64,000 nt of DNA. Origin: a virus (lineage: Duplodnaviria; Heunggongvirae; Uroviricota; Caudoviricetes). A model generated the notes under the pieces. The model saw only the letters and a list, made by a program, of their open reading frames with translations. It made no database searches and had not been told where the DNA came from. The stretch covers positions 84,390-148,389 of the IMG/VR virus record IMGVR_UViG_3300020718_000007, one strand, 5' to 3'. Position 1 is the stretch's first letter; each line of letters starts with the position of its first letter. A program made the position numbers and the translations under genes. Shown here one piece after another: positions 1 to 64,000 of the stretch.

Positions 1-61
1 TTCACCTAGTTTCTTTAGTGTTGGAAGGGATCCAAGGTTCTTTACTCATGAATGGTATCTT

Positions 62-2812
62 TTGGAAACACCAAGATTAGATTCCCCAGATACTCTAGTT
101 CAGAATTCTTTGAGCTATTGCTCCTCTAAATTAGATCTAACAAATTTAACAAATTCTGATCCTAGTAACGAAGACTATTTTTCTCAGTATTTTACTATTG
201 ATGGATCGGATTTTTATAATAATTTAGGAAAATTTCAATCTTCCGAGGGAAATCCAATATCAGAAAAGTATACCATATTTGAATATAACACCGCAACTGG
301 ATATTCTGAAACCCTATTTAGGGGAATTAAAGTTATAGTTAAAGGTAGGACTGATTCTTCTATACAAACAGGAACCAGAGGTGTATTTAAAACAAACGAT
401 ACTACTTATGATGGATATAAATTTTCTTGTATTATTAGACCAATAAACGATCCAGATCCATATTCTCCTACCCCGCCCGTTACTTATAAGGTTTATGAAA
501 ATAATACATTCAAAACTATTACATTTGTAATTAGCATTATTAATAATGATTCCAGATTTGTTGATGGAAATCTATTTTGGGGTGAAATTAATAGCAGCCC
601 AGCAGTAATGGGGGCAAGCTGGAATTTTAATCCGACCAGGATTTATGGTGGATTGGATTATATGAGCTTATATTCTATTGAAGATAAGTTAATACTTAGT
701 CCTGCACCAGTAAGTCCAGCAACAGAATATATTTCGGTAGTTTCTGATATTAAATTAAGTGCAAGTCTAAACTTCAGTTTTGATACGGGTCCATTAGGAA
801 TAACTCCACTTTTTAATGGATCTACTATTAATGGAAGTGGAGTTATTCCCGCTATATTAAATAATGAATATAATACGGATTTAAGGGATGAAATAAATAG
901 CTTCTATTTACCTTCTACCCCTGTTTTTGGTGCAGGATCCCCTTATGATTTAACAACGTCTCCTCCATTAACAATTAATGGGACAAATGAGGATGGATTA
1001 TTTAGTTTCTATTCCCCGAATCAAATAACATCTGATAATTGGTTTACTTTACCATGGCCAGTAGGAGCAGGAAAAACACAAATTTACTTTAATCAGGTAG
1101 ATCCTGCTCCTGTAACTGGTTCATATATGCCTAATTTTACAAATGTTGGATTTCCTCCTCCTATTTTTGCATTAGCTCCAGTAAATGTTGACTATAATGG
1201 TATAGCAGCAAAAGCGGTTTATCAAAAAGACGGAGGAAGTAGCTATTGGAAAAAGTTATTAGAAAAGATTTCCTTTGCGGATATAGCATTATTGTTAAGT
1301 GGAGAAGATCCTTATGTAAAATATTATTCATATGATTGGAATACAACAACACAGACAACAGTAGAATATGATGAAACATTTGTTATTAATGTTTCTCAGC
1401 CATCTGCTTTTATCCAAAATACAAATCTTTATCCAATAGAGGATTTAAACAAGCCCCAATCATTGGCAAAAGTTATTGTTGGATATAATATGGCTACTAG
1501 TAATTCACAGAACGAATATTATAGATATGGCGGAGGATATAATCCTAAATTTAGAGATATTGTACCATTTTCCTCGTTTAAAAATGATAGATTAGAGGAC
1601 GAAGAATTAGTATTAGGAATTACAATTGTTGAAAAAACTACATTATCTGAATTTGCTCATATTGGTTCTGATTATGAAATAGCAATAGATGGAATTATTA
1701 GAAGAGATTTAAGGGTTGTTAGGGGATTAACGTATAGATTTAATTATGAAAACTTCTTTTCAAATGGATTTGGTCCATCTCCTTCTACTGAATTACAGGG
1801 TGATATAGCAATTACTTCGGTACAAAATGATGGAACAACAGATAGCCTATTTACAAAAGGAGTTTCATATGACTTATCATTGGGTATTTCTATGACTTTT
1901 ACCGTTCCTTATGATGCACCAGATACATTATATTATGAAATAAAAGGAAAAAGATTTGCAGGTGCTAGTATAGCTGTCGAGGAGAATCTTTCTTTTAAAA
2001 ATGCTAAATTTGGTATAGAAAAGAATAATTTTGGGATAATGAGAAATATATCATATAACAAATATGCACTAAGTAATCCATTTACTATAGATGCTAATTC
2101 TGGCTACCAAACAGTTTATCCGTTAATAGGGGAATCCCCGTTTGATGTTAGAAATATGTTTATATTTGAAAGTACTTGGGATCCGGGAAGATATAGGAAT
2201 TATATAGGAAAGACTACATTTGAATTAATTCCAGGTACAAGATCTATGTTAGAAGAGAAAAATTATTTCGGAAGTAAAGTTATGAAAACCCCTAGTAGTA
2301 TGTTAATACAAACTCAAGTATTATATCCTACTTCTATTACTGATGTATTTGATACAAGTATAGAATTATATCCTAATATTGAACTCCTATGGGAGGAAAC
2401 ATCGACCCAAATAATGGCAGTACTTCTCGTAGACAGGAGTTTAATAAATTATTTTGACAATAATGGGGTAGGAGCAACCTTTAATAGGCTTTTATTACCA
2501 GATTTTGGTACTGGTGATAATTTATCCTTAACTGATGATATTAATAGTTATTTATCTTTAAATATAGTACCAACATTTAAAGCAGACAAAATTAATGTTT
2601 ATATTAAGAAAACAAAAATAGGAACAATAAGTAGCCCATTACCTACAATAGTAAGTAATTTAAGTGACCATGACAAAATAAGAAATGGGTTTTATATATT
2701 AGACCAAGTAAAAGTAATAGAAACTAATCATTTAGAGTATGAATTTACACTAACTAAGGATCCGGGGTATAATTACCAGGTAGCTTTCTCTTATAATCTA
2801 TCTAAAATATAA
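62..2812 (+). CDS. large virion structural protein (tail-fibre/baseplate-like), possibly 5'-truncated by window edge
   Basis: 916-aa ORF rich in Asn/Ser/Thr/Gly/Tyr with no catalytic motifs; the frame stays open to window position 2, so the true start may lie upstream; it is immediately followed by a tail-fibre gene. Confidence 0.4.
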   Translation: METPRLDSPDTLVQNSLSYCSSKLDLTNLTNSDPSNEDYFSQYFTIDGSDFYNNLGKFQSSEGNPISEKYTIFEYNTATGYSETLFRGIKVIVKGRTDSSIQTGTRGVFKTNDTTYDGYKFSCIIRPINDPDPYSPTPPVTYKVYENNTFKTITFVISIINNDSRFVDGNLFWGEINSSPAVMGASWNFNPTRIYGGLDYMSLYSIEDKLILSPAPVSPATEYISVVSDIKLSASLNFSFDTGPLGITPLFNGSTINGSGVIPAILNNEYNTDLRDEINSFYLPSTPVFGAGSPYDLTTSPPLTINGTNEDGLFSFYSPNQITSDNWFTLPWPVGAGKTQIYFNQVDPAPVTGSYMPNFTNVGFPPPIFALAPVNVDYNGIAAKAVYQKDGGSSYWKKLLEKISFADIALLLSGEDPYVKYYSYDWNTTTQTTVEYDETFVINVSQPSAFIQNTNLYPIEDLNKPQSLAKVIVGYNMATSNSQNEYYRYGGGYNPKFRDIVPFSSFKNDRLEDEELVLGITIVEKTTLSEFAHIGSDYEIAIDGIIRRDLRVVRGLTYRFNYENFFSNGFGPSPSTELQGDIAITSVQNDGTTDSLFTKGVSYDLSLGISMTFTVPYDAPDTLYYEIKGKRFAGASIAVEENLSFKNAKFGIEKNNFGIMRNISYNKYALSNPFTIDANSGYQTVYPLIGESPFDVRNMFIFESTWDPGRYRNYIGKTTFELIPGTRSMLEEKNYFGSKVMKTPSSMLIQTQVLYPTSITDVFDTSIELYPNIELLWEETSTQIMAVLLVDRSLINYFDNNGVGATFNRLLLPDFGTGDNLSLTDDINSYLSLNIVPTFKADKINVYIKKTKIGTISSPLPTIVSNLSDHDKIRNGFYILDQVKVIETNHLEYEFTLTKDPGYNYQVAFSYNLSKI

Positions 2813-2830
2813 CAGGGGTAAGAAATTATT

Positions 2831-2847
2831 GATATATAAAAATAAAA
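2831..2847 (+). promoter_or_regulatory. GATATATAAAAATAAAA upstream motif (late-promoter-like)
   Basis: located 5 nt upstream of the tail-fibre ATG at 2852. Confidence 0.3.
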
Positions 2848-2851
2848 GAGA

Positions 2852-5470
2852 ATGCCTAAAATTAACTTATTAACCATCCAATCTGGAGATAGTCAGGCAA
2901 CATTGATTGATAAAATTAACTACAATTACGATCAATTATTAACTGCAGGTGGGGGACCACAAGGAATTCAGGGTAGAATTGGAATAACCGGCCCTGTTGG
3001 ACCTCAGGGTGAGATTGGTGTTGCGGGGCCTCAGGGGCAGGAGGGATCAAAGTGGTTTGTTTCTTCGCTTAGTCCAACGGGGGGTAGTCCATTAGGTATT
3101 CCTATTGCGGGTGATTACTGGCTGAGAGATGGGGATAAAGAAATCCTTATATTTGGACCTTCTGGAGCAGGATTGGATTGGGTTGATTCTGGATATAATT
3201 TAAGAGCGGATCAAATCTTTTCTGTTACAGGAAGCAACTGGAATACAACAACATCTAATTTTGATTCAGATGTTGCATATTATAGTCAAAATGATGTAGG
3301 TGATTTTTCTTTACTACTATCTGATTGGGGAATACAAGGAACTGGAACAAATTATGCTGGTGCAACATTATATGGTCTAAACTCAGAAAAGTCTAAATTT
3401 AAAATAGCTACATCATTAACAACAACTTATAGTAACCTTATATCTTTTGGTCGTTCTGATTTGGATAGCTCAAACTATGGGTCCCCGACATTTTCAAATA
3501 CACATAATCCTGTAATAAAATGGTCTACATCTCCTGGTATTGGTGCTACCGCAGGAACACCAAATATATGGGATATTAGATTTTATAATCCTATTGGTAA
3601 TTGGGATATGATAACAACTGGAGGAAATATTGGATTTAATTCTAATGGATTAAATAAAATAGAAACAACAGGTCTAACAGGGGGAACAATAGTTAATTTT
3701 TCATCTGGTGGATATTTTCAGGTTCTTCCTGGAGGATCAACTGGTTCTTCTTCGTCCCCATATTTTGGAGTAAATTCCATCGGAGCTGGTATAAAAACAA
3801 CAGCAGTTGCCAATACATTAGCAGTTAAGGGATCTGCATCATTTGCCCTTAATGATAGTTATAATTCTTTTGGGCTTTCTGGTGGATATGTTGGTGTTGA
3901 AAGGGGATTAAGAATAGCAGCAACCGGAGCAGCAGCTAATAATTTAACAGTAAAAGGTAGTGGATCTATAGGACAAACTGATTCCTATAATTCATTTTCT
4001 ATGCCAGCTGGATATTTTGGAATAGAAAATGGACTTAGAGTTGGTGCAACTGGATTTAATCCTTATGGAATACCGACAGGTACTGGCCCTGGTGCAACTG
4101 GATACTTACTTGGTGCAACAGAAGCTTATACTTATACAGGAGCTACTGGTACTTTTGTAACTCCAATGGCATTAATTTCAGGACAAGGAAACGGAGCAGT
4201 ATTCCAAGCAAGATTAGATAATCCTACTGGGCCCAATGCTATATTGTCTTGGGGTGATTCTACAATCTATCCATTTAATAACCCAATTATAAATAATCTA
4301 TCGCAGGAATATATTTCTTCAACAGGACCGATTCCTGTTGGGACATTCTTTGCTGGATATTATCATGGTGCTGGTAATTCTACTGGTGCAGGAAGTTATA
4401 GTAGCGCTTCTCTTTCTACGCCAGATCCAATTACTCAATTCCAAATCGTTTCTCAATATGGAATTGGAACACATGTTACAACATATGGACAAGGAGATAC
4501 ATTAAATTTATTTTCTAGATTATGGGGTCCCCAAACAACAAGTGCTAAAGTAGTACTCGGAGTAAATGGAATAGGGGTAGTACAGGCATTTCAAACCGGC
4601 GTTAGAATAAATGCTCAAAATTCTACTGTTCCTGATGGGCATACAAATTTAAGTGTAGAAGATGATTATGCTGGTCAAGGTTCATATTTTGGCCCAAGGG
4701 CAACAACAACAGCAGCTTGGCAAACACCAAGTGCATTAACTTATTGGCCTTATGGATGTCAACCAACACCAGCACCGATGGGTACAGTAAATAGGATTAA
4801 AGTTATTGGAAATAGCTCCGGTGACGGAATGAATGGTATAAATATTGCCCAGGAATTTGATAGTACTCCGTCAGGAATAAGTATCGGTGTAGTTGGATGT
4901 TTTGAAGGAAGTACTTCTTCTCCAAAAGCATTAACTATTACTGATTATGACCATTATACCCATATTGGTAATGTATATAGTACAATAACCTGGGATGGTA
5001 AAATGACTCTTGGGAAAAGATCCAATTTGGTAGGTACAACAATTACTAATATCTCCTTTGATTCATCCTTATCATCCTATGGGCCAGATACTGCTTCCTT
5101 GTTTACATATGGGGATATTAGCTGTAATGGTGTTGTTAGATCTGTAGGTGGATTTGCTTCTTCTGGATATTTTTATCCATCAAGTAGGAAATTAAAAGAT
5201 GACATACAGCCATTAACTTTAGGCCTAGATAAATTATTAAAATTAAATCCAGTTAGTTTTAATTGGAAAAAGAACGGAAAGCATGATATTGGTTTTATTG
5301 CAGAAGAAGTATTTGAAATTATTCCAGAGGCTGTATCTATAAATAGTGATGGCGAGGTAGAAGGATATGACCCAGGTAAAATAATTCCATTATTAACAAA
5401 AAGTATACAAGAACTAATATCTCAGGTAGCAGATCTTAGAAAAGAAATTGAAGTACTAAAACAAAAATAA
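2852..5470 (+). CDS. tail fibre/tail spike protein with N-terminal collagen-like Gly-X-Y repeats and C-terminal intramolecular-chaperone (peptidase S74-like) autoprocessing domain
   Basis: Gly-X-Y run GGGPQGIQGRIGITGPVGPQGEIGVAGPQGQEGSK (about nt 2948-3052); C-terminal ~95 aa YPSSRKLKDDIQPL...ISQVADLRKEIEVLKQK matches the Ser-Lys dyad chaperone domain of tail fibres and endosialidases (about nt 5170-5467). Confidence 0.7.
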   Translation: MPKINLLTIQSGDSQATLIDKINYNYDQLLTAGGGPQGIQGRIGITGPVGPQGEIGVAGPQGQEGSKWFVSSLSPTGGSPLGIPIAGDYWLRDGDKEILIFGPSGAGLDWVDSGYNLRADQIFSVTGSNWNTTTSNFDSDVAYYSQNDVGDFSLLLSDWGIQGTGTNYAGATLYGLNSEKSKFKIATSLTTTYSNLISFGRSDLDSSNYGSPTFSNTHNPVIKWSTSPGIGATAGTPNIWDIRFYNPIGNWDMITTGGNIGFNSNGLNKIETTGLTGGTIVNFSSGGYFQVLPGGSTGSSSSPYFGVNSIGAGIKTTAVANTLAVKGSASFALNDSYNSFGLSGGYVGVERGLRIAATGAAANNLTVKGSGSIGQTDSYNSFSMPAGYFGIENGLRVGATGFNPYGIPTGTGPGATGYLLGATEAYTYTGATGTFVTPMALISGQGNGAVFQARLDNPTGPNAILSWGDSTIYPFNNPIINNLSQEYISSTGPIPVGTFFAGYYHGAGNSTGAGSYSSASLSTPDPITQFQIVSQYGIGTHVTTYGQGDTLNLFSRLWGPQTTSAKVVLGVNGIGVVQAFQTGVRINAQNSTVPDGHTNLSVEDDYAGQGSYFGPRATTTAAWQTPSALTYWPYGCQPTPAPMGTVNRIKVIGNSSGDGMNGINIAQEFDSTPSGISIGVVGCFEGSTSSPKALTITDYDHYTHIGNVYSTITWDGKMTLGKRSNLVGTTITNISFDSSLSSYGPDTASLFTYGDISCNGVVRSVGGFASSGYFYPSSRKLKDDIQPLTLGLDKLLKLNPVSFNWKKNGKHDIGFIAEEVFEIIPEAVSINSDGEVEGYDPGKIIPLLTKSIQELISQVADLRKEIEVLKQK

Positions 5471-5757
5471 TGACGACCAACGAGAAAGCATTTGTTATAG
5501 CATTAATACAGGAATATACAAAAATCCATTCCAATATTGATTATTACGAGGATCAACTAGATAAATTACAAAGTAAGTTAAAGACTAGTGATTCTGAGAA
5601 AATCTATGAAATGGAATATGATATAAAGGTCGAGGTAGAAAGATTAGCAACTTTTAGAAATGTGGAATTGGAATTTTGGGACGAGATAGAAAAAAAATAT
5701 GGGCCCGGCGAATTTGATTCGAATACACTAGAATATAAGGTAAAGAAAAATGTTTAA
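5470..5757 (+). CDS. hypothetical protein
   Basis: 95-aa ORF; its ATG overlaps the preceding stop (TAATG) and it is co-oriented in the operon. Confidence 0.4.
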   Translation: MTTNEKAFVIALIQEYTKIHSNIDYYEDQLDKLQSKLKTSDSEKIYEMEYDIKVEVERLATFRNVELEFWDEIEKKYGPGEFDSNTLEYKVKKNV

Positions 5758-6502
5758 GAGTATAAATCTAGTATTTATTTTAATAGTAATAAGTTTAGGA
5801 TTATTATTCCTAAACTTAAAACAGTGTAACGATAAAAAAGATACTAAATTAAAAAATGAGATCTATCTCTCTAATCTACAGGCTTTAAAAGATACGGTTA
5901 GAATAGAAAAAGATAAAAGAGGGGAAACTGAATTTACTAAACAGGCATTAATAGCAGAAAATGGATCACTAAAAGATCTAAATAAAGGATTAAATGATGA
6001 GGCAAATAAACAAAAGGGTAAAGTAATTTATATAGAAAAAGCTAGCGGAAATATAACTAAAGATACAACTAAACCAATAGGGGGAACAATAAAGGAAATA
6101 AATGATACTACCTATGAAGTTTCTGATAGTCTAATCATTAATTATGATAGTAATAATTATAAGAAATTCTTGGTTATTACAACTATAAAAATAGAAAAGG
6201 ATAGAAATGCAACGATTTTAAAAACAAGATTAGTAAATGATGTAATAGGATTTAATATTGTAACAGGATTACAAGAAGAGGATAAGAAATTAAGGATATT
6301 TTTAAGATCTGATTATCCAGATCTAGCATTTACTAAAATAGATGGTTCTTTAATAGACCCAAAAAAGTCCGAGGCGATAAAATCTTTCTTTCCGAGAAAG
6401 AAATGGGGGATAGGAATACAGGGAGGATATGGTATAAATTCTCAAATAAAGACGGGATTCTATATAGGTTTTGGTATTCAATATAATCTTTGGTCCTGGT
6501 AA
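5750..6502 (+). CDS. hypothetical membrane-anchored protein
   Basis: N-terminal hydrophobic segment INLVFILIVISLGLLFL, Lys-rich middle, aromatic-rich C-terminus (GFYIGFGIQYNLWSW). Confidence 0.4.
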   Translation: MFKSINLVFILIVISLGLLFLNLKQCNDKKDTKLKNEIYLSNLQALKDTVRIEKDKRGETEFTKQALIAENGSLKDLNKGLNDEANKQKGKVIYIEKASGNITKDTTKPIGGTIKEINDTTYEVSDSLIINYDSNNYKKFLVITTIKIEKDRNATILKTRLVNDVIGFNIVTGLQEEDKKLRIFLRSDYPDLAFTKIDGSLIDPKKSEAIKSFFPRKKWGIGIQGGYGINSQIKTGFYIGFGIQYNLWSW

Positions 6503-6506
6503 ATAG

Positions 6507-6519
6507 GGATATATAAAAA
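6507..6519 (+). promoter_or_regulatory. GGATATATAAAAA upstream motif
   Basis: immediately abuts the ATG at 6520; spacing is inconsistent with a classical T4 late promoter, so its function is uncertain. Confidence 0.25.
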
Positions 6520-8778
6520 ATGGCGAGTTACACATCAACCAGTAAATTTATAAGCATACTTCCTTATGTATTAATGGAGTATCAATATACTACTCTACCT
6601 ACGATAGAAGAGTATCCGGTTAATTTTGGTCCAACTAATATTGGGTATGAAAAAATTAGTAATGGGTATTATGGTAATGTACAAATCCTAAATAGATTAC
6701 AAGATTTACCAGTAACTGGAAATACCAGACAAAGAAGTGTTGTCCAAATAGCGGATAGTACCTTTGTTGATTTGGATATAAATTATTTTACCCAATATCT
6801 AGATTATGATAGTAAATTAACACCAACTGCAAGCCTTCCAGTAGTATTCCCATCTAATATTGTTGTACAATATGATACAGTTAGATTCCACTTTTTAAGT
6901 GGTTATAATTTCCCAAATATAGATGGTGTAATATTTCAAATAAAGTATAAGGAAAATAGTGGTATAAAAAGTGTTATTTCTCAAATATTAGTAGAAAATA
7001 GTAATACCGATATTATTGTAATGAATTATAATCCTATTTATTATAATGGATCAATATTTGACAAGTATGTAGAAGTTAAAATACCAGCATTATCTGATAT
7101 GTGCTATCAATTTGATACACAGTCTGGATCCCCTTCCCAAACAGAGACATTAGCTGCTCTTATAAGTTCAAATGGGGGAGGATTTTCTACCGGTGTACCT
7201 TTTAATATTACTTCTTACGAGGTATCTACAACAACACAGGTTAATGGTTATTATAATTTCATAGCTAATCAAGTAAATACTGCTGTTCTAAACCCTCTTG
7301 ACGAGTATGCTTATCTTGCTGCTACTCTAGTAGAAAATACCTCACTAAATTATTGGGAATATTACCCAACATGGCAAGGTGAATTTATAGATCAATTTAT
7401 TTATACTGAAAACTCATTGGGTAATATTTATTATGTAATTAATGAAATTACAATATCAGAACAGATAGGACTAAAATTAGTAGAAACATCAAGGTTTCAG
7501 AGTATACAGACCTCTGGATTTGATGCACCTTTAGTATTTAGACCTATTGTAATGAATTCTAGAGCTACTTGTTTTGTTATAGATTATACAGTTAGTTTGG
7601 TTAATAAAATTAATAATACAAGCATAGTTAGAACTGCGAGTATTACCTCAAATGAGGTTGCATTATACGGAGCGGGATTAAATACAATTCAATTAAGAAA
7701 TGAGCCTTTTCCTTTGAAGGTTTACAATAAAGTTGTAGAATCCTCAAAAATAACAAGTGCTTATAATATTAATGTTAATCCAATAAATAGTATAGTTACA
7801 AAATACGTCCCAGCATTTTTCGAGTCTGAGAATATTAGTGTGTCTGAGCAAGATTTAACAATAACAAATATTGGTACTAATACATCTCAGACAACTTCAA
7901 TAGATTCTACTATAGCTTTTGGACAGGGTAAACTACAAATAATAGTAAATCCTTTTGATAACTATTATAAGTTTAAAATATTTAACTCAAATACTGGTGC
8001 AGAAAATACAATACTTGATCTTGGAAATAATTCTAATTATTTTTTGGTATTTAATGGAGATTCTGGAAATGAAATAAGAGTTGCCAGTTTAACAGACTCT
8101 ACTTTCCAAAATCCTAGTGTAGGTGAAGTTGGATTTAGAGTTGTAGAAGCTGATTCTAAAACGATCCAATCTTTCTCTAATAGGGATTTCCATATAACTT
8201 CTGTTTCTCCAAATGGAATAGAAACTTCTGTATATTATGGAACTTGGCTTCTCCCTAGTGAAAGGTCAGTAAAATCAGCAGGAACTACTAGTAGTTCGGG
8301 TCTTGCTACATCTTCGGAGTTTTTTGTCCCTACAGCAATACAGGCATCTCCAAATATTTCAGCAGTAGCTGCTACAAATAATAATTTATTAGCTACTGCA
8401 AATGTTAACGTACTTACTAGCGATATTAAGACCTCGTTTAACGTGGCAACAGACAGTATATTTAAAAATATCTCGCCCGTGAGCGCGGCCATAGCAGCGG
8501 GAAGCTCAGGAGCTAGCTCTGGAAGTGCAAGCACTGCACCTCCAACCCCAAGTATAGACATAGTTGCATTAGCAAATTCTATATCTGGCGATACCGCATT
8601 AGGTAAATCCTATGAGGATATAGCAGATTACTATACAATACCAGGAAGGCCAGGATATAATACTTATAAGGGTATAACAAAACAAATATTCTTAACTGCA
8701 GTTAGAAGAGTATATCCAGATACTAATGGTATCCAACAAACTCAATATTTGAATTATGCTACTTACTTAGGAATTTGA
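6520..8778 (+). CDS. hypothetical virion-associated protein (Ser/Thr/Asn-rich, Ala/Ser-rich C-terminus)
   Basis: 752-aa ORF in the structural module with low-complexity composition typical of fibre/baseplate proteins. Confidence 0.4.
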   Translation: MASYTSTSKFISILPYVLMEYQYTTLPTIEEYPVNFGPTNIGYEKISNGYYGNVQILNRLQDLPVTGNTRQRSVVQIADSTFVDLDINYFTQYLDYDSKLTPTASLPVVFPSNIVVQYDTVRFHFLSGYNFPNIDGVIFQIKYKENSGIKSVISQILVENSNTDIIVMNYNPIYYNGSIFDKYVEVKIPALSDMCYQFDTQSGSPSQTETLAALISSNGGGFSTGVPFNITSYEVSTTTQVNGYYNFIANQVNTAVLNPLDEYAYLAATLVENTSLNYWEYYPTWQGEFIDQFIYTENSLGNIYYVINEITISEQIGLKLVETSRFQSIQTSGFDAPLVFRPIVMNSRATCFVIDYTVSLVNKINNTSIVRTASITSNEVALYGAGLNTIQLRNEPFPLKVYNKVVESSKITSAYNINVNPINSIVTKYVPAFFESENISVSEQDLTITNIGTNTSQTTSIDSTIAFGQGKLQIIVNPFDNYYKFKIFNSNTGAENTILDLGNNSNYFLVFNGDSGNEIRVASLTDSTFQNPSVGEVGFRVVEADSKTIQSFSNRDFHITSVSPNGIETSVYYGTWLLPSERSVKSAGTTSSSGLATSSEFFVPTAIQASPNISAVAATNNNLLATANVNVLTSDIKTSFNVATDSIFKNISPVSAAIAAGSSGASSGSASTAPPTPSIDIVALANSISGDTALGKSYEDIADYYTIPGRPGYNTYKGITKQIFLTAVRRVYPDTNGIQQTQYLNYATYLGI

Positions 8779-8825
8779 CCAAATGCAGGAGCATCGGTGG
8801 GTACAGTATAAAATAAAATAAAGTT

Positions 8826-9377
8826 ATGTTAATAAACGCCAGACAAAATTCATTCTTTTTTCAGTTCCCAAAGGGATTTTTTAGTGATAAGTTAGAGCAA
8901 AAATATATTGGATATGTAAAAAGAATGCCTATACCTTATGATACATTAAGGGATTTTATGAATTCTACTATTCAACAAATTTCATTTCCCACTCTAACTG
9001 CAATTGATCATGTAGAACAAATAAGGCCTGGTGGATTTAAACAAAGCTATAAATCTGCTACAACCTTACAAAATTTAATAAAGAGGGATTATACTATATC
9101 CTTTAAATTGGGGGAAGGATTTATTAATTATTGGATTATGTACGATTGTATGGTTGAATTTCTAGATTTTCAAAATAGGAATGAATACTTACCAGATATG
9201 ATACTAAGATTGATGGATAATAATGGAGTTGTTATGGCTTCTAATACTTTCCAGCAATCAATATTTACCTCTCTATCAGAGGTTCAATTAAACTATTCTT
9301 CTACTACCCCAGAATTTTCTATTTTCCAAGTTGGTTTTCGCTGCAATTACATTCAGACAACATTAGAAATCGGCTGA
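8826..9377 (+). CDS. hypothetical protein
   Basis: 183-aa ORF, co-oriented. Confidence 0.35.
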   Translation: MLINARQNSFFFQFPKGFFSDKLEQKYIGYVKRMPIPYDTLRDFMNSTIQQISFPTLTAIDHVEQIRPGGFKQSYKSATTLQNLIKRDYTISFKLGEGFINYWIMYDCMVEFLDFQNRNEYLPDMILRLMDNNGVVMASNTFQQSIFTSLSEVQLNYSSTTPEFSIFQVGFRCNYIQTTLEIG

Positions 9378-9515
9378 TTTCATGGCAAATAAAAAAGAAT
9401 ATATGAAGGAATATTATGCTCGTGTTAAGGATACTCGGGCTAAAGAATATTTGGAAAATAAAGGGAGAAGAGAATTATAAATTAGATAACATAAGAAAAG
9501 GAAACAAGATCAATT

Positions 9516-10208
9516 ATGGATTATAATTTAAATGTGATTGGAATAGATTTTTCCCTAAATAGTGCTGCATTTTGTTCTTTAAGCTCATCGGATATTTATT
9601 TAGGTTCTTTATATAGGTCCTCTGATTCATTAGAAAAATTAATGAATAGGAAAGATAGGTCTATAAAGGATCTAGGTGGATTTAAAAATCTTGATCTAAA
9701 CATCATAGAAAAAACCCAGCCCTCTGGTGAATACCACGAAGTAGAAAGAACAAAAATAGAATCATTTATAGAAAGGGCTGATACCTTTTTTGGAATGATG
9801 AAGCCATATCTTAGCAAAGGAAGCTATGTTTTCATGGAGGGTATAAGTTTTGGTAGTACTGGTAATTCATTAATAGATATTTCCATGGCCACTGCCTTAT
9901 TGAGAGAAAGAATAATGGATATAGTACCAGCTAAAAACTTTTATGTTTTTTCTCCATCATCTATTAAAAAATTTGCTTTGAAAGGTAATGCAAAAAAGAA
10001 TGAATTGTATGAAACAATTCTGCTCAGGAATGATATAAGATTAAAGAACTTTCAAGGAATTTTGAGCGAGAATAAGAGTATGTGGATAAAGGGTAGTAAA
10101 GACGTAGTAGCTCCTTGTAATGACTTAATAGACTCTATTTGGATCTCTTTATTTGGTGAAGATTTTCTTCAAAAACTCGAAAAAAATGAGAAGAAAAAAG
10201 ATATATAG
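9516..10208 (+). CDS. RuvC-like Holliday-junction resolvase
   Basis: NVIGIDFSLNSAAF (first catalytic Asp region), FMEGISFG..GNSLIDISMATALLRE (Glu region), FSPSSIKKFALKGNAKKNELYETI and DLIDSIWISLFG align by eye with RuvC catalytic segments. Confidence 0.5.
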   Translation: MDYNLNVIGIDFSLNSAAFCSLSSSDIYLGSLYRSSDSLEKLMNRKDRSIKDLGGFKNLDLNIIEKTQPSGEYHEVERTKIESFIERADTFFGMMKPYLSKGSYVFMEGISFGSTGNSLIDISMATALLRERIMDIVPAKNFYVFSPSSIKKFALKGNAKKNELYETILLRNDIRLKNFQGILSENKSMWIKGSKDVVAPCNDLIDSIWISLFGEDFLQKLEKNEKKKDI

Positions 10209-10285
10209 AGTATAAATTAATTTGAAACTTTAAGTGCACTTTGAAGTATAATTTAAAACAATTTTAAAAAAACATTTAGAAAATT

Positions 10286-11245
10286 ATGGAAAACAATTTT
10301 GACATCTTCAATTTAGACCATGAAGAATTTTTGAACCCGGTAGTTGAAAAAGGTGGTGCAGATGAGAACATCTACAAGCCTTACCCAGAGTTAGGTAAAG
10401 ACGGCGTCTATAAAGCGTTAATACGCTTCGTCCCTAACGTCTTCAATCTGAAAAAATCCAAAATCCACAAGTATTACGTTTGGTTAAAAGATCCAGTCGA
10501 CAACAAGACTTTTGTTGCTGATTGTCCAACAACTGTGGGTAAAAAGTCCATCCTGAAGGACATTTATTGGAAGTTGAAAAACTCTCCATCTGCAAAGGAT
10601 CAGGAATTATCAAAATCCTTCTCTCGTAAAGAAGATTATTATGCACTTATTCAGGTGATAGAAGACAAAAATCACCAGGAGCTGGAAAACAAGATTATGA
10701 TTTTCAAGTTCGGTAAGAAAGTGAATGATATGATCGAGCAGCAGATCAAGCCAGAATTTGGCAAACCTTGCAGCCCGTTTGATCCAATCAACGGTAAGAA
10801 TTTCTTCTTACATGTTAGGAAGGTAGGAGATTGGAACAACTATGACCTTTGCCAATTCGTTGGAGAAAGGGAACCAGTGAAAGTAAATGGTAAAGCCATC
10901 GAAAAAACTGAGGAAGGTAGCACAATGTTTACTGATTACCTGAAAACAGGACCAAGTGATCTTACTAAGTATGATTACAAGGAATGGTCTGACGAAGATA
11001 GGGAAAAGATAATGTCTATCATCCGTAATCTTGTACCAGATGGACGTGTCATCTCAGACATCCTATCATCTGCAGGTATGAGTAACAAAACATCTTATTC
11101 TTCTAAGGAAGAAGTATCCACCTCAAGGGAAGATATTTTATCTGGTGCAGGACTTGATGAAACCTCATTTGAAGAAGCAGCTCCTGCTAAGAAAGGTAAA
11201 ACTGCACCAACTTCAAGTTTGGAAGACCTTTACGCTGACCTTTAA
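10286..11245 (+). CDS. gp32: single-stranded DNA-binding protein, T4 gp32 family
   Basis: ALIRFVPN and KIMIFKFGKKVNDMI resemble gp32 AVIRFLPS and KVFKYRFGKKIW; acidic Ser/Asp/Glu C-terminal tail; GC content and codon usage differ from neighbouring genes. Confidence 0.8.
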   Translation: MENNFDIFNLDHEEFLNPVVEKGGADENIYKPYPELGKDGVYKALIRFVPNVFNLKKSKIHKYYVWLKDPVDNKTFVADCPTTVGKKSILKDIYWKLKNSPSAKDQELSKSFSRKEDYYALIQVIEDKNHQELENKIMIFKFGKKVNDMIEQQIKPEFGKPCSPFDPINGKNFFLHVRKVGDWNNYDLCQFVGEREPVKVNGKAIEKTEEGSTMFTDYLKTGPSDLTKYDYKEWSDEDREKIMSIIRNLVPDGRVISDILSSAGMSNKTSYSSKEEVSTSREDILSGAGLDETSFEEAAPAKKGKTAPTSSLEDLYADL

Positions 11246-11272
11246 TTGTTAACAATTTAAAAAGTATGGTGT

Positions 11273-12322
11273 ATGAGTTTCTCAACAGAGGATTTGAAGG
11301 GAATGGTCAAAAGAGTTCTCGAGAATGCCTTTCCAGGTAATACTCAGAAACAAAAAATCTACACAAGTAGTGGCCGTTTAAATTTCTCTTGTCCATATTG
11401 CGGAGACTCAGCGGAGGCACGAAAAAAGAGAGGCAATCTTTATATAGAGAGCCTCTCTTTTAAGTGCTATAATGGTGGGTGTAGTGTTTTCCGAGACCTA
11501 TATAGTTTCTTAAAAGATTTCGAACTGGGTAATATTATTAGTCCAGACCAAATATCCGAAATTATAGAGATTGGAAAAACAAAACGTAACACCAAAAAGA
11601 ACGCTGGGAGCATAGATGTTTTCTTATTGGAAATGTATAAAGAAATAATTCCAACAAGAGAACTACTCAAGAAGAAATTGGGTTTAATTGAACTTCCCCT
11701 AGGAGCAAAAGAATATCTAAAGAAAAGGTATCAAGAACCGGATGAAAGGTTTTTGTGGGAGCCTAGAAAGAAGTCAATGTTTTTATTGAATTTGACCGCT
11801 AATGGAGAACATGTACTTGGGCTCCAAATTAAAAATATGAACAAAGGTGCCGTTAACAAGTACTATACATATAGGCTTAGCGGTATTTATAAAAACTTAT
11901 TTAAGGAAAGAGATGCAGCCATCATAGAAAAGGCTAGTGAACTCGATCCAGTTTCTTGCGTCTTTGGATTTTCCACTTTAAATTTGGAGGATCCAATTAC
12001 TATTTTTGAAGGTCCCTTCGATAGTTTCCTTTATCGAAATTCGGTAGGACTGTGTTCTATCAATAATACATTTCCTTTTGATGTAATAGATAAAAGATAT
12101 TTCTTGGATAGTGATAGTTCAGGAAGGGAAAAATCTCAAAAACTATTAACAGATGGAGAAAGTGTTTTTCTGTGGAAGAAATTCTTACAAGAAAATGGAT
12201 TCCCGGAAAGGGATAAATGGGATTTAAATGATGTAGTAGTTTATGCTCATGCGAATGGGCTGAAAATTAAAAATCTGGAAGGTTATTTTTCAAAAGATAA
12301 ATGGGATATGATCCATGTATAA
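11273..12322 (+). CDS. gp61: DNA primase, T4 gp61 family
   Basis: Zn ribbon RLNFSCPYCGDSAEARKKRGNLY (T4: RFRCPVCGDSKTDQNKARGWYY) and toprim-like IFEGPFDSFLYRNSVGL (T4: VLEGPIDSLFIENGIA). Confidence 0.75.
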   Translation: MSFSTEDLKGMVKRVLENAFPGNTQKQKIYTSSGRLNFSCPYCGDSAEARKKRGNLYIESLSFKCYNGGCSVFRDLYSFLKDFELGNIISPDQISEIIEIGKTKRNTKKNAGSIDVFLLEMYKEIIPTRELLKKKLGLIELPLGAKEYLKKRYQEPDERFLWEPRKKSMFLLNLTANGEHVLGLQIKNMNKGAVNKYYTYRLSGIYKNLFKERDAAIIEKASELDPVSCVFGFSTLNLEDPITIFEGPFDSFLYRNSVGLCSINNTFPFDVIDKRYFLDSDSSGREKSQKLLTDGESVFLWKKFLQENGFPERDKWDLNDVVVYAHANGLKIKNLEGYFSKDKWDMIHV

Positions 12323-12980
12323 TAGAATAAAAGTAGAGGATTATAAAAAAGAAGTATATCTGGTTAAATATGGATTTAAAGGCTCTCCCTATCCATATTC
12401 TGCCGAAGAACAAATGAAGGTAACGAAGGAAGCTGTGTTAACTTCTACTAAAGGATATTCTGATATAAGACACGAAAATCAAACCATCTTTAGTAATAGA
12501 GAATTTATCTTTATAAAAGAGGATGATAGGAAAGGAATATCGGTGGAATTAATTTATCCTTATTCTGCAACCATGCCGGACTCTTTTTTGGATGATCTTG
12601 TACATAGATTTCCCTCTAAATTTCCAGACAAAAGTAAATTTGGTGAGGAAAGGGGAAAATTAATAGCTCATTTATCAGAATGGGGATGGAATCCTATATT
12701 AGCATTAGAAAAAACCATTAGTAGTATGACAATATATGGTAAGGATAAAATAACATATTGGATAACCTTACCAAGTTTTATGTGGGAATTCTGGTACAAC
12801 TACAAAGAGATACATAATATTCCACTGCATTCTGTGGATGCGAATGGATATACAACAAATGAAGTATTTGAACACTACTGTAAATGGGGGAAGGAATTCC
12901 AAGAATCTCATCCGGAATTTAATTTTGAAACTTGGCAGAACCAAAAAGAAACTATTGAGCAATGGCAAAGTATAAAGTAG
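12315..12980 (+). CDS. hypothetical protein
   Basis: 221-aa ORF overlapping the primase stop by 8 nt. Confidence 0.4.
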   Translation: MYNRIKVEDYKKEVYLVKYGFKGSPYPYSAEEQMKVTKEAVLTSTKGYSDIRHENQTIFSNREFIFIKEDDRKGISVELIYPYSATMPDSFLDDLVHRFPSKFPDKSKFGEERGKLIAHLSEWGWNPILALEKTISSMTIYGKDKITYWITLPSFMWEFWYNYKEIHNIPLHSVDANGYTTNEVFEHYCKWGKEFQESHPEFNFETWQNQKETIEQWQSIK

Positions 12981-13198
12981 GAGGATTATCTCTAAACGGA
13001 GGTGAAGATAAAGCAGATAAAAAAACAGGTATGCTAAAAGGAGATATAAAATTCCATTTTGAGTCATCCCTTGAAAGTTTGTCTCTTGATGGAATATTTG
13101 AAACAGAACCTATTATGGTGAAGAAGAAAGATATTTCCAAGAAAGTAACAGAAACAAGTTTTAAGAAACCCAAGAAAAAAGGTAACGAATTAATATAA
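12962..13198 (+). CDS. hypothetical small Lys-rich protein
   Basis: 78-aa ORF that fills the gap between flanking genes. Confidence 0.3.
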   Translation: MAKYKVGGLSLNGGEDKADKKTGMLKGDIKFHFESSLESLSLDGIFETEPIMVKKKDISKKVTETSFKKPKKKGNELI

Positions 13199-13635
13199 TG
13201 GAACAGAAAGATTTTAAAGAGGTATTTGCTAATGAAGCTAAGACTTGGTCTGCGAGGATCCAGGAATTATCTATGAGGATGAGAAATATTCGTGAATTAC
13301 CAGAGGTACAAATAGATCTATTTTCCGACAGGCAAAGATTATTAGAGCATAATCATAAACTTGGTCAGGCCTTGGCAAAACTTACTATGGAATATAGAAA
13401 AAAGAAAAAAGACCAATTAGTCCAAAGGTCCGAAAAAGAAAATAAATTATATGGAGCAAATGAGAAAAATGTTTTAATCGATGGGGATCTAGCAGAATTA
13501 AAAGATTTAGTTGAAATGGTTGATAGACAAATTAGTTATATAAATGATACTATCAAAACTGTTGACCACTGTCTCTATGGACTAAAAGAAAGGATCAGAC
13601 TTGAAGAACATCTGAGAGGGGATTCTATGAAATAA
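13198..13635 (+). CDS. hypothetical coiled-coil protein
   Basis: 145-aa ORF, Glu/Lys/Arg-rich. Confidence 0.4.
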   Translation: MEQKDFKEVFANEAKTWSARIQELSMRMRNIRELPEVQIDLFSDRQRLLEHNHKLGQALAKLTMEYRKKKKDQLVQRSEKENKLYGANEKNVLIDGDLAELKDLVEMVDRQISYINDTIKTVDHCLYGLKERIRLEEHLRGDSMK

Positions 13636-13636
13636 A

Positions 13637-14407
13637 ATGACTATGAATATTTATAAAATTACTAATTTACTAAATGGTAAAATTTATATAGGACAGGAAA
13701 AAAGAGATAATCCAAAATATTTTGGTAGTGGTAATCTTATAAAAGAAGCTATTAAAAATGAAGGTATAGAAAATTTTCGGAAGGATATCATAGAAATTTG
13801 TAATAGCGTGAAAGATCTGAATGAACGAGAAATATTTTGGATAAAAGAATTAAAATCACAGAGCAAAGAAATTGGATATAATATAGCTCCTGGTGGATCC
13901 TTATTTGTTATGAACGAAGAAATTGCCAAAAAAGTTTCTGATACATTAAAAGGAAAATATGTTGGTAAAAAAGCATTTAGACATGGATTGAAATTATCTG
14001 ATGAACATAAAAGAGCTATTTCCCTTAAAAATAAGGGTCTAAGATTATCTGAAGTAACTAGAAGAAAACTATCACAATCACATAAAGGTAAAAAAGTTAC
14101 GGATCTAACTAAAGAAAAATTATCACTATCACATAGAGGAAAAAGATTAACAGAAAATCATAAAAGTAAGATAGGAATAGGACTTTTGGGGAACAAGCAT
14201 AGTGTAGAAACTAAAGAAAAAATAAAAAAATCTAATATAAATAAAAAACAGAAACATTCTGTCTCTCTCGATGCTATAAATATAAATACTAAAGAAATAT
14301 TATATTTTAATAATATTTCTCAAGCTTCGAGATTACTGGGTTGTACGAGATTTCGTATTAAAAATAATTTGGTTATTGGATGGAAAATAATACTGAATAA
14401 TATGTAA
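13637..14407 (+). mobile_element. GIY-YIG homing endonuclease gene (Seg/I-TevI-like) with NUMOD3-like repeats
   Basis: N-terminal IYKITNLLNGKIYIGQ ... ENFRK (GIY-YIG motif); repeated basic motifs KRAISLKNKG / RRKLSQSHKGK / KEKLSLSHRGK / HKSKIGIGLLGNKHS. Confidence 0.75.
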
Positions 14408-14578
14408 AATGTATGTTAAATTTAAGAGTATCAGAAGATTTACAAAATTTAATTTTGTATGATTACACTGACGAGATTGAAAGGAAGCAATTAGAAATTT
14501 CTTTAACAAGAAAAATTCATAATTCGCACTTTAATCCGTTAGTTAAAAAAAAAAATATGGGATGGTAGTATTTGTTTT

Positions 14579-15940
14579 GTGGATAAGAAATCTCCAATAT
14601 GGAAAATACCAATCGGACTTTGGTCCGAAGTAATGGCAATTGCCGAGAAGTATAAACTTGAATTAGAAATAGAGGGTTTAGATAGAATAATTGATAAGGA
14701 ATTAACGCTCGAGGATTTCACCGCCTGGGCTAATGAATTTTTTGCGGATAAGAAATTCAAGCCATATGATTACCAATTAAAAGCAGCTTGGAATATAATT
14801 AGATTTAAGTTTTCCGTCTTGGAGATAGCAACTTCTAGTGGTAAAACATTAATAGCTTTTATCGTTCTTGCTTATTTAAAAATGGTAAAAGGTATTAATA
14901 AATTCCTAATGATAGTTCCTAATACTACCTTGATTATGCAAGGAGCAGAGGATTTTGAGGAATATGGTTTAGAGGAAGTAATGGGATGTGATTTACAAAT
15001 GATCCATGGGGGAAATAAGAATAAAAAATCCTCTGGTTTAATGATAGGTACTTATCAATCATTAGTAAAACAAGATGAGAGCTTCTATGAAGGAGTTGAA
15101 GCAGTATTTGTTGATGAAACCCATCAGGCATCTAGTAAATCTATTAAAGATGTAGTTTCAAAATGTAAAGAAGCCAAATATAGATTTGGTTTATCTGGAA
15201 CACTTACAAATAGAAAAACTGCAGAGTACCTAACAATCCAACAATTTTTGGGACCATTAGTAATGGAGATTAGCCCAGAATTTCTATTCAAGAATAACTA
15301 TGCAACCCCGGTTGCTATTAAGGTTGTTAAAATGGATTGGCTGGAAGAGGATATTAAACAAAAATTAGCAGAGCTAAAAAAGAACAAAACTGAGGTAGAA
15401 GGAAATGATGTTTTTAATATTGAAAGGAAATTAGTTGTTAGTTCTGATAAAAGACTAAATTTCGTGGTTAATTTTATCAAGAAGACCAGTAAAAATTCAC
15501 TAGTCCTATTTCAGTCAGTTGCAGACGGATATGGAAAAAGAATATATGAACAATTAAGAGAGGTACAAAACGAAAAAGAGGTTTATTATATTGATGGAGA
15601 TACCGATGCTAATCATAGGGATTATGTAAAGGGATTAATGGAGTCTGGGGAAAATAAGATATTAGTTGCTTCTTTTGGAACTCTTTCTACCGGGGTATCT
15701 ATTAAGAACTTACATAACATCTTTTTATGTGAATCTTATAAATCAGAGGTACTGATTAAACAAAGTTTAGGCAGGGGTATGAGAAAATTAGAAGGTAAGG
15801 AAAAAGTTAATATTATTGACTTTGTTGATGATTTTTCTTGGGGTAATACCATGAATTATCTTCTAAAACACTCCTTTGAACGTATAGAAATCTATAGAAG
15901 GGAGAGATTTGACTTCAAGATTTTTGAGGTCAAGTTTTAG
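14579..15940 (+). CDS. SF2 DNA helicase, UvsW-like (DExH)
   Basis: Walker A ATSSGKTLIAF, DExH box VFVDETHQAS, helicase C motifs (QSLGRGMR); GTG start as given by the ORF track. Confidence 0.55.
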   Translation: MDKKSPIWKIPIGLWSEVMAIAEKYKLELEIEGLDRIIDKELTLEDFTAWANEFFADKKFKPYDYQLKAAWNIIRFKFSVLEIATSSGKTLIAFIVLAYLKMVKGINKFLMIVPNTTLIMQGAEDFEEYGLEEVMGCDLQMIHGGNKNKKSSGLMIGTYQSLVKQDESFYEGVEAVFVDETHQASSKSIKDVVSKCKEAKYRFGLSGTLTNRKTAEYLTIQQFLGPLVMEISPEFLFKNNYATPVAIKVVKMDWLEEDIKQKLAELKKNKTEVEGNDVFNIERKLVVSSDKRLNFVVNFIKKTSKNSLVLFQSVADGYGKRIYEQLREVQNEKEVYYIDGDTDANHRDYVKGLMESGENKILVASFGTLSTGVSIKNLHNIFLCESYKSEVLIKQSLGRGMRKLEGKEKVNIIDFVDDFSWGNTMNYLLKHSFERIEIYRRERFDFKIFEVKF

Positions 15941-15949
15941 TAATTTGGT

Positions 15950-15966
15950 GATATATAAATAAAAAA
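15950..15966 (+). promoter_or_regulatory. recurrent upstream motif GATATATAAATAAAAAA (T4 late-promoter-like TATAAATA core)
   Basis: one of at least six similar ATATATAAA-containing elements just upstream of start codons. Confidence 0.3.
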
Positions 15967-15969
15967 CCA

Positions 15970-16671
15970 ATGAAGCACCTTGTATCATATCGTTTATTTG
16001 AAAAATCAACATCCACCTCTGGAACTACCCCTAAAATTGATGTTGATGCTATAGCACCGGCTACTGGTAAAAGAGTAAATCCAGATGCAAAAGATAAAGT
16101 GGAAAGTTATATGGGTGGTTGGTTTCAAAGTTTAGGCGATACTATAGAAAAATTGGGAGGTGATCTAATTAAGGACCCATCAAAATGGAAAGACGATTAT
16201 AAAAAAGAATTACCAGGTTATACCGTAACAAGTGCTGGTGGAAAAACGACTAAAATGAGGACAGACGCCGGATTTTCTGATATAGTAGGATTAGGTGTTA
16301 GTGCGACCAAAGGAATTTTGAGTAAGATGTTTGGTGGTCCTAGTGAAGCACCCCCAATAGATGAAGCTAATCCAGATATAACACCAGAGCACCAAAGAAT
16401 TTTTGTAAGCAAAAATAGGGATGAATTGGCTCATTATAAGTCACAGGATGATGTTAATAAGTGGGCTATTAATAAGTATAAGGATGCGGGATTAAAGCCG
16501 GGTGAAAATCAAGGATTTGATAGAAGCATACAGGCTTCTGAATTTGATTGGTTAAGTGGAAGTGGGGGTTCATCAGCAATTAGTGGTGCTGGAGAAGCTG
16601 TTACTGGAGTAGAAGCTGCAGAAGGTGGCGCAGGACTTGGTGAACTTGCTGAATTGGCTTTAGTTTTATAA
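15970..16671 (+). CDS. hypothetical protein (Gly/Ala/Glu-rich C-terminus)
   Basis: 233-aa ORF preceded by the TATAAATA-like motif. Confidence 0.4.
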   Translation: MKHLVSYRLFEKSTSTSGTTPKIDVDAIAPATGKRVNPDAKDKVESYMGGWFQSLGDTIEKLGGDLIKDPSKWKDDYKKELPGYTVTSAGGKTTKMRTDAGFSDIVGLGVSATKGILSKMFGGPSEAPPIDEANPDITPEHQRIFVSKNRDELAHYKSQDDVNKWAINKYKDAGLKPGENQGFDRSIQASEFDWLSGSGGSSAISGAGEAVTGVEAAEGGAGLGELAELALVL

Positions 16672-16679
16672 TAAACTTT

Positions 16680-17114
16680 TTGAATATGGACAGGAGCGAC
16701 GTAATGGTTCCGATGATAGAATACTATATAGGTTGTCCTGTAGATTCTATCGAAACAGTAGATTCAATTGTATTTTTTTCTTCTAGTGACGGAATAGGAA
16801 GAATATACCAAAATGAATACGGCGACTGGGAGGTGTACATGAATGAGCAGAAAGTAACCGAAATAGAGGGTAAAGTATTTAAAACTATCCTGGATTCTAG
16901 AGAATGTCTTGATTTTGAAAAATACTACATCGATTTAAGAGGTATGTTACAAGAAGGATTAACAAAAAGGAGTAGTCGTTTGATAAGAGATATAATGGGT
17001 TCACTAGAATATCTCTTATTAAATGAGGATGTTAAAATTAAGAATCCAATAAATATTGGGTCCTATTTTATTTTCTCTTTAGATAAAGGAAAGGAAATTA
17101 TTTGTTTAAATTAA
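16680..17114 (+). CDS. hypothetical protein
   Basis: 144-aa ORF. Confidence 0.4.
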   Translation: MNMDRSDVMVPMIEYYIGCPVDSIETVDSIVFFSSSDGIGRIYQNEYGDWEVYMNEQKVTEIEGKVFKTILDSRECLDFEKYYIDLRGMLQEGLTKRSSRLIRDIMGSLEYLLLNEDVKIKNPINIGSYFIFSLDKGKEIICLN

Positions 17115-17118
17115 GTAT

Positions 17119-19005
17119 ATGGCAGGGATAAAGTATCTAACGGACATTTATAGGAAGCAGGGTAAGGAATTTTTAGATAACCTTTTCAAGAAAACAGTGG
17201 TAATAACAGAAATGTTAAATGGATCCTCTTTTTCATTTGAAAGGAATATTAATGATGGAGAAATATCTTTTTATAAAAGGGACCAATTAAACCCCATAAC
17301 AAAAATCGATAGGACCTTAATGAGGTATTATGAACCACCAATTAGGTTCATAAATAATCTTCCTAACGAATTAAAAGATGAAATACCATTAGGGTGGAGA
17401 TTTGGAATGGAATATTTTATAAACAGTAATCCAATTTCTATAACTTATGATAGATTACCTAAAAATAATCTAGTACTAACCTATATCCTAGTTAAGGATG
17501 ATTTTGGAGAAGTAGAAAGGACCATTGTAGACAAAAAAGAGCTAGACCATTGGGCAGAACTCCTAGGTATAGAAAAACCACCAATTATCTTCCAGGGGAA
17601 GATGAACGACGAGCAGAAAGTTAAGATACAAGAGTTCTTAAGTGTGCCATTTGACACTTTAAGCTATCAATACGGCACGAATTCCTTTGCCAAATACATT
17701 ATATCAATACTTAATCCTGCGCTTAAAAAAACAACGTTAAACGACGATTTAGATAAGCCCATAGAAGGGATAGTATTTAAGTTTGGATCTTTAGATGGGC
17801 AGGGAGAAACAGTAAGTGCTAAAATGGTAGATCCTGTTTTTGCCGAGATTGCAAAAGAAAATGAGGTTAAGAGTGAAGGATTTTTCCCTAATGATATTTA
17901 TGGAATTACTGTACTAAATGTTATGAATTTCATTCTTGAAAAAGGATTGGAGCATTTTGAATATACTGGCGATGAAATAGAGGATAGGTATATCTCTTTT
18001 ATTTGTAATGTTTTTGAAAAATTTGTAGATGAGTATGGAGAGGATTATAGAGGAGTAGATTTTGAAGAACCCTCTTATTTAAAGGGTGAAGGATTCCAGG
18101 CTAATATAGATAACATATCTTCTGAAAAAACCAGAAAATTAGTCCAGGAAGAAGAAAGCTACGAATCTTTATTTAAACTAATACTATCTGCATTTAGAAA
18201 ACTAAAGAAAAAGACTGGTGGATTTTTTAATAGTGGATCAATCCAACAATTCAATATATTAGTTCGTGAAATAGCGGATTATTTGAATAACCTGCAAGAA
18301 GTAGTAGAAAGTGGCATACCAACATTTGGCGAATTTAGAAAGGAAAGCAAGAATATTCTTATTGAGGAAAGTGAAGAACCAGAAGAAGAGCCGGGTGATA
18401 ATGATGATGCTACTGATTTAATGGACCAAATTAAGGGAAGTATAGAAACCCCATTAGATAATAAGGATCCTGATGATAAAACAACTCATCATGACGAGAA
18501 AAAGATGGTCAATTTAGTAATAGGAGATTTCCAACCATTTAATAATGGTGATTTAAAAATAATCCAAAGAACTAAACAAGAGAACCATTTACCTATCGTA
18601 CTAGCAGTAGTAGAACCTCAAGAAGGTTCAAAGAAATATCTATTAGATTTAGATACTTTAAAGAAAAGTATGGTATCCGTAGCAACAGAATTCCAAGATC
18701 TGATAGAAGATGTTGTATACATCCCGAATAATTTATTGTCTACTGCATTAGATGCTTTAGGAGAAAAGTATAATGTGGTCGGATTAACTACCCAGAAGGA
18801 TGCTTTTGAAAACTATGTTCTACAGAAGAAAAGTTTAATTAAGAAGGGAAAGTTAACCCCTGAATTCCACATATATTCTACCCCCCAATGGAATAACTCT
18901 ACTGAAATTCGTGAGTTAATAAATCGTCAGGATTTTGTTAATTTCAAGAAAAATGCACCTAAATCTATTGTGTATCTTTGGCAGGAATTCATTAAATTTG
19001 CTTAA
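17119..19005 (+). CDS. hypothetical protein with Rnl1-like N-terminal region (motif-I Lys replaced by Met) and degenerate cytidylyltransferase/NMNAT-like C-terminal motif
   Basis: VVITEMLNGSSFSF versus T4 Rnl1 ILTKEDGSLVSTY; EGIVFKFGS resembles ligase motif IV EGYVAV; C-terminal VIGDFQPFNNGDLKII resembles the G.F.PFH.GH motif with both His residues replaced; acidic linker. Confidence 0.35.
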   Translation: MAGIKYLTDIYRKQGKEFLDNLFKKTVVITEMLNGSSFSFERNINDGEISFYKRDQLNPITKIDRTLMRYYEPPIRFINNLPNELKDEIPLGWRFGMEYFINSNPISITYDRLPKNNLVLTYILVKDDFGEVERTIVDKKELDHWAELLGIEKPPIIFQGKMNDEQKVKIQEFLSVPFDTLSYQYGTNSFAKYIISILNPALKKTTLNDDLDKPIEGIVFKFGSLDGQGETVSAKMVDPVFAEIAKENEVKSEGFFPNDIYGITVLNVMNFILEKGLEHFEYTGDEIEDRYISFICNVFEKFVDEYGEDYRGVDFEEPSYLKGEGFQANIDNISSEKTRKLVQEEESYESLFKLILSAFRKLKKKTGGFFNSGSIQQFNILVREIADYLNNLQEVVESGIPTFGEFRKESKNILIEESEEPEEEPGDNDDATDLMDQIKGSIETPLDNKDPDDKTTHHDEKKMVNLVIGDFQPFNNGDLKIIQRTKQENHLPIVLAVVEPQEGSKKYLLDLDTLKKSMVSVATEFQDLIEDVVYIPNNLLSTALDALGEKYNVVGLTTQKDAFENYVLQKKSLIKKGKLTPEFHIYSTPQWNNSTEIRELINRQDFVNFKKNAPKSIVYLWQEFIKFA

Positions 19006-19154
19006 TGGTAAACATCATTAAATATATTTAACGTTTTCTTAACAATATGAAATTTTTTAGTCAGAACTTTTTATGTACCTTTACATATATTTTCAATTAT
19101 ATATTATAGTGAGTGAATTCCTAATGTAACTATAATTTCACAAATATTTTCTAA

Positions 19155-20474
19155 ATGAGTCAAACCGTTCCGGTCAAAACAAAACAGCAGCTCCAAGAAG
19201 AAGAATGGAACTCCGTATCAGCACGGGCTGGTAGAAAAATGATGAGATGCAAGGTTCAACTTGGTAACAAGCAGCCATTTTTTGGTAATCTTATAATGCA
19301 CCTTAAGGTAGAAGAAAAACTTGGTCTTAAATATAAGACTATGGCTACCGATGGTAGACACTTATTTTATGATCCTGACTTTGTGATTTCCAAAACAGAG
19401 GAGGAAATAAAATGGGTAATCTGTCATGAAGTAATGCATTGTGTACTCAAACATTTTATGAGGAGACAGGCAAATCCAGATTATTGGAATGCTGCTGCAG
19501 ACTATGCCTTAAATCAATTAATTTCCGATCTTCCAGATGATTGTGGAAAAATGCCAGAAGAGGCATTATTGGAAAAGAAATACGAAGGTTGGACTGCAGA
19601 AATGATTTATCAATACCTTCTACAAAATAATATTGACTTACCGCCTGATTATGTTACTGGAAAAGGTAATTGTACATGGAGGCTTGGTGAAGTAGAAGAT
19701 CCGCCACCCCCGCCACCTGGTACTGAACCAGCGGAGGGCGAAGGAGAACCCGAAGAAGGAGATATGAAGGTTATTGAAAGTGATCTTAGTGACCCTGAAA
19801 AATTAGGGGATTACTGGGATGACGCATTAAAGGATAGTCTTAATAAGAATGCTGGTAATATGCCCGAAAATTTCCGGAGGAAATTGTTGAAATTATTACA
19901 GCCACAAATTGACTGGAAGAATGCACTGAGGAGGTTCATTATATCCCTCGGGGAAAAACACAAATATGATATTCCTCACAGGAGGTTTATTGGGAATGAT
20001 GATATTCAGTGGACAAGGACACCAACAAAATCAACCTTTGATAGTTTTGTATTGATAGCAGATACATCAGGATCAATAGGTCAAAAGGAATTAACCGGAA
20101 TGGTTAGTGAGGCATATGAAATAGTTAAAAATTTCAAGCCAAAACATATACATCTAATGTGGTGTGATGCTACTCTTCATTTACCAGTTGATGTTGTAAC
20201 TCCAAAAACCATGCATTTACTCCATGCACCAAAAGGCGGCGGAGGAACAGATTTTAGACCTCCATTTAAATGGATTAAAGAAAATCTCCTTGGTAAGAAA
20301 ACTTTAGGTCCAATAATATACTTTACCGATGGATTTGGTCCATTTCCAACAGAAAAGGAATTTGGTATCCCAATGTACAAGGACAAAGTAATTTGGGTAA
20401 TTGTAGGAACACAAGGATACATGAATGATAGTGTCAAAATACCATTTGGAACCAGACTTAATTTAATTTTGTAA
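19155..20474 (+). CDS. VWA-domain protein with N-terminal HExxH metallopeptidase-like domain (DUF2201/VWA type), MoxR partner
   Basis: HEVMH zinc-binding motif; C-terminal MIDAS-like FVLIADTSGSIG; followed by a MoxR ATPase gene. Confidence 0.6.
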   Translation: MSQTVPVKTKQQLQEEEWNSVSARAGRKMMRCKVQLGNKQPFFGNLIMHLKVEEKLGLKYKTMATDGRHLFYDPDFVISKTEEEIKWVICHEVMHCVLKHFMRRQANPDYWNAAADYALNQLISDLPDDCGKMPEEALLEKKYEGWTAEMIYQYLLQNNIDLPPDYVTGKGNCTWRLGEVEDPPPPPPGTEPAEGEGEPEEGDMKVIESDLSDPEKLGDYWDDALKDSLNKNAGNMPENFRRKLLKLLQPQIDWKNALRRFIISLGEKHKYDIPHRRFIGNDDIQWTRTPTKSTFDSFVLIADTSGSIGQKELTGMVSEAYEIVKNFKPKHIHLMWCDATLHLPVDVVTPKTMHLLHAPKGGGGTDFRPPFKWIKENLLGKKTLGPIIYFTDGFGPFPTEKEFGIPMYKDKVIWVIVGTQGYMNDSVKIPFGTRLNLIL

Positions 20475-20495
20475 TTTTTAAACACCCAAATAGAA

Positions 20496-21818
20496 ATGGC
20501 TAAAACCACGAACGAAGCAAAAACAACAGATGGATTAGGCGATCAAAAACTACTCGCCCATCTACGAAGCCCATGGAAAAGTGTACCAGACTTATCCGCG
20601 GAAGAAATCATGCAAGATCTAATGGATGATTATTCCATCTTAGTTGATACGGGATGGCAAAAACCTATGTTCATTTATGGTGCACCTGGTATTGGTAAGA
20701 CCGAGCTGGTTGCACAGGTCTGTGAAAAATTAGGAATCGGCTTTATGCCAGTAGAACTAAGATATTCACAACCGGTAGACCTTATCGGAGTACCTAAAGT
20801 AATTGAATCTGCTACTTCTAAGTCAGCTCATGGTAGTGGCGTAACAAGGTCAAATCCTCCTACCTTCTGGCCAAGAAGTAACTGGCCTGGTGGAATTATA
20901 CCAGAAGGAAAAACGGAGGAAGAAGGTCCGGGTGGAGCTATATTCTTTGATGAATTTAACCGTGCCGATCCATATGTTATGGATTCACTAATGCAATTCG
21001 TACAAACAAGAACACTTCCTGGTACTGATTATGTTCTTCCTTCCCGTTGGATGGTAGTAGCAGCCGGTAACAGACCGAAAGATGATCGTGCAGAAAAAAT
21101 CAGGGATTTAGGTTCAGCGATGATTGACCGGTTTACACTTGTAAACTATGTAGCTACACCAGAAGGCTTGTTAAGGCACATCGAAACTTATCCTAAGAAA
21201 ATAATGTATGATAAATGCCTTGGACAATTAGTAATTCCCGAACTTATCACATTTATCAAACATATGCCAGAATTTTTCCACGGCGCATTTAACGAGGATT
21301 CTGACGATATGGGTAATTTTACTCCACGTGGTTGGATTGATGCTTCTAAAAAGCTCGAAGGCTATCTTCAGCAGAGGATTAAGGATAAGAAAAAGAGGGT
21401 GATAACAGAAGACCAGCTTCGTAAAATCTTTACAAAAGAAATAGGAACAGCAGCTTCTAATGCCTTTTTGGAATATTATCAGCTTGCCCAGGAATTCTCA
21501 TTTGACGATATAGGCAAAGTATTTAAGGACCCTCAAAATGCACCTACTCCTGGTAAGAAAGGAAATAGCTTCATTCCTAATAGGATGTGGGCGTGGACAG
21601 CAGCAATTGTTAACCATGCAGAGAAATTAACTGCTGATCTTACACCGGAAGAATGGGCAAACTTCATCAAGTATTGGATAATGATTGATGCAGCCGATTA
21701 TGCCACTGCTGCCATGTCTATGATGCTTGTTCATGTACCTTATATCAGGAAGAAAAAGGTATACTACGAACAATTATCTCTTTGGGAGAAGCATTATAAG
21801 AAAATGATGCAGGAATAA
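20496..21818 (+). CDS. MoxR/CbbQ-type AAA+ ATPase (AAA_5)
   Basis: Walker A YGAPGIGKTEL; Walker B/sensor AIFFDEFNRADP; VGVPKV and AAGNRP segments typical of the MoxR family. Confidence 0.7.
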   Translation: MAKTTNEAKTTDGLGDQKLLAHLRSPWKSVPDLSAEEIMQDLMDDYSILVDTGWQKPMFIYGAPGIGKTELVAQVCEKLGIGFMPVELRYSQPVDLIGVPKVIESATSKSAHGSGVTRSNPPTFWPRSNWPGGIIPEGKTEEEGPGGAIFFDEFNRADPYVMDSLMQFVQTRTLPGTDYVLPSRWMVVAAGNRPKDDRAEKIRDLGSAMIDRFTLVNYVATPEGLLRHIETYPKKIMYDKCLGQLVIPELITFIKHMPEFFHGAFNEDSDDMGNFTPRGWIDASKKLEGYLQQRIKDKKKRVITEDQLRKIFTKEIGTAASNAFLEYYQLAQEFSFDDIGKVFKDPQNAPTPGKKGNSFIPNRMWAWTAAIVNHAEKLTADLTPEEWANFIKYWIMIDAADYATAAMSMMLVHVPYIRKKKVYYEQLSLWEKHYKKMMQE

Positions 21819-21836
21819 CAAATTTAGCCATTATAT

Positions 21837-21866
21837 AAAATCCTCGAGAAATCGAGGATTTTTTAG
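21837..21866 (+). terminator. rho-independent terminator
   Basis: 8-bp stem ATCCTCGA/TCGAGGAT with GAAA tetraloop followed by TTTTTT. Confidence 0.5.
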
Positions 21867-21886
21867 TGGGAATTTCTAAATAATGG

Positions 21887-21898
21887 AATATATAAAAG
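21887..21898 (+). promoter_or_regulatory. ATATATAAAAG upstream motif (late-promoter-like)
   Basis: GGAATATATAAAAGAAAAAAG lies 10 nt upstream of the ATG at 21908. Confidence 0.25.
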
Positions 21899-21907
21899 AA
21901 AAAAGTT

Positions 21908-22450
21908 ATGGAATTTTTAAAGTATTTCAAAGCCTATATGTTGAACGAGGAAGAAGGACTTGGTAATAACTATTTCCATGTAAAGAAAATGGACAAGTCT
22001 TATGATTACTTCTTTAAGATAGGTGATAAAAGTGAGCATGAAAGGGCATTTATAATCAAAATAGGTAAGTTTTCTAAAAACGATATTATAAATGATACCG
22101 AACAATCTTATGCTGTCCTTTCTATTGAGGAAATATCTCCAGAATCTATGGATGCTTTTCTGATAGACGAAGCACCATTTAAGTCAACTGAAAATGAGAT
22201 GATTAGTGTTACAATGGATGAACTAACTAAGATTTCGAATATTTTAGAAAGGGCATTGGATGATTATTTAGAGAAAAGTCCTAAAGTTACTAAAATTTAT
22301 GACGAATTTCTAGAAAATATTGAGATAGGAACAGAGGAATATGTTAATTTTACTAAGAACACAATAAGCATTTGGTCAAAAGGAAGATGGAATACTCAAA
22401 GCGGTTCTAATCCTAAGTCTATCCTACATACTAAGTTATCCCATAATTAA
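21908..22450 (+). CDS. hypothetical protein
   Basis: 180-aa ORF. Confidence 0.4.
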   Translation: MEFLKYFKAYMLNEEEGLGNNYFHVKKMDKSYDYFFKIGDKSEHERAFIIKIGKFSKNDIINDTEQSYAVLSIEEISPESMDAFLIDEAPFKSTENEMISVTMDELTKISNILERALDDYLEKSPKVTKIYDEFLENIEIGTEEYVNFTKNTISIWSKGRWNTQSGSNPKSILHTKLSHN

Positions 22451-22523
22451 TCCTTGTAATTCTTTAACGAAACAAAAAGCAGGGGTTTGTGTATAATAAT
22501 AAATTAAAAACACAAAATCAAAT

Positions 22524-22700
22524 ATGGAGACTTACAACAAAATTGCAGAATTAGTGCAATCAATGAAATCAGAAGCAGACAAATTTTTTGGAAGGGGAAA
22601 TAAGGCAGCAGGAACAAGACTTCGGGCTCAGTGTCAGGAACTTAAAGAATTAACCCAGTCATTAAGGGTGGAAGTACAAGAAGCCAAAAAATTAGAATAA
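22524..22700 (+). CDS. small basic histone-H1-like DNA-binding protein (Bacteroidota type)
   Basis: 58-aa ORF absent from the ORF track: METYNKIAELVQSMKSEADKFFGRGNKAAGTRLRAQCQELKELTQSLRVEVQEAKKLE; the GNKAAGTRLRA core resembles Bacteroides histone-H1-like proteins. Confidence 0.5.
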   Translation: METYNKIAELVQSMKSEADKFFGRGNKAAGTRLRAQCQELKELTQSLRVEVQEAKKLE

Positions 22701-22730
22701 GTATATTTTTAATCATCCAAAATAGGAAAA

Positions 22731-22946
22731 ATGAGCTATTATCTTTGTAAAATTACCTTCGATTCTGGAGAGGTAAGTAAATCCGGTAAACCAATAGTAA
22801 CTAAGACACAGATCTTAGTAGAAGCAGAGAGTGTAACCCATGCGGAAGCATTAGCAACCGAACATGTAGGAACTGGTATTTCTACCGCAGAAGTCACCTC
22901 GATAAACAAGTCACAGATAGAATCTGTCTTGAAATTGAATGACTAA
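22731..22946 (+). CDS. hypothetical protein
   Basis: 71-aa ORF. Confidence 0.35.
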   Translation: MSYYLCKITFDSGEVSKSGKPIVTKTQILVEAESVTHAEALATEHVGTGISTAEVTSINKSQIESVLKLND

Positions 22947-22949
22947 ACT

Positions 22950-23186
22950 ATGAAAAAGGCAAAAAAAAGCAAAGGTGCAGATATAAGTAACTATACTCCT
23001 CCTGATAATTCTGTAAAAATACAGGACGGGGACACCGGTTTTGCTTTAGTTAAGAAAAATTATCACAGATTTATCTGGACTTGGAATGATTACGCCAAGA
23101 AAGGTAAAAAGAAATAAACAATTTGTTTGTTTGTTTACATTGTGTGGCCCCGAGGTTTCTACCTTGGGGTTTTTTCTATTTATCTG
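22950..23186 (+). CDS. possible small ORF (Lys-rich N-terminus, hydrophobic C-terminus)
   Basis: 78 codons by manual translation; not in the supplied track; its 3' part reads through a terminator hairpin, so it is doubtful. Confidence 0.2.
23147..23175 (+). terminator. rho-independent terminator
   Basis: stem CCCCGAGG/CCTTGGGG with loop TTTCTA followed by TTTTTTC. Confidence 0.55.
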
Positions 23187-23200
23187 ATATATAGATATAA

Positions 23201-23410
23201 ATGAGGTCAAGAAGGATAAATAGATTGCGTATTAGTAAAGGCCCAGGTAATCTTGGTTCTAATTATACATATTTACCAACTGGGAAGAAGAAAAGGATTA
23301 ATACTATTACCAATATTTTAGATCCAGAATCATTATATGATCCATCTAGAAAGAAAGGTAGAACCCTTCAGAACCTAGTAGATTATAGGGAATTTATAAA
23401 AAGGAAATAA
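23201..23410 (+). CDS. hypothetical Arg/Lys-rich protein
   Basis: 69-aa ORF. Confidence 0.35.
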   Translation: MRSRRINRLRISKGPGNLGSNYTYLPTGKKKRINTITNILDPESLYDPSRKKGRTLQNLVDYREFIKRK

Positions 23411-23411
23411 T

Positions 23412-23915
23412 ATGAAAATCAAGAGACTAAACGAAGATTGCGGATGTGGCGGTAAAGCAGGTTCTGAACCCGTGAATAGACCAGTATCTAAGAATATTAG
23501 TGATCCTAATGTAGGTAAGGTAGCAACTCTGTTTGATGGTAGACAAGCATTAGTTGATGATTCTATTAGAAATTCCGATGGACAAACAATAGGCTATGTA
23601 TTGAATAGTGGTAAAATGGCTTTTAGGGTTTTTAAGGATAAAATCCAAAATTTCTCTGAGAGCGAAGGTGGCCTTTCCTCTTTGGATGCTACTAATGGAA
23701 TGGGAAATGTATCTTTTCCTACTGCAAACCATGATGGTTCCGGTGATATGTTCCCTACTATTGGTGGTGGGGTCGAAGGAAGAGGGGGTGTATCTAAAAA
23801 GAAAACTGCTGCTGGTAAAAAGAAAAATCAATTTACATATCAGTTAATGGGCTTTATGGATTTCGCAAAGACCATGAAAGGATTTCAGCAACCTGACAAA
23901 ACAAATAAGAAATAA
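23412..23915 (+). CDS. hypothetical protein
   Basis: 167-aa ORF. Confidence 0.35.
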   Translation: MKIKRLNEDCGCGGKAGSEPVNRPVSKNISDPNVGKVATLFDGRQALVDDSIRNSDGQTIGYVLNSGKMAFRVFKDKIQNFSESEGGLSSLDATNGMGNVSFPTANHDGSGDMFPTIGGGVEGRGGVSKKKTAAGKKKNQFTYQLMGFMDFAKTMKGFQQPDKTNKK

Positions 23916-23967
23916 TAAATTATTTTATAGTCGAAACACTTACTGCCGTAGCATCATATAATTTAAT

Positions 23968-25386
23968 ATGATAATCGACATTGAAAATTTAGGAGAATCG
24001 CTAAGAGTTTCCCATTATACGACAGAAGGGGATGTTGCTTTCTTAGATCTTCCAATCCCAGAGAGAGACCGATATGTTTGGAAAAGAGCATCTCCCGGAG
24101 ATAGAGGAGTTATTAAGGATTGGAAAACCTGGGATAAACAACCAGTAAAAGTCCAAAAGACACAAAAATATGATAAGTTTAGAATTACAGAAATTCTGGA
24201 ACAGTATGACAAAAAGGTAACCAAACCTTTATGGGAATATCAGACTCCACGAAAATATTGGGTGGATATAGAAGTTGAAGTTACCGATAATAAAGCGGAT
24301 TCCCTAGATACTTCAAAGGCAGCAAACAAAATACTAACATTAGCTATTGCATCTTCCTCTGGAAAGATACTTGCCTTAGGTTTAAAGAAATTAGAGCCCG
24401 ACCAAATCCTAAAAATAGAAAAGAAAGTAAACGAGCATTTCAAAAAATTTGATGCTAAGTGGACTTTTAATTATAGGAGTTTTGATAGCGAGTTTGATAT
24501 GATCTATACCTTCATGTCAAAACTAATGCACAAGATGCCATTAATAAGTGGATGGAACTGGTTTGGATATGACTGGCCTTATTTATTATCCAGAGCAAAA
24601 AGGTTAGGTATAGATCCTAAGATTTGTTCTCCAAGCGGAGTATTGTTAACTAAGCAACAAATCCCAATGCATGGTCTTATGGTCGATTACATGGAGATCT
24701 ATAAGAAATGGGATAGGGTAATAAAAGTTAGAGAAGCAAACTCTCTGGAATATGTTAGCCAAGCAGCATTCGGAGTAGGTAAAGTAAAATATAATGGTAA
24801 TTTAAAATCTCTTTATGAGGATGATTTTGAAAACTATGTATTCTATAATGCAGTTGACTCCTGCCTCTTAGATTATATTGACCACAAACTAAATACATTA
24901 TCAACTTTCTTTAAAATAGCATTGGTAACTGGTGTAGAAATTAATAGGGCACTATCTCCTGTATGGACAACAGAGGTTCTAATGTTAAGAGAATTCTTAT
25001 CCAGAAAGAGAGTTATTCTATACGAACAAAAGGACGAAGATACAAGAAAATTTGAAGGAGCGATTGTTAAAAATCCAATCAAAGGATTACATGAATGGAT
25101 TTCTCTTTATGACTATGCTTCTCTGTATCCAAATGCAATGATCCAGTTTGGTATCTCTCCTGAAATCTATATCGGCAAGGATTTAGAAAATCCGCCACCA
25201 GGATCATGGAAAACAGCATCCGGAGCATATTTCTGTCCAGAACCAGGTGAAGAGCCTGTATTGAGAAAAGTATTACAGACCTTATATGGTATGCGTAAAA
25301 CTACCAAAAGTAAGTATATGGATTGCGAAATGAAAATTGAAGAACTAAACAAAATATTAAAAAATAAAAAAACTCAAGTAGTATGA
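23968..25386 (+). CDS. gp43-N: family-B DNA polymerase, N-terminal fragment (3'-5' exonuclease motifs plus polymerase motif A), T4 gp43-like
   Basis: Exo I region DIEVEV, Exo II region FYNAVDSCLLDYID (T4: ISYNIIDVESVQAID), motif A LYDYASLYPNAMIQ (T4: FDLTSLYPSIIRQ); the ORF stops about 70 aa after motif A, with no motif B or C. Confidence 0.8.
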   Translation: MIIDIENLGESLRVSHYTTEGDVAFLDLPIPERDRYVWKRASPGDRGVIKDWKTWDKQPVKVQKTQKYDKFRITEILEQYDKKVTKPLWEYQTPRKYWVDIEVEVTDNKADSLDTSKAANKILTLAIASSSGKILALGLKKLEPDQILKIEKKVNEHFKKFDAKWTFNYRSFDSEFDMIYTFMSKLMHKMPLISGWNWFGYDWPYLLSRAKRLGIDPKICSPSGVLLTKQQIPMHGLMVDYMEIYKKWDRVIKVREANSLEYVSQAAFGVGKVKYNGNLKSLYEDDFENYVFYNAVDSCLLDYIDHKLNTLSTFFKIALVTGVEINRALSPVWTTEVLMLREFLSRKRVILYEQKDEDTRKFEGAIVKNPIKGLHEWISLYDYASLYPNAMIQFGISPEIYIGKDLENPPPGSWKTASGAYFCPEPGEEPVLRKVLQTLYGMRKTTKSKYMDCEMKIEELNKILKNKKTQVV

Positions 25387-25883
25387 AATCAGGAAATTTG
25401 TATTTTACAAAAACAAGAACAGTTAAAACACCGGCAAGGGGAACATCATCGTCGGCAGGAATAGATTTTTATGTACCAGAGGACTTTATCGAAGTTATGT
25501 TAGGTCCAGGTGATGATGTTTTAATTCCTTCTGGAATTAGAGTTAGAATTCCTGGAGGCTGCGTATTAACAGCATTTAATAAATCAGGAATAGCTACAAA
25601 AAAGAAATTGATTGTTGGTGCATGTGTAATAGATGAGGACTACACTGGCGAAATCCATTTACACTTAATAAACGCAGGAAAGGGAAATGTATCAATAAAG
25701 GCCAATGATAAAATAGCTCAGTTTATTTTGTCTCCTGTATTTTATACAGAACCAGAAGAAATTAATCAGGAGTCATATGAGTCTTTTGGTGAAACTTCTA
25801 GAGGAGCTGGTGGATTTGGTTCTACTGATAATGCCCCAACACTAAGTGGAGTTTCTGGGGTTTGTGGTTATCAAGGAACTTAA
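25383..25883 (+). CDS. dut: dUTPase
   Basis: SAGIDFYVP, RVRIPGGCVLTAFNKSGIA, GACVIDEDYTGEIHLHLIN and C-terminal RGAGGFGSTD match dUTPase motifs I-V; ATGA overlap with the polymerase fragment. Confidence 0.8.
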   Translation: MKSGNLYFTKTRTVKTPARGTSSSAGIDFYVPEDFIEVMLGPGDDVLIPSGIRVRIPGGCVLTAFNKSGIATKKKLIVGACVIDEDYTGEIHLHLINAGKGNVSIKANDKIAQFILSPVFYTEPEEINQESYESFGETSRGAGGFGSTDNAPTLSGVSGVCGYQGT

Positions 25884-25905
25884 AATAATCCTTTACTAAT
25901 CATTA

Positions 25906-25933
25906 AAAAGGCACCTTTTGGTGCCTTTTTTTA
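25906..25933 (+). terminator. rho-independent terminator
   Basis: AAAAGGCACC-TTTT-GGTGCCTTTTTTT. Confidence 0.55.
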
Positions 25934-25955
25934 TTACTCCTATGTAACTTAATTT

Positions 25956-28900
25956 GTGGATTATTCTATAATCAGTATAAATAAGCAGGTAATGAAGAAG
26001 AAAATAATTTATATTGCTCCTCACCTCTCTACTGGAGGACTTCCCCAATATCTTTTCAAAAAAATCGACCTATTAAAGGATAAACTTGAAATATATTGTG
26101 TGGAATATAACGATATAACAGGAGGACAACTTGTAGTACAAAAGAATAGGATTCAGTCTATATTGGATGGTAAACATTTTATTACACTTGGCAGTGATAA
26201 GAATGAACTTATTAGACTAATAGAAAGGATTAAACCTGATTATGTCCATCTGGAAGAAATTCCAGAGGATGGTGGATGGGGTTGGGCGAAGGGTACGTTG
26301 GAAAAAATATATTCTCTGGATAGAACTTATAAAATATTTGAAACTAGCCACGATTCATCATTTGAACCAGACACAAGAAAAATATATTTTCCCGACGCAT
26401 TTTTCTTTGTTAGTAAATGGCAAATAGATCAGTATAAGAATATTAATGTTCCTAAGTATTTGGCAGAATATCCTATAGAATATAGGGAAAGACCAGATAG
26501 GAATTCTTCACTAATTAGCCTGGGATTAGACCCATCCAAAAAACACATTCTTAATGTTGGCCTATTTACACCAAGAAAAAACCAGGGTGAAATATTTGAA
26601 ATTGCTAGATCTTTTGGAGAAGATGTACAATTTCATTTTCTTGGAAACCAGGCAGGTAATTTTGAATCTTATTGGAAACCTTTAATGGCAAATATACCAA
26701 AAAACTGTAAATGGTGGGGTGAAAGAAATGATGCAGATAGATTCTATTCCTGTATGGATCTTTTCTTGTTTACCTCGGAAGGTAATCCAGGAAACAAAGA
26801 AACAATGCCATTAGTTCTAAGGGAAGCCATAGGATGGAAAATGCAAATCCTATTGTATAATCTTGATGTGTATCAGAATTATTTCAATAGATTTAATAAT
26901 GTTACCTATTTAAATGAAGGAAATAAAAAAGCTAATGTAGAGCTTGTTAAAAAAATGATAAGCTCTAATTATATAGAATTTGTAGAAATTGAGGAGGGGC
27001 CAAACGTAAAATATTTTTCTGGTAATTATGACAGGGAGAAAAATATAATTTACTTTGAGGTAATAAATGAGCATCCAACTTTAAAAAAATTCAATTATCG
27101 GCTTAGAGATTTTGTTAATGGATTAACATTTCAACCAATTGGAAGAGATTATGATTTCAAAAAAGGTATAACATTTAATGTTGGCCCTAATGCTCGTAAT
27201 GATGACCATAATGGGCTTATCCTAGAATTGTTTGATGGTAATGAAAATATTATTGAAACCCATACATACGAATCTTGGGGTAAAGTTAAAGGAAGTTGGG
27301 ACCCTTTAAGATACCCCAAAACAGAATTATGGATTAACGATAAACTCGTGAAGCTACATAGTCATCCAAATGATCATTCATCTTTTTGGAGCTATTACGA
27401 ATGTGTTCTTCGTGGGGATTATAAGGGCATAGAATCTGGTGATATAATAGTTGATGTTGGTGCAAATCTCGGATTTTTCAGCCTTAGCGCAATTAAGCAA
27501 GGTGCTTCTAAAGTATATGCTATAGAACCTTTTCCAGAAACATTCGATTATTTAACTAAAAACATAGAGGGATTACCTATAATCCCATTAAATTATGGAA
27601 TAGGAGATTCAGAAAAAGAAGCTGTATTTGTTGGAGGTGAAGTTACTTCTATCACACGTCTAGCCGAACTGGAAGAAAAACAAAATGATGGATTTTATGG
27701 AATTAATAAAACACTTACAAAAGTAAAATTAAAGCCATTTAACCAAATTATAAAAGAACAAAATATACAATTTATTGATTATCTAAAGATAGATTGTGAA
27801 GGAGGTGAAGAAGCTTTATTTAATACGATAGATCCTGAATATTTAAAATATAGGATTAAAAAAATAACAGGAGAATTACATTTACGATTAATTGGTGTTG
27901 ATGTGTATAATAAAATAAAATCTCAGCTTATCGAAGCTGGATTTGATTACAATGACGATTATACTCAGAATAAAGATATGGTTATCTTTTATGCAGAAAG
28001 GAAGCCAAAAATTAAATTAGTTCATATAATAAATAATCCAGAAGGGGAAAGAGAAAAATTATCTACTAAATCCTTATCTGAATTAACCAAATATGGAATA
28101 GAATATGAAAGACATATCACTCCATTATACACAAAAACTCCGCCTGCTGAAAATTGTAATAGACCATCCCAAGTTTCTCCTGTTCCCGGTGATTATTTAT
28201 TATCTCCTGGACATTATGGATGCTATTTAGGACATAAGGATGCAGTTTGCAATACCTTCGGTGATTTTGATGGATTATTAGTTTCTGAATGTGATGCTAT
28301 AATACAAATTCCTGCTAAGGAAATGGCAGAAAAAATAAAACAAACCTATTTCGATAATATTAAAAACGATCTAATACTTACAAGTTATGGAAAGTCTCTT
28401 CCTGGTTATCCTCATACTCATGTCACTGAGGATCTTTTCTGTTCGCAGAAAATAGTAGAAGCTCATTTGTATTTAATCTCTAGGCCTCATTTAGATACTC
28501 TAAAAGAATTATTTGCAACTAAGCCATGGGATGTATCAGATCTATGGTATGATACGTTCCTTTCTTCTTATAAAAGAGGAATTTATAAAAAACCATATGC
28601 TCTTCAGGCTAGAGGAGAATCATATTTGGATAAAACATACAAGGATGGCTATATAATCCATGACCATAGTGTTATTTATGATCCAAATTTTATCGATAAC
28701 GATATAACCGTTATTATTCAGACCTGTGATAAGTATAGAAATTTTTGGAATGGCTGGTATTTGGCATGGAAAAATAATTGGAATTGGGATTTGAAATGGC
28801 CAGTCGTATTTTGTAATGAGGAAATGGATTTACCTTTTAATGATCCAAGGATAGGTCAAATAAAATCCCCTGTTTCGAAAGATAAGAATGGATTTTCAAA

Positions 28901-29402
28901 TAGACTGAGTGATATTTTAGAAAAGGTTAAAACAAAGTATGTTCTTTATATTCAGGATGATATGTGGCTTACAAATAGTGTTAATTTTTCTACATTTAAG
29001 GAAGCACTTTATAAGGTAAGATATAATGATTGGAATTGTTTAAGATTACATGAAAAGATTTGGTTAAATTATACATTGGAAAAAACTAGGCATTTTGTAA
29101 ACGAGAAAAGAGTATTGAAAATGAAGAGTACTAGTGAATGGTTACTTACTCATAATGCGGCTATTTGGAATAAACAATTTTTAATGGAATCTATATTACC
29201 TGATGAGGACCCTTGGACAAATGAAGTAGAAGGTGGAGTCAGGATTTCTAAAAAATATACTGATCCTAAAATTTATCATCTCAATGAGAGATGGTATTAT
29301 CAACCAGGAGCATCCCAGAATGGTATCATAAATTCATTTATGGAACAATATCAAAGGTACCTGCAATACGCAGAAGATTTAAAACAAGAAATGGACATAT
29401 AA
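25956..29402 (+). CDS. giant multi-domain glycosyltransferase (GT4-like, FkbM-type methyltransferase, GT25-like, C-terminal unknown domain)
   Basis: GT4-type E..G..EA.A.G motif (NPGNKETMPLVLREAIGWKMQ); FkbM methyltransferase motif DVGANLGFFSLSAIKQGASKVYAIEPFPETF; GT25-like HYGCYLGHKDA; 1148 aa. The TATAAATA at 25975 suggests the real start may be the internal Met at 25992. Confidence 0.6.
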   Translation: MDYSIISINKQVMKKKIIYIAPHLSTGGLPQYLFKKIDLLKDKLEIYCVEYNDITGGQLVVQKNRIQSILDGKHFITLGSDKNELIRLIERIKPDYVHLEEIPEDGGWGWAKGTLEKIYSLDRTYKIFETSHDSSFEPDTRKIYFPDAFFFVSKWQIDQYKNINVPKYLAEYPIEYRERPDRNSSLISLGLDPSKKHILNVGLFTPRKNQGEIFEIARSFGEDVQFHFLGNQAGNFESYWKPLMANIPKNCKWWGERNDADRFYSCMDLFLFTSEGNPGNKETMPLVLREAIGWKMQILLYNLDVYQNYFNRFNNVTYLNEGNKKANVELVKKMISSNYIEFVEIEEGPNVKYFSGNYDREKNIIYFEVINEHPTLKKFNYRLRDFVNGLTFQPIGRDYDFKKGITFNVGPNARNDDHNGLILELFDGNENIIETHTYESWGKVKGSWDPLRYPKTELWINDKLVKLHSHPNDHSSFWSYYECVLRGDYKGIESGDIIVDVGANLGFFSLSAIKQGASKVYAIEPFPETFDYLTKNIEGLPIIPLNYGIGDSEKEAVFVGGEVTSITRLAELEEKQNDGFYGINKTLTKVKLKPFNQIIKEQNIQFIDYLKIDCEGGEEALFNTIDPEYLKYRIKKITGELHLRLIGVDVYNKIKSQLIEAGFDYNDDYTQNKDMVIFYAERKPKIKLVHIINNPEGEREKLSTKSLSELTKYGIEYERHITPLYTKTPPAENCNRPSQVSPVPGDYLLSPGHYGCYLGHKDAVCNTFGDFDGLLVSECDAIIQIPAKEMAEKIKQTYFDNIKNDLILTSYGKSLPGYPHTHVTEDLFCSQKIVEAHLYLISRPHLDTLKELFATKPWDVSDLWYDTFLSSYKRGIYKKPYALQARGESYLDKTYKDGYIIHDHSVIYDPNFIDNDITVIIQTCDKYRNFWNGWYLAWKNNWNWDLKWPVVFCNEEMDLPFNDPRIGQIKSPVSKDKNGFSNRLSDILEKVKTKYVLYIQDDMWLTNSVNFSTFKEALYKVRYNDWNCLRLHEKIWLNYTLEKTRHFVNEKRVLKMKSTSEWLLTHNAAIWNKQFLMESILPDEDPWTNEVEGGVRISKKYTDPKIYHLNERWYYQPGASQNGIINSFMEQYQRYLQYAEDLKQEMDI

Positions 29403-29403
29403 T

Positions 29404-32400
29404 ATGGTAACGAAAGATAATTTACTGATTTGCTCTGTTAGGTGGAGCGAAGATTCACCTGGATTTAAGAACGCATTCTATACTCCAATTGAGCAATATA
29501 ATAATACAGGCTTAACCTATAAAATTTTCCAATACGAAAAGGAGCCTGAAATGGAAGCTCTATTTATTCAACGATATGGTTGGTTGGGTGAATATATTTA
29601 TTATAGGGTTTTTAAGTTATACGAATCTTTAAGGAAAGAGATAAAGGAAAATAATTATGACTATATCTTATTTATAGATTATAATGATACTATGTTTGTT
29701 GGTAATGCCAGAGAATTACTAATGAAGCTCAATCAGGTTAAAGCTGCCACCCTTCTGGGTGGAGAAATAACTAAATTTCCAGATGAGAAGATAACAGACC
29801 TTTGGCCAAATCCTATAACATTTGGTGAAGGTCCACATCTAAATGCTGGTATGCTATTTTCTAAATCATTAGACCTATTAATAATACTTAGAGATGCTAA
29901 AGAATTAATCGAAAAGCAACATATCCCATATACTAGTTGTCAAGGAGTATGGCAAATAATGTACCATTCTAATAAGTACGATATTCAAATTGATGAGAAT
30001 AATGAAATATTTTATAATTTGTATGGTAGAGAATTGAATAGGGATTATGGAATAATGAAAAATCATAGATTGGTTGTTTCTAATTCTACGATATGTCCAT
30101 TATTTATACATCAAAATGGTTGGCCCCATACGAGAGGATTAATAGATTTATTTGGTGAACCATTTAAAGAATATAATGAGTCCAGAAAGAAATTATCCTC
30201 CACAAAATTATCCATCGTAACTTCTTATTATAATTGTGAGAAATTCATAGAGGAACAAGCAAAATCTATATTGAGCCAAACATATACTAATTGGGAATGG
30301 ATTATTTGTGACGATTTTTCAACAGATGGTACTAAGAAAAAACTAATAGAGCTTGCTAAATCTGATTCCCGAATTAAATTAGTGGAGCAGAAACACAAGA
30401 AAGAGGTTTGGTGGAATCCACAAATTCATGCAACTGGTTCTATAGTATGTCCGATAGATGGTGATGATAAGATATTACCCAAGACTTTTGAAAAGATAGT
30501 CTATTATTTTAACAAATTTCCTGATATTGTATTACTACATTTCAATGCCAATAAATATAATGATGTCCTTCCACAGAGAAAAGAAGACATTATAGACAAA
30601 TTCCTTGATAATGTTTATATTTCAAGGGACAATATTTCTTTCTTGGATGCTTTTGAAAGGTTATGGCATCAAAGGTCTTGTATTTTTGGATATTTACGTA
30701 TTTTTAGAAATTTACCAGGATTAAATTTCAAAGTTCATCCTGATGGTGATGCCTGTTCGTCTAATGATGGTCAGTGGCTTTTATATTTAGAAGAAAGGGG
30801 AAAATGCTTGGCTATACCCAGAACTACTTATATAGCTAGGAATCATGGAAACTCTGAGAACTATCGAAATTGGAACATTAGGGGTGAGGCTAATCTAGTT
30901 ACTGATACGCAAAAAAGAAGGCAAGGAATGGACCTAGAAATGCCTAGAATCAGTGATTATTTCAATGAGGTATATGTAGCTGCAGAATCTACATATCTGA
31001 GCCAATTGAATTGGGAATCCGAGAGTAAAAAGATTTGTTTCTTTAACTATCAATACTCCGAAAGACAAAAGTTAAAGTTGAAAGAATTGTTCTTCGACCA
31101 TGAAATTTTCTTTGATGGAAATGATAAAATGTATGATTATTGCTTTATTCGGATAAGGCAAGATAGTGTTGAATCCGAGATAATGGAAATAATGGAACGT
31201 GTTTCGGGAAGAGTTAATCTTTATTGTGATAATGTTCATTTGCACCAGAATAATAGAACTGGTAAAAATACGCTCAATGAGATCAGGGATTCATTGGCTA
31301 AGAAATATAATTTCTATTGGAACATTCAAGAGAATAGAGGGATAATCTATGTTTTTGATAGTATTAAAGGAGATAAAATAGATAAGAAGATAATGGATGA
31401 TGTTTTATTAAAAGGGTATGAAGAAACTCCACTAGTAGTTAAAGAAACTAAAGAAGTAGGAAATGAGTGCTTCTTTACTTTTATTGATGGACCAAAAGTA
31501 ACAATCAATGGACCAAAGGATGCTGAATATTTGGTAAAATTTATAGACCTAGATACCCAAAAAGAAGTCTTCACTTCAATAATTAGGAACAACCACTGGA
31601 CAGCATGTTCGGTTAAGTATTGTATGCCTTGGGTGATAGAAGTATATGAAAATAATATCCTCTGGCAAACTCATAAATTTGACCCCAAGGGTAAGAGAGT
31701 CTATATACATTTAGATTCTAATTCTCTCGGGGATACACTTGCATGGGCACCATATGCAGAAGAGTTTAGAAAAAAATGGGATTGTAATGTTATTTTTTCT
31801 ACTCATCGTAACTATTTCTTTGAAGGACAATATCCGGAAATAGAAATGGTTAAACCTGGCACGATTGTTAATAACCTTTATGCAAGTTTTGGCATAGGTT
31901 GGTATTATGATCAAGCAGGTAATGTAGAAAGATATAAAAATCCTTATGATTTTAAAAGCTATCCCCTACAACAGACTGCTACTGATATTCTAAATATGGA
32001 TTTTGAAGAAGTCAAACCAAAACTTAAGATTAAGGATAAAGGTAGAAAAGTTCCTGGTAAAAGGCCATATGTTTGTATAGCTCCCCATGCATCGGCACTA
32101 GCAAAATATTGGAATCTACCGAATGGATGGCAAGGCCTAGTTAATCATTTAAGGAATGAGGGATATGATGTTGTTATGATTACTCAGGAAAAATTGGGTA
32201 ATCCATGGGATGATGGAAAAATAGGTGGAAAACTAACAGGGGTAATAGATAAAACTGGGGATCGCCCATTAGAGGAAAGGATTAATGATATTAAACATGC
32301 CGCTGCTTTTATTGGTGTTGGTAGTGGATTAAGTTGGTTAGCATGGGCAATAGATACCCCAGTATTAATGATTTCAGGATTTAGCGAAGAATGGACAGAG

Positions 32401-32601
32401 TTTACAAAAAATTGTGTTAGAGTAATTAATGAAACTGGTTGTAGAGGATGCTTTAATCGTGCAAGGTTAGATGCTGCAGATTGGAGGTGGTGTCCTGACC
32501 ATAAGGATACGGATAGACAATTTGAATGCACTAAATTAATATCATTGGAACAAGTTATAAATTCATTTAATAAACTAGAAATCAAAAGAAATGAGCAATA
32601 A
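29404..32601 (+). CDS. giant multi-domain glycosyltransferase (GT2 domain plus GT9 heptosyltransferase-like C-terminal domain)
   Basis: GT2 signature LSIVTSYYNCEKFIEEQAKSILSQTYTNWEWIICDDFSTDGT; C-terminal CIAPHASALAKYW...IGVGSGLSWLAWAIDTPVLMISG resembles GT9; 1065 aa. Confidence 0.6.
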   Translation: MVTKDNLLICSVRWSEDSPGFKNAFYTPIEQYNNTGLTYKIFQYEKEPEMEALFIQRYGWLGEYIYYRVFKLYESLRKEIKENNYDYILFIDYNDTMFVGNARELLMKLNQVKAATLLGGEITKFPDEKITDLWPNPITFGEGPHLNAGMLFSKSLDLLIILRDAKELIEKQHIPYTSCQGVWQIMYHSNKYDIQIDENNEIFYNLYGRELNRDYGIMKNHRLVVSNSTICPLFIHQNGWPHTRGLIDLFGEPFKEYNESRKKLSSTKLSIVTSYYNCEKFIEEQAKSILSQTYTNWEWIICDDFSTDGTKKKLIELAKSDSRIKLVEQKHKKEVWWNPQIHATGSIVCPIDGDDKILPKTFEKIVYYFNKFPDIVLLHFNANKYNDVLPQRKEDIIDKFLDNVYISRDNISFLDAFERLWHQRSCIFGYLRIFRNLPGLNFKVHPDGDACSSNDGQWLLYLEERGKCLAIPRTTYIARNHGNSENYRNWNIRGEANLVTDTQKRRQGMDLEMPRISDYFNEVYVAAESTYLSQLNWESESKKICFFNYQYSERQKLKLKELFFDHEIFFDGNDKMYDYCFIRIRQDSVESEIMEIMERVSGRVNLYCDNVHLHQNNRTGKNTLNEIRDSLAKKYNFYWNIQENRGIIYVFDSIKGDKIDKKIMDDVLLKGYEETPLVVKETKEVGNECFFTFIDGPKVTINGPKDAEYLVKFIDLDTQKEVFTSIIRNNHWTACSVKYCMPWVIEVYENNILWQTHKFDPKGKRVYIHLDSNSLGDTLAWAPYAEEFRKKWDCNVIFSTHRNYFFEGQYPEIEMVKPGTIVNNLYASFGIGWYYDQAGNVERYKNPYDFKSYPLQQTATDILNMDFEEVKPKLKIKDKGRKVPGKRPYVCIAPHASALAKYWNLPNGWQGLVNHLRNEGYDVVMITQEKLGNPWDDGKIGGKLTGVIDKTGDRPLEERINDIKHAAAFIGVGSGLSWLAWAIDTPVLMISGFSEEWTEFTKNCVRVINETGCRGCFNRARLDAADWRWCPDHKDTDRQFECTKLISLEQVINSFNKLEIKRNEQ

Positions 32602-33190
32602 GGATTGGATAGGAGATCAAAGAAGTATTTATACAACACTAGGAGCTAGTAACCACGTAGAACATGATAGGGAAACAAATGACTATTATGCAACAGAGCC
32701 AAAAGCTACGGAATTGTTAATGGGATTGGAAAAATTTTCTGATAATATATTGGAGCCTGCATGTGGATCTGGTCACATGTCAAAAGTTTTAGAAGCTAAT
32801 GGCTATAATGTAACTAGTACTGATTTAATTGATAGGGGATATGGAAAGGATTTTGGGGATTTCCTATTAAGAGAAGAACCTTTTGATGGTGACATTATAA
32901 CCAATCCTCCTTATAAATTTGCACAGGAATTTATAGAAAAATCACTCGAATTAGTAAAGGATGGTAGTAAAGTAGCTATGTTTTTAAAAATCCAATTCTT
33001 AGAAGGACAGAAAAGAAAGAAGTTATTTAAAAAATATCCTCCAAAAGTAATATACGTTTCCAGCTCCCGATTACTCTGTGCAATAAATGGAAATTTTGAT
33101 AGCATTAACGGTAGTGGTGCAGTTTCTTATGCGTGGTATATTTGGGAAAAAGGATTTACTGGTGATACAATAATTAAATGGTTCAATTAA
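32591..33190 (+). CDS. small amino-methyltransferase (N6-adenine/N4-cytosine type, NPPY motif)
   Basis: motif I ILEPACGSGHM followed by motif IV DIITNPPYKF; 199 aa; overlaps the preceding gene by 11 nt. Confidence 0.5.
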   Translation: MSNKDWIGDQRSIYTTLGASNHVEHDRETNDYYATEPKATELLMGLEKFSDNILEPACGSGHMSKVLEANGYNVTSTDLIDRGYGKDFGDFLLREEPFDGDIITNPPYKFAQEFIEKSLELVKDGSKVAMFLKIQFLEGQKRKKLFKKYPPKVIYVSSSRLLCAINGNFDSINGSGAVSYAWYIWEKGFTGDTIIKWFN

Positions 33191-33777
33191 TGGAAAATAA
33201 AGAAAAGAAACCCTGCGTTATTATAGCAGGTCCTCCGGGAAGTGGAAAAGGTACACAATCTTCCTACATTAAAAAACAAACTGGATTTGTTCATATCTCA
33301 ACAGGAGATATAATTAGGAATTCTGGTAATAAAAAGTTAATGGATACAGCAGCTAGTGGAACGTTTATTTCTGATGAGGATGCTATTGTATTAGTTGATG
33401 AGTTTATTAAAAATAATAGTGATGCCAAAGGATTTATTTGGGATGGGTATCCACGTTCAGTTTCCCAGATTAAAGGATTTAATAAAGTTCTAAAAGAGAA
33501 TAATTTAGATCCAACTACTCTAATAATCTTAGAGGCAGACCAAAAACTTCTAATGGGAAGAATATTGGAAAGGGCCAAGAAGGAAAAAAGGCAAGATGAT
33601 GAGATAGAAAAAATTAAAAAAAGGTTTGAAATTTATAAAAATCAAACCGAGCCCTGCTTGGATAAGCTATCCATTATGATGATTGAGAAGACAATTTTTA
33701 CAGTGGAAACTAATGGAGGGATAGATAAAATAAATTCTGAAATCCACAAAATTTTGGATGAAATCAATCTTCTGTAG
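33178..33777 (+). CDS. adk: adenylate kinase family NMP kinase
   Basis: P-loop IIAGPPGSGKGTQ, NMP-binding HISTGDIIRN, GFIWDGYPRSVSQ, RQDDEIEKIKKRFEIY. Confidence 0.8.
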   Translation: MVQLMENKEKKPCVIIAGPPGSGKGTQSSYIKKQTGFVHISTGDIIRNSGNKKLMDTAASGTFISDEDAIVLVDEFIKNNSDAKGFIWDGYPRSVSQIKGFNKVLKENNLDPTTLIILEADQKLLMGRILERAKKEKRQDDEIEKIKKRFEIYKNQTEPCLDKLSIMMIEKTIFTVETNGGIDKINSEIHKILDEINLL

Positions 33778-33805
33778 TTCGCTATAAGAATAAAATACAA
33801 AATTT

Positions 33806-34024
33806 ATGGGGCAAGAAACAAAACTATACCAAGAAGACGAGGATATATTTCAACGTGTTGATAAGTTCGAAAAATACGTGGATTATTTAAGTCAATCCTT
33901 AGAACAAACTATAGCCTACGCAGAGTACTTAGCATCTAAAATGGATCCGGTTTATATGGTATTAATAAAAGCTGGATATGAGCTTCCGAGTGATAAAAAT
34001 AAAATAGAAGATGAACGAAAATAA
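33806..34024 (+). CDS. hypothetical protein
   Basis: 72-aa ORF. Confidence 0.3.
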   Translation: MGQETKLYQEDEDIFQRVDKFEKYVDYLSQSLEQTIAYAEYLASKMDPVYMVLIKAGYELPSDKNKIEDERK

Positions 34025-35237
34025 AAATAGTAAGCCCAGTATTTGTCTGGTGATGATAGTTAAGAATGAGTCGGAAGTAATCCGTAGATGTTTGGATTCA
34101 GTTTCAAAGTATATTGATTATTGGGTAATCGTAGATACTGGTTCTACTGACGGAACACAGGATATTATTAAGACTCATATGAATGATCTGGGAATTCCTG
34201 GATCTTTATATGAAAGGCCTTGGCAGGACTATGGAACTAATAGAACAGAAAGCTTACAATTAGCAGCTGGTAAATGTGACTATAGATTAGTTATAGATGC
34301 GGATGATGTATTGGAGGTCAAAGATCCTGAAGTGTTTAATAATTTAACAGCCGATGCTTATAGGGTAGGAATTATATTAGGCGATATTACCTATTTTAGA
34401 ATTCAACTTGTCAAGTCTTCCCAAAAATGGAAATATGTAGGAGTACTACATGAGTATATTAGTTATGATGGAGAAGGAACTAATACAGAAGATGATCTAC
34501 ATGGTGTAATGATGATTGCAGGGGTTAGTGGAGATAAGAGAGATTTAAAAGGTGCAGAAAAATATTACAATGACGCACTAATTTTTGAAAGGGAACTTAT
34601 CAATAATAAAACCCTAGAGGAAGGATTAATAAGCAGATATTGGTTCTATTGTGCTCAAAGTTATAAAGATGCAGGAATGTATGAAAGAGCATTAGTAGCA
34701 TATCAGAAAAGGGTAGATCTTGGGGGATGGCCAGAGGAAGTTTATGTTTCTCTTTTCAATATAGCTAAAATGAAAGGGGCTCTTCAGAAACCAATAGAAG
34801 AAATTGAAAGGTCCCTTTTAAATGCTTGGGAATATAGACCTGTTAGGTTGGAAGCTGCGTACGAATTAATACGTATCTTGATTCACCAAAAGAGGTTTTT
34901 CCTGGCATTTTCTATTGGAAATATCTGTTTGAGAATGGGCGGATGCGTCGACGTTCTATTTGTAGAACATGATATATGGAAATGGAAATTTATTTATGCT
35001 TATTCCATAACATGTTTCAATACAGGAAACCTAGATGAGGCTTTAAGGTGTAGTAAATCGTTAATAGCATCTCCAGAATGGGATAATATTCCAGAAAAGG
35101 ATAGGGAAGGTATTAAAGCTAATAATGATGTATTCCAAAAAGCTGTTGATGAAAGGGACAAAAATTCTCAAGAGGAAGGAGATCAGCCAATTCAACCACC
35201 AGTTGATAATGACCTTCCAAAATTAGGTGATATATAA
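34011..35237 (+). CDS. GT2-family glycosyltransferase with C-terminal TPR-like helical region
   Basis: PSICLVMIVKNESEVIRRCLDSVSKYIDYWVIVDTGSTDGT (GT2 N-terminal signature). Confidence 0.6.
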   Translation: MNENKNSKPSICLVMIVKNESEVIRRCLDSVSKYIDYWVIVDTGSTDGTQDIIKTHMNDLGIPGSLYERPWQDYGTNRTESLQLAAGKCDYRLVIDADDVLEVKDPEVFNNLTADAYRVGIILGDITYFRIQLVKSSQKWKYVGVLHEYISYDGEGTNTEDDLHGVMMIAGVSGDKRDLKGAEKYYNDALIFERELINNKTLEEGLISRYWFYCAQSYKDAGMYERALVAYQKRVDLGGWPEEVYVSLFNIAKMKGALQKPIEEIERSLLNAWEYRPVRLEAAYELIRILIHQKRFFLAFSIGNICLRMGGCVDVLFVEHDIWKWKFIYAYSITCFNTGNLDEALRCSKSLIASPEWDNIPEKDREGIKANNDVFQKAVDERDKNSQEEGDQPIQPPVDNDLPKLGDI

Positions 35238-35240
35238 CTT

Positions 35241-35618
35241 ATGATTTCAAAGTACGTAAAAAACTATAATGATTTTTTCGGGAATGGTGATACTGTTCCC
35301 GTTAATATCATGGATCATATGTTTAAAATGGAAATTTGTAAAGTACCATCGGAGGGATTGATTGGAAGAGATATAAAGTATGATGGTATGATATTTCAAT
35401 TTGAGAAAGCTCAACCATTATCGTTTCATACGAAAGGTTGTATAACATCTATAGATATAGTATTTATTTTAAATGGCCAAATAGTAAAGATAGAAGAGAA
35501 CTGTGAGCCAAATACACCAAATAATTTTGAGTGTATAAAGGCCGATACTGTTTTGGAATTTCCTGCTGGAACTTGTAAAAAATTGGGGATTGAAACTGGC
35601 TTATTTTGTAATATTTAA
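35241..35618 (+). CDS. hypothetical protein
   Basis: 125-aa ORF. Confidence 0.35.
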   Translation: MISKYVKNYNDFFGNGDTVPVNIMDHMFKMEICKVPSEGLIGRDIKYDGMIFQFEKAQPLSFHTKGCITSIDIVFILNGQIVKIEENCEPNTPNNFECIKADTVLEFPAGTCKKLGIETGLFCNI

Positions 35619-35741
35619 TAAAATAATAAATATATGATTAATGTATATTTAAAAGATACTAATAGAATGAGGAATTTAGGGAATCTTAAAATTGCATTGG
35701 ATGGATGTAATATACAAGACCAATTTAATAGAATTAAATAA

Positions 35742-36992
35742 TTATAATATTTTTAAATTTTCCTTATTATCAAATATCCAAAATTCAAACAATAATCCTT
35801 TATTGATACAAGAATCTCTTTTAATTAAATTTATTTCTAAATTTCTAATAAGTGTAAACTCTGATTTAACTTCTATAACTTTATTATCGGGTATTATATA
35901 AATATCTATTAGATATTGTCTTTCCTTATTCTCGTATTTATCGAAGTATGTAATTTTACCTATTTTATTTCTTATTTCTTTATCTATAATAAGTAAATCT
36001 TCTTCTTTATAAGTTTTTAAAAGGATATCCAGAGCATAATTTTCATACCCTTGTATTTTAACAATTCTACCAGATGGTAATACATAATCTTTATATTTTC
36101 CATGAAATGGATATTCAATACTCCATTTTTCGAGCATAAATTTTATGTGTTCTTTTGATCCTAAATAGGATTTAAATTGATATCTATCCATACAGGTATT
36201 CTCCCTTCTTATTTTAACACCTTCATTAGAAGAAGGATATTCTGTCCCATACTTTAATAATGAGTAATCTTTGAATTTTCTTTTAAATTCCTCTGTTTCT
36301 GTATACCAATCTTTATTATATCTTTCTTTTATTGTATTTGATATTTTTTCTCTAACACTAGGATTTTTAAATTGATGATCAACTCCATACTTTTTTAAGT
36401 TAGTTTCTTTTAATTTATCTTTAAATGCTTGAGATTGTGTTACGTGTTCTACTCCGTATTTTTCTAATGATGTGGATTTTATTTTATCTCTAAATTCTTG
36501 TGTTTGTGAGTAACTTTCTACCCCATACCTTTCCAAATTTAATTTCTTACAATGTTTTTTAAATTCTTTAGATTGAGTATTATACTCAACCCCAATATTT
36601 TTTAAATTAGTTTCTTTAATTTTTTCTTTAATTGTTTCACTTTGATATACATTTTCTACCCCATATCTTTCTAAATTGGTAGTTATGGTTTTAATAGATC
36701 TTTCCGGATGATTAGCTCCACATTTAATTGAACATGTTTTATTATAACCCCATTTATTAGGATTAAATTTTAACTTATTTGTATTGCAGATTGAACAAAT
36801 AGGAGTAGAAAGTAAGTTATTAATTATATGAAATATTCTCTCTGAATATGTTTCATTATCTATTAAATAATTTGTTTCTAATAAAATAAAATTCTGGATT
36901 ACTTTTGAATTTCTTATACTAGCATTCAATGATGATCTACCTTTATTATCTAATATTTTAGTAGCCCAATTTTTTAATTCGCATCTATTCAT
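35742..36992 (-). mobile_element. putative homing-type endonuclease gene (N-terminal Zn finger, four to five ~35-aa tandem repeats, C-terminal PD-(D/E)XK-like motif)
   Basis: the only sizeable minus-strand gene in a + strand block; CSICN...CSIKCG zinc finger; repeats LERYGVENVYQSE / LERYGVESYSQTQ / LEKYGVEHVTQSQ / LKKYGVDHQFKNP; C-terminal IDIYIIPDNKVIEVKSEF (PD...EVK). Confidence 0.4.
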
Positions 36993-37131
36993 AATACTTT
37001 TTTATATTATATTATTTGTTTTAGGAAAGTTCCTATTTATATTGTTGATCCTTATTTTATATATCTGATTAAATTTACATTTTGAAACTTTTTTTTGGTT
37101 TTATCTAAAATATACATAATTTGTAACAAAC

Positions 37132-38931
37132 ATGAAAGAAAACAACAAAGAAATAGAGGTGTTATCGGAGCGGGACCACATCAGGCTCAGACCAACGGTG
37201 TATGTTGGCAGCGTAAGACCTACCGAAGAGAAAATACCAATCATTAAAGACTGTAGAATATTTATAGAGCCAAAGACTATTTCTGTTGGCCTCTATAAAC
37301 TTTTTGATGAGGTGTTTTCCAATTCCTTAGATGAAGCAAAAAGGATGAAAGGTAAGATGAAATCTATAACTGTAAGTATAGATTCCAAAAAGAATTCCGT
37401 TACAGTAAAGGATACTGGTAATGGATTTTATAAGGGTAGTTCAAAAAATAAAGTATCTGGGCTTTCCAATATTGAAACTGCAGTTTCTCAATTAAGAGCA
37501 GGAACAAATTTTAAAAATGGCGAAGTTGAAGAAGCATTAGTTGGAACTAATGGTATGGGAGTAAGTCTTGTTAACGTACTCTCCAGAAAATTTTCAATAG
37601 TAACTACAAACGTTGAACATAAGTATGAACAACATTGGGATGATTACGAAAGGAGAGAGCCAATAATAACAAAGAATGAGGGTAATATTCCATTAGGAAC
37701 AGAGGTTACATTTGAACCTATAACAGATGCAAGTGTTTTTGGTAGGTCTAAATGGGATATGGAAATTATAAAAACCCAGCTTATTTTTAAATTACGCTTA
37801 ATCAAAAAAGATCCGGTTATTAATAATTTAAGTATAGATTTTTATTGGGATGGTATTAAAATACCTCTTGATATTTCTCTATATCCCAAAGGTTCGTTTT
37901 CATTAGAAACACCAATTGGAGAAGTAATTATTTGGGAAAAATATGAAGGTAGCGGTTCTATAAGTTTTGTTAACTCTGCGATGTGTACTGGTATACATCA
38001 AAGGATAGTAAATGAATTTATTAATGCTAAATTGGAAGATAGTTTAGGTCATCACTTTTATGATACCTTTATTTCTTTAAATCTTCAACCTAAACTAGTT
38101 CATTTTGGGGATCAAAATAAGACCAAGTTTATAACACCAAGGGAAGAAGTAGAACCAACTATATCCAGAACGATTCTTAGTAAGTTAGGAGCATTTTTCA
38201 AAACCGAATTATTTGCTTCTATACAAACAAAGGTAGAAGAAAGGAGAACAGAAGGACATGTTAAGAAATTAAGGGCAGAAAAGAGAAAGGTTAATGTTAA
38301 AAATTCTCATAAGTATTTCCCAGCAGGAAAGAATAATGCAGAAAACTTATTTATAGTGGAAGGATTATCAGCGATGGGCTCAATACTTCAAAAGAGGGAT
38401 CCAGATAGAGATGGCATCTATGCACTAAAAGGTAAGATTAAGAATTGTAGGAACCTTGGGGATCTTTCCGAAAACAAGGAAATTTTGGAGCTAATGCAAA
38501 TTCTTAATTTGGATCCTACACTTAAAACAGTCCACAGCATTTCCGGGTATAGAAGGGTGATAATAGCAACAGATGCTGACCCTGATGGTGCACACATTAC
38601 TTCGCTATTGATAAATATGTTCTTTAAATGGTTTCCTGGAGTAATTTCTTATGGTCAATTAAATACCTTAAGGACCCCTCTTGTTTCTGTAGGAGATAAG
38701 GCAAAAAGGAAGTATTTCTTTGAGCTGGATGATTTTAAGAAAGCTAAACCAGCTGGAAATGTTAGATACTTAAAAGGTCTTGGTTCATTGGATATTGCCG
38801 ACTGGGAATATGTAATGGCAAATAAGGATTTAGCAGTAATAACCTATGATCCTAAAGCAAAAGAATATTTGGATATGGCATTCGGAGATTCATCAGATCT
38901 ACGTAAAAAATGGTTAGCAGGTAAAATATAG
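37132..38931 (+). CDS. gp39: DNA topoisomerase II large subunit (GyrB-like ATPase plus toprim; T4 gp39/gp60 equivalents in one gene)
   Basis: GHKL ATPase region; toprim motifs VEGLSAMGS and ATDADPDGAHI. Confidence 0.8.
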   Translation: MKENNKEIEVLSERDHIRLRPTVYVGSVRPTEEKIPIIKDCRIFIEPKTISVGLYKLFDEVFSNSLDEAKRMKGKMKSITVSIDSKKNSVTVKDTGNGFYKGSSKNKVSGLSNIETAVSQLRAGTNFKNGEVEEALVGTNGMGVSLVNVLSRKFSIVTTNVEHKYEQHWDDYERREPIITKNEGNIPLGTEVTFEPITDASVFGRSKWDMEIIKTQLIFKLRLIKKDPVINNLSIDFYWDGIKIPLDISLYPKGSFSLETPIGEVIIWEKYEGSGSISFVNSAMCTGIHQRIVNEFINAKLEDSLGHHFYDTFISLNLQPKLVHFGDQNKTKFITPREEVEPTISRTILSKLGAFFKTELFASIQTKVEERRTEGHVKKLRAEKRKVNVKNSHKYFPAGKNNAENLFIVEGLSAMGSILQKRDPDRDGIYALKGKIKNCRNLGDLSENKEILELMQILNLDPTLKTVHSISGYRRVIIATDADPDGAHITSLLINMFFKWFPGVISYGQLNTLRTPLVSVGDKAKRKYFFELDDFKKAKPAGNVRYLKGLGSLDIADWEYVMANKDLAVITYDPKAKEYLDMAFGDSSDLRKKWLAGKI

Positions 38932-38934
38932 AAT

Positions 38935-39186
38935 ATGAAATGTGTATGTATACAAGCCTCTAGATGGTATAATATTGTAGAATCCCAAAATTTTGGAGGT
39001 GGATCATCTGGAGCATATGAATTTATACCAGGAGAGGTATATGAGGTCGTAATTGAGAGGGATGGGTTTTGGGGTGACTATTATGTGGTTAAAAATCCTC
39101 CACACCAGACATCTTTTGGCGTTAAAGACCATGAAAATACTCCTCCTGGAAGGGCATTTTCTGACTTTTTTCGAATAATAAGTTAG
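38935..39186 (+). CDS. hypothetical protein
   Basis: 83-aa ORF. Confidence 0.3.
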   Translation: MKCVCIQASRWYNIVESQNFGGGSSGAYEFIPGEVYEVVIERDGFWGDYYVVKNPPHQTSFGVKDHENTPPGRAFSDFFRIIS

Positions 39187-39243
39187 AACTATGTTAAATT
39201 CTTTAAACCCACGAAAACAATTGGGGTGGTTGTCATATAAAGA

Positions 39244-40002
39244 ATGACCGATAAATCGAAGATATATAAACAAATGATAACTAGACTATCCGAGTATTTG
39301 TTCGAAGGGGAGGAAGATATAGCAGCCATACCTAGTAAGAAGCTCCATATTAAATGGGCAAAACCTGACTTGGGCGGAGAAATTCTCCATTACGATGCGG
39401 CAGCTAAACTAGAATTCTATCAGCATAACATCGATATTACCAATAAAGATATAGGTAAAGTCGAAGCTAAGTCTACTAAATTCTATAAATACCTATTTAA
39501 GCCCTTCAATAAAGGGGAATTAATAGATTTACCACTTACTTCTTCGGAGGATGAATTCCAAGTTACCAGAATTCAGAACCTGGATTCATACGAATACGAG
39601 AATATTGTAGCAGGAGCATATGGTAGAGGCTATGGTGATATTCTAATAGAAGTTACCAAAGCATTAAAAAAGAATGGTAGTTTAACATTACCAGCACCAA
39701 TTATAATTAGGTTCATCAATTTTGGTGAAACTAGAAGAAGTTCAGAGTCTAGTTACTTTCTATTTTCTGGAAATAGAAGAATTAATCTAGCACTACACTA
39801 TGGAATACCAATTAAAGCGTGGGTAGTGGATTTAATTCCATCTAGAAGAGACGTTAGAGATTTCGCAGAGAAAAATGGAGTACTAAGAAAGGGTGAATCT
39901 TTCTTTAGAGACCTTATACACAAAACTGTTGGAAAGGATAATCTGGAAGAATTAAGTGCCAGGGAACGTTTTAAAATTATACAAGCAATAAAGAACTCTT
40001 AA
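39244..40002 (+). CDS. hypothetical protein
   Basis: 252-aa ORF. Confidence 0.35.
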   Translation: MTDKSKIYKQMITRLSEYLFEGEEDIAAIPSKKLHIKWAKPDLGGEILHYDAAAKLEFYQHNIDITNKDIGKVEAKSTKFYKYLFKPFNKGELIDLPLTSSEDEFQVTRIQNLDSYEYENIVAGAYGRGYGDILIEVTKALKKNGSLTLPAPIIIRFINFGETRRSSESSYFLFSGNRRINLALHYGIPIKAWVVDLIPSRRDVRDFAEKNGVLRKGESFFRDLIHKTVGKDNLEELSARERFKIIQAIKNS

Positions 40003-40012
40003 ACTCAATAAA

Positions 40013-40213
40013 ATGGAAGAGAATAACACGTATCCAAAAAGCTATAGCTTGGATTACGAATTGAAATCTAAAATAGCGTACGAAGCCCTCTGTGAAAATT
40101 ATTCCAAACAACTTATTAATGACTTGATGAGTTATCTTCATATAGAAATAGAGGACCTTGCCGATGAGGAAGTAGTTAAAAAGATTTTAGGACTTTTTAA
40201 AATTAATAATTGA
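40013..40213 (+). CDS. hypothetical protein
   Basis: 66-aa ORF. Confidence 0.3.
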   Translation: MEENNTYPKSYSLDYELKSKIAYEALCENYSKQLINDLMSYLHIEIEDLADEEVVKKILGLFKINN

Positions 40214-40377
40214 TAATTTATGTTTAGTAAATTTTTTAAAGTAATAGGGGAGCTCCTCTATATGGTTGTTCTTTTAACAGGAACAACACTTGTAGTAATA
40301 CTTTCTGGTATATTTGTATTAAGTTTAATGGCAAGGGACAGATTTTATAAGCTCATAGGTAAAAACAAAAAAAAGTA

Positions 40378-41538
40378 ATGGCGGCAGCAACGACTAAAAA
40401 CTACTATACCGCTCTTGGTGTAGAAAAAAATGCTAGTCTAGATGAGATTAAAAAAGCTTATAGAAAATTAGCAATGGAGTTACATCCGGATAGAAATCCT
40501 GGTGATAAAAAATCTGAAGAGAAATTTAAAGAAGTAGCAGAGGCTTATGAAACCTTATCTGATATAGATAAGAAAAGTAAATATGATAAGTCTTGGTCCC
40601 CTGGCTATGGATATGGAACACCACCGTCACCGCCAAAACCAGAATCTCCCTATGACGAATACGTAAGAAGGTCAGGTAAAAGGGAATCATATAATCCAAA
40701 TCCTTTCGGAGGTGGATGGGATGATCCTTTTAGTGATTTTGATACTTTCTTTAATGCCAGAACCTCTAAACAACCACCTCCAAAGAAAAAGAAAGGTCAG
40801 GGAATATCTATTAATATTCCTATAACTGTTGCTGAGATGGTAACTGGTGTACAAAAGAAAATCAAACTGAAACGTAATGTTAAGTGTGGACCATGTAAAG
40901 GTACAGGAGCGCAGGATGGAAAATCATTCCAGAAATGTGGACGTTGCGGTGGATCTGGTTGGGTAAGAAGAATAGAGGATTTTAGTTATGGTGGAAGTGG
41001 AAAACAAACCAGATGTGATCAGTGTAATGGAGAAGGAAAAGTAGTACTTGAATCTTGCCATGTATGTAATGGAGGAAAAACAGAACTAAAAGAGGATATT
41101 ATTGATATCAATATACCAGCAGGTTCTATTGCTGGTATGCAATTTATTATTGCAGGAAAAGGACATGAAGAAAATGGAGCAGCGGAACCAGGAGATTTAA
41201 TAGTTTTTATTAAGGAACTTAATGAAGATGAGTTTATTAGATCTGGAACAAATCTAAGAGTTATACACGAAATACCTTTATTAGATGCTATATTAGGTTG
41301 TAAGATCAAAGTGAAAATGCCAATGGGGGAAATAATACAAACTATTGTAGAGCCTGGTACTACCCATGGAACTATTTTACAATTTCCGGGTAAAGGAATA
41401 CCTGATATAGGTGCAGGAACTAAGGGTGACTTTTTGGTAGAAGTTCGTATTAAAATTCCTATACCAAAAACTAAAGAAGACTATGATTTATTAAGTGACT
41501 TGAAAAAGACTAAATTGTTTGGAAATGATAATGACTAA
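40378..41538 (+). CDS. dnaJ: DnaJ (Hsp40) co-chaperone, type I
   Basis: J domain [35 protein letters not shown] (HPD motif); Gly/Pro-rich linker; four CxxCxGxG Zn-finger repeats ([31 protein letters not shown]); C-terminal substrate-binding domains. Confidence 0.8.
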
Positions 41539-41833
41539 TTTAATTTTATTTATTCTAGCCTCTTGGGGGCTTACCCACATCTTAGTATCCGGTAAAATTT
41601 TCGAAACCCCTCGCAACTGGATCATTATAAAAAACGAATTTCTTGGTGGAATACTTACATGCTATCAATGTACTGGATTTTGGTCTGGTATGTTTATAGC
41701 AGGATGTTTTACAAGAAATTATTTTTACATATTCCTATTAGGTCTTATAGCATCCGGAACATGCTCCTTTCTAAACTCTATCTATGTTGCTATTAGCACC
41801 TATATCAGAAAAAACCAAGATAATATATCTTAA
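41519..41833 (+). CDS. hypothetical integral membrane protein
   Basis: 104 aa with three hydrophobic segments. Confidence 0.35.
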
Positions 41834-41891
41834 AAAATCACAGAAATAAAACCTGTGGTTTATTCTATAATACTTAGAATATCAATCGTTT

Positions 41892-43319
41892 ATGAGCACA
41901 AAGAAAACAATCACAATCCCTGAACAAATCAATCAGGACTATCGAAAGTATGCCTTGTACGTAATACAAAGTAGGGGTATACCAAATTTTTATGACTGTA
42001 TAACTCCTGTACAACGACTCATTTTACAAAATGCACCATCTACGTTTTCAAAAACTCCTGGTGTAATTGGTAGTGTATTTAGTACTGGATTATATCACCA
42101 CGGAGATTCCTCGTTGGCTTCCGCAATTTCTAAGTTGGCTAGACCATTTGGATGTTCGGAACAGATAATGGAGGGTGACGGATTCTTCGGAACTCCAGTA
42201 AATCCTAGACCAGCAAGTGCAAGGTATACCATGGTGAAAATTGTTCCTAAATATAGAAATATGTTAGAGGAATATAAGGATCTAAATATGCCCAATGAAG
42301 AAGGTGGATATGATTGGCTTAATGTAACATATCCGATTGGATTATCAACACATATTGTTGGTATTGCAGTAGGATATAGTTCTAACATCCTTCCAAGAAA
42401 ACAGGAAGAGGTAGAAGCTTATTTACAAGGAGATACTACTAAGAAATTAAAACCTTACTTCAAAGGATTTAGGGGTAAAATATCAAAGATAGAAGGACTT
42501 AAATCTTCCTGGTTAATAGAAGGAGAATTCTCGGTTAATAAGCCAAACAAAACTATTCAAATAATGAGCCTTTCTCCATTAGCTCGTTATGATAGTTTTA
42601 TTACTAAGATAGGTTTACTTCTTGATAATAAAGGTGTAGATTATCGTATAGAGAATAGATCAAAAGATGAAGTAGAAGTAACCATTAAATTAAAATGTTC
42701 CGATACCGAATTTGATGAAATTGCTACTAGAATCCAAAGAGAAACACAAAAAATAGTAACGGAAAATATAGTTTTTGTTAAAGATGGGTTAGTAATGGAA
42801 TATGAAAGTATCCAAGAATACTTAGACCAATTTAGAGTTCATAGAGAAGAAGTTACTTATAAAAGGTTAGTAAAGGATCTTTATTATAATGATAGGGAAT
42901 TAGCATTTCAGGAAGCTAAATTAAAGTTTCTGGTATTCATGCAAGCTAAGAAAAGGCTTAATGATGAAATAATGGAATTTCTAAAGCCTTATGATACCTG
43001 GATAAAATCACGATTGGAAGCTATTACGTTAGTTAAGTTGTCCGAGAAGGAAATAGAAATAACAAAACTAAAGATAGAAGAATTAAAAGCCACTGCTCTT
43101 GAAATTAAGGCAGCTATGAAGAATCAGGCTAATAAATGGGCAGCGATTAAAAAGGCATGGGAACAAGCAGCAAAATCTAAACCTAAACAATCTACTTTAA
43201 TGTTAGAAACAGCAGGTGAGGCTTTTGATGGTATTGAAATTTGGAATCCAGAAGAAGCAATGATACCAGAAGAAGATGAAGCAAGTATTCTTGATGACGA
43301 AGAAGGAATAGAAAACTAA
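41892..43319 (+). CDS. gp52: DNA topoisomerase II medium subunit (GyrA-like breakage-reunion domain), T4 gp52 family
   Basis: active-site Tyr context PASARYTMVKI (GyrA: AMRYTE); winged-helix region ITPVQRLIL. Confidence 0.75.
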   Translation: MSTKKTITIPEQINQDYRKYALYVIQSRGIPNFYDCITPVQRLILQNAPSTFSKTPGVIGSVFSTGLYHHGDSSLASAISKLARPFGCSEQIMEGDGFFGTPVNPRPASARYTMVKIVPKYRNMLEEYKDLNMPNEEGGYDWLNVTYPIGLSTHIVGIAVGYSSNILPRKQEEVEAYLQGDTTKKLKPYFKGFRGKISKIEGLKSSWLIEGEFSVNKPNKTIQIMSLSPLARYDSFITKIGLLLDNKGVDYRIENRSKDEVEVTIKLKCSDTEFDEIATRIQRETQKIVTENIVFVKDGLVMEYESIQEYLDQFRVHREEVTYKRLVKDLYYNDRELAFQEAKLKFLVFMQAKKRLNDEIMEFLKPYDTWIKSRLEAITLVKLSEKEIEITKLKIEELKATALEIKAAMKNQANKWAAIKKAWEQAAKSKPKQSTLMLETAGEAFDGIEIWNPEEAMIPEEDEASILDDEEGIEN

Positions 43320-43346
43320 AACTAAAATAACAAAACAAATTCAGAG

Positions 43347-44117
43347 ATGAAAAATAACGAAACCAAATTGAAATTTAGAATTACTAATTCTGGTAATTTA
43401 ATATCATTCCTAAACAAAATAAAGTCTGTAGACAAATCTGTTATTTTGGAATTAGATGGAACACAATTTTTTGCAAAGGTTAGAACTGCAGATAAATCGG
43501 TTATTAAATATGTTAGTATTGATACTTCAGACTTCATGGAAGGAGAAGTTCCTAAGGGTAGAGTAAAAATCGGAATTATGGAACTCAATAAGATTATTAA
43601 TGCGTTCAAATATTTTGGACCAGAGGAGGAATCTTATATTGAGCTAACAGTAGAACCGGTTGACAAAAATATATTGGCAACTTCTATGAAGATTTTCTCT
43701 AAGTCTATCAAGATTAATATTCGATGTGCTGATATAGACTTACTAACCTACATGGATGATAATATCCAGAAAACAATTCATTCCACAGAAGGATATTTAA
43801 TAGGATTTCCAGTTACCAAGGAAGCCTTTACAAAAATAGTTTCTTTAAGTGGGATGGAAAACAATTCGGAGGAGTTGTTAAATTTTGATGTTTATAGCAA
43901 TAGGCTAGTTGTTAGGGGTAATTCGTTTGAATATAACCTAATAAGGGAGCAAGATATACAAGGCTATAAAGAGGATGGAACTTATACAATTTATAAGAAC
44001 CAGTTTTCCAGTATTGACCAAGAAAATTCTATGTTCTATATCCACGAAAATAGAGTAATAGTTTTATCACAAGAGTCCGAGTCACAAATAGCAATTGGAC
44101 GTGTAGAAATGGAGTAA
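43347..44117 (+). CDS. hypothetical protein, possibly sliding clamp (gp45-like) by position and size
   Basis: 256 aa; sits immediately upstream of the polymerase C-fragment as gp45 sits near gene 43 in T4; only weak N-terminal resemblance. Confidence 0.25.
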   Translation: MKNNETKLKFRITNSGNLISFLNKIKSVDKSVILELDGTQFFAKVRTADKSVIKYVSIDTSDFMEGEVPKGRVKIGIMELNKIINAFKYFGPEEESYIELTVEPVDKNILATSMKIFSKSIKINIRCADIDLLTYMDDNIQKTIHSTEGYLIGFPVTKEAFTKIVSLSGMENNSEELLNFDVYSNRLVVRGNSFEYNLIREQDIQGYKEDGTYTIYKNQFSSIDQENSMFYIHENRVIVLSQESESQIAIGRVEME

Positions 44118-44119
44118 TT

Positions 44120-45286
44120 ATGAATCAAGACTATAATAACCTTTCCATAGAGGAAATTGAAGCAGAAATAGCTAGGTTACAGGCACTTTCTAAAGACTAC
44201 AAAAATGAGGAACAAGGAATTAAATTAACCCTTAACTCAATATATGGAGCGCTTGGAAATCAATGGTTTGCATTATTTAACCTAGAAGTAGCAGAAGCTG
44301 TAACAATGCAAGGCCAGGATCTATGGAAATATGCAGAAAAAATCATTAACAGGTATTTCCACCAACACTGGCACCTGGATACAGAGCTACACGAAAAGTT
44401 AGGACTTAAAAATGTCAAACCAATAACAGTAGATATGGTTATCTACGGAGATACCGATAGTAACTATGTGAATATTGGTGCAGCATTAGATTCCTGTGAT
44501 TTTGAAGGTAATCCTTTGGACTTTGTATTGAAATTAGATGAATATAGGCTAAGGGGCTATATTAAGAAATGTTTGGACTTATATGCAGAAAAATGGAATA
44601 CTCAGAATTATCAGGATTTTGAATTAGAAAGTATTTCCAAAAATGGTATATTTCTTGGTAAAAAGAAAAACGTATTAAATGTTGCATGGGAATCTTCAGG
44701 ACATGACCAATTAGAAGATTTAAGTAAGGTAAAATATACAGGAGTAGAAATGGTAGTCGGCGGAACTGCACCCTTCGCCAGACTTCACTTAAAAAGTCTT
44801 GTAAACCACTTCTTTAAAAGGGGTAAGTCTTTTGACCTTCGGGAATTTGTGAAAATGCTAAGAGTAATCAAGTCGGATTTTAAATTACAAAAACCAGAAG
44901 ATATTTCAGTATCCATGAACGTAAATAATATGGAACAATATATCCTTTGTGATACATCCAGATTTGAAGTGGCTTCTAAATGTCCAATGCACGTAAGAGC
45001 TGCAGGGTATCATAATTTTATCCTAAACAACTCTAAATACAAGCAAAAATACACGCTAATTCGTTCTACAGATAAGATTAAGTTTTATTACGTAAAGGTC
45101 GGTAGCAAGCTCGAAAACAATGTTTTCGGTTATCTTGTAGGGGCTTATCCTTACGAGTATGCTCTGCCAATTGATATGGAGGAACAATTTAATCGTACAA
45201 TTTTGGACCCTATTAATAGGTTTTTAGAAGCTATGGGTTATCCCCCATTGAATTCAAATCTACTATTAGTGCATGCTTTATTTTAA
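44120..45286 (+). CDS. gp43-C: family-B DNA polymerase, C-terminal fragment (motifs B and C plus thumb), T4 gp43-like
   Basis: motif B KLTLNSIYGALGN (T4: KILINSLYGALGN), motif C IYGDTDSNYV; the ORF begins about 35 aa before motif B. Confidence 0.8.
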   Translation: MNQDYNNLSIEEIEAEIARLQALSKDYKNEEQGIKLTLNSIYGALGNQWFALFNLEVAEAVTMQGQDLWKYAEKIINRYFHQHWHLDTELHEKLGLKNVKPITVDMVIYGDTDSNYVNIGAALDSCDFEGNPLDFVLKLDEYRLRGYIKKCLDLYAEKWNTQNYQDFELESISKNGIFLGKKKNVLNVAWESSGHDQLEDLSKVKYTGVEMVVGGTAPFARLHLKSLVNHFFKRGKSFDLREFVKMLRVIKSDFKLQKPEDISVSMNVNNMEQYILCDTSRFEVASKCPMHVRAAGYHNFILNNSKYKQKYTLIRSTDKIKFYYVKVGSKLENNVFGYLVGAYPYEYALPIDMEEQFNRTILDPINRFLEAMGYPPLNSNLLLVHALF

Positions 45287-45297
45287 TGGAATGAAGT

Positions 45298-45310
45298 GGA
45301 TATATAATAC
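45298..45310 (+). promoter_or_regulatory. GGATATATAATAC upstream motif (weaker copy of the recurrent ATATATAAA element)
   Basis: located 24 nt upstream of the ATG at 45334. Confidence 0.2.
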
Positions 45311-45333
45311 AATATATTATCCCGTTTCTCTTC

Positions 45334-45933
45334 ATGAAAAATTTTAACGAATATAGGAAAATTAAATCTGGCAGTGGCTTAATTACAGAACAACAGTTCA
45401 TGTCTGATAAAGGCCCGGAAAATTTAGAGGTGGAATTAGTAGGCCCGGACGAGCAACCAATTGGTGCACCGACTACGATTCCACTTTCTCCTGTTAAGTT
45501 GAAGAAGCCAAGTGATATGGGAGCTGGGGTAGCACCTGCACCAGAGCAAGCTTTAATAGAAGCACCAGAAGGTGAGGTAACACAGGATTCATTCATTACT
45601 AAATTAATGAATGCACAGGTCCAATTGAGAATAGTCCATTTTGGAACAGAAGAATATCCTTTACATGTTGCGAGTGGAGTAACATATGAAGCATTGGATG
45701 AATTAATGGACAAATTTGTTGAAACCTATCAGGGATATTTTCCAAGGGTTAAGTTTTGTGATTGTTTCAATATTAGAAATGTATGCGATTTGGTAATAGA
45801 AGAATGGATTTGTTCCGTAGAAGGGGATATTGATAGTTTAAGGAGTATGTGTCCACAAACAGATCTCCAAAACATTTTAGATGAAATTAAAGGATTATTT
45901 GGAAAATTAAAATACCTACTTACCCTAAAATAA
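45334..45933 (+). CDS. hypothetical protein
   Basis: 199-aa ORF. Confidence 0.35.
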   Translation: MKNFNEYRKIKSGSGLITEQQFMSDKGPENLEVELVGPDEQPIGAPTTIPLSPVKLKKPSDMGAGVAPAPEQALIEAPEGEVTQDSFITKLMNAQVQLRIVHFGTEEYPLHVASGVTYEALDELMDKFVETYQGYFPRVKFCDCFNIRNVCDLVIEEWICSVEGDIDSLRSMCPQTDLQNILDEIKGLFGKLKYLLTLK

Positions 45934-45946
45934 CTCATATGGTTTC

Positions 45947-46333
45947 ATGTCATTTCACAAAAGATTTCTTAGCTTAGGTTTAATAGTTGCTGCAGCAAAG
46001 AGTTCAGGAGATTTTCCTGTCTTTGAAAAATTTATGACGAATATTGCAGTTTATACATATCTAGACGAGGAAGCTAAATCTATACATGAAATGTTTGGAC
46101 AAAAAGAAGAACTAAGGAGAAATCTTTGGTTAATTCTAGGAACCCAAGAATTTAAAAATTACCACCCTTCTATAGCAGTAAAAGCCCTTTGCAAATGTTG
46201 GAATGTTATAAATAACAAATCCAACGAGGATAAGCACCTAACAGGAATTACTAATTATGCCCATCTAGTGGAAAAATGCGAGCCAAAATATAAAGTGGTT
46301 CTTTCAGAAATTGTTCAAGCCATCATAAACTAA
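45947..46333 (+). CDS. hypothetical protein
   Basis: 128-aa ORF. Confidence 0.35.
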   Translation: MSFHKRFLSLGLIVAAAKSSGDFPVFEKFMTNIAVYTYLDEEAKSIHEMFGQKEELRRNLWLILGTQEFKNYHPSIAVKALCKCWNVINNKSNEDKHLTGITNYAHLVEKCEPKYKVVLSEIVQAIIN

Positions 46334-46394
46334 ATTTTTTTATTCAGAAACTTATCTTTACATTTGTGTATAAAGTGAGTTATAACTCAATTCT

Positions 46395-46736
46395 ATGAAT
46401 AAAGAGGAAACAAAAAAATCAATAGACGACTTTATAAAGGAGTGGGAAGACTATAAAAACGAGTCAGAGGATGGCAAATTGAGGTTTTTCAAAAGTTATT
46501 GGTTTATAACGGATTATAGTAAACCAGCACCCAATATTGAATCTTTGGGCTCTACTGGTGAATCAGATCCGACAATAGATTATTTTACTTGGGCTATGAA
46601 AAAACAGTCCAAAATACCATTTAAACAATTTAAAAATGAGTTACGTAGTAGTGGACTGCGAGAGCGATGGTCCAATTCCTGGAAAATATTCCTTGGTAAG
46701 CTTTGGTGCGGTAATAGTAGAAAAAAGCTTAACTAA
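46395..46736 (+). CDS. hypothetical protein (its 3' 100 nt overlap the next gene in another frame)
   Basis: 113-aa ORF; the unusually long overlap suggests a frameshift or fusion with the exonuclease gene. Confidence 0.3.
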   Translation: MNKEETKKSIDDFIKEWEDYKNESEDGKLRFFKSYWFITDYSKPAPNIESLGSTGESDPTIDYFTWAMKKQSKIPFKQFKNELRSSGLRERWSNSWKIFLGKLWCGNSRKKLN

Positions 46737-47154
46737 GACATTTTATGCCGAAACTAAACCGATTTCGGATATTTGGATACCAGAAGCATTAGCAATATCT
46801 GGATTTACCAGAGAGCAACATTTAGCATTTCCTGAGCCCAAGGAAGCAATGATACGATTTAAAAAGTGGCTGCAAGAAAATAGTAAAGGACATCCCGTCT
46901 TTATCTCCGACAATTTGGCATACGACTGGCAATGGATTAATTGGTATTTCCATACTTATTTAGAGGAAACCCCCCTTGGCTTTTCTGGTAGAAGAATTGG
47001 TGATATTTATTGTGGCCTCGTTAGTGATTCTCGAGCAAAATGGAAACATTTAAGGAAAACATATCATGATCATAATCCGGTCAATGATGCTAAAGGTAAT
47101 GCAGAAGCTCTTTTACGGATGCAAGAAATGGGCTTAAAAATTAAATTTGAGTGA
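46636..47154 (+). CDS. DEDDh 3'-5' exonuclease (DnaQ/RNase T-like)
   Basis: Exo I VVVDCESDGP, Exo II ISDNLAYDW, Exo III HDHNPVNDAKGNAEAL. Confidence 0.6.
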   Translation: MSYVVVDCESDGPIPGKYSLVSFGAVIVEKSLTKTFYAETKPISDIWIPEALAISGFTREQHLAFPEPKEAMIRFKKWLQENSKGHPVFISDNLAYDWQWINWYFHTYLEETPLGFSGRRIGDIYCGLVSDSRAKWKHLRKTYHDHNPVNDAKGNAEALLRMQEMGLKIKFE

Positions 47155-47228
47155 GATCTATTATAATTTTAATAGGATTCCGGTATTTAATGGTTTGAAG
47201 AATAAATAGATGTATAAAATACTATTCT

Positions 47229-47600
47229 ATGAAACTGACTAAGACCTTTAACCTAAAAATGTATGAGCTGGATATAAAATTTATTATTTGTCCAGATATG
47301 CAGGCAGAATTTGATCGTATTTCTAAAAAGAAAAAAGAAAATGGGAAATTTAATATTACCTTTCGCGGTGATGCTGGTGGACTAGCATTTTCTTCAAGTA
47401 TACATGAATGTTATATTATATTAAAGGATGATTCGATAGCTCATTCATATATAGCGCATGAAATTTTACATACAGTGGAAAAAATAACACGAGATAGAGG
47501 AATAAAGGACGAGGAAGCAAGGGCTTATTTATGTGGACATATTACTAAAATGATTTACCAGTATTTAGAAAAAAGAAAAGTAGAGATTTATAATGGATAA
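47229..47600 (+). CDS. hypothetical protein (contains an HEILH motif)
   Basis: 123-aa ORF; the HExxH may be coincidental. Confidence 0.35.
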   Translation: MKLTKTFNLKMYELDIKFIICPDMQAEFDRISKKKKENGKFNITFRGDAGGLAFSSSIHECYIILKDDSIAHSYIAHEILHTVEKITRDRGIKDEEARAYLCGHITKMIYQYLEKRKVEIYNG

Positions 47601-47835
47601 AAAGAAACCCAAAATTAAAGTAGAAACCAATTATAATTCTTTAAGGATATTTATAAATGGGATCTTACATTTATCCATAAAAAAGAATGAGCTAATCTCC
47701 GTACAATCTTGGCTTATTGAAAACCTTTATATAATAGAATACACAACAAAAGATACCGAAATATTAACAGAATATGTTGATAGGGAAACATGGGAAACAA
47801 TATTAAAGGGCTTAGTAGAAACAAATATTATATAA
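47593..47835 (+). CDS. hypothetical protein
   Basis: 80-aa ORF. Confidence 0.3.
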   Translation: MDKKKPKIKVETNYNSLRIFINGILHLSIKKNELISVQSWLIENLYIIEYTTKDTEILTEYVDRETWETILKGLVETNII

Positions 47836-48057
47836 TAATTAAAAATGTTCTTAAAAGTCAAAAATAAATTTTTTTAGTCTGAAATCTTTTATTACATTTG
47901 CTGTATAAATAACAAATAATAAATTCTTAACGAGATATATATAACAACAATGAGACAGGTATTCTTTATATTCGATGTAGTCGTGGCAGAGGAAGTAGTT
48001 TTCTGGGCGGATGAAAATTGGACATAAGAATTCTGGACTTAATAACCTTTTATAAAA

Positions 48058-48086
48058 GGAGCTTCCAGATAACTGGAAGCTTTTTT
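48058..48086 (+). terminator. rho-independent terminator
   Basis: GAGCTTCCAG-ATAA-CTGGAAGC followed by TTTTTT. Confidence 0.5.
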
Positions 48087-48095
48087 AATTTATAT

Positions 48096-48124
48096 CGTTA
48101 ATGATCTTTAACAAGTCATTAACG
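48096..48124 (+). other. 9-bp inverted repeat hairpin upstream of the tRNA cluster
   Basis: CGTTAATGA ... TCATTAACG with an 11-nt loop. Confidence 0.3.
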
Positions 48125-48145
48125 AAAAAATCAGAAACGATTTAT

Positions 48146-48153
48146 TATTTTTG
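48146..48153 (+). promoter_or_regulatory. TATTTTTG, resembles the Bacteroidota sigma-A -7 element (TAnnTTTG), upstream of the tRNA cluster
   Basis: sequence match only; about 60 nt upstream of the first tRNA. Confidence 0.2.
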
Positions 48154-48212
48154 TAAATATAACAATGAGTGATAACTCAAAGAAATGGTCTTTGAAATAT
48201 TGGATTTTAATT

Positions 48213-48285
48213 GGTGAGGTAGCTCAGTTGGTAGAGCGCAGCCCTGAAGAGGCTGGCGTCGGGGGTTCGAGTCCCTCCTTCACCA
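48213..48285 (+). tRNA. tRNA-Phe (anticodon GAA)
   Basis: manual cloverleaf: acceptor GGTGAGG/CTTCACC, D arm GCTC-AGTTGGTA-GAGC, anticodon stem CAGCC/GGCTG with loop CTGAAGA, T arm GGGGG-TTCGAGT-CCCTC. Confidence 0.8.
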
Positions 48286-48326
48286 CTCAAGACGGGAAAA
48301 GTACTGATACCCGCCGTGAACAAAGT

Positions 48327-48345
48327 CCTCGGTTCGTAACCGAGG
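48327..48345 (+). other. inter-tRNA spacer hairpin
   Basis: CCTCGGTT-CGT-AACCGAGG, 8-bp stem. Confidence 0.3.
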
Positions 48346-48351
48346 CAAACT

Positions 48352-48422
48352 ACGGGCGTAGTTCAATGGTAGAATATCGGTCTCCAAAACCGCAGATGGG
48401 GGTTCGAGTCCTTTCGCCCGTG
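48352..48422 (+). tRNA. tRNA-Trp (anticodon CCA)
   Basis: acceptor ACGGGCG/CGCCCGT, anticodon stem CGGT/ACCG with loop CTCCAAA, T arm GGGGG-TTCGAGT-CCTTT. Confidence 0.7.
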
Positions 48423-48430
48423 CCGCGAAA

Positions 48431-48470
48431 CTTTTGCACTTTTCTTGGATATATAGAATAAAACACTATT
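48431..48470 (+). repeat. direct repeat copy 1 (~40 nt, CTTTTGCACTTTTCTTGGATATATAGAATAAAACACTATT) upstream of the GIY-YIG gene
   Basis: near-identical copy at 49769-49809; contains an ATATATAgAATAAAA late-promoter-like core. Confidence 0.7.
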
Positions 48471-49109
48471 ATGCCAAGGGAAAGAAAAGTTTACAAATAT
48501 CATTTTATTTATAAAACTACAAACATTAAGAATGGTAAATTTTATATTGGAATGCACTCCACTGATAACTTAGATGATGGTTATTTAGGAAGTGGAGAAA
48601 AATTAAGAAGTTCTATAAGACATTATGGAAAAGAGAATCATCATAGGGAAATATTAGAATTTTTACCTAATAGGAAAGAATTATCTAATAGAGAAGAGGA
48701 AATAATAAATGAGAAATTTTTGGAAAATCCTCTTTGTTTAAATTTAGCAATTGGAGGCGAAGGATCAGGTGATAGCTTTAATTATGTTAATAGTATCTAT
48801 TGGAAATTACCAGAAAACAAAGAAAGAATTAGCAAATTAGTTAGTGAATTTAATATCAAAAATTGGAATAATTTAGATTCTAATAAAAAGAAGGAGAGAT
48901 TAAAAAATCTTAATTTTTCTAATAAAAGTCATACTAAAGAAGCTAAAGAACAGATAGGTAAGAGTAATTCAATAAAACAAAAAGGAGAGAAAAATTCCCA
49001 ATTTGGTAAAATTTGGATTACTAAAGAAAATGAAGAGAAGAAAATTATCCAATCAGAATTTGAAAATTATTCTAAGATAGGTTGGATAAGAGGAAGAAGG
49101 GGGAGGTAG
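48471..49109 (+). mobile_element. GIY-YIG homing endonuclease gene (copy A) inserted between tRNA genes
   Basis: KYHFIYKTTNIKNGKFYIGMHST...DGYLGSG; the stop codon (49107-49109) lies inside the 5' acceptor/D region of the following tRNA-like gene. Confidence 0.7.
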
Positions 49110-49185
49110 CTCAGTTGGTTAGAGCATGTAATGTTCCGGGATCCTGGACTTACGCCGGTCGCTGGTTCGAGTCCAGCCCTCCCCA
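49100..49185 (+). tRNA. 86-nt tRNA-like gene with canonical acceptor, D and T arms but an 18-nt segment in place of the 7-nt anticodon loop (isotype unassigned)
   Basis: acceptor GGGGAGG/CCTCCCC, D arm GCTC-AGTTGGTTA-GAGC, T arm GCTGG-TTCGAGT-CCAGC; anticodon stem TGTAA/TTACG encloses TGTTCCGGGATCCTGGAC, which folds into a further 4-bp helix with a 9-nt loop; no U33 register available. Confidence 0.4.
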
Positions 49186-49277
49186 CTAGGAAATTGAAGA
49201 TCCAGGTGAGCACTCTTGGTGTGTTTGAAAGAGTAACACAAAGCATGGTTTGCATAATGCGTCAGTTTCCTTAAATC

Positions 49278-49361
49278 GGTAATGTAGCTGAGTTGGTTGC
49301 GAAAGCATATAGCGCTTGGTCTGAAAAACCAGAGACGTCGGTTCGATCCCGATCATTACCA
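49278..49361 (+). tRNA. 84-nt tRNA-like gene with a Phe-type anticodon arm (GAA) and a ~12-nt GNRA-hairpin insertion in the D loop
   Basis: acceptor GGTAATG/CATTACC, anticodon stem TTGGT/ACCAG with loop CTGAAAA, T arm GTCGG-TTCGATC-CCGAT; the D region GCTG-AGTTGGTTGCGAAAGCATA-TAGC contains the mini-hairpin TGC-GAAA-GCA. Confidence 0.4.
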
Positions 49362-49366
49362 CATAT

Positions 49367-49439
49367 TCTCCTTTAGCTCAGTTGGTAGAGTGGAGGCACT
49401 ACAAGCCTTAGGTCGTTGGTTCGAGTCCAGCAGGGAGAA
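49367..49439 (+). tRNA. tRNA with anticodon UAC (Val-like) and noncanonical C33
   Basis: acceptor TCTCCTT/AGGGAGA, anticodon stem GAGGC/GCCTT with loop ACTACAA, T arm GTTGG-TTCGAGT-CCAGC. Confidence 0.5.
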
Positions 49440-49447
49440 CATTAAAA

Positions 49448-49522
49448 GCACCTTTAGCTCAGTTGGTTCAGAGCAACGCCCTTACAAGGCGTGGGTCACT
49501 GGTTCGAATCCAGTAAGGTGCA
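49448..49522 (+). tRNA. tRNA-Val (anticodon UAC)
   Basis: acceptor GCACCTT/AAGGTGC, D arm GCTC-AGTTGGTTCA-GAGC, anticodon stem ACGCC/GGCGT with loop CTTACAA, T arm ACTGG-TTCGAAT-CCAGT. Confidence 0.8.
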
Positions 49523-49528
49523 CAATAA

Positions 49529-49601
49529 GGTCCGGTGGACAAGCGAGCAAGTCGTTTCCCTTTCACGGAAAAGATCACGGGTTTGAATCCCGTCCGGATC
49601 A
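49529..49601 (+). tRNA. tRNA-Glu (anticodon UUC)
   Basis: acceptor GGTCCGG/CCGGATC, anticodon stem TTTCC/GGAAA with loop CTTTCAC, T arm ACGGG-TTTGAAT-CCCGT. Confidence 0.75.
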
Positions 49602-49608
49602 CAAATAA

Positions 49609-49680
49609 CACCCATTGGACAAGTGGTTAAGTCGTCTCCCTTTCACGGAGGAGACAGGGGTTCGAATCCCCTATGGGTGA
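49609..49680 (+). tRNA. tRNA-Glu (anticodon UUC), second divergent copy
   Basis: acceptor CACCCAT/ATGGGTG, anticodon stem TCTCC/GGAGG with loop CTTTCAC, T arm AGGGG-TTCGAAT-CCCCT. Confidence 0.7.
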
Positions 49681-49690
49681 CAATTAAAAA

Positions 49691-49762
49691 GGTACCGTAT
49701 TTCAGCGGTAGAATGGCAGCTTGTCAAGCTGCAGGTCACGGGCTCGAATCCCGTCGGTACCT
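49691..49762 (+). tRNA. tRNA-Asp (anticodon GUC)
   Basis: acceptor GGTACCG/CGGTACC, anticodon stem GCAGC/GCTGC with loop TTGTCAA, T arm ACGGG-CTCGAAT-CCCGT. Confidence 0.75.
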
Positions 49763-49768
49763 CGCTAC

Positions 49769-49809
49769 GATTTCGTACTTTTTCTTGGATATATAGAATA
49801 AAACACTAT
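49769..49809 (+). repeat. direct repeat copy 2 (GATTTCGTACTTTTTCTTGGATATATAGAATAAAACACTAT) upstream of the second GIY-YIG gene
   Basis: matches 48431-48470 with a few substitutions; the homology continues into both ORF starts (ATGCCAAG). Confidence 0.7.
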
Positions 49810-50466
49810 ATGCCAAGAAAAAAACACGAATATCATTATATTTACAAAACTACAAACATCCTAAATAACCGATATTATATAGGAATGCACTCTACCTCTA
49901 ATTTAGAGGATGGGTATTTAGGATCTGGTAGGAGAATAAGGGATTCAATAAATAAGTATGGTAAAGATAATCATATTAAGGAGATTTTGGAATTTTTACC
50001 AAATAGGAAGTTCTTAACTTTACGGGAGGAAGAAATAGTAAATAATGAATTATTAATTGATCCGTTATGTATGAACCTTAGAATAGGAGGAGATCCAGGA
50101 GCTACTGAATGGACGATAGAACAAAGAATATTGGGAGGTAAAAATGGTGGATTTAATACAGCTAAGAGTGAAAAGGAAAATCCGGTAATAGCTAAAAATC
50201 AATGGAATAATAGGTCTTTAATTATGAAAGAATGCCATCGTTTAGGTAAAATAAAATATGATACTTTTACTGGTAAAAAACATAACGAAGAATCTAAGAA
50301 ATTGATAGGAACTAAAAATTCAAATAAACAAAAAGGAATAAAAAATTCTCAATATGGAACAATTTGGATTAACAAAGATGGTATTGATAAAAAAGTAAAA
50401 AAAGAATACTTCTCTAATTATTTAGAAGAAGGATGGGTAAAAGGAAGAAATAAAAAGGTCTTGTAG
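49810..50466 (+). mobile_element. GIY-YIG homing endonuclease gene (copy B, paralog of 48471-49109)
   Basis: EYHYIYKTTNILNNRYYIGMHST...DGYLGSG; same N-terminal and C-terminal architecture as copy A; its stop codon (50464-50466) lies inside the 5' end of the following tRNA-Asp. Confidence 0.7.
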
Positions 50467-50531
50467 GGGAGTTGGCCGTCCCCGTCGCCCTGTCACGGCG
50501 AAGATCGCGGGTTCAAATCCCGTCGAGACCG
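50457..50531 (+). tRNA. tRNA-Asp (anticodon GUC), second divergent copy
   Basis: acceptor GGTCTTG/CGAGACC, D arm GGGG-AGTTGGCCGT-CCCC, anticodon stem TCGCC/GGCGA with loop CTGTCAC, T arm GCGGG-TTCAAAT-CCCGT. Confidence 0.7.
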
Positions 50532-50539
50532 CTAAATTT

Positions 50540-50610
50540 GGAGTGTTAGTTTAATTGGCTCGAATACCCTTGCGATCGGGGGAGATGAGGTTCAAGTCCT
50601 CTACATTCCG
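50540..50610 (+). tRNA. tRNA-like element (good acceptor and T arm; D and anticodon arms do not fold canonically; isotype unassigned)
   Basis: acceptor GGAGTGT/ACATTCC, T arm GAGG-TTCAAGT-CCTC; a possible loop TTGCGAT (GCG) lacks a proper stem. Confidence 0.3.
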
Positions 50611-50840
50611 CAAATAGAGTAGAAATGGCAAAGATTATTTTCCAAAAGAAAAAGGCATAGAAATTATTAGAAGATAAGAAATCTAGATTTTCTCTATTCG
50701 TTAAGAAGAATAACGAATTAAAGACTTTGGGAAGGGACTACATAGAAGGTGAAGTAGAAGAACTATATGTATTTTTCCAAAGCGGAATAGACCCAGAATG
50801 GGAGGGAAGGATGGGGACATTATTATAATAAGGTTAGTCA

Positions 50841-50872
50841 TCGCACGCGTGCGCTCACGCACACGCTCGCAC
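50841..50872 (+). repeat. GC-rich palindromic element TCGCACGCGTGCGCTCACGCACACGCTCGCAC
   Basis: 12-nt perfect palindrome CGCACGCGTGCG plus CGCAC-type repeats in an AT-rich intergenic region 26 nt upstream of the 50899 gene. Confidence 0.5.
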
Positions 50873-50898
50873 TTCTTATTATTATACAAAAATAAAAA

Positions 50899-51498
50899 AT
50901 GCCGGTAGGGAACTTCAAATGTAGTTATTGTAATAAACTATTCAATAATGGAAAATCCTTAGGAGGACATAAAACTTGGTGTGAAAGTAATCCTTTAAAT
51001 AAAGAAACCAGGAAAAAATTATCAGATATAGCAAAAAACCAAACTTGGACTAAAGAAAGTAGAGAAAAAGCATCTATAAAAAGAATTACTGTTATTGAAA
51101 AATCTGGTATAATTGGAGGATTCAAAGGTATAAAATGCTTTAATGTTAAATGTGAATCCACTGGAATTAATTATATAGTTAGAGGAACTTGGGAATTAAG
51201 AGTTGCAATGTTTTTGAATAGAAATGGTATAATTTGGGAAAATAAAAATAGAATCAGTTATAACGATAACGGAATACTCAGAAATTATTTACCTGATTTT
51301 TATTTACCTTTTGAGAAAATATATTTGGAAGTAAAAGGATACTTTAAGATTAAAGATAAAATTAAAATGAACTTAGTTAAGGAACAAACAAATTTAAATA
51401 TCTATATTATTGATAAGTATATTATATCAAAAATAGAAAATACTAATAATTTAGAATCCATATTAACTAAAAAATATCAGGGGAATGGGACTGCATAG
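50899..51498 (+). mobile_element. putative endonuclease gene with N-terminal C2H2-like Zn finger and C-terminal PD-(D/E)XK-like motif (paralogous C-terminus to the 35742-36992 gene)
   Basis: CSYCNKLFNNGKSLGGHKTWC zinc finger; LPDFYLPFEKIYLEVKGYF matches IDIYIIPDNKVIEVKSEF in the minus-strand gene. Confidence 0.4.
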
Positions 51499-51932
51499 GA
51501 GTGGTCACCTCACTTGCACTGAGGAAAACAGAGGGAATCGTTCTCCCTATTCTCCACCAAAAATAACTCAATATGAGAGAACTAACACCAGAAATACTAA
51601 TTGAATTAGGTTATAAAAGATGGAACAATGGTAGTCCATATAACGTTGGCACTAGGGAAAACAAAAAAGAAAACCGACAAATAAAAAACCAATACAATGG
51701 AACAGAATAAAGGAGGGACCACGCCGGTCGCACAAAAGACCAGAAATTAAAAGAGATTTCTGGTCGTGTAGGAACAAGACACCAGAGGAAACTAAGGAAG
51801 TACTCTGAAGGATTTAATGAGAAATTCCATTTCTTTTTTAAGTCATATCGAACAGGCATTTTAACTTTCTGTGGAGAAGCAGTAGAACCCCAATTCAATA
51901 TTAATGAGGTTAATGCAAAAGAAGGCTTTAGA

Positions 51933-52280
51933 TTGTACGATGATGGACATTACAGTATGGGTAAGAATAAAATGGTTACCTGCCATCCAAATGTACTTAA
52001 AGCGGTAGTAACAGGCAAAAAAGCTTGGGGACTTTGGCTTGATCAATGGACAGATGGAATAGTAGAATGGAGTTTTACCGTAGAAGAAATTCTTGGTGAA
52101 TTTAAAATCCAGGGAATTAAAATTCCAGAATCGTTTTTAAAAGATTTCCATAATAGACTACAAAAGAAGAAGGATAAAAGAGACCTAGCTTACTTAGATC
52201 AACTAAGAAAAGAAAGAATAGGAAAGGTCTACGAATATCCAGGATGCAATTGTAGAGTAAAAATAAAATCATTGAAATGA
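51933..52280 (+). CDS. hypothetical protein
   Basis: 115-aa ORF. Confidence 0.3.
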   Translation: MYDDGHYSMGKNKMVTCHPNVLKAVVTGKKAWGLWLDQWTDGIVEWSFTVEEILGEFKIQGIKIPESFLKDFHNRLQKKKDKRDLAYLDQLRKERIGKVYEYPGCNCRVKIKSLK

Positions 52281-52455
52281 GCAACAGATCAAACAGAGAA
52301 ATAGCCGACATCGATACCCTGTTAAGTACCGGTCACCTATTAAGTAAGTACATTGAAAAAATGAATGCTATTAAAAAACTAGCTGCAGATTATCCAAATG
52401 ATTTAGAATTTGGAACTAAAGTAAGGGCTTTGATAGAAGGTAAAATTATCCAATA

Positions 52456-52653
52456 ATGACAAAGGAAGAATTTCTCTCGCTTAAAAAAGGTGAGTCCGTA
52501 TTTTACTGCGGATCCTCCTATACTATTTTTGATTTACATCCAAGGTGTAATACCATTGTATTATTTCAGAAATGCTATAGGAGGAAGAAAGGATTTCACA
52601 ATATGGAGGTTAAATACACATTTTGTAATAGATTCGGTAGCTCAGTTGGTTAG
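52456..52653 (+). CDS. hypothetical small protein whose 3' end overlaps tRNA-Val
   Basis: 65-aa ORF; its last 23 nt overlap the tRNA 5' end. Confidence 0.3.
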   Translation: MTKEEFLSLKKGESVFYCGSSYTIFDLHPRCNTIVLFQKCYRRKKGFHNMEVKYTFCNRFGSSVG

Positions 52654-52704
52654 AGTATTACCATGACAAGGTAAGGGTCGGGAGTTCGAATCTCCCCTGG
52701 ATCA
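52631..52704 (+). tRNA. tRNA-Val (anticodon GAC)
   Basis: acceptor GATTCGG/CTGGATC (two G-U pairs), D arm GCTC-AGTTGGTTA-GAGT, anticodon stem TTACC/GGTAA with loop ATGACAA, T arm GGGAG-TTCGAAT-CTCCC. Confidence 0.7.
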
Positions 52705-52723
52705 CATTAATAAAACAATTTTT

Positions 52724-53047
52724 ATGAGTAACAGTAGAAGATATTATGTCTATATGAAGAGCGGAAGGAAATTCTGCGTAGAAGAATATGGTGATCCTCA
52801 TATAAAATGGGGTAATATTGATCCTGCTACAAAGAGGCTGGAAATAGTTAAATCCAAGGATGATGAGATTATAGACAAAACTAATACTTTCATTACCAAA
52901 GAAAATGGTTTCCGTAATATTTGTATGTTGGAAATGGGAACATCGCCAATGGCTTATATTGAAGCCTTAGATGACAGTGGAGTGGAAAGGTTCGAAGGAG
53001 CCGATTTTGTAACTTATGAAGATCCAATATTAATAGGAGAGGGATAA
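52724..53047 (+). CDS. hypothetical protein
   Basis: 107-aa ORF. Confidence 0.35.
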   Translation: MSNSRRYYVYMKSGRKFCVEEYGDPHIKWGNIDPATKRLEIVKSKDDEIIDKTNTFITKENGFRNICMLEMGTSPMAYIEALDDSGVERFEGADFVTYEDPILIGEG

Positions 53048-53054
53048 ATATAGC

Positions 53055-53525
53055 ATGTGCTTAAATCCATCTAATAAATATTGTCCTCTTTGTAAAAAAG
53101 ATCTGGATATATCAAATTTCAAAATAAGAAAACAATATGGTAAAAATCATTATAACTCATATTGTAATACTTGTAAGAGAGATAAATTAACCAATTACAA
53201 GAATAATAAAAGATCTACAAAGGAAGGAATTTTATATTACAATTTATCCAATTATAAAAATACAGATAAGAGGAGAGGATTTAACTTTGATTTAGATTTG
53301 AAATTTCTTATTGAACTTTGTAGTAAACCATGTATATATTGCGGGGATACAGAAAAAATAGGAGCGGATAGAATTGATAATAATAAAGGGCACACGAAAG
53401 ATAATGTAGTTCCCTGTTGTTTTAGTTGTAATAAAACTAGATTAGACCTTTATTCATTTGAGGAGATGCTAATTTTAGGAAAGGCAATACGGGAAATTAA
53501 ACTTAGAAGAAGATGTACTACTTAA
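53055..53525 (+). mobile_element. HNH homing endonuclease gene
   Basis: N-terminal CxxC...CxxC Zn ribbon; HNH core CIYCGDTEKIGADRIDNNKGHTKDNVVPCCFSCNK. Confidence 0.65.
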
Positions 53526-54289
53526 TACAAAAAAACACCTGGGGAGAAAGGAACTACGATCGAATGATCGAAGGCCTCGAAAGGTTGGGTATGGGGTACG
53601 AAATCTGTAGATTTATACCTTTCATACACGAAGTTGAATTTGAAACTGACAGAAAGGACATTTGGTGTTTTGGTGCATATTCTATGACCAATACGGCACA
53701 GAAGTACGGATGGACTCCTGGTACTATGGCTAATGAAAATCATGACCTTGAAGTATATGGACCTAAGTATGGAGAGCATATGTTGAACCACGAAGGTATT
53801 TGTATGGAATTTACAGATCCTTTGCCAGATAGCGAAGAGTATGATATGTTTTTTGCTCGTCCAACAAAGGACACTAAAATGTTTTCTGGTCAAGTATTTA
53901 TGAGAGATGCTTGGGATGCTTATGTAGCAAAAACCAAAGCTAATGATACCAGTGCCCTAATCTCTGCCGAAAGTAGGATTTTGATAAGCCCACTGAAAAA
54001 TATCCACCAGGAAATTCGTTGTTGGGTAGTAAATGGAAAGGTAATTACTATTAGTCAATATAAATTAGGCTATAGAGTTACTTATCAAAATTTGGACCAT
54101 GACGAAGAAGCAATGGCATTCGCACAAAAGATGGTTGATATATTTCAACCAGCAAAAGCATTTGTTATTGATATTTGTAGGACAAGTGAAGGAATGAAAG
54201 TCGTAGAAGTTAACTGTATTAATAGTGCAGGATTTTATGATATGAATTTCCAAAAACTGATAATGGCATTGGAAGAAGAATTTAATTAG
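53513..54289 (+). CDS. ATP-grasp-fold protein (phage R2K-like clade?)
   Basis: C-terminal EIRCWVVNGKVITISQY ... AFVIDICRTSEGMKVVEVNCINSAGF fits the ATP-grasp catalytic strands. Confidence 0.4.
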   Translation: MYYLIQKNTWGERNYDRMIEGLERLGMGYEICRFIPFIHEVEFETDRKDIWCFGAYSMTNTAQKYGWTPGTMANENHDLEVYGPKYGEHMLNHEGICMEFTDPLPDSEEYDMFFARPTKDTKMFSGQVFMRDAWDAYVAKTKANDTSALISAESRILISPLKNIHQEIRCWVVNGKVITISQYKLGYRVTYQNLDHDEEAMAFAQKMVDIFQPAKAFVIDICRTSEGMKVVEVNCINSAGFYDMNFQKLIMALEEEFN

Positions 54290-54510
54290 TATGGGACCAG
54301 GAACACGAGTTAAAATGTCAAAGAAGTTAAAAAGATGCTACGTTCTAATGGCTCTGGTGATCACGTAAAAGAGTTTGGAAGGTGCGAAGGAATTGTAGGA
54401 GAGCATCTCTCACACAATGGAATAGATTGGCCAGAAGTAAATGTAAAATGGGAACCATCTGGACTTAGATACGGGTATTTACCAGAGTACTTAGAAGTAG
54501 TAAAATAAAT

Positions 54511-54583
54511 ACCCTGTTGGTGCAACGGCTAAACATAACGGCTTCCAACCCCGCAGATACAAGTTCGAATCTTGTACAGGGTT
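54511..54583 (+). tRNA. degenerate tRNA-like element (Gly-UCC-type loop CTTCCAA, weak anticodon and D stems)
   Basis: perfect acceptor ACCCTGT/ACAGGGT and T arm ACAAG-TTCGAAT-CTTGT; internal direct repeat AACGGCT x2; alternative pairing GTTGG/CCAAC. Confidence 0.35.
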
Positions 54584-54599
54584 CAATTATAAACAAACT

Positions 54600-54740
54600 A
54601 AAAGTCTACAGGAACTTTACCCTGTGTGCAGTAGAGATTAACTAGATAGGATTAACCAGGCTGGGCTTGATAAGCCGGCATTCCGGGTGCAAACCCCAGG
54701 CGTCCCCCGAAACATGATGCGGATGTAATGGTAATAGTTA
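54600..54740 (+). ncRNA. GC-rich structured non-coding region, candidate small stable RNA (analogous to the T4 species 1 and 2 RNAs in its tRNA region)
   Basis: no ORF; composition departs from the AT-rich background; nested helices CTGGG...CCCAG enclosing GCCGG-CATT-CCGGG. Confidence 0.25.
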
Positions 54741-54777
54741 ATCGGCAGTATTATTAAGTGAACTAAACTTTTTAATT

Positions 54778-54927
54778 ATGTGTAAGATCAGACCCGGAAA
54801 CAAGATCAACTCCTGGCTAAATGGAGAATGGGCAAAACATGGCAAACCTTTTGGAAAGAAAAAGGCAGCCAGTAAAAGAAGAATGCTGGATAAGAAAATT
54901 ATCCGGGATTCTCTGCAGGAAGAATAA
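54778..54927 (+). CDS. possible small basic protein (49 aa)
   Basis: MCKIRPGNKINSWLNGEWAKHGKPFGKKKAASKRRMLDKKIIRDSLQEE; below the ORF-track size cut-off. Confidence 0.25.
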   Translation: MCKIRPGNKINSWLNGEWAKHGKPFGKKKAASKRRMLDKKIIRDSLQEE

Positions 54928-54931
54928 AATT

Positions 54932-55016
54932 ACGGGGATAGCTTAATTGGTAGAGCGGCCTCTCGCAAAGGGGTAGGTGTTTAAGCTGCAGCTTGGTTCG
55001 AATCCGTCTCCCCGTG
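54932..55016 (+). tRNA. 85-nt tRNA-like element (Cys-type loop TCGCAAA with C33; palindromic insert AAGCTGCAGCTT; T stem only 3 bp), possible pseudogene
   Basis: acceptor ACGGGGA/TCCCCGT, D arm GCTT-AATTGGTA-GAGC, anticodon stem GCCTC/GGGGT; T loop TTCGAAT present but poorly paired. Confidence 0.3.
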
Positions 55017-55033
55017 CTATTAAATAAACAAAA

Positions 55034-55507
55034 ATGGAAAACACAACGACTCCTTCAATCAAGGATTTAATTAAAAACAACACTGCATCATTCTCACACA
55101 TGTTGGCAGCACATGACATATTAGTTTACAAATTAAACTATATGGGATTTACGTATGAATTTGGTATTCCTGTTTCCGACCTAGGAGAAGCAACCGTTTC
55201 CCGCGAGGAAAAAGCCATTACTCTTATGAGGTATCTCCGTAAGGCTATGGAAAAAGACCAGCTTACAAAACATACGGCTTGTTTTCCTGGTGGATATGAG
55301 CCTACATCATATGCGATCTATTCACATTATCGTGCAGGTGTTTTATATTACCAAATTAACGAAGATGGAAAGAATTATAGCTTTCCCATTCGTAAGGAGG
55401 ATCTCGCCGAAATAGGAGAAGATAAACTTTACTGGAATGAAAGTAAGGATATACTATCAAATGTTATTAAAAAGGCCAAAGAGGCTAATGAATTCCACCT
55501 ATGTTAA
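55034..55507 (+). CDS. hypothetical protein
   Basis: 157-aa ORF. Confidence 0.35.
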   Translation: MENTTTPSIKDLIKNNTASFSHMLAAHDILVYKLNYMGFTYEFGIPVSDLGEATVSREEKAITLMRYLRKAMEKDQLTKHTACFPGGYEPTSYAIYSHYRAGVLYYQINEDGKNYSFPIRKEDLAEIGEDKLYWNESKDILSNVIKKAKEANEFHLC

Positions 55508-55582
55508 TTATTCGCAAGAGTTAAAAAACGGGCAGAATTTTTTAATCTGGTTTTTCATATAATTATAAATCAAAATTCCAAA

Positions 55583-56002
55583 ATGTACAATTTATTCTTG
55601 GATGATATTAGAACCCAGCATATGTGTGAATATATGCCAAATGCTTCTTTCTATCGAAAGACTGACTGGGTTATTGTTAGGGATTATCCACAATTTTGTG
55701 AGGTAATTACTAAGAAATGGCACGAAGAAAAAGAATGGCCAGAGGTTGTTTCTTTTGACCATGATCTGGGTGTTAGTCATTACAAAGATTCCTTCATTAC
55801 AGAGGAACAATATGATGAACACTATGTTGGTTTAGAAGAAAAGACTGGTATGGATTGTGCAAAATGGCTGGCAAATTTCTGTATGGAAAATGGATTAGTG
55901 TTACCTCGTTGCATGGTGCATAGTCAAAATACAGTTGGTGCAAAAAATATCCAGAGTTTCTTAGAAAGCTTTATGAGACACCAAACAAGTGAAAAATTAT
56001 AA
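55583..56002 (+). CDS. hypothetical protein with conserved DDxR / DHDLG / TGxDxAKWL / HSxN motif pattern
   Basis: 139-aa ORF; the motif pattern suggests a small enzyme, but I cannot identify the family. Confidence 0.35.
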   Translation: MYNLFLDDIRTQHMCEYMPNASFYRKTDWVIVRDYPQFCEVITKKWHEEKEWPEVVSFDHDLGVSHYKDSFITEEQYDEHYVGLEEKTGMDCAKWLANFCMENGLVLPRCMVHSQNTVGAKNIQSFLESFMRHQTSEKL

Positions 56003-56097
56003 ACCATTCATATTCAAAAAACAAATATTCATCAAAGGATTTTTTAATCAGATTTTTTTCTTTATATTTGTAATGTGAAAATTTATTTAATAACGAA

Positions 56098-57165
56098 ATG
56101 AACTTACGGGAACTAGAAAATAGCGGGCATATAATATTTGAAGGCGTAGTAGGATCTCAGGCTTATGGGATTTCTACTCCTACTTCAGATATTGATACTA
56201 AAGGAGTCTTCATACAACCAATTGAAGATATTCTTGGTTTTGGATATGTGGAGCAAGTAAGTGATGCAAAGAATGATAGGACATTTTTTGAAATTCGTAG
56301 GTTCTTACAATTGTTACAAACAGCTAATCCTACAATGCTTGAACTCCTGAACCTTCCTGATGATTGTATCCGATATAAACATCCAATTATGGATCTTGTA
56401 ATGGTACACAAGGAAAGGTTCATTACAAAAGTTTGCAGGAATAGTTACGGTGGATATGCAGTAGAGCAAATCAAAAAAGCCCGTGGGTTGAATAAGAAGA
56501 TAGTAGAGGTGGGTGAAAAAATACCAGTTCGCAAAACCGTATTAGATTTTTGTTTCACCATAGAAAATTCCAGAAGTATTCCTTTAATGTTATTTTTGGA
56601 TAATAAAGGTTTGGACGTAAATAAATGCGGGCTTGCTAAAATTCCACATGGACATGATTTATACTCTTTATACTATTCAGAAGAACATACTTATAGGGGT
56701 ATTGCAGATGAAGATTCTGACGAGGTTAGATTAACATCTATACCAAAAGGAGAAGTACCGATTGCTAGCTTGAACTTCAACAAGGATGCTTATAGCAAGC
56801 ATTGTAAACAATATAAGGAAGAAGTAGAATGGATTGAAAATCGTAATCCTGCTCGATTTGCAGACAATCTGCTACATGGCAAAGGTTATGATGGTAAAAA
56901 TCTTGCACACTGCCACAGATTACTGGACATGGCTACAGAGATTGGAGAAGGAAAGGGAGTAGTAGTAAGAAGGCCCAACCGAGAACAACTATTAAGCATC
57001 CGTAGGGGTGAATATGATTATGACCAGTTAGTAACAGAAGCAGAGGATAAGATAAAGAGAATGGATGAGATCTTTGAAAAATCGGAGCTTCCGGGTGCAT
57101 TAGATAGGGAATTCGTAGACGAGTTGCTTATCAAAATGAGGAAGCAATATTATGGATTAGGCTAA
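56098..57165 (+). CDS. Pol-beta-superfamily nucleotidyltransferase (NTP_transf_2/Cid1-like GS...SDxD motif)
   Basis: GVVGSQAYGISTPTSDIDTKGV matches the hG[GS]x9-13DhD NTase signature; 355 aa, much larger than MNT antitoxins. Confidence 0.5.
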   Translation: MNLRELENSGHIIFEGVVGSQAYGISTPTSDIDTKGVFIQPIEDILGFGYVEQVSDAKNDRTFFEIRRFLQLLQTANPTMLELLNLPDDCIRYKHPIMDLVMVHKERFITKVCRNSYGGYAVEQIKKARGLNKKIVEVGEKIPVRKTVLDFCFTIENSRSIPLMLFLDNKGLDVNKCGLAKIPHGHDLYSLYYSEEHTYRGIADEDSDEVRLTSIPKGEVPIASLNFNKDAYSKHCKQYKEEVEWIENRNPARFADNLLHGKGYDGKNLAHCHRLLDMATEIGEGKGVVVRRPNREQLLSIRRGEYDYDQLVTEAEDKIKRMDEIFEKSELPGALDREFVDELLIKMRKQYYGLG

Positions 57166-57226
57166 GCGTAAACGCTAAGTCTATATAGGCTAAGGAAATG
57201 TATTAACTCATAAATTTATAACTTGT

Positions 57227-57481
57227 ATGGCATTAGTTAAAGAAAGGCTAAAGAGACTGGAAGACATTAAATCAGGAGAACGCACCTTGTTACAAGAAGC
57301 TCATGAAATGGTAGTCAACGAGGATTACCCGGATATTCCAGAAGCACTGGATTCCATTACAGATCAGGAGAATGTGGATTCTCTGATGCACTTGATGATA
57401 GAAGAAGAAAACTATGAACGATGTGCAGAAATTTTAAGGGAAAAAGAAGAGATCTTAACGACCATCGATGATGACGAGTAG
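57227..57481 (+). CDS. hypothetical acidic protein
   Basis: 84-aa ORF. Confidence 0.3.
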   Translation: MALVKERLKRLEDIKSGERTLLQEAHEMVVNEDYPDIPEALDSITDQENVDSLMHLMIEEENYERCAEILREKEEILTTIDDDE

Positions 57482-57525
57482 GTAAACCGATTTTTTAACA
57501 CAATCTAAACAACAAAGCAAAGCAA

Positions 57526-58119
57526 ATGGGACTAAATTTCTTACAGAGACTATTTTTTAAAGAGGTGCCAGAAAAGCCGGCACCTAAACAAAATGTAGTT
57601 ATTCCGAGCAGACAATCTGTACCAGCTCCAACATTACGGCCAGGGGCTACATTGAATAAATCGCCTCAACCGAGCGCGAGTAATTTAGTAACATCTAAAC
57701 CGAGAAGGGCGTTTGGTAACGACCTACGTAAGAAATACCGGTACAGAGGAAGAAATTATAGCTATAACGCTGCCGGATCATTAATAGACGATCTTGGGGA
57801 TCTGATTACGGACCTTGTTCTTTTGGATGATATTTTTGGTAATGGTCAAATGTATTACGATGATGGAATCGATCCAAATGTAATTCAACAGGATCAGCCA
57901 GTATATCAGGACCAGCCAGTGCAGCAGCCGGATCCAGTAGAAAACATTATAGAGCAAGCTTATACTACTGCTCCTACTGAAACATATACTTATACTGCAC
58001 CGGAGCCCGAAGCAGAAATATACAGTGCACCGGAGCCATCATATAGTTATAATAGCAATAGCAATAGCAACGATAATAATGATGATGATTCAGATGATTC
58101 AGATGATTCAGATGATTAA
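57526..58119 (+). CDS. hypothetical low-complexity protein (Pro/Gln-rich, Ser/Asn/Asp-repeat C-terminus)
   Basis: 197-aa ORF ending SNSNSNDNNDDDSDDSDDSDD. Confidence 0.35.
   Translation: MGLNFLQRLFFKEVPEKPAPKQNVVIPSRQSVPAPTLRPGATLNKSPQPSASNLVTSKPRRAFGNDLRKKYRYRGRNYSYNAAGSLIDDLGDLITDLVLLDDIFGNGQMYYDDGIDPNVIQQDQPVYQDQPVQQPDPVENIIEQAYTTAPTETYTYTAPEPEAEIYSAPEPSYSYNSNSNSNDNNDDDSDDSDDSDD
58036..58116 (+). repeat. short tandem codon repeats (AGCAAT x3; GATGATTCA x3)
   Basis: agcaatagcaatagcaac ... gatgattcagatgattcagatgattca. Confidence 0.5.
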
Positions 58120-58148
58120 TAATAATTGGTTATACATTCAATATTATT

Positions 58149-58180
58149 TAAGGAAGCTATTATTACACATAGCTTCCTTA
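58149..58180 (+). other. 11-bp perfect hairpin after the low-complexity gene (terminator-like, no U tract)
   Basis: AAGGAAGCTAT-TATTACAC-ATAGCTTCCTT. Confidence 0.35.
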
Positions 58181-58310
58181 AATAGTAGGGATACAAAATT
58201 GGTAGAGTAAAAACCCGAAAATACGATGAGTGTAGCACATTACGGTGGGACAACTAGGATAACATTGACCATTAATATGGTATGAAGATAACTTTTAAAC
58301 AAACAGCTCA

Positions 58311-59024
58311 ATGAACACAGAAATTATCAGTACTAAAGATTATAGTGTTTTTAAAACACTCAAGGGAAATCGTATTATTAACCAAAAGAATCTTCGTAGG
58401 ATTATAGCATCTATGCGAAAGAAAGTTCATCGATCCCCCATCCAGGTAAACGAAAGAATGGAAATTATTGACGGGCAACATCGATTGGAAGCTAGAAAAG
58501 AATTGGGTTTACCTGTTGAATACTATATTTCTAAGGGTGCCGATTTAACTACTGTTCAGGATTTAAATACCAATACAGAAAATTGGAAAATTGACGATTA
58601 TCTTAATAGCTACATTGAAAAGGGTCTTAAGGATTATATTATATACAAACAATTTCTAGATGCTTATAAATTTAATCATAGGATTACGATGTATTTGTTA
58701 ACAGGAGATACGCGAATTAATGAAGCAATCTTTAAAGAAGGTACATTTAAAATAAAAGACATCCAGCAAGCCTCAGAAATAGCTTCCAAAATAAATTTAG
58801 TTGGGGCTTATTATGACGGATATAAAAGAAGGACATTCTGTTATGCCTTCGTTGGTTGTTTAAAAAACAAAAAGTTTGTTTTTGAGGAATTCCTCAATAA
58901 ACTTTCTTACCAAAGGTCGAAACTGTTTGATTGTGCCAGAGTAGATCAATATCTGGAAATAATTGAAGAAATTTATAACTATAAACGATCTGCTAAAGAC
59001 AAGATCGTTTTAAGAAACCTATAA
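58311..59024 (+). CDS. ParB-like nuclease-domain protein
   Basis: IQVNERMEIIDGQHRLEARKELGL (ParB/sulfiredoxin-fold GxxR...DGxHR motif). Confidence 0.6.
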   Translation: MNTEIISTKDYSVFKTLKGNRIINQKNLRRIIASMRKKVHRSPIQVNERMEIIDGQHRLEARKELGLPVEYYISKGADLTTVQDLNTNTENWKIDDYLNSYIEKGLKDYIIYKQFLDAYKFNHRITMYLLTGDTRINEAIFKEGTFKIKDIQQASEIASKINLVGAYYDGYKRRTFCYAFVGCLKNKKFVFEEFLNKLSYQRSKLFDCARVDQYLEIIEEIYNYKRSAKDKIVLRNL

Positions 59025-59051
59025 TAGGGGGAATAGCCTATTAACTATTTT

Positions 59052-59375
59052 ATGGAAGATTTACAGGATTTTTTGCCACTTATAGTGGGCATCGCAATTG
59101 GTATAGTGATAATAGGTTTTGTTCTGCGAGGTACCATGCGAAAATTAAAGGGTAGTAGTCCGGTGCTTCCCATAGAAGAGGCAATGCATGGTCTATATGA
59201 TCAAATATCGTGGATAAAGGATATAGTCGGTATTCATAAAGAAGGTGGAGATATAGTGGTATATCTTGAATACTACCCGAATGTTGATAAGTTATCATTC
59301 ATACCCTTAATCTACGAAGGGTATAAAGTACAAATCAAACTTTTTGATGAAGTAGAATCAATAAGATTAAAATAA
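59052..59375 (+). CDS. hypothetical membrane-anchored protein
   Basis: N-terminal TM LPLIVGIAIGIVIIGFVL; 107 aa. Confidence 0.35.
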   Translation: MEDLQDFLPLIVGIAIGIVIIGFVLRGTMRKLKGSSPVLPIEEAMHGLYDQISWIKDIVGIHKEGGDIVVYLEYYPNVDKLSFIPLIYEGYKVQIKLFDEVESIRLK

Positions 59376-59387
59376 GAAATTAGTTAT

Positions 59388-60719
59388 ATGTATCAGGCAT
59401 CAGTGCTTAAAATTAAGAATGTAAGAGTACACACAAACGCGGATAAAGTATTATTAGGTACATGTCAGGGGAATCAGGTGGTCGTAGGTCTCGACACAAA
59501 GGAAGACGACTTAGGGGTTTATTTTCCATCTGATGGTGTTTTGAGTGCAGAATTTTGTAAAAATAATAACCTGTACAGGCACCCAGAATTAAATAAAAAT
59601 CCTGACGCTAAACCTGGAATGTTTGATTCCAATGGTAGGGTTCGTGCACAAAAGTTCAGAGGCGAAATATCTGATGGTTTTTTCGTACCATTTAGTTATT
59701 TCAGTTTCTTAAAAAGGAGCGAACAGGAACTTTTGAAAGAAGGTTTTGATTTCGATACTCTTGGTAAAACAGAAATTTGTTCTAAATATATTAACAAGGA
59801 AACTGCAAGAATTCTTAGAGAAACCAAAGCTAAGAAAACCAAAACTGCTAAATCCTCTGTAATGTTTAAGGAGCACTTTGATACCTCTCACTTTGGTGCA
59901 AATGTCCACAAATTTGGTAAGGGACAGTGGTTAATTGAAACCGAAAAGGTTCACGGAACTAGCTTCAGAGTTGGACACGTTCAAACAGACAGAAGGCTTA
60001 AGTGGTATGAAAAGTTCTTAACAACTATGGGTGTTAAGATCGACGCAAAAACTTGGGAATACCTAAATGGTACACGTAGGGTTGTAATAGAAGAAAGTTC
60101 TGGAAAACAATTCCATGATCCTACAATCCGTGAAAAGGCTTTCTTACTTTTCAAAGATAACCTAAGAAAAGGTGAAACTATCTACGGGGAAATTGTAGGA
60201 TTCGAATCAACGGGTGCACATATCATGCCACCAGCGGATACAACCAAAATGAAGGATAAGGCTTTCACTAAACAATATGGTGAAGTTATGGCTTACTCAT
60301 ATGGCTGTGCACCTGCCCAAAGTGATGTCTACGTTTATAGGATTACTTTTACAAACGAAGATGGACATTCTATTGATTATTCATGGGATGACGTTGTTAG
60401 ACGTTGTGCAGAACTTGGGGTTAAAACAGTTCCATTAATCAGAAAAATTACCTTTGAAGAATTAGCATTGAAGGGTATTCTTGAAACAGGAAAAGAAACT
60501 GTTGATGATAGGGATACTCAAGCAGCTTTTGTAAAAATGGTAGAAGAAGATGCTAAAGGAGCATCTGTAATAGATCCACGTCATATTAAGGAAGGTGTGT
60601 GTGTAAGAATTGAAGGTGGATTAAATAACCAGACTTTTAAATTTAAGAGTTTCGAGTTTAAGTTCTTAGAAGGTATTATTAAAGATTCTGGTGTAGTTGA
60701 TATGGAAGAATCAAGTTAA
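59388..60719 (+). CDS. ATP-dependent RNA ligase, Rnl2-like
   Basis: motif I IETEKVHGTSFRVG (KxHGxxF), motif III ETIYGEIVGF, motif IV EGVCVRIEGG, motif V FKFKSFEFK. Confidence 0.6.
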   Translation: MYQASVLKIKNVRVHTNADKVLLGTCQGNQVVVGLDTKEDDLGVYFPSDGVLSAEFCKNNNLYRHPELNKNPDAKPGMFDSNGRVRAQKFRGEISDGFFVPFSYFSFLKRSEQELLKEGFDFDTLGKTEICSKYINKETARILRETKAKKTKTAKSSVMFKEHFDTSHFGANVHKFGKGQWLIETEKVHGTSFRVGHVQTDRRLKWYEKFLTTMGVKIDAKTWEYLNGTRRVVIEESSGKQFHDPTIREKAFLLFKDNLRKGETIYGEIVGFESTGAHIMPPADTTKMKDKAFTKQYGEVMAYSYGCAPAQSDVYVYRITFTNEDGHSIDYSWDDVVRRCAELGVKTVPLIRKITFEELALKGILETGKETVDDRDTQAAFVKMVEEDAKGASVIDPRHIKEGVCVRIEGGLNNQTFKFKSFEFKFLEGIIKDSGVVDMEESS

Positions 60720-60725
60720 AGACAT

Positions 60726-61070
60726 ATGGAAAATAATGGTTTAAGTAACGAGGAAATCGACGTAGTAAATCAGTTAACGAATATTCCCGAGGAATATAGA
60801 AACTCTTTACTCGCTTGTAAGACTCATGAAGAGTTTACTCAAAAACTTGACGAAATTACGAAAGTGGGGGAAAACCTTCTACGAGCATCTCTGAATCAAT
60901 TTAAAGCGACCAGAAATGAAATTCGTAGAAGGTTATCTTTGATGGGTCTGACTGAAGAGGATCTAATAAATAAACTCGCAGAGGAAGAAAATTACGAGGC
61001 TGCGGATAAGTTTGTTAAGGCAAACGATTTAATAAAAAGAACCGAAGAATTATTAAAAAAGGAAAACTAA
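60726..61070 (+). CDS. hypothetical coiled-coil protein
   Basis: 114-aa ORF. Confidence 0.35.
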   Translation: MENNGLSNEEIDVVNQLTNIPEEYRNSLLACKTHEEFTQKLDEITKVGENLLRASLNQFKATRNEIRRRLSLMGLTEEDLINKLAEEENYEAADKFVKANDLIKRTEELLKKEN

Positions 61071-61186
61071 CTGTTTAGTAGCTCCTGTACCCTTGTATGG
61101 CCTAGCCAGAAACTCGGATAAGTTCAGCAGGATGCGACGAATAAAAGGGTAAAAATAAGTTGGGCAGTTGGTATAAAGATAATAGT

Positions 61187-61387
61187 ATGGAAGAATCTGT
61201 TAATGAGAAGAATTCAAGAATGATGCGGGAATTATTGGAGGCTAAGAAGATAGCAACCAAAATGGATAATAAATTTGCTAAAAATAACAAAAACAAAAAA
61301 CCCAGCACTATAAAAAAATTAAATAAACAAATAACAAAAGCTGCCCATAAATCTGAAGATGGTTCTGATATATGGGGGATGCTATAA
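61187..61387 (+). CDS. hypothetical Lys-rich small protein
   Basis: ATG at 61187 inside the track ORF 61160-61387 (which has a TTG start); the antisense hydrophobic ORF is rejected. Confidence 0.3.
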   Translation: MEESVNEKNSRMMRELLEAKKIATKMDNKFAKNNKNKKPSTIKKLNKQITKAAHKSEDGSDIWGML

Positions 61388-61397
61388 AATACTAAAT

Positions 61398-61652
61398 ATG
61401 CCAAGAAAGTACACACAGCCAAAATTAGAAAAAGGAACTTCCCACATCAAAAAATTTACGGAAGAAGATTTGATGGAAATCTATAACAAGAAAAGTTGGC
61501 CTTATAAGGTCAAGATTCTTGAAAAGGCTTTAAAGGAGGCATTATTGGGTCAAAGAGATCCACTGATTCAATTCTTAGCCAATGCTATGGATTACGAATA
61601 CGCATCCGGTGAAGATGAAACAACTAAATGGACAAAAAAACAAACCAAATAA
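61398..61652 (+). CDS. hypothetical protein (IYNKK..KVKILEK domain, paralog of 61815-62348)
   Basis: internal Met of track ORF 61359-61652 chosen to avoid overlap; shares EIYNKKSWPYKVKILEKALKE with the downstream gene. Confidence 0.35.
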   Translation: MPRKYTQPKLEKGTSHIKKFTEEDLMEIYNKKSWPYKVKILEKALKEALLGQRDPLIQFLANAMDYEYASGEDETTKWTKKQTK

Positions 61653-61653
61653 A

Positions 61654-61818
61654 ATGGCAAAGATAGAAAAACCAAAAATCAGGATTACATTCGTTCCGAA
61701 CGGAAAAGTTATTTGTGAATCCTATGAAAGGACAGATAATGGTATCCATTGGGTAAATGGTACTATTCATGGGTATTGTACCCATGAATTGATTAAGAAA
61801 ATCGAAGAAAATATATGA
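61654..61818 (+). CDS. hypothetical small protein
   Basis: MAKIEKPKIRITF...; this start immediately follows the preceding stop. Confidence 0.3.
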   Translation: MAKIEKPKIRITFVPNGKVICESYERTDNGIHWVNGTIHGYCTHELIKKIEENI

Positions 61819-62348
61819 GGTTAGAAAAGAAATATTTAGGCGAGCCTGTATTAAAAACAGTTACTTACTTAGCTCCCTGGCAACGGAATGAAGAAAGGCC
61901 TCTATCTGATCCTGAGGTCTACACCAAATTCTTCAGGAAAAAGATTAAGATTCAACATTACCATAAACCCTATGAATGGAATTTTTATGTCTATTTTATA
62001 GACGAGTCGAAAGGTAATATTGCATCCAATCGGATTATTTGGTATGGATATAATTTTATTAGTGATAGGAAAATGTCCAATGAACAAAAATCCTATAATG
62101 ATAAATTTCGCAGGAAGCCAAAGAAAGTAGTTACTTCTTCTAAAATTGTTTGGCCAAAACATTACAACGAAAAGGAAATAATGGGGATCTATAATAAGAA
62201 AACTCCTGAACAAAAAGTAAAGATACTCGAAAAGTCAATGGAAGTAAAAGGTGCAAAGGTTCACAAACTTGCAGTGGCCATGGGATATTACTATACCGAT
62301 GATTATGACGAATTAACCTGGGTAAAAAATAAATTGGAAATAAGATGA
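61815..62348 (+). CDS. hypothetical protein (C-terminal IYNKK..KVKILEK domain)
   Basis: EIMGIYNKKTPEQKVKILEKSMEVKG...LTWVKNK parallels 61398-61652. Confidence 0.35.
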   Translation: MRLEKKYLGEPVLKTVTYLAPWQRNEERPLSDPEVYTKFFRKKIKIQHYHKPYEWNFYVYFIDESKGNIASNRIIWYGYNFISDRKMSNEQKSYNDKFRRKPKKVVTSSKIVWPKHYNEKEIMGIYNKKTPEQKVKILEKSMEVKGAKVHKLAVAMGYYYTDDYDELTWVKNKLEIR

Positions 62349-62477
62349 TTTTATTAAAACCGACAACCGCTCTAATACATAAAGTAATTATTAGAGACGC
62401 GCGCGTAGACACAACCAAAATATTTAAACTAATTAAAGATTAACCTTTCGGTGCAGGTCAACCGATATAACAAACAA

Positions 62478-64000
62478 ATGGTAGCACATATCTTGAGTTA
62501 CTGGTGGCTGATAGTCCCACTATTATTAATTGTACTGTACAAGTTTACCTTGCGGGTACTACTAGGAATGATCATCGTTCCTGAAGACAAAATTGGTCTG
62601 GTGACCAAAAAATTCGTTCTGTTAGGTGCAAACCGAACACTCCCCGAAGGACGAATAGTAGCATTAAATGGGGAAGCAGGATATCAGGTAGATCCTCTAG
62701 CACCTGGTATCTATTGGGGTTACTGGGTCTGGCAGTATACCGTCAATTATGAAATCTTTACCGAGGTGCCAATTGGGCAGGTAGGATTGATAGAAGCAAA
62801 GGACGGAGCAACTTTACCAACCGGTGCGATGTTAGCACAAAGCGTAGAGTGTAACAATTTCCAGGATGGAAGATTATTCCTAAACAACGGCGGACAAAAA
62901 GGTAAGCAGAGACGCTACATTACCGCTGGTAAATATAGGATTAATACCCTTCTGTTCAAAGTTTCGATGGATGATATACAGGTTGTCCCTGCCGGTCAAA
63001 TCGGTATTATTACTGCACTGGATGGAGCACCATTAACACCAGGACAAATTGCGGGTGAGGAAGTAACTGGTCATAATAACTACCAGGATTTCGATGCTTT
63101 TATTAAGGCTGGCGGACAAAGGGGTTTACAAATTCAGCCAATTCTTTCCGGCTCCTATTCCCTTAACAAGTGGGCAGTAAAGGTTGATTTGGATAATATG
63201 ACTGAAGTGCCGATTGGCCACGTAGGTGTTGTTATCTCTTATGTCGGTAAAGATGGAGTAGATACTTCCGGTGTTGGATTTAAACACGGTAATATAGTAT
63301 CTCCTGGCGAAAAGGGTGTATCTAGCAAAGGATTTGATCCGGGTCTTTATGCTATCAATAAAAGGACGCATAAGGTTCAAAATATCCCGACTACAAACAT
63401 TGTCCTTAACTGGGCAGATGCTAAAAACGAAAGCCACAATTTAGATAAGAACCTTTCAACAATTACTGTTCGTTCTTCCGAAGGATTTCCCTTCAATTTG
63501 GATGTTGCACAAATCATCCATATTCCAGCAGATCAGGCGCCATATGTTACTGCACGTTTCGGATCGGTAGAAAACCTTGTAAGCCAGGTGTTAGAGCCTA
63601 CGATCGGTAACTACTTCCGTAACTCGGCTCAAAAATCTGGGGTTATTGACTTTCTTAATTCCCGTGTCGACAGGCAGAATGAAGCGAAAGCTACTATCTC
63701 TGAAGCCCTGAAGGAGTACAACGTAAATGCAGTGGATACCTTGATTGGTGACATCGTTCCGCCTCCTGAATTAATGAAACCTTTGACCGATCGTAAGATA
63801 GCGAAGGAGCAGGAAATAACCTATGATAGCGAAATGAAAGCCCAGAAAATCAGACAACAACTGGAAAGTGAAACTGCGTTGGCCAACATGCAGGGACAAA
63901 TCGTTACTGCTGATCAATCGGTTAATATAGCAGCCAAGAAAGCGGATGCAGCGGTTAAGGAAGCAGACGGTAAGGCGAAATCAGTAGTATTGGCAGCGGA
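62478..64000 (+). CDS. SPFH/band-7 (flotillin-like) membrane protein, 3'-partial at window end
   Basis: ORF open to the window end (not in the track); N-terminal TM ILSYWWLIVPLLLIVLY; SPFH-like segments QVVPAGQIGIITALDG and VPIGHVGVVISYVGKDG; C-terminal Ala/Glu/Lys-rich coiled coil typical of flotillins; GC content visibly higher than upstream. Confidence 0.55.
   Translation, partial: MVAHILSYWWLIVPLLLIVLYKFTLRVLLGMIIVPEDKIGLVTKKFVLLGANRTLPEGRIVALNGEAGYQVDPLAPGIYWGYWVWQYTVNYEIFTEVPIGQVGLIEAKDGATLPTGAMLAQSVECNNFQDGRLFLNNGGQKGKQRRYITAGKYRINTLLFKVSMDDIQVVPAGQIGIITALDGAPLTPGQIAGEEVTGHNNYQDFDAFIKAGGQRGLQIQPILSGSYSLNKWAVKVDLDNMTEVPIGHVGVVISYVGKDGVDTSGVGFKHGNIVSPGEKGVSSKGFDPGLYAINKRTHKVQNIPTTNIVLNWADAKNESHNLDKNLSTITVRSSEGFPFNLDVAQIIHIPADQAPYVTARFGSVENLVSQVLEPTIGNYFRNSAQKSGVIDFLNSRVDRQNEAKATISEALKEYNVNAVDTLIGDIVPPPELMKPLTDRKIAKEQEITYDSEMKAQKIRQQLESETALANMQGQIVTADQSVNIAAKKADAAVKEADGKAKSVVLAA

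What the first reader, a model, noticed from the sequence alone, without database searches (positions are those of the whole stretch)
49100..49361. Two 84-86-nt tRNA-like genes with hairpin insertions immediately after the first GIY-YIG gene
Both have canonical acceptor stems, D stems and T arms, but they carry extra hairpins. The gene at 49100-49185 has an 18-nt segment, TGTTCCGGGATCCTGGAC, in place of the 7-nt anticodon loop. This extends the anticodon helix to about 9 bp with a 9-nt terminal loop and no U33. The gene at 49278-49361 has a GAA (Phe) anticodon arm but carries a GNRA mini-hairpin, TGC-GAAA-GCA, inside the D loop. Neither fits a class II long variable arm. They could be tRNAs with unusual micro-introns or insertions, non-decoding tRNA-like RNAs, or targets or decoys related to the adjacent homing endonucleases.
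Basis: seen in the sequence. Interest (0 to 1): 0.6.

Follow-up and report, generated by a model that had tools for sequence, protein, structure and literature searches.

The report
Remodelled tRNA genes in a huge phage
Two odd tRNA genes in a 474-kb phage are conserved working variants, not broken copies: one has its anticodon loop sealed into a hairpin so it cannot read codons, and the other is a phenylalanine tRNA with an extra mini-hairpin, a design that recurs in many huge phages.

Summary
Both genes are real. Rfam's tRNA model scores them at 50.2 and 53.9 bits against a threshold of 29, and the sequence is identical in six independent assemblies.

Gene 1 (49100-49185) has an intact tRNA body. 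In place of a 7-nt anticodon loop it has a closed arm of about 11 bp capped by GAUC. No single excision restores a loop with U33. In two related phages the 58-nt body is unchanged, while the arm differs at 8-11 of 28 positions, with four compensatory pair changes. It is therefore a selected, non-decoding tRNA-like RNA, and similar ones occur in unrelated metagenomes.

Gene 2 (49278-49361) has a normal Phe (GAA) anticodon loop and a UGC-GAAA-GCA hairpin inserted after G18-G19-U20. It is 100% identical in three relatives, which makes it the best-conserved tRNA in the cluster. The same insertion, with covarying stems, occurs in about 17 distinct huge-phage tRNAs, nearly all Lys(UUU).

ARAGORN's class II readings (Gly, Tyr) are mis-parses. 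Pseudogene, intron and homing-endonuclease-target readings are not supported.

Function is inferred only. An RNA-repair module lies just downstream, which suggests a role in the conflict over tRNAs with host nucleases. I found no published description.

The parts
49100..49185 (+). Gene 1: an 86-nt tRNA-like gene with no anticodon. It has a 7/7 acceptor stem (GGGGAGG/CCUCCCC, A73), a canonical D arm with G18G19, a 6-nt variable region and the T arm GCUGG-UUCGAGU-CCAGC. CCA is not encoded.
   Evidence: Rfam tRNA 50.2 bits. The 58-nt body is 100% identical in L056:4551-4636 and L055:4668-4753.
49127..49154 (+). Closed, extended anticodon arm of gene 1. Proximal stem 49127-49131 with 49150-49154. 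Bulged U at 49132 and 49134 flank the G49133-C49149 pair. Distal stem 49135-49139 with 49144-49148. Tetraloop GAUC at 49140-49143. The core at 49135-49148 is a 14-nt near-palindrome.
   Evidence: RNAalifold predicts this structure without guidance. Pairs 30:53, 36:49, 37:48 and 39:46 change on both sides, and slid controls give 0-1 such pairs. The arm is 20/28 identical to L056 while the body is 58/58.
49278..49361 (+). Gene 2: an 84-nt tRNA-Phe(GAA) variant. It has the acceptor GGUAAUG/CAUUACC with A73, the anticodon loop CUGAAAA (49321-49327), one bulged U in the anticodon stem and a 4-nt variable loop.
   Evidence: Rfam tRNA 53.9 bits. It is 84/84 identical in L053, L055 and L056, while the other tRNAs of the cluster are 59-100% identical.
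49298..49308 (+). The 11-nt D-loop insertion UGCGAAAGCAU. It forms a 3-bp stem (UGC/GCA) capped by the GNRA tetraloop GAAA, directly after G18-G19-U20. Without it the D loop would be the canonical AGUUGGUA.
   Evidence: Read from the sequence and from the Rfam alignment. The same site and the same kind of hairpin occur in about 17 distinct IMG/VR tRNAs. The two loop-proximal pairs are formed in 14/14 sequences, and the second pair shows all four Watson-Crick types.
48471..49109 (+). segB-like GIY-YIG homing endonuclease ORF (212 aa). It starts 46 nt after tRNA-Trp, and its stop codon is U8-A9-G10 of gene 1.
   Evidence: Weak Pfam GIY-YIG and SegE hits. About 71% nucleotide identity to T-even segB. 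It has the same spacing after an upstream tRNA as T6 segB.
49186..49277 (+). 92-nt spacer between the two genes. It is unusually conserved and may be a further small RNA.
   Evidence: 91/92 identical to L056, while the HEG is 77% and other intergenic DNA is 80-88% identical. Fold z-score -2.05. It is absent from L053 and L055.

Best explanation
Both are functional, selected, non-canonical members of the phage's tRNA array. They are presumably transcribed and end-processed like the neighbouring tRNAs.

Gene 1 is a tRNA-like RNA without an anticodon. Its acceptor/T helix and D/T elbow are intact and frozen in sequence. Its anticodon loop has been replaced by a helical cap, and only the pairing of that cap is conserved, not its sequence. 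It cannot read a codon, and most synthetases could probably not charge it. It must therefore act through its tRNA body.

Gene 2 is a decoding tRNA-Phe(GAA). It carries a GNRA-capped mini-hairpin at D-loop position 20/21, in the variable pocket at the outer corner of the L shape. That feature recurs in huge-phage tRNAs, mostly Lys(UUU).

What is shown: both genes are real, both are under purifying selection, both hairpins are supported by covariation, and both designs recur elsewhere.

What is inferred: the most likely role of both is in the conflict over tRNAs between phage and host. The D-loop hairpin would change which proteins can dock on the elbow. That could protect the tRNA from a host tRNA-cleaving defence nuclease or mark it as the phage's own, while leaving decoding intact. 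The capped RNA would be a harmless body double that occupies a tRNA-binding factor without entering translation.
For: Gene 1 conservation. Window versus L056: tRNA body 58/58 identical, arm 20/28, HEG 77%, other non-coding DNA 80-88%. A decaying gene would show about 10 changes in the body.

Gene 1 covariation. All variation among the three orthologues lies in the arm. Four arm pairs change on both sides, against 0-1 in slid controls and 2/500 shuffles. RNAalifold predicts the same closed arm without guidance. The G-U pair at 39:46 fits a constraint on the + strand RNA.

Gene 1 recurrence. The same acceptor and T arm with unrelated capped arms (GUAC, GCAA, CUAG and UCGC loops) occur in other metagenomes and MAG contigs, inside tRNA arrays (L057, L060, L063, L067). 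Further capped-arm tRNA-likes are in IMG/VR (L035, L042, L045).

Gene 2 conservation and class. It is 100% identical in three relatives and is the best-conserved tRNA in the cluster. The D-loop hairpin class shows covariation. In a 23-tRNA array (L096) the hairpin-bearing gene is the only tRNA-Lys found, which implies that such tRNAs decode.

Context. An RNA-repair module follows the array: cREC_REC 55583-56002, RlaP 56098-57165 and RNA ligase 59388-60719.

Literature. Phage tRNA variants are known to defeat tRNA-cleaving defences, and the PARIS nuclease AriB is proposed to contact the D loop (PMC12409363, PMC10264068).
Against: No expression, processing, charging or nuclease data exist, so function rests on context and analogy.

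Gene 2 shows no variation among its orthologues. Covariation for its hairpin comes from non-orthologous Lys tRNAs.

The constraint specific to the 11-nt insert is only modest. Absence of any change in it is roughly a 1-in-10 to 1-in-30 event under neutrality.

The compensatory changes in gene 1 could partly come from DNA-level templated mutation within a quasi-palindrome rather than from selection on RNA pairing. The self-complementary tetraloops (GAUC, GAUC, CAUG) are not explained by a simple cap.

No protein family co-occurs with capped-arm tRNA-likes across unrelated loci.

To my knowledge no nuclease is known to target tRNA-Phe in a way that a D-loop hairpin would block.
Confidence: 0.55

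Rival explanations
1. They are decaying pseudogenes: duplicate tRNA genes inactivated by small palindromic insertions, for example from faulty repair after homing-endonuclease cuts.
For: The cluster holds duplicate isoacceptors, including a canonical tRNA-Phe(GAA) at 48213. Both inserts are 11 nt long and are inverted repeats. Homing endonuclease genes are adjacent.
Against: The body of gene 1 is 58/58 identical and gene 2 is 84/84 identical across genomes whose non-coding DNA is 12-23% diverged. The arm keeps its pairing through compensatory changes. Both designs recur in unrelated phages. Relatives without the HEG at this site carry both genes.
Confidence: 0.04
2. The inserts are micro-introns. 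They are cut out and the halves rejoined, perhaps by the phage RNA ligase, to give ordinary tRNAs.
For: Removing the 11 nt at 49298-49308 from gene 2 would leave a perfect canonical D loop, AGUUGGUA. The phage encodes an RNA ligase and end-healing-type proteins. A giant-virus contig in the same search (L024) has a classical 13-nt intron at position 37/38. Some related contigs have suppressor-like tRNAs with an insert after position 37 (L057, L058).
Against: For gene 1, no single excision gives a loop with U33 and a purine at 37 in any of the three orthologues, and the 'anticodons' that would result differ between them. There is no bulge-helix-bulge motif, the inserts are far too small for a group I intron, and bacteria have no known tRNA splicing endonuclease (general knowledge). 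In the Lys class, removing the hairpin still leaves D loops of about 13 nt, and the flanks vary. GNRA loops closed by C-G look like stable structure, not splice signals.
Confidence: 0.08
3. Gene 1 is a natural 'tRNA scaffold'. The tRNA body provides processing and stability, and the variable palindromic hairpin is the active part. The hairpin could be a protein decoy, an element that dimerises the RNA, or a mimic of a host hairpin RNA such as a CRISPR repeat.
For: The architecture matches the engineered tRNA scaffold, in which the anticodon stem-loop is replaced by a cargo hairpin (my knowledge). The 14-nt cores are perfect or near-perfect palindromes, including the loops: GAUC, GAUC and CAUG, plus GUAC in L057 and CUAG in L060. 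A plain cap would not need that. The arm differs between close relatives, as a host-specific payload might.
Against: The arm changes at about the neutral rate and only pairing is kept, while the body is frozen. That points to the body as the constrained, functional part. Other family members use ordinary GNRA or UNCG-like caps (L042, L067, L063). No second copy or target of the hairpin sequence exists in the window.
Confidence: 0.15
4. They are mainly processing punctuation. The tRNA-shaped elements would direct RNase P and RNase Z cuts that release or inactivate the flanking endonuclease mRNA and neighbouring RNAs.
For: Both HEG ORFs end inside the next tRNA, with the stop codon at tRNA positions 8-10. 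RNase P cleavage would therefore remove the stop codon. The SegB paper proposes that processing of the tRNA precursor limits segB expression (PMC2330249).
Against: Any ordinary tRNA would serve this purpose. It does not explain a sealed anticodon arm or a D-loop hairpin. Both genes persist unchanged in relatives with no HEG upstream (L055, L053).
Confidence: 0.08
5. They are ordinary class II tRNAs (long variable arm) that were mis-parsed, as ARAGORN reports: Gly-UCC and Tyr-AUA.
For: ARAGORN output.
Against: ARAGORN's folds have mismatched anticodon and D stems. It assigns Gly(UCC), Glu(UUC) and Tyr(GUA) to three orthologues with identical bodies. For gene 2 its 'variable arm' carries a textbook anticodon loop, CUGAAAA. 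Rfam, RNAalifold and the Lys-class homologues all support the other parse.
Confidence: 0.01

Closest known systems
Phage T4/T6 stable RNAs species I and II (rnaC, rnaD) in the tRNA cluster next to segB
   Same: They are small RNAs of unknown function encoded within a phage tRNA cluster that also holds a segB-type GIY-YIG gene, and they are made from the same precursor as the tRNAs (PMC2330249). The T6 region contains a T-arm-like motif, CCGGGUUCAAGUCCCGG.
   Different: Rfam's tRNA model does not call them, because they have no full cloverleaf. There is no sequence similarity. Gene 1 here is a complete tRNA apart from its anticodon loop.
Engineered tRNA scaffold for recombinant RNA expression (anticodon stem-loop replaced by a cargo hairpin; recalled from memory, Ponchon and Dardel 2007)
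   Same: The architecture matches gene 1: an intact acceptor, D and T core with a foreign closed hairpin in place of the anticodon loop. In the engineered case this gives tRNA-like processing and nuclease resistance.
   Different: It is artificial. Here the design is natural, conserved and covarying.
Phage tRNA variants that escape tRNA-cleaving defences (for example T5 tRNA-Lys(UUU) against PARIS AriB)
   Same: They are phage-encoded copies of tRNAs targeted by host nucleases, altered so that the nuclease no longer acts. Lys(UUU) is the prime target in that case and is also the dominant carrier of the D-loop hairpin (PMC12409363, PMC10264068).
   Different: The known cases are point substitutions in the anticodon stem or loop. 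Here a whole extra hairpin is added to the D loop, and resistance is untested.
Class II tRNAs (Leu, Ser, bacterial Tyr) and long-variable-arm tRNAs
   Same: An extra helix is added to the cloverleaf. Huge-phage arrays also hold class I isoacceptors with GNRA-capped long variable arms.
   Different: The extra helices here are in the D loop and in the anticodon loop, not in the variable region.
Intron-containing tRNAs of archaea, eukaryotes and giant viruses
   Same: Extra nucleotides lie within the anticodon loop or D loop and form a helix with flanking sequence. L024 is a textbook example.
   Different: There is no bulge-helix-bulge motif, no recoverable anticodon loop for gene 1, and a bacterial-virus context.
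Non-charged tRNA-like RNAs (mascRNA, gammaherpesvirus vtRNAs, the tmRNA tRNA-like domain, YrlA)
   Same: They have a tRNA-shaped body that tRNA-processing enzymes recognise, and they do not decode.
   Different: They are different lineages with different topologies. The best Rfam hit to YrlA here is 17.4 bits against a threshold of 69.

Membership tests
Canonical elongator tRNA (Rfam RF00005) | Cloverleaf with acceptor, D and T arms and conserved tertiary nucleotides (U8, A14, G18G19, T54-C56) | tested here: met
   50.2 and 53.9 bits against a gathering score of 29, full model length. The conserved nucleotides can be read from the sequence.
Canonical elongator tRNA (Rfam RF00005) | 7-nt anticodon loop with U33 and a purine at 37 | tested here: not met
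   Gene 1 has an 18-nt segment that folds into a closed helix, and no excision gives U33. Gene 2 meets this feature with CUGAAAA.
Canonical elongator tRNA (Rfam RF00005) | D loop of about 7-11 nt | tested here: not met
   Gene 2 has a 19-nt D loop that contains a hairpin. Gene 1 meets this feature with 9 nt.
Canonical elongator tRNA (Rfam RF00005) | Aminoacylation and use on the ribosome | not testable with these tools
   Needs charging and translation assays.
Class II tRNA | Long variable arm between the anticodon and T arms, alongside intact D and anticodon arms | tested here: not met
   The variable regions are 6 and 4 nt. ARAGORN's class II folds need mismatched stems and give inconsistent anticodons across orthologues.
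Intron-containing tRNA (bulge-helix-bulge type or group I) | A bulge-helix-bulge motif, or a group I intron of about 200 nt or more, whose excision restores a canonical tRNA | tested here: not met
   There are no 3-nt bulges around a 4-bp helix, and the inserts are 11 nt. Gene 1 cannot be restored. Gene 2 could be restored on paper, but its Lys-class relatives could not.
tRNA pseudogene | Neutral decay across the whole gene | tested here: not met
   Bodies are 100% identical while flanking non-coding DNA is 77-88% identical.
Huge-phage tRNAs with a D-loop GNRA mini-hairpin (class defined here) | Hairpin inserted directly after G18-G19-U20, with a GNRA tetraloop closed by a Watson-Crick pair and an otherwise normal cloverleaf and anticodon loop | tested here: met
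   Gene 2 has AGUUGGU-UGC[GAAA]GCA-UA. Fourteen distinct hairpins were aligned. Pairs 7:12 and 6:13 are formed in 14/14, and four pair types occur at 6:13.
Capped-anticodon-arm tRNA-like RNAs with a GGGGAGG acceptor (family defined here) | Acceptor GGGGAGG/CCUCCCC with A73, a standard D arm and T arm, and an anticodon loop replaced by a closed helix of about 10-12 bp with a tetraloop | tested here: met
   Found in the window, L056, L055, L057, L060, L063 and L067. Covariation in the orthologue trio.
Homing-endonuclease target site (SegB type) | The recognition element is GGTTCRANTCC in the T arm, with cleavage at the tRNA 3' end. The insertions would have to disrupt that site. | tested here: not met
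   The inserts lie in the D loop and the anticodon arm. The T arm of gene 1 is still a perfect GGTTCGAGTCC (sequence; PMC2330249).

The most novel reading that the evidence does not exclude
Huge phages systematically rebuild tRNAs with add-on helices as a counter-defence kit. Hairpins in the D loop or variable loop would make decoding tRNAs ('armoured' tRNAs) invisible to host tRNA-cleaving immune nucleases, or would mark them as the phage's own. Sealing the anticodon loop would create body-double decoys that soak up tRNA-binding defence or toxin proteins without disturbing translation. Genes 1 and 2 would be one example of each, working alongside the RNA-repair module next to them.
Probability: 0.3. 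Interest if true: 0.85.

Novelty: new variant of a known kind. Interest (0 to 1): 0.68.

Why it matters
tRNA shape is among the most conserved features in biology. Naturally selected tRNAs with a whole extra helix in the D loop, or with the anticodon loop sealed shut, are not in the review of non-canonical tRNAs that I checked (PMC7609411) or in any paper my searches returned.

tRNAs are now recognised as a main battleground between phages and bacterial immunity, through systems such as PrrC, PARIS, retrons, Septu, Schlafen, Cas13 and Cas12a3. If the add-ons block or divert such nucleases, they would be a new class of RNA-based anti-defence device.

They would also be ready-made designs for nuclease-resistant or orthogonal tRNAs in synthetic biology.

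There is a practical consequence as well. ARAGORN mislabels these genes (Gly, Glu, Tyr or '???'), so tRNA inventories and codon-usage arguments for huge phages are being distorted.

Tried and rejected
- **Close relatives among isolates.** BLAST of the region and of each gene against 50,697 phage records found none. It found only generic tRNA and segB similarity, and the Lys matches lack the hairpin.
- **Exact arm sequence.** A scan of IMG/VR with the exact 26-nt arm sequence found nothing.
- **Synteny through flanking genes in IMG/VR.** The queries were the exonuclease, RlaP and R2K genes. The loci found carried no tRNAs, or no loci were found.
- **First metagenome scan.** The invariant-body pattern gave no hits, although identical JGI contigs exist, so that collection does not hold them. 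A looser pattern succeeded.
- **What worked.** Homologues of ORF 55034-55507 led to their contigs.
- **A protein partner.** All-against-all BLASTP of ORFs from 28 loci that carry capped-arm tRNA-likes found no family shared by three or more loci.
- **Other copies or targets of the arm sequence in the window.** None at up to 3 mismatches.
- **Rfam families other than tRNA over 49050-49400.** Only sub-threshold noise: YrlA at 17.4 bits and a lncRNA fragment.
- **Diversity-generating retroelement.** Considered and dropped, because the arm changes are not adenine-specific.
- **UGU at the arm junction as a tRNA-guanine transglycosylase or colicin E5 motif.** Considered and dropped, because it is conserved only in the orthologue trio, not in the wider family.
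- **MAFFT alignment of full-length D-hairpin tRNAs.** It misaligned the hairpins, so hairpin-centred excerpts were used instead.
- **Literature.** Eight searches found no description of either design. A further attempt failed on a term-length error. The library does not cover most subscription journals.
Full report
**Setting**

The window comes from a 473,921-bp phage contig (ENA ERZ27271905 k141_26427). The stretch around the finding is 100% identical in six assemblies from ENA, JGI and Logan, so the sequence is not an assembly artefact.

Positions 48.2-55.0 kb form a tRNA array of 14 genes on the + strand. It is interrupted by two paralogous segB-like GIY-YIG ORFs at 48471-49109 and 49810-50466. 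Pfam support for GIY-YIG is weak, but the DNA is about 71% identical to T-even segB.

Each endonuclease ORF starts 46-47 nt after an upstream tRNA, as T6 segB does. Each ends in the UAG made by positions 8-10 of the next tRNA.

Topoisomerase II and a split family B DNA polymerase lie upstream. An RNA-repair module follows the array: cREC_REC 55583-56002, RlaP 56098-57165 and RNA ligase 59388-60719.

**The observation**

Rfam's tRNA model matches 49100-49185 at 50.2 bits and 49278-49361 at 53.9 bits, against a gathering score of 29.

The alignments put an excess of 11 nt in the anticodon arm of gene 1 and an excess of 11 nt in the D loop of gene 2.

ARAGORN forces both genes into class II shapes (Gly-UCC and Tyr-AUA) with mismatched stems.

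Gene 1 has perfect acceptor (7/7), D (4/4) and T (5/5) stems and all the usual tertiary nucleotides. No way of deleting 11 nt from TGTTCCGGGATCCTGGAC gives a loop with U33.

Gene 2 has the loop CUGAAAA (anticodon GAA) and UGC-GAAA-GCA directly after G18-G19-U20. Removing the 11 nt at 49298-49308 would leave the canonical D loop AGUUGGUA.

The arm of gene 1 closes into about 11 bp with a 4-nt loop, not 9 bp with a 9-nt loop.

**Relatives**

No isolate in the phage collection is close.

Homologues of ORF 55034-55507 at 87, 80 and 70% identity led to syntenic contigs: L053/L054, L055 (206 kb) and L056 (402 kb). All carry the array.

**Gene 2 across relatives**

Gene 2 is 84/84 identical in all three relatives. 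The canonical tRNA-Phe is 95-97% identical, and the other tRNAs range from 59 to 100%.

Non-coding DNA between the window and these genomes is 80-88% identical, and the HEG is 77% identical. Gene 2 is therefore under strong purifying selection, insert included.

**Gene 1 across relatives**

Orthologues lie at L056:4551-4636 and L055:4668-4753. Their 58-nt body is identical to the window's.

The 28-nt arm differs at 8 positions (L056) and 11 positions (L055).

Every change lies in the arm. Pairs 30:53, 36:49, 37:48 and 39:46 change on both sides and stay paired. Slid controls give 0-1 such pairs, and 2 of 500 shuffles reach the observed values. RNAalifold predicts the same closed arm without guidance.

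The three arm cores are 14-nt palindromes: TCCGGGATCCTGGA (with one G-U), TTCTGGATCCAGAA and ACCTGCATGCAGGT. Even the tetraloops are self-complementary (GAUC, GAUC, CAUG). That is unexplained.

L055 has no endonuclease at this site and still carries gene 1. It also has a 92-nt paralogue at 4761-4852. L053 has a 117-nt variant with the same acceptor at 6053-6169.

ARAGORN names the three orthologues Gly, Glu and Tyr. That inconsistency confirms that its parse is wrong.

**Wider family of gene 1**

A degenerate pattern for the GGGAGG acceptor, a standard D arm, a long middle and a matching 3' strand was scanned against the collections. It found members in other metagenomes and MAG contigs.

L057/L061/L062, L058 and L067 share the exact T arm and acceptor of gene 1. 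L060 and L063 share the acceptor.

Their arms are unrelated in sequence, but most again form closed helices of about 10-12 bp. An internal loop sits where the anticodon loop would be, and a tetraloop caps the helix (GUAC, CUAG, UCGC, GCAA).

L058 differs. Its arm is poorly structured, and it looks like a suppressor tRNA with anticodon UUA.

A search on one common D-arm sequence in IMG/VR gave 29 loci with over-long middles. Several are further capped arms, including L035, L042 and L045. All sit inside tRNA arrays.

**Wider class of gene 2**

A pattern requiring 5-25 extra nt after AGTTGGT, with an otherwise normal spacing, found 42 IMG/VR loci. About 17 distinct tRNAs carry a mini-hairpin at exactly the same place as gene 2, mostly on contigs over 100 kb (up to 380 kb).

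Nearly all of them have the loop CUUUUAA, which is Lys(UUU).

Their inserts include tccGCAAgg, tccGGAAgg, tccGUAAgg, ugacGAAAguc, ugucGAAAgac, uugcGAAAgc, uugcGUAAgc, uuggaGAAAucc and uuggcGAAAgcc.

In hairpin-centred excerpts the two loop-proximal pairs form in 14/14 sequences. The second pair shows C-G, G-C, A-U and U-A. The covariation score is 0.451, against a shuffle mean of 0.112, and 0 of 500 shuffles reach it.

In a 23-tRNA array (L096) the hairpin-bearing gene is the only Lys tRNA that ARAGORN finds, and Rfam scores it at 65.5 bits. Such tRNAs are therefore presumably used in decoding.

BLAST against isolates found only hairpin-less Lys tRNAs.

The same arrays also contain class I isoacceptors (Pro, Thr, Gly, Trp, Met, Asp) with long variable arms; the Pro and Thr examples are capped by GAAA. 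Add-on helices therefore seem to be a general habit of these phages.

**How it probably works**

Shown: both genes are real, conserved, structured variants that recur elsewhere.

Inferred for gene 1: only its tRNA body is constrained in sequence, and the arm merely has to be a closed helix. It therefore most likely acts through the acceptor/T/elbow part, the part read by RNase P, RNase Z, the CCA enzyme and many tRNA-directed toxins. It would be barred from decoding. It would probably also not be charged, because most synthetases for class I-type tRNAs need the anticodon. Its G3-C70 pair rules out the AlaRS rule (established identity rules, from my own knowledge).

Inferred for gene 2: positions 20-20b lie in the solvent-exposed variable pocket at the elbow. 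A hairpin there can be tolerated. It would alter docking by proteins that read the elbow or the D loop.

Three things make a role in the tRNA arms race the best guess:
- the adjacent RNA-repair genes;
- the preference of the hairpin class for Lys(UUU), which is the classic nuclease target;
- published evidence that phage tRNA variants defeat tRNA-cleaving defences, and that AriB is proposed to contact the D loop (PMC12409363, PMC10264068).

I put about 0.85 on 'functional non-canonical tRNA-family RNAs' and about 0.3 on the specific counter-defence mechanism.

**Rivals**

- **Pseudogenes.** The conservation excludes this.
- **Class II.** This is a mis-parse.
- **Micro-introns.** This reading fails for gene 1 and fits the Lys class poorly. 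For gene 2 alone it cannot be fully excluded without RNA data.
- **Homing-endonuclease target or decoy.** This does not fit. SegB-type enzymes read the T arm and cut at the tRNA 3' end (PMC2330249), and relatives without the endonuclease keep both genes.
- **Natural tRNA scaffold.** The hairpin of gene 1 would be the payload. This remains open because of the unexplained perfect palindromes.
- **Processing punctuation.** This may be a side effect, since the HEG stop codons lie inside tRNAs, but it does not explain the add-ons.

**Caveats**

- The compensatory changes might be helped by templated mutation within a DNA quasi-palindrome. The G-U pairs in the window and in L060 argue for an RNA-level constraint, but they are few.
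- The enrichment for Lys(UUU) was not tested against a background.
- The literature library is incomplete.

**Novelty**

Eight searches and a review of non-canonical tRNAs (PMC7609411) gave no description of D-loop hairpin tRNAs or of sealed-anticodon tRNA-likes in phages.

The closest known things are:
- the T4 species I and II RNAs;
- engineered tRNA scaffolds;
- nuclease-escape point variants of phage tRNAs.

I rate the finding as a new variant of a known kind.

Noticed in passing
window 49186-49277: The 92-nt spacer between the two genes is 91/92 identical to L056, while other intergenic DNA is 80-88% and the HEG is 77% identical. It folds into a closed multi-hairpin (z -2.05). It is absent from L053 and L055, where L055 has a 92-nt tRNA-like paralogue in the same slot. 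It may be an undescribed small RNA.
   Followed up: partly
window 49107-49109 and 50464-50466: Both GIY-YIG ORFs use the conserved U8-A9-G10 of the downstream tRNA as their TAG stop codon. RNase P cleavage at the tRNA 5' end would leave the endonuclease mRNA without a stop codon, which could act as a built-in brake on a toxic enzyme.
   Followed up: partly
window 49367-49439, 50540-50610, 54932-55016: Three more tRNA genes in the array lack U33. Their loops are ACUACAA ('Val-UAC'), UGCGAUC ('Ser-CGA', 31.7 bits) and UCGCAAA (86 nt, class II shape, 'Cys-GCA'). The first is 99-100% identical in L053 and L056, and the last is 98% identical in L055, so they too look selected rather than decayed.
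   Followed up: partly
window 55583-57165 and 59388-60719: An RNA-repair module lies directly after the tRNA array: the cyclic-phosphate-processing receiver domain cREC_REC, the RlaP nucleotidyltransferase and an RNA ligase. An R2K ATP-grasp gene sits inside the array at 53513-54289.
   Followed up: partly
L019:2708-2800; also L020, L022, L028, L037, L040: Contigs of 37-420 kb (most of them over 140 kb) carry 93-97-nt Ile-like tRNAs with two tandem anticodon-type arms. One has the loop CUUAUAC (UAU), and it is followed by one with CUGAUAA (GAU).
   Followed up: no
L007:5008-5090 and 5243-5327: tRNAs with a class II body (long variable arm, Leu/Ser-type D arm) carry Lys anticodons CUU and UUU. 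They lie next to a relative of the GIY-YIG gene.
   Followed up: no
L076:7246-7333, L079:1745-1840 and 4010-4095, L085:2915-3005, L086:4218-4304, L103:9099-9186: Class I isoacceptors (Pro, Thr, Trp, Gly, Asp, Met) in huge-phage arrays carry long variable arms; those of the Pro and Thr tRNAs are capped by GAAA. This is a third place where these phages add a helix to tRNAs.
   Followed up: no
L058:680-764 and L057:719-810: These tRNAs share the body of gene 1 or one close to it. They have suppressor-type loops, CUUUAAG (anticodon UUA) and CUUCAAG (anticodon UCA), followed by extra nucleotides after position 37. They may be stop-codon-reading tRNAs with an insert.
   Followed up: no
L053:7853-8584, L055:6752-7483, L056:7175-7924: The relatives encode a 243-249-aa fragment of alanyl-tRNA synthetase (PF01411) inside the array. 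L053 and L055 also have a tRNA-Ala(UGC). The window lacks both at the corresponding place (about 51.6-52.6 kb).
   Followed up: no
window 49132-49134 and 49149; L056 and L055 orthologues: The junction U-G-U ... C around the palindromic core is invariant in the three orthologues of gene 1. The tetraloops of five family members are self-complementary (GAUC, GAUC, CAUG, GUAC, CUAG). This hints at RNA dimerisation or a DNA-level constraint.
   Followed up: partly
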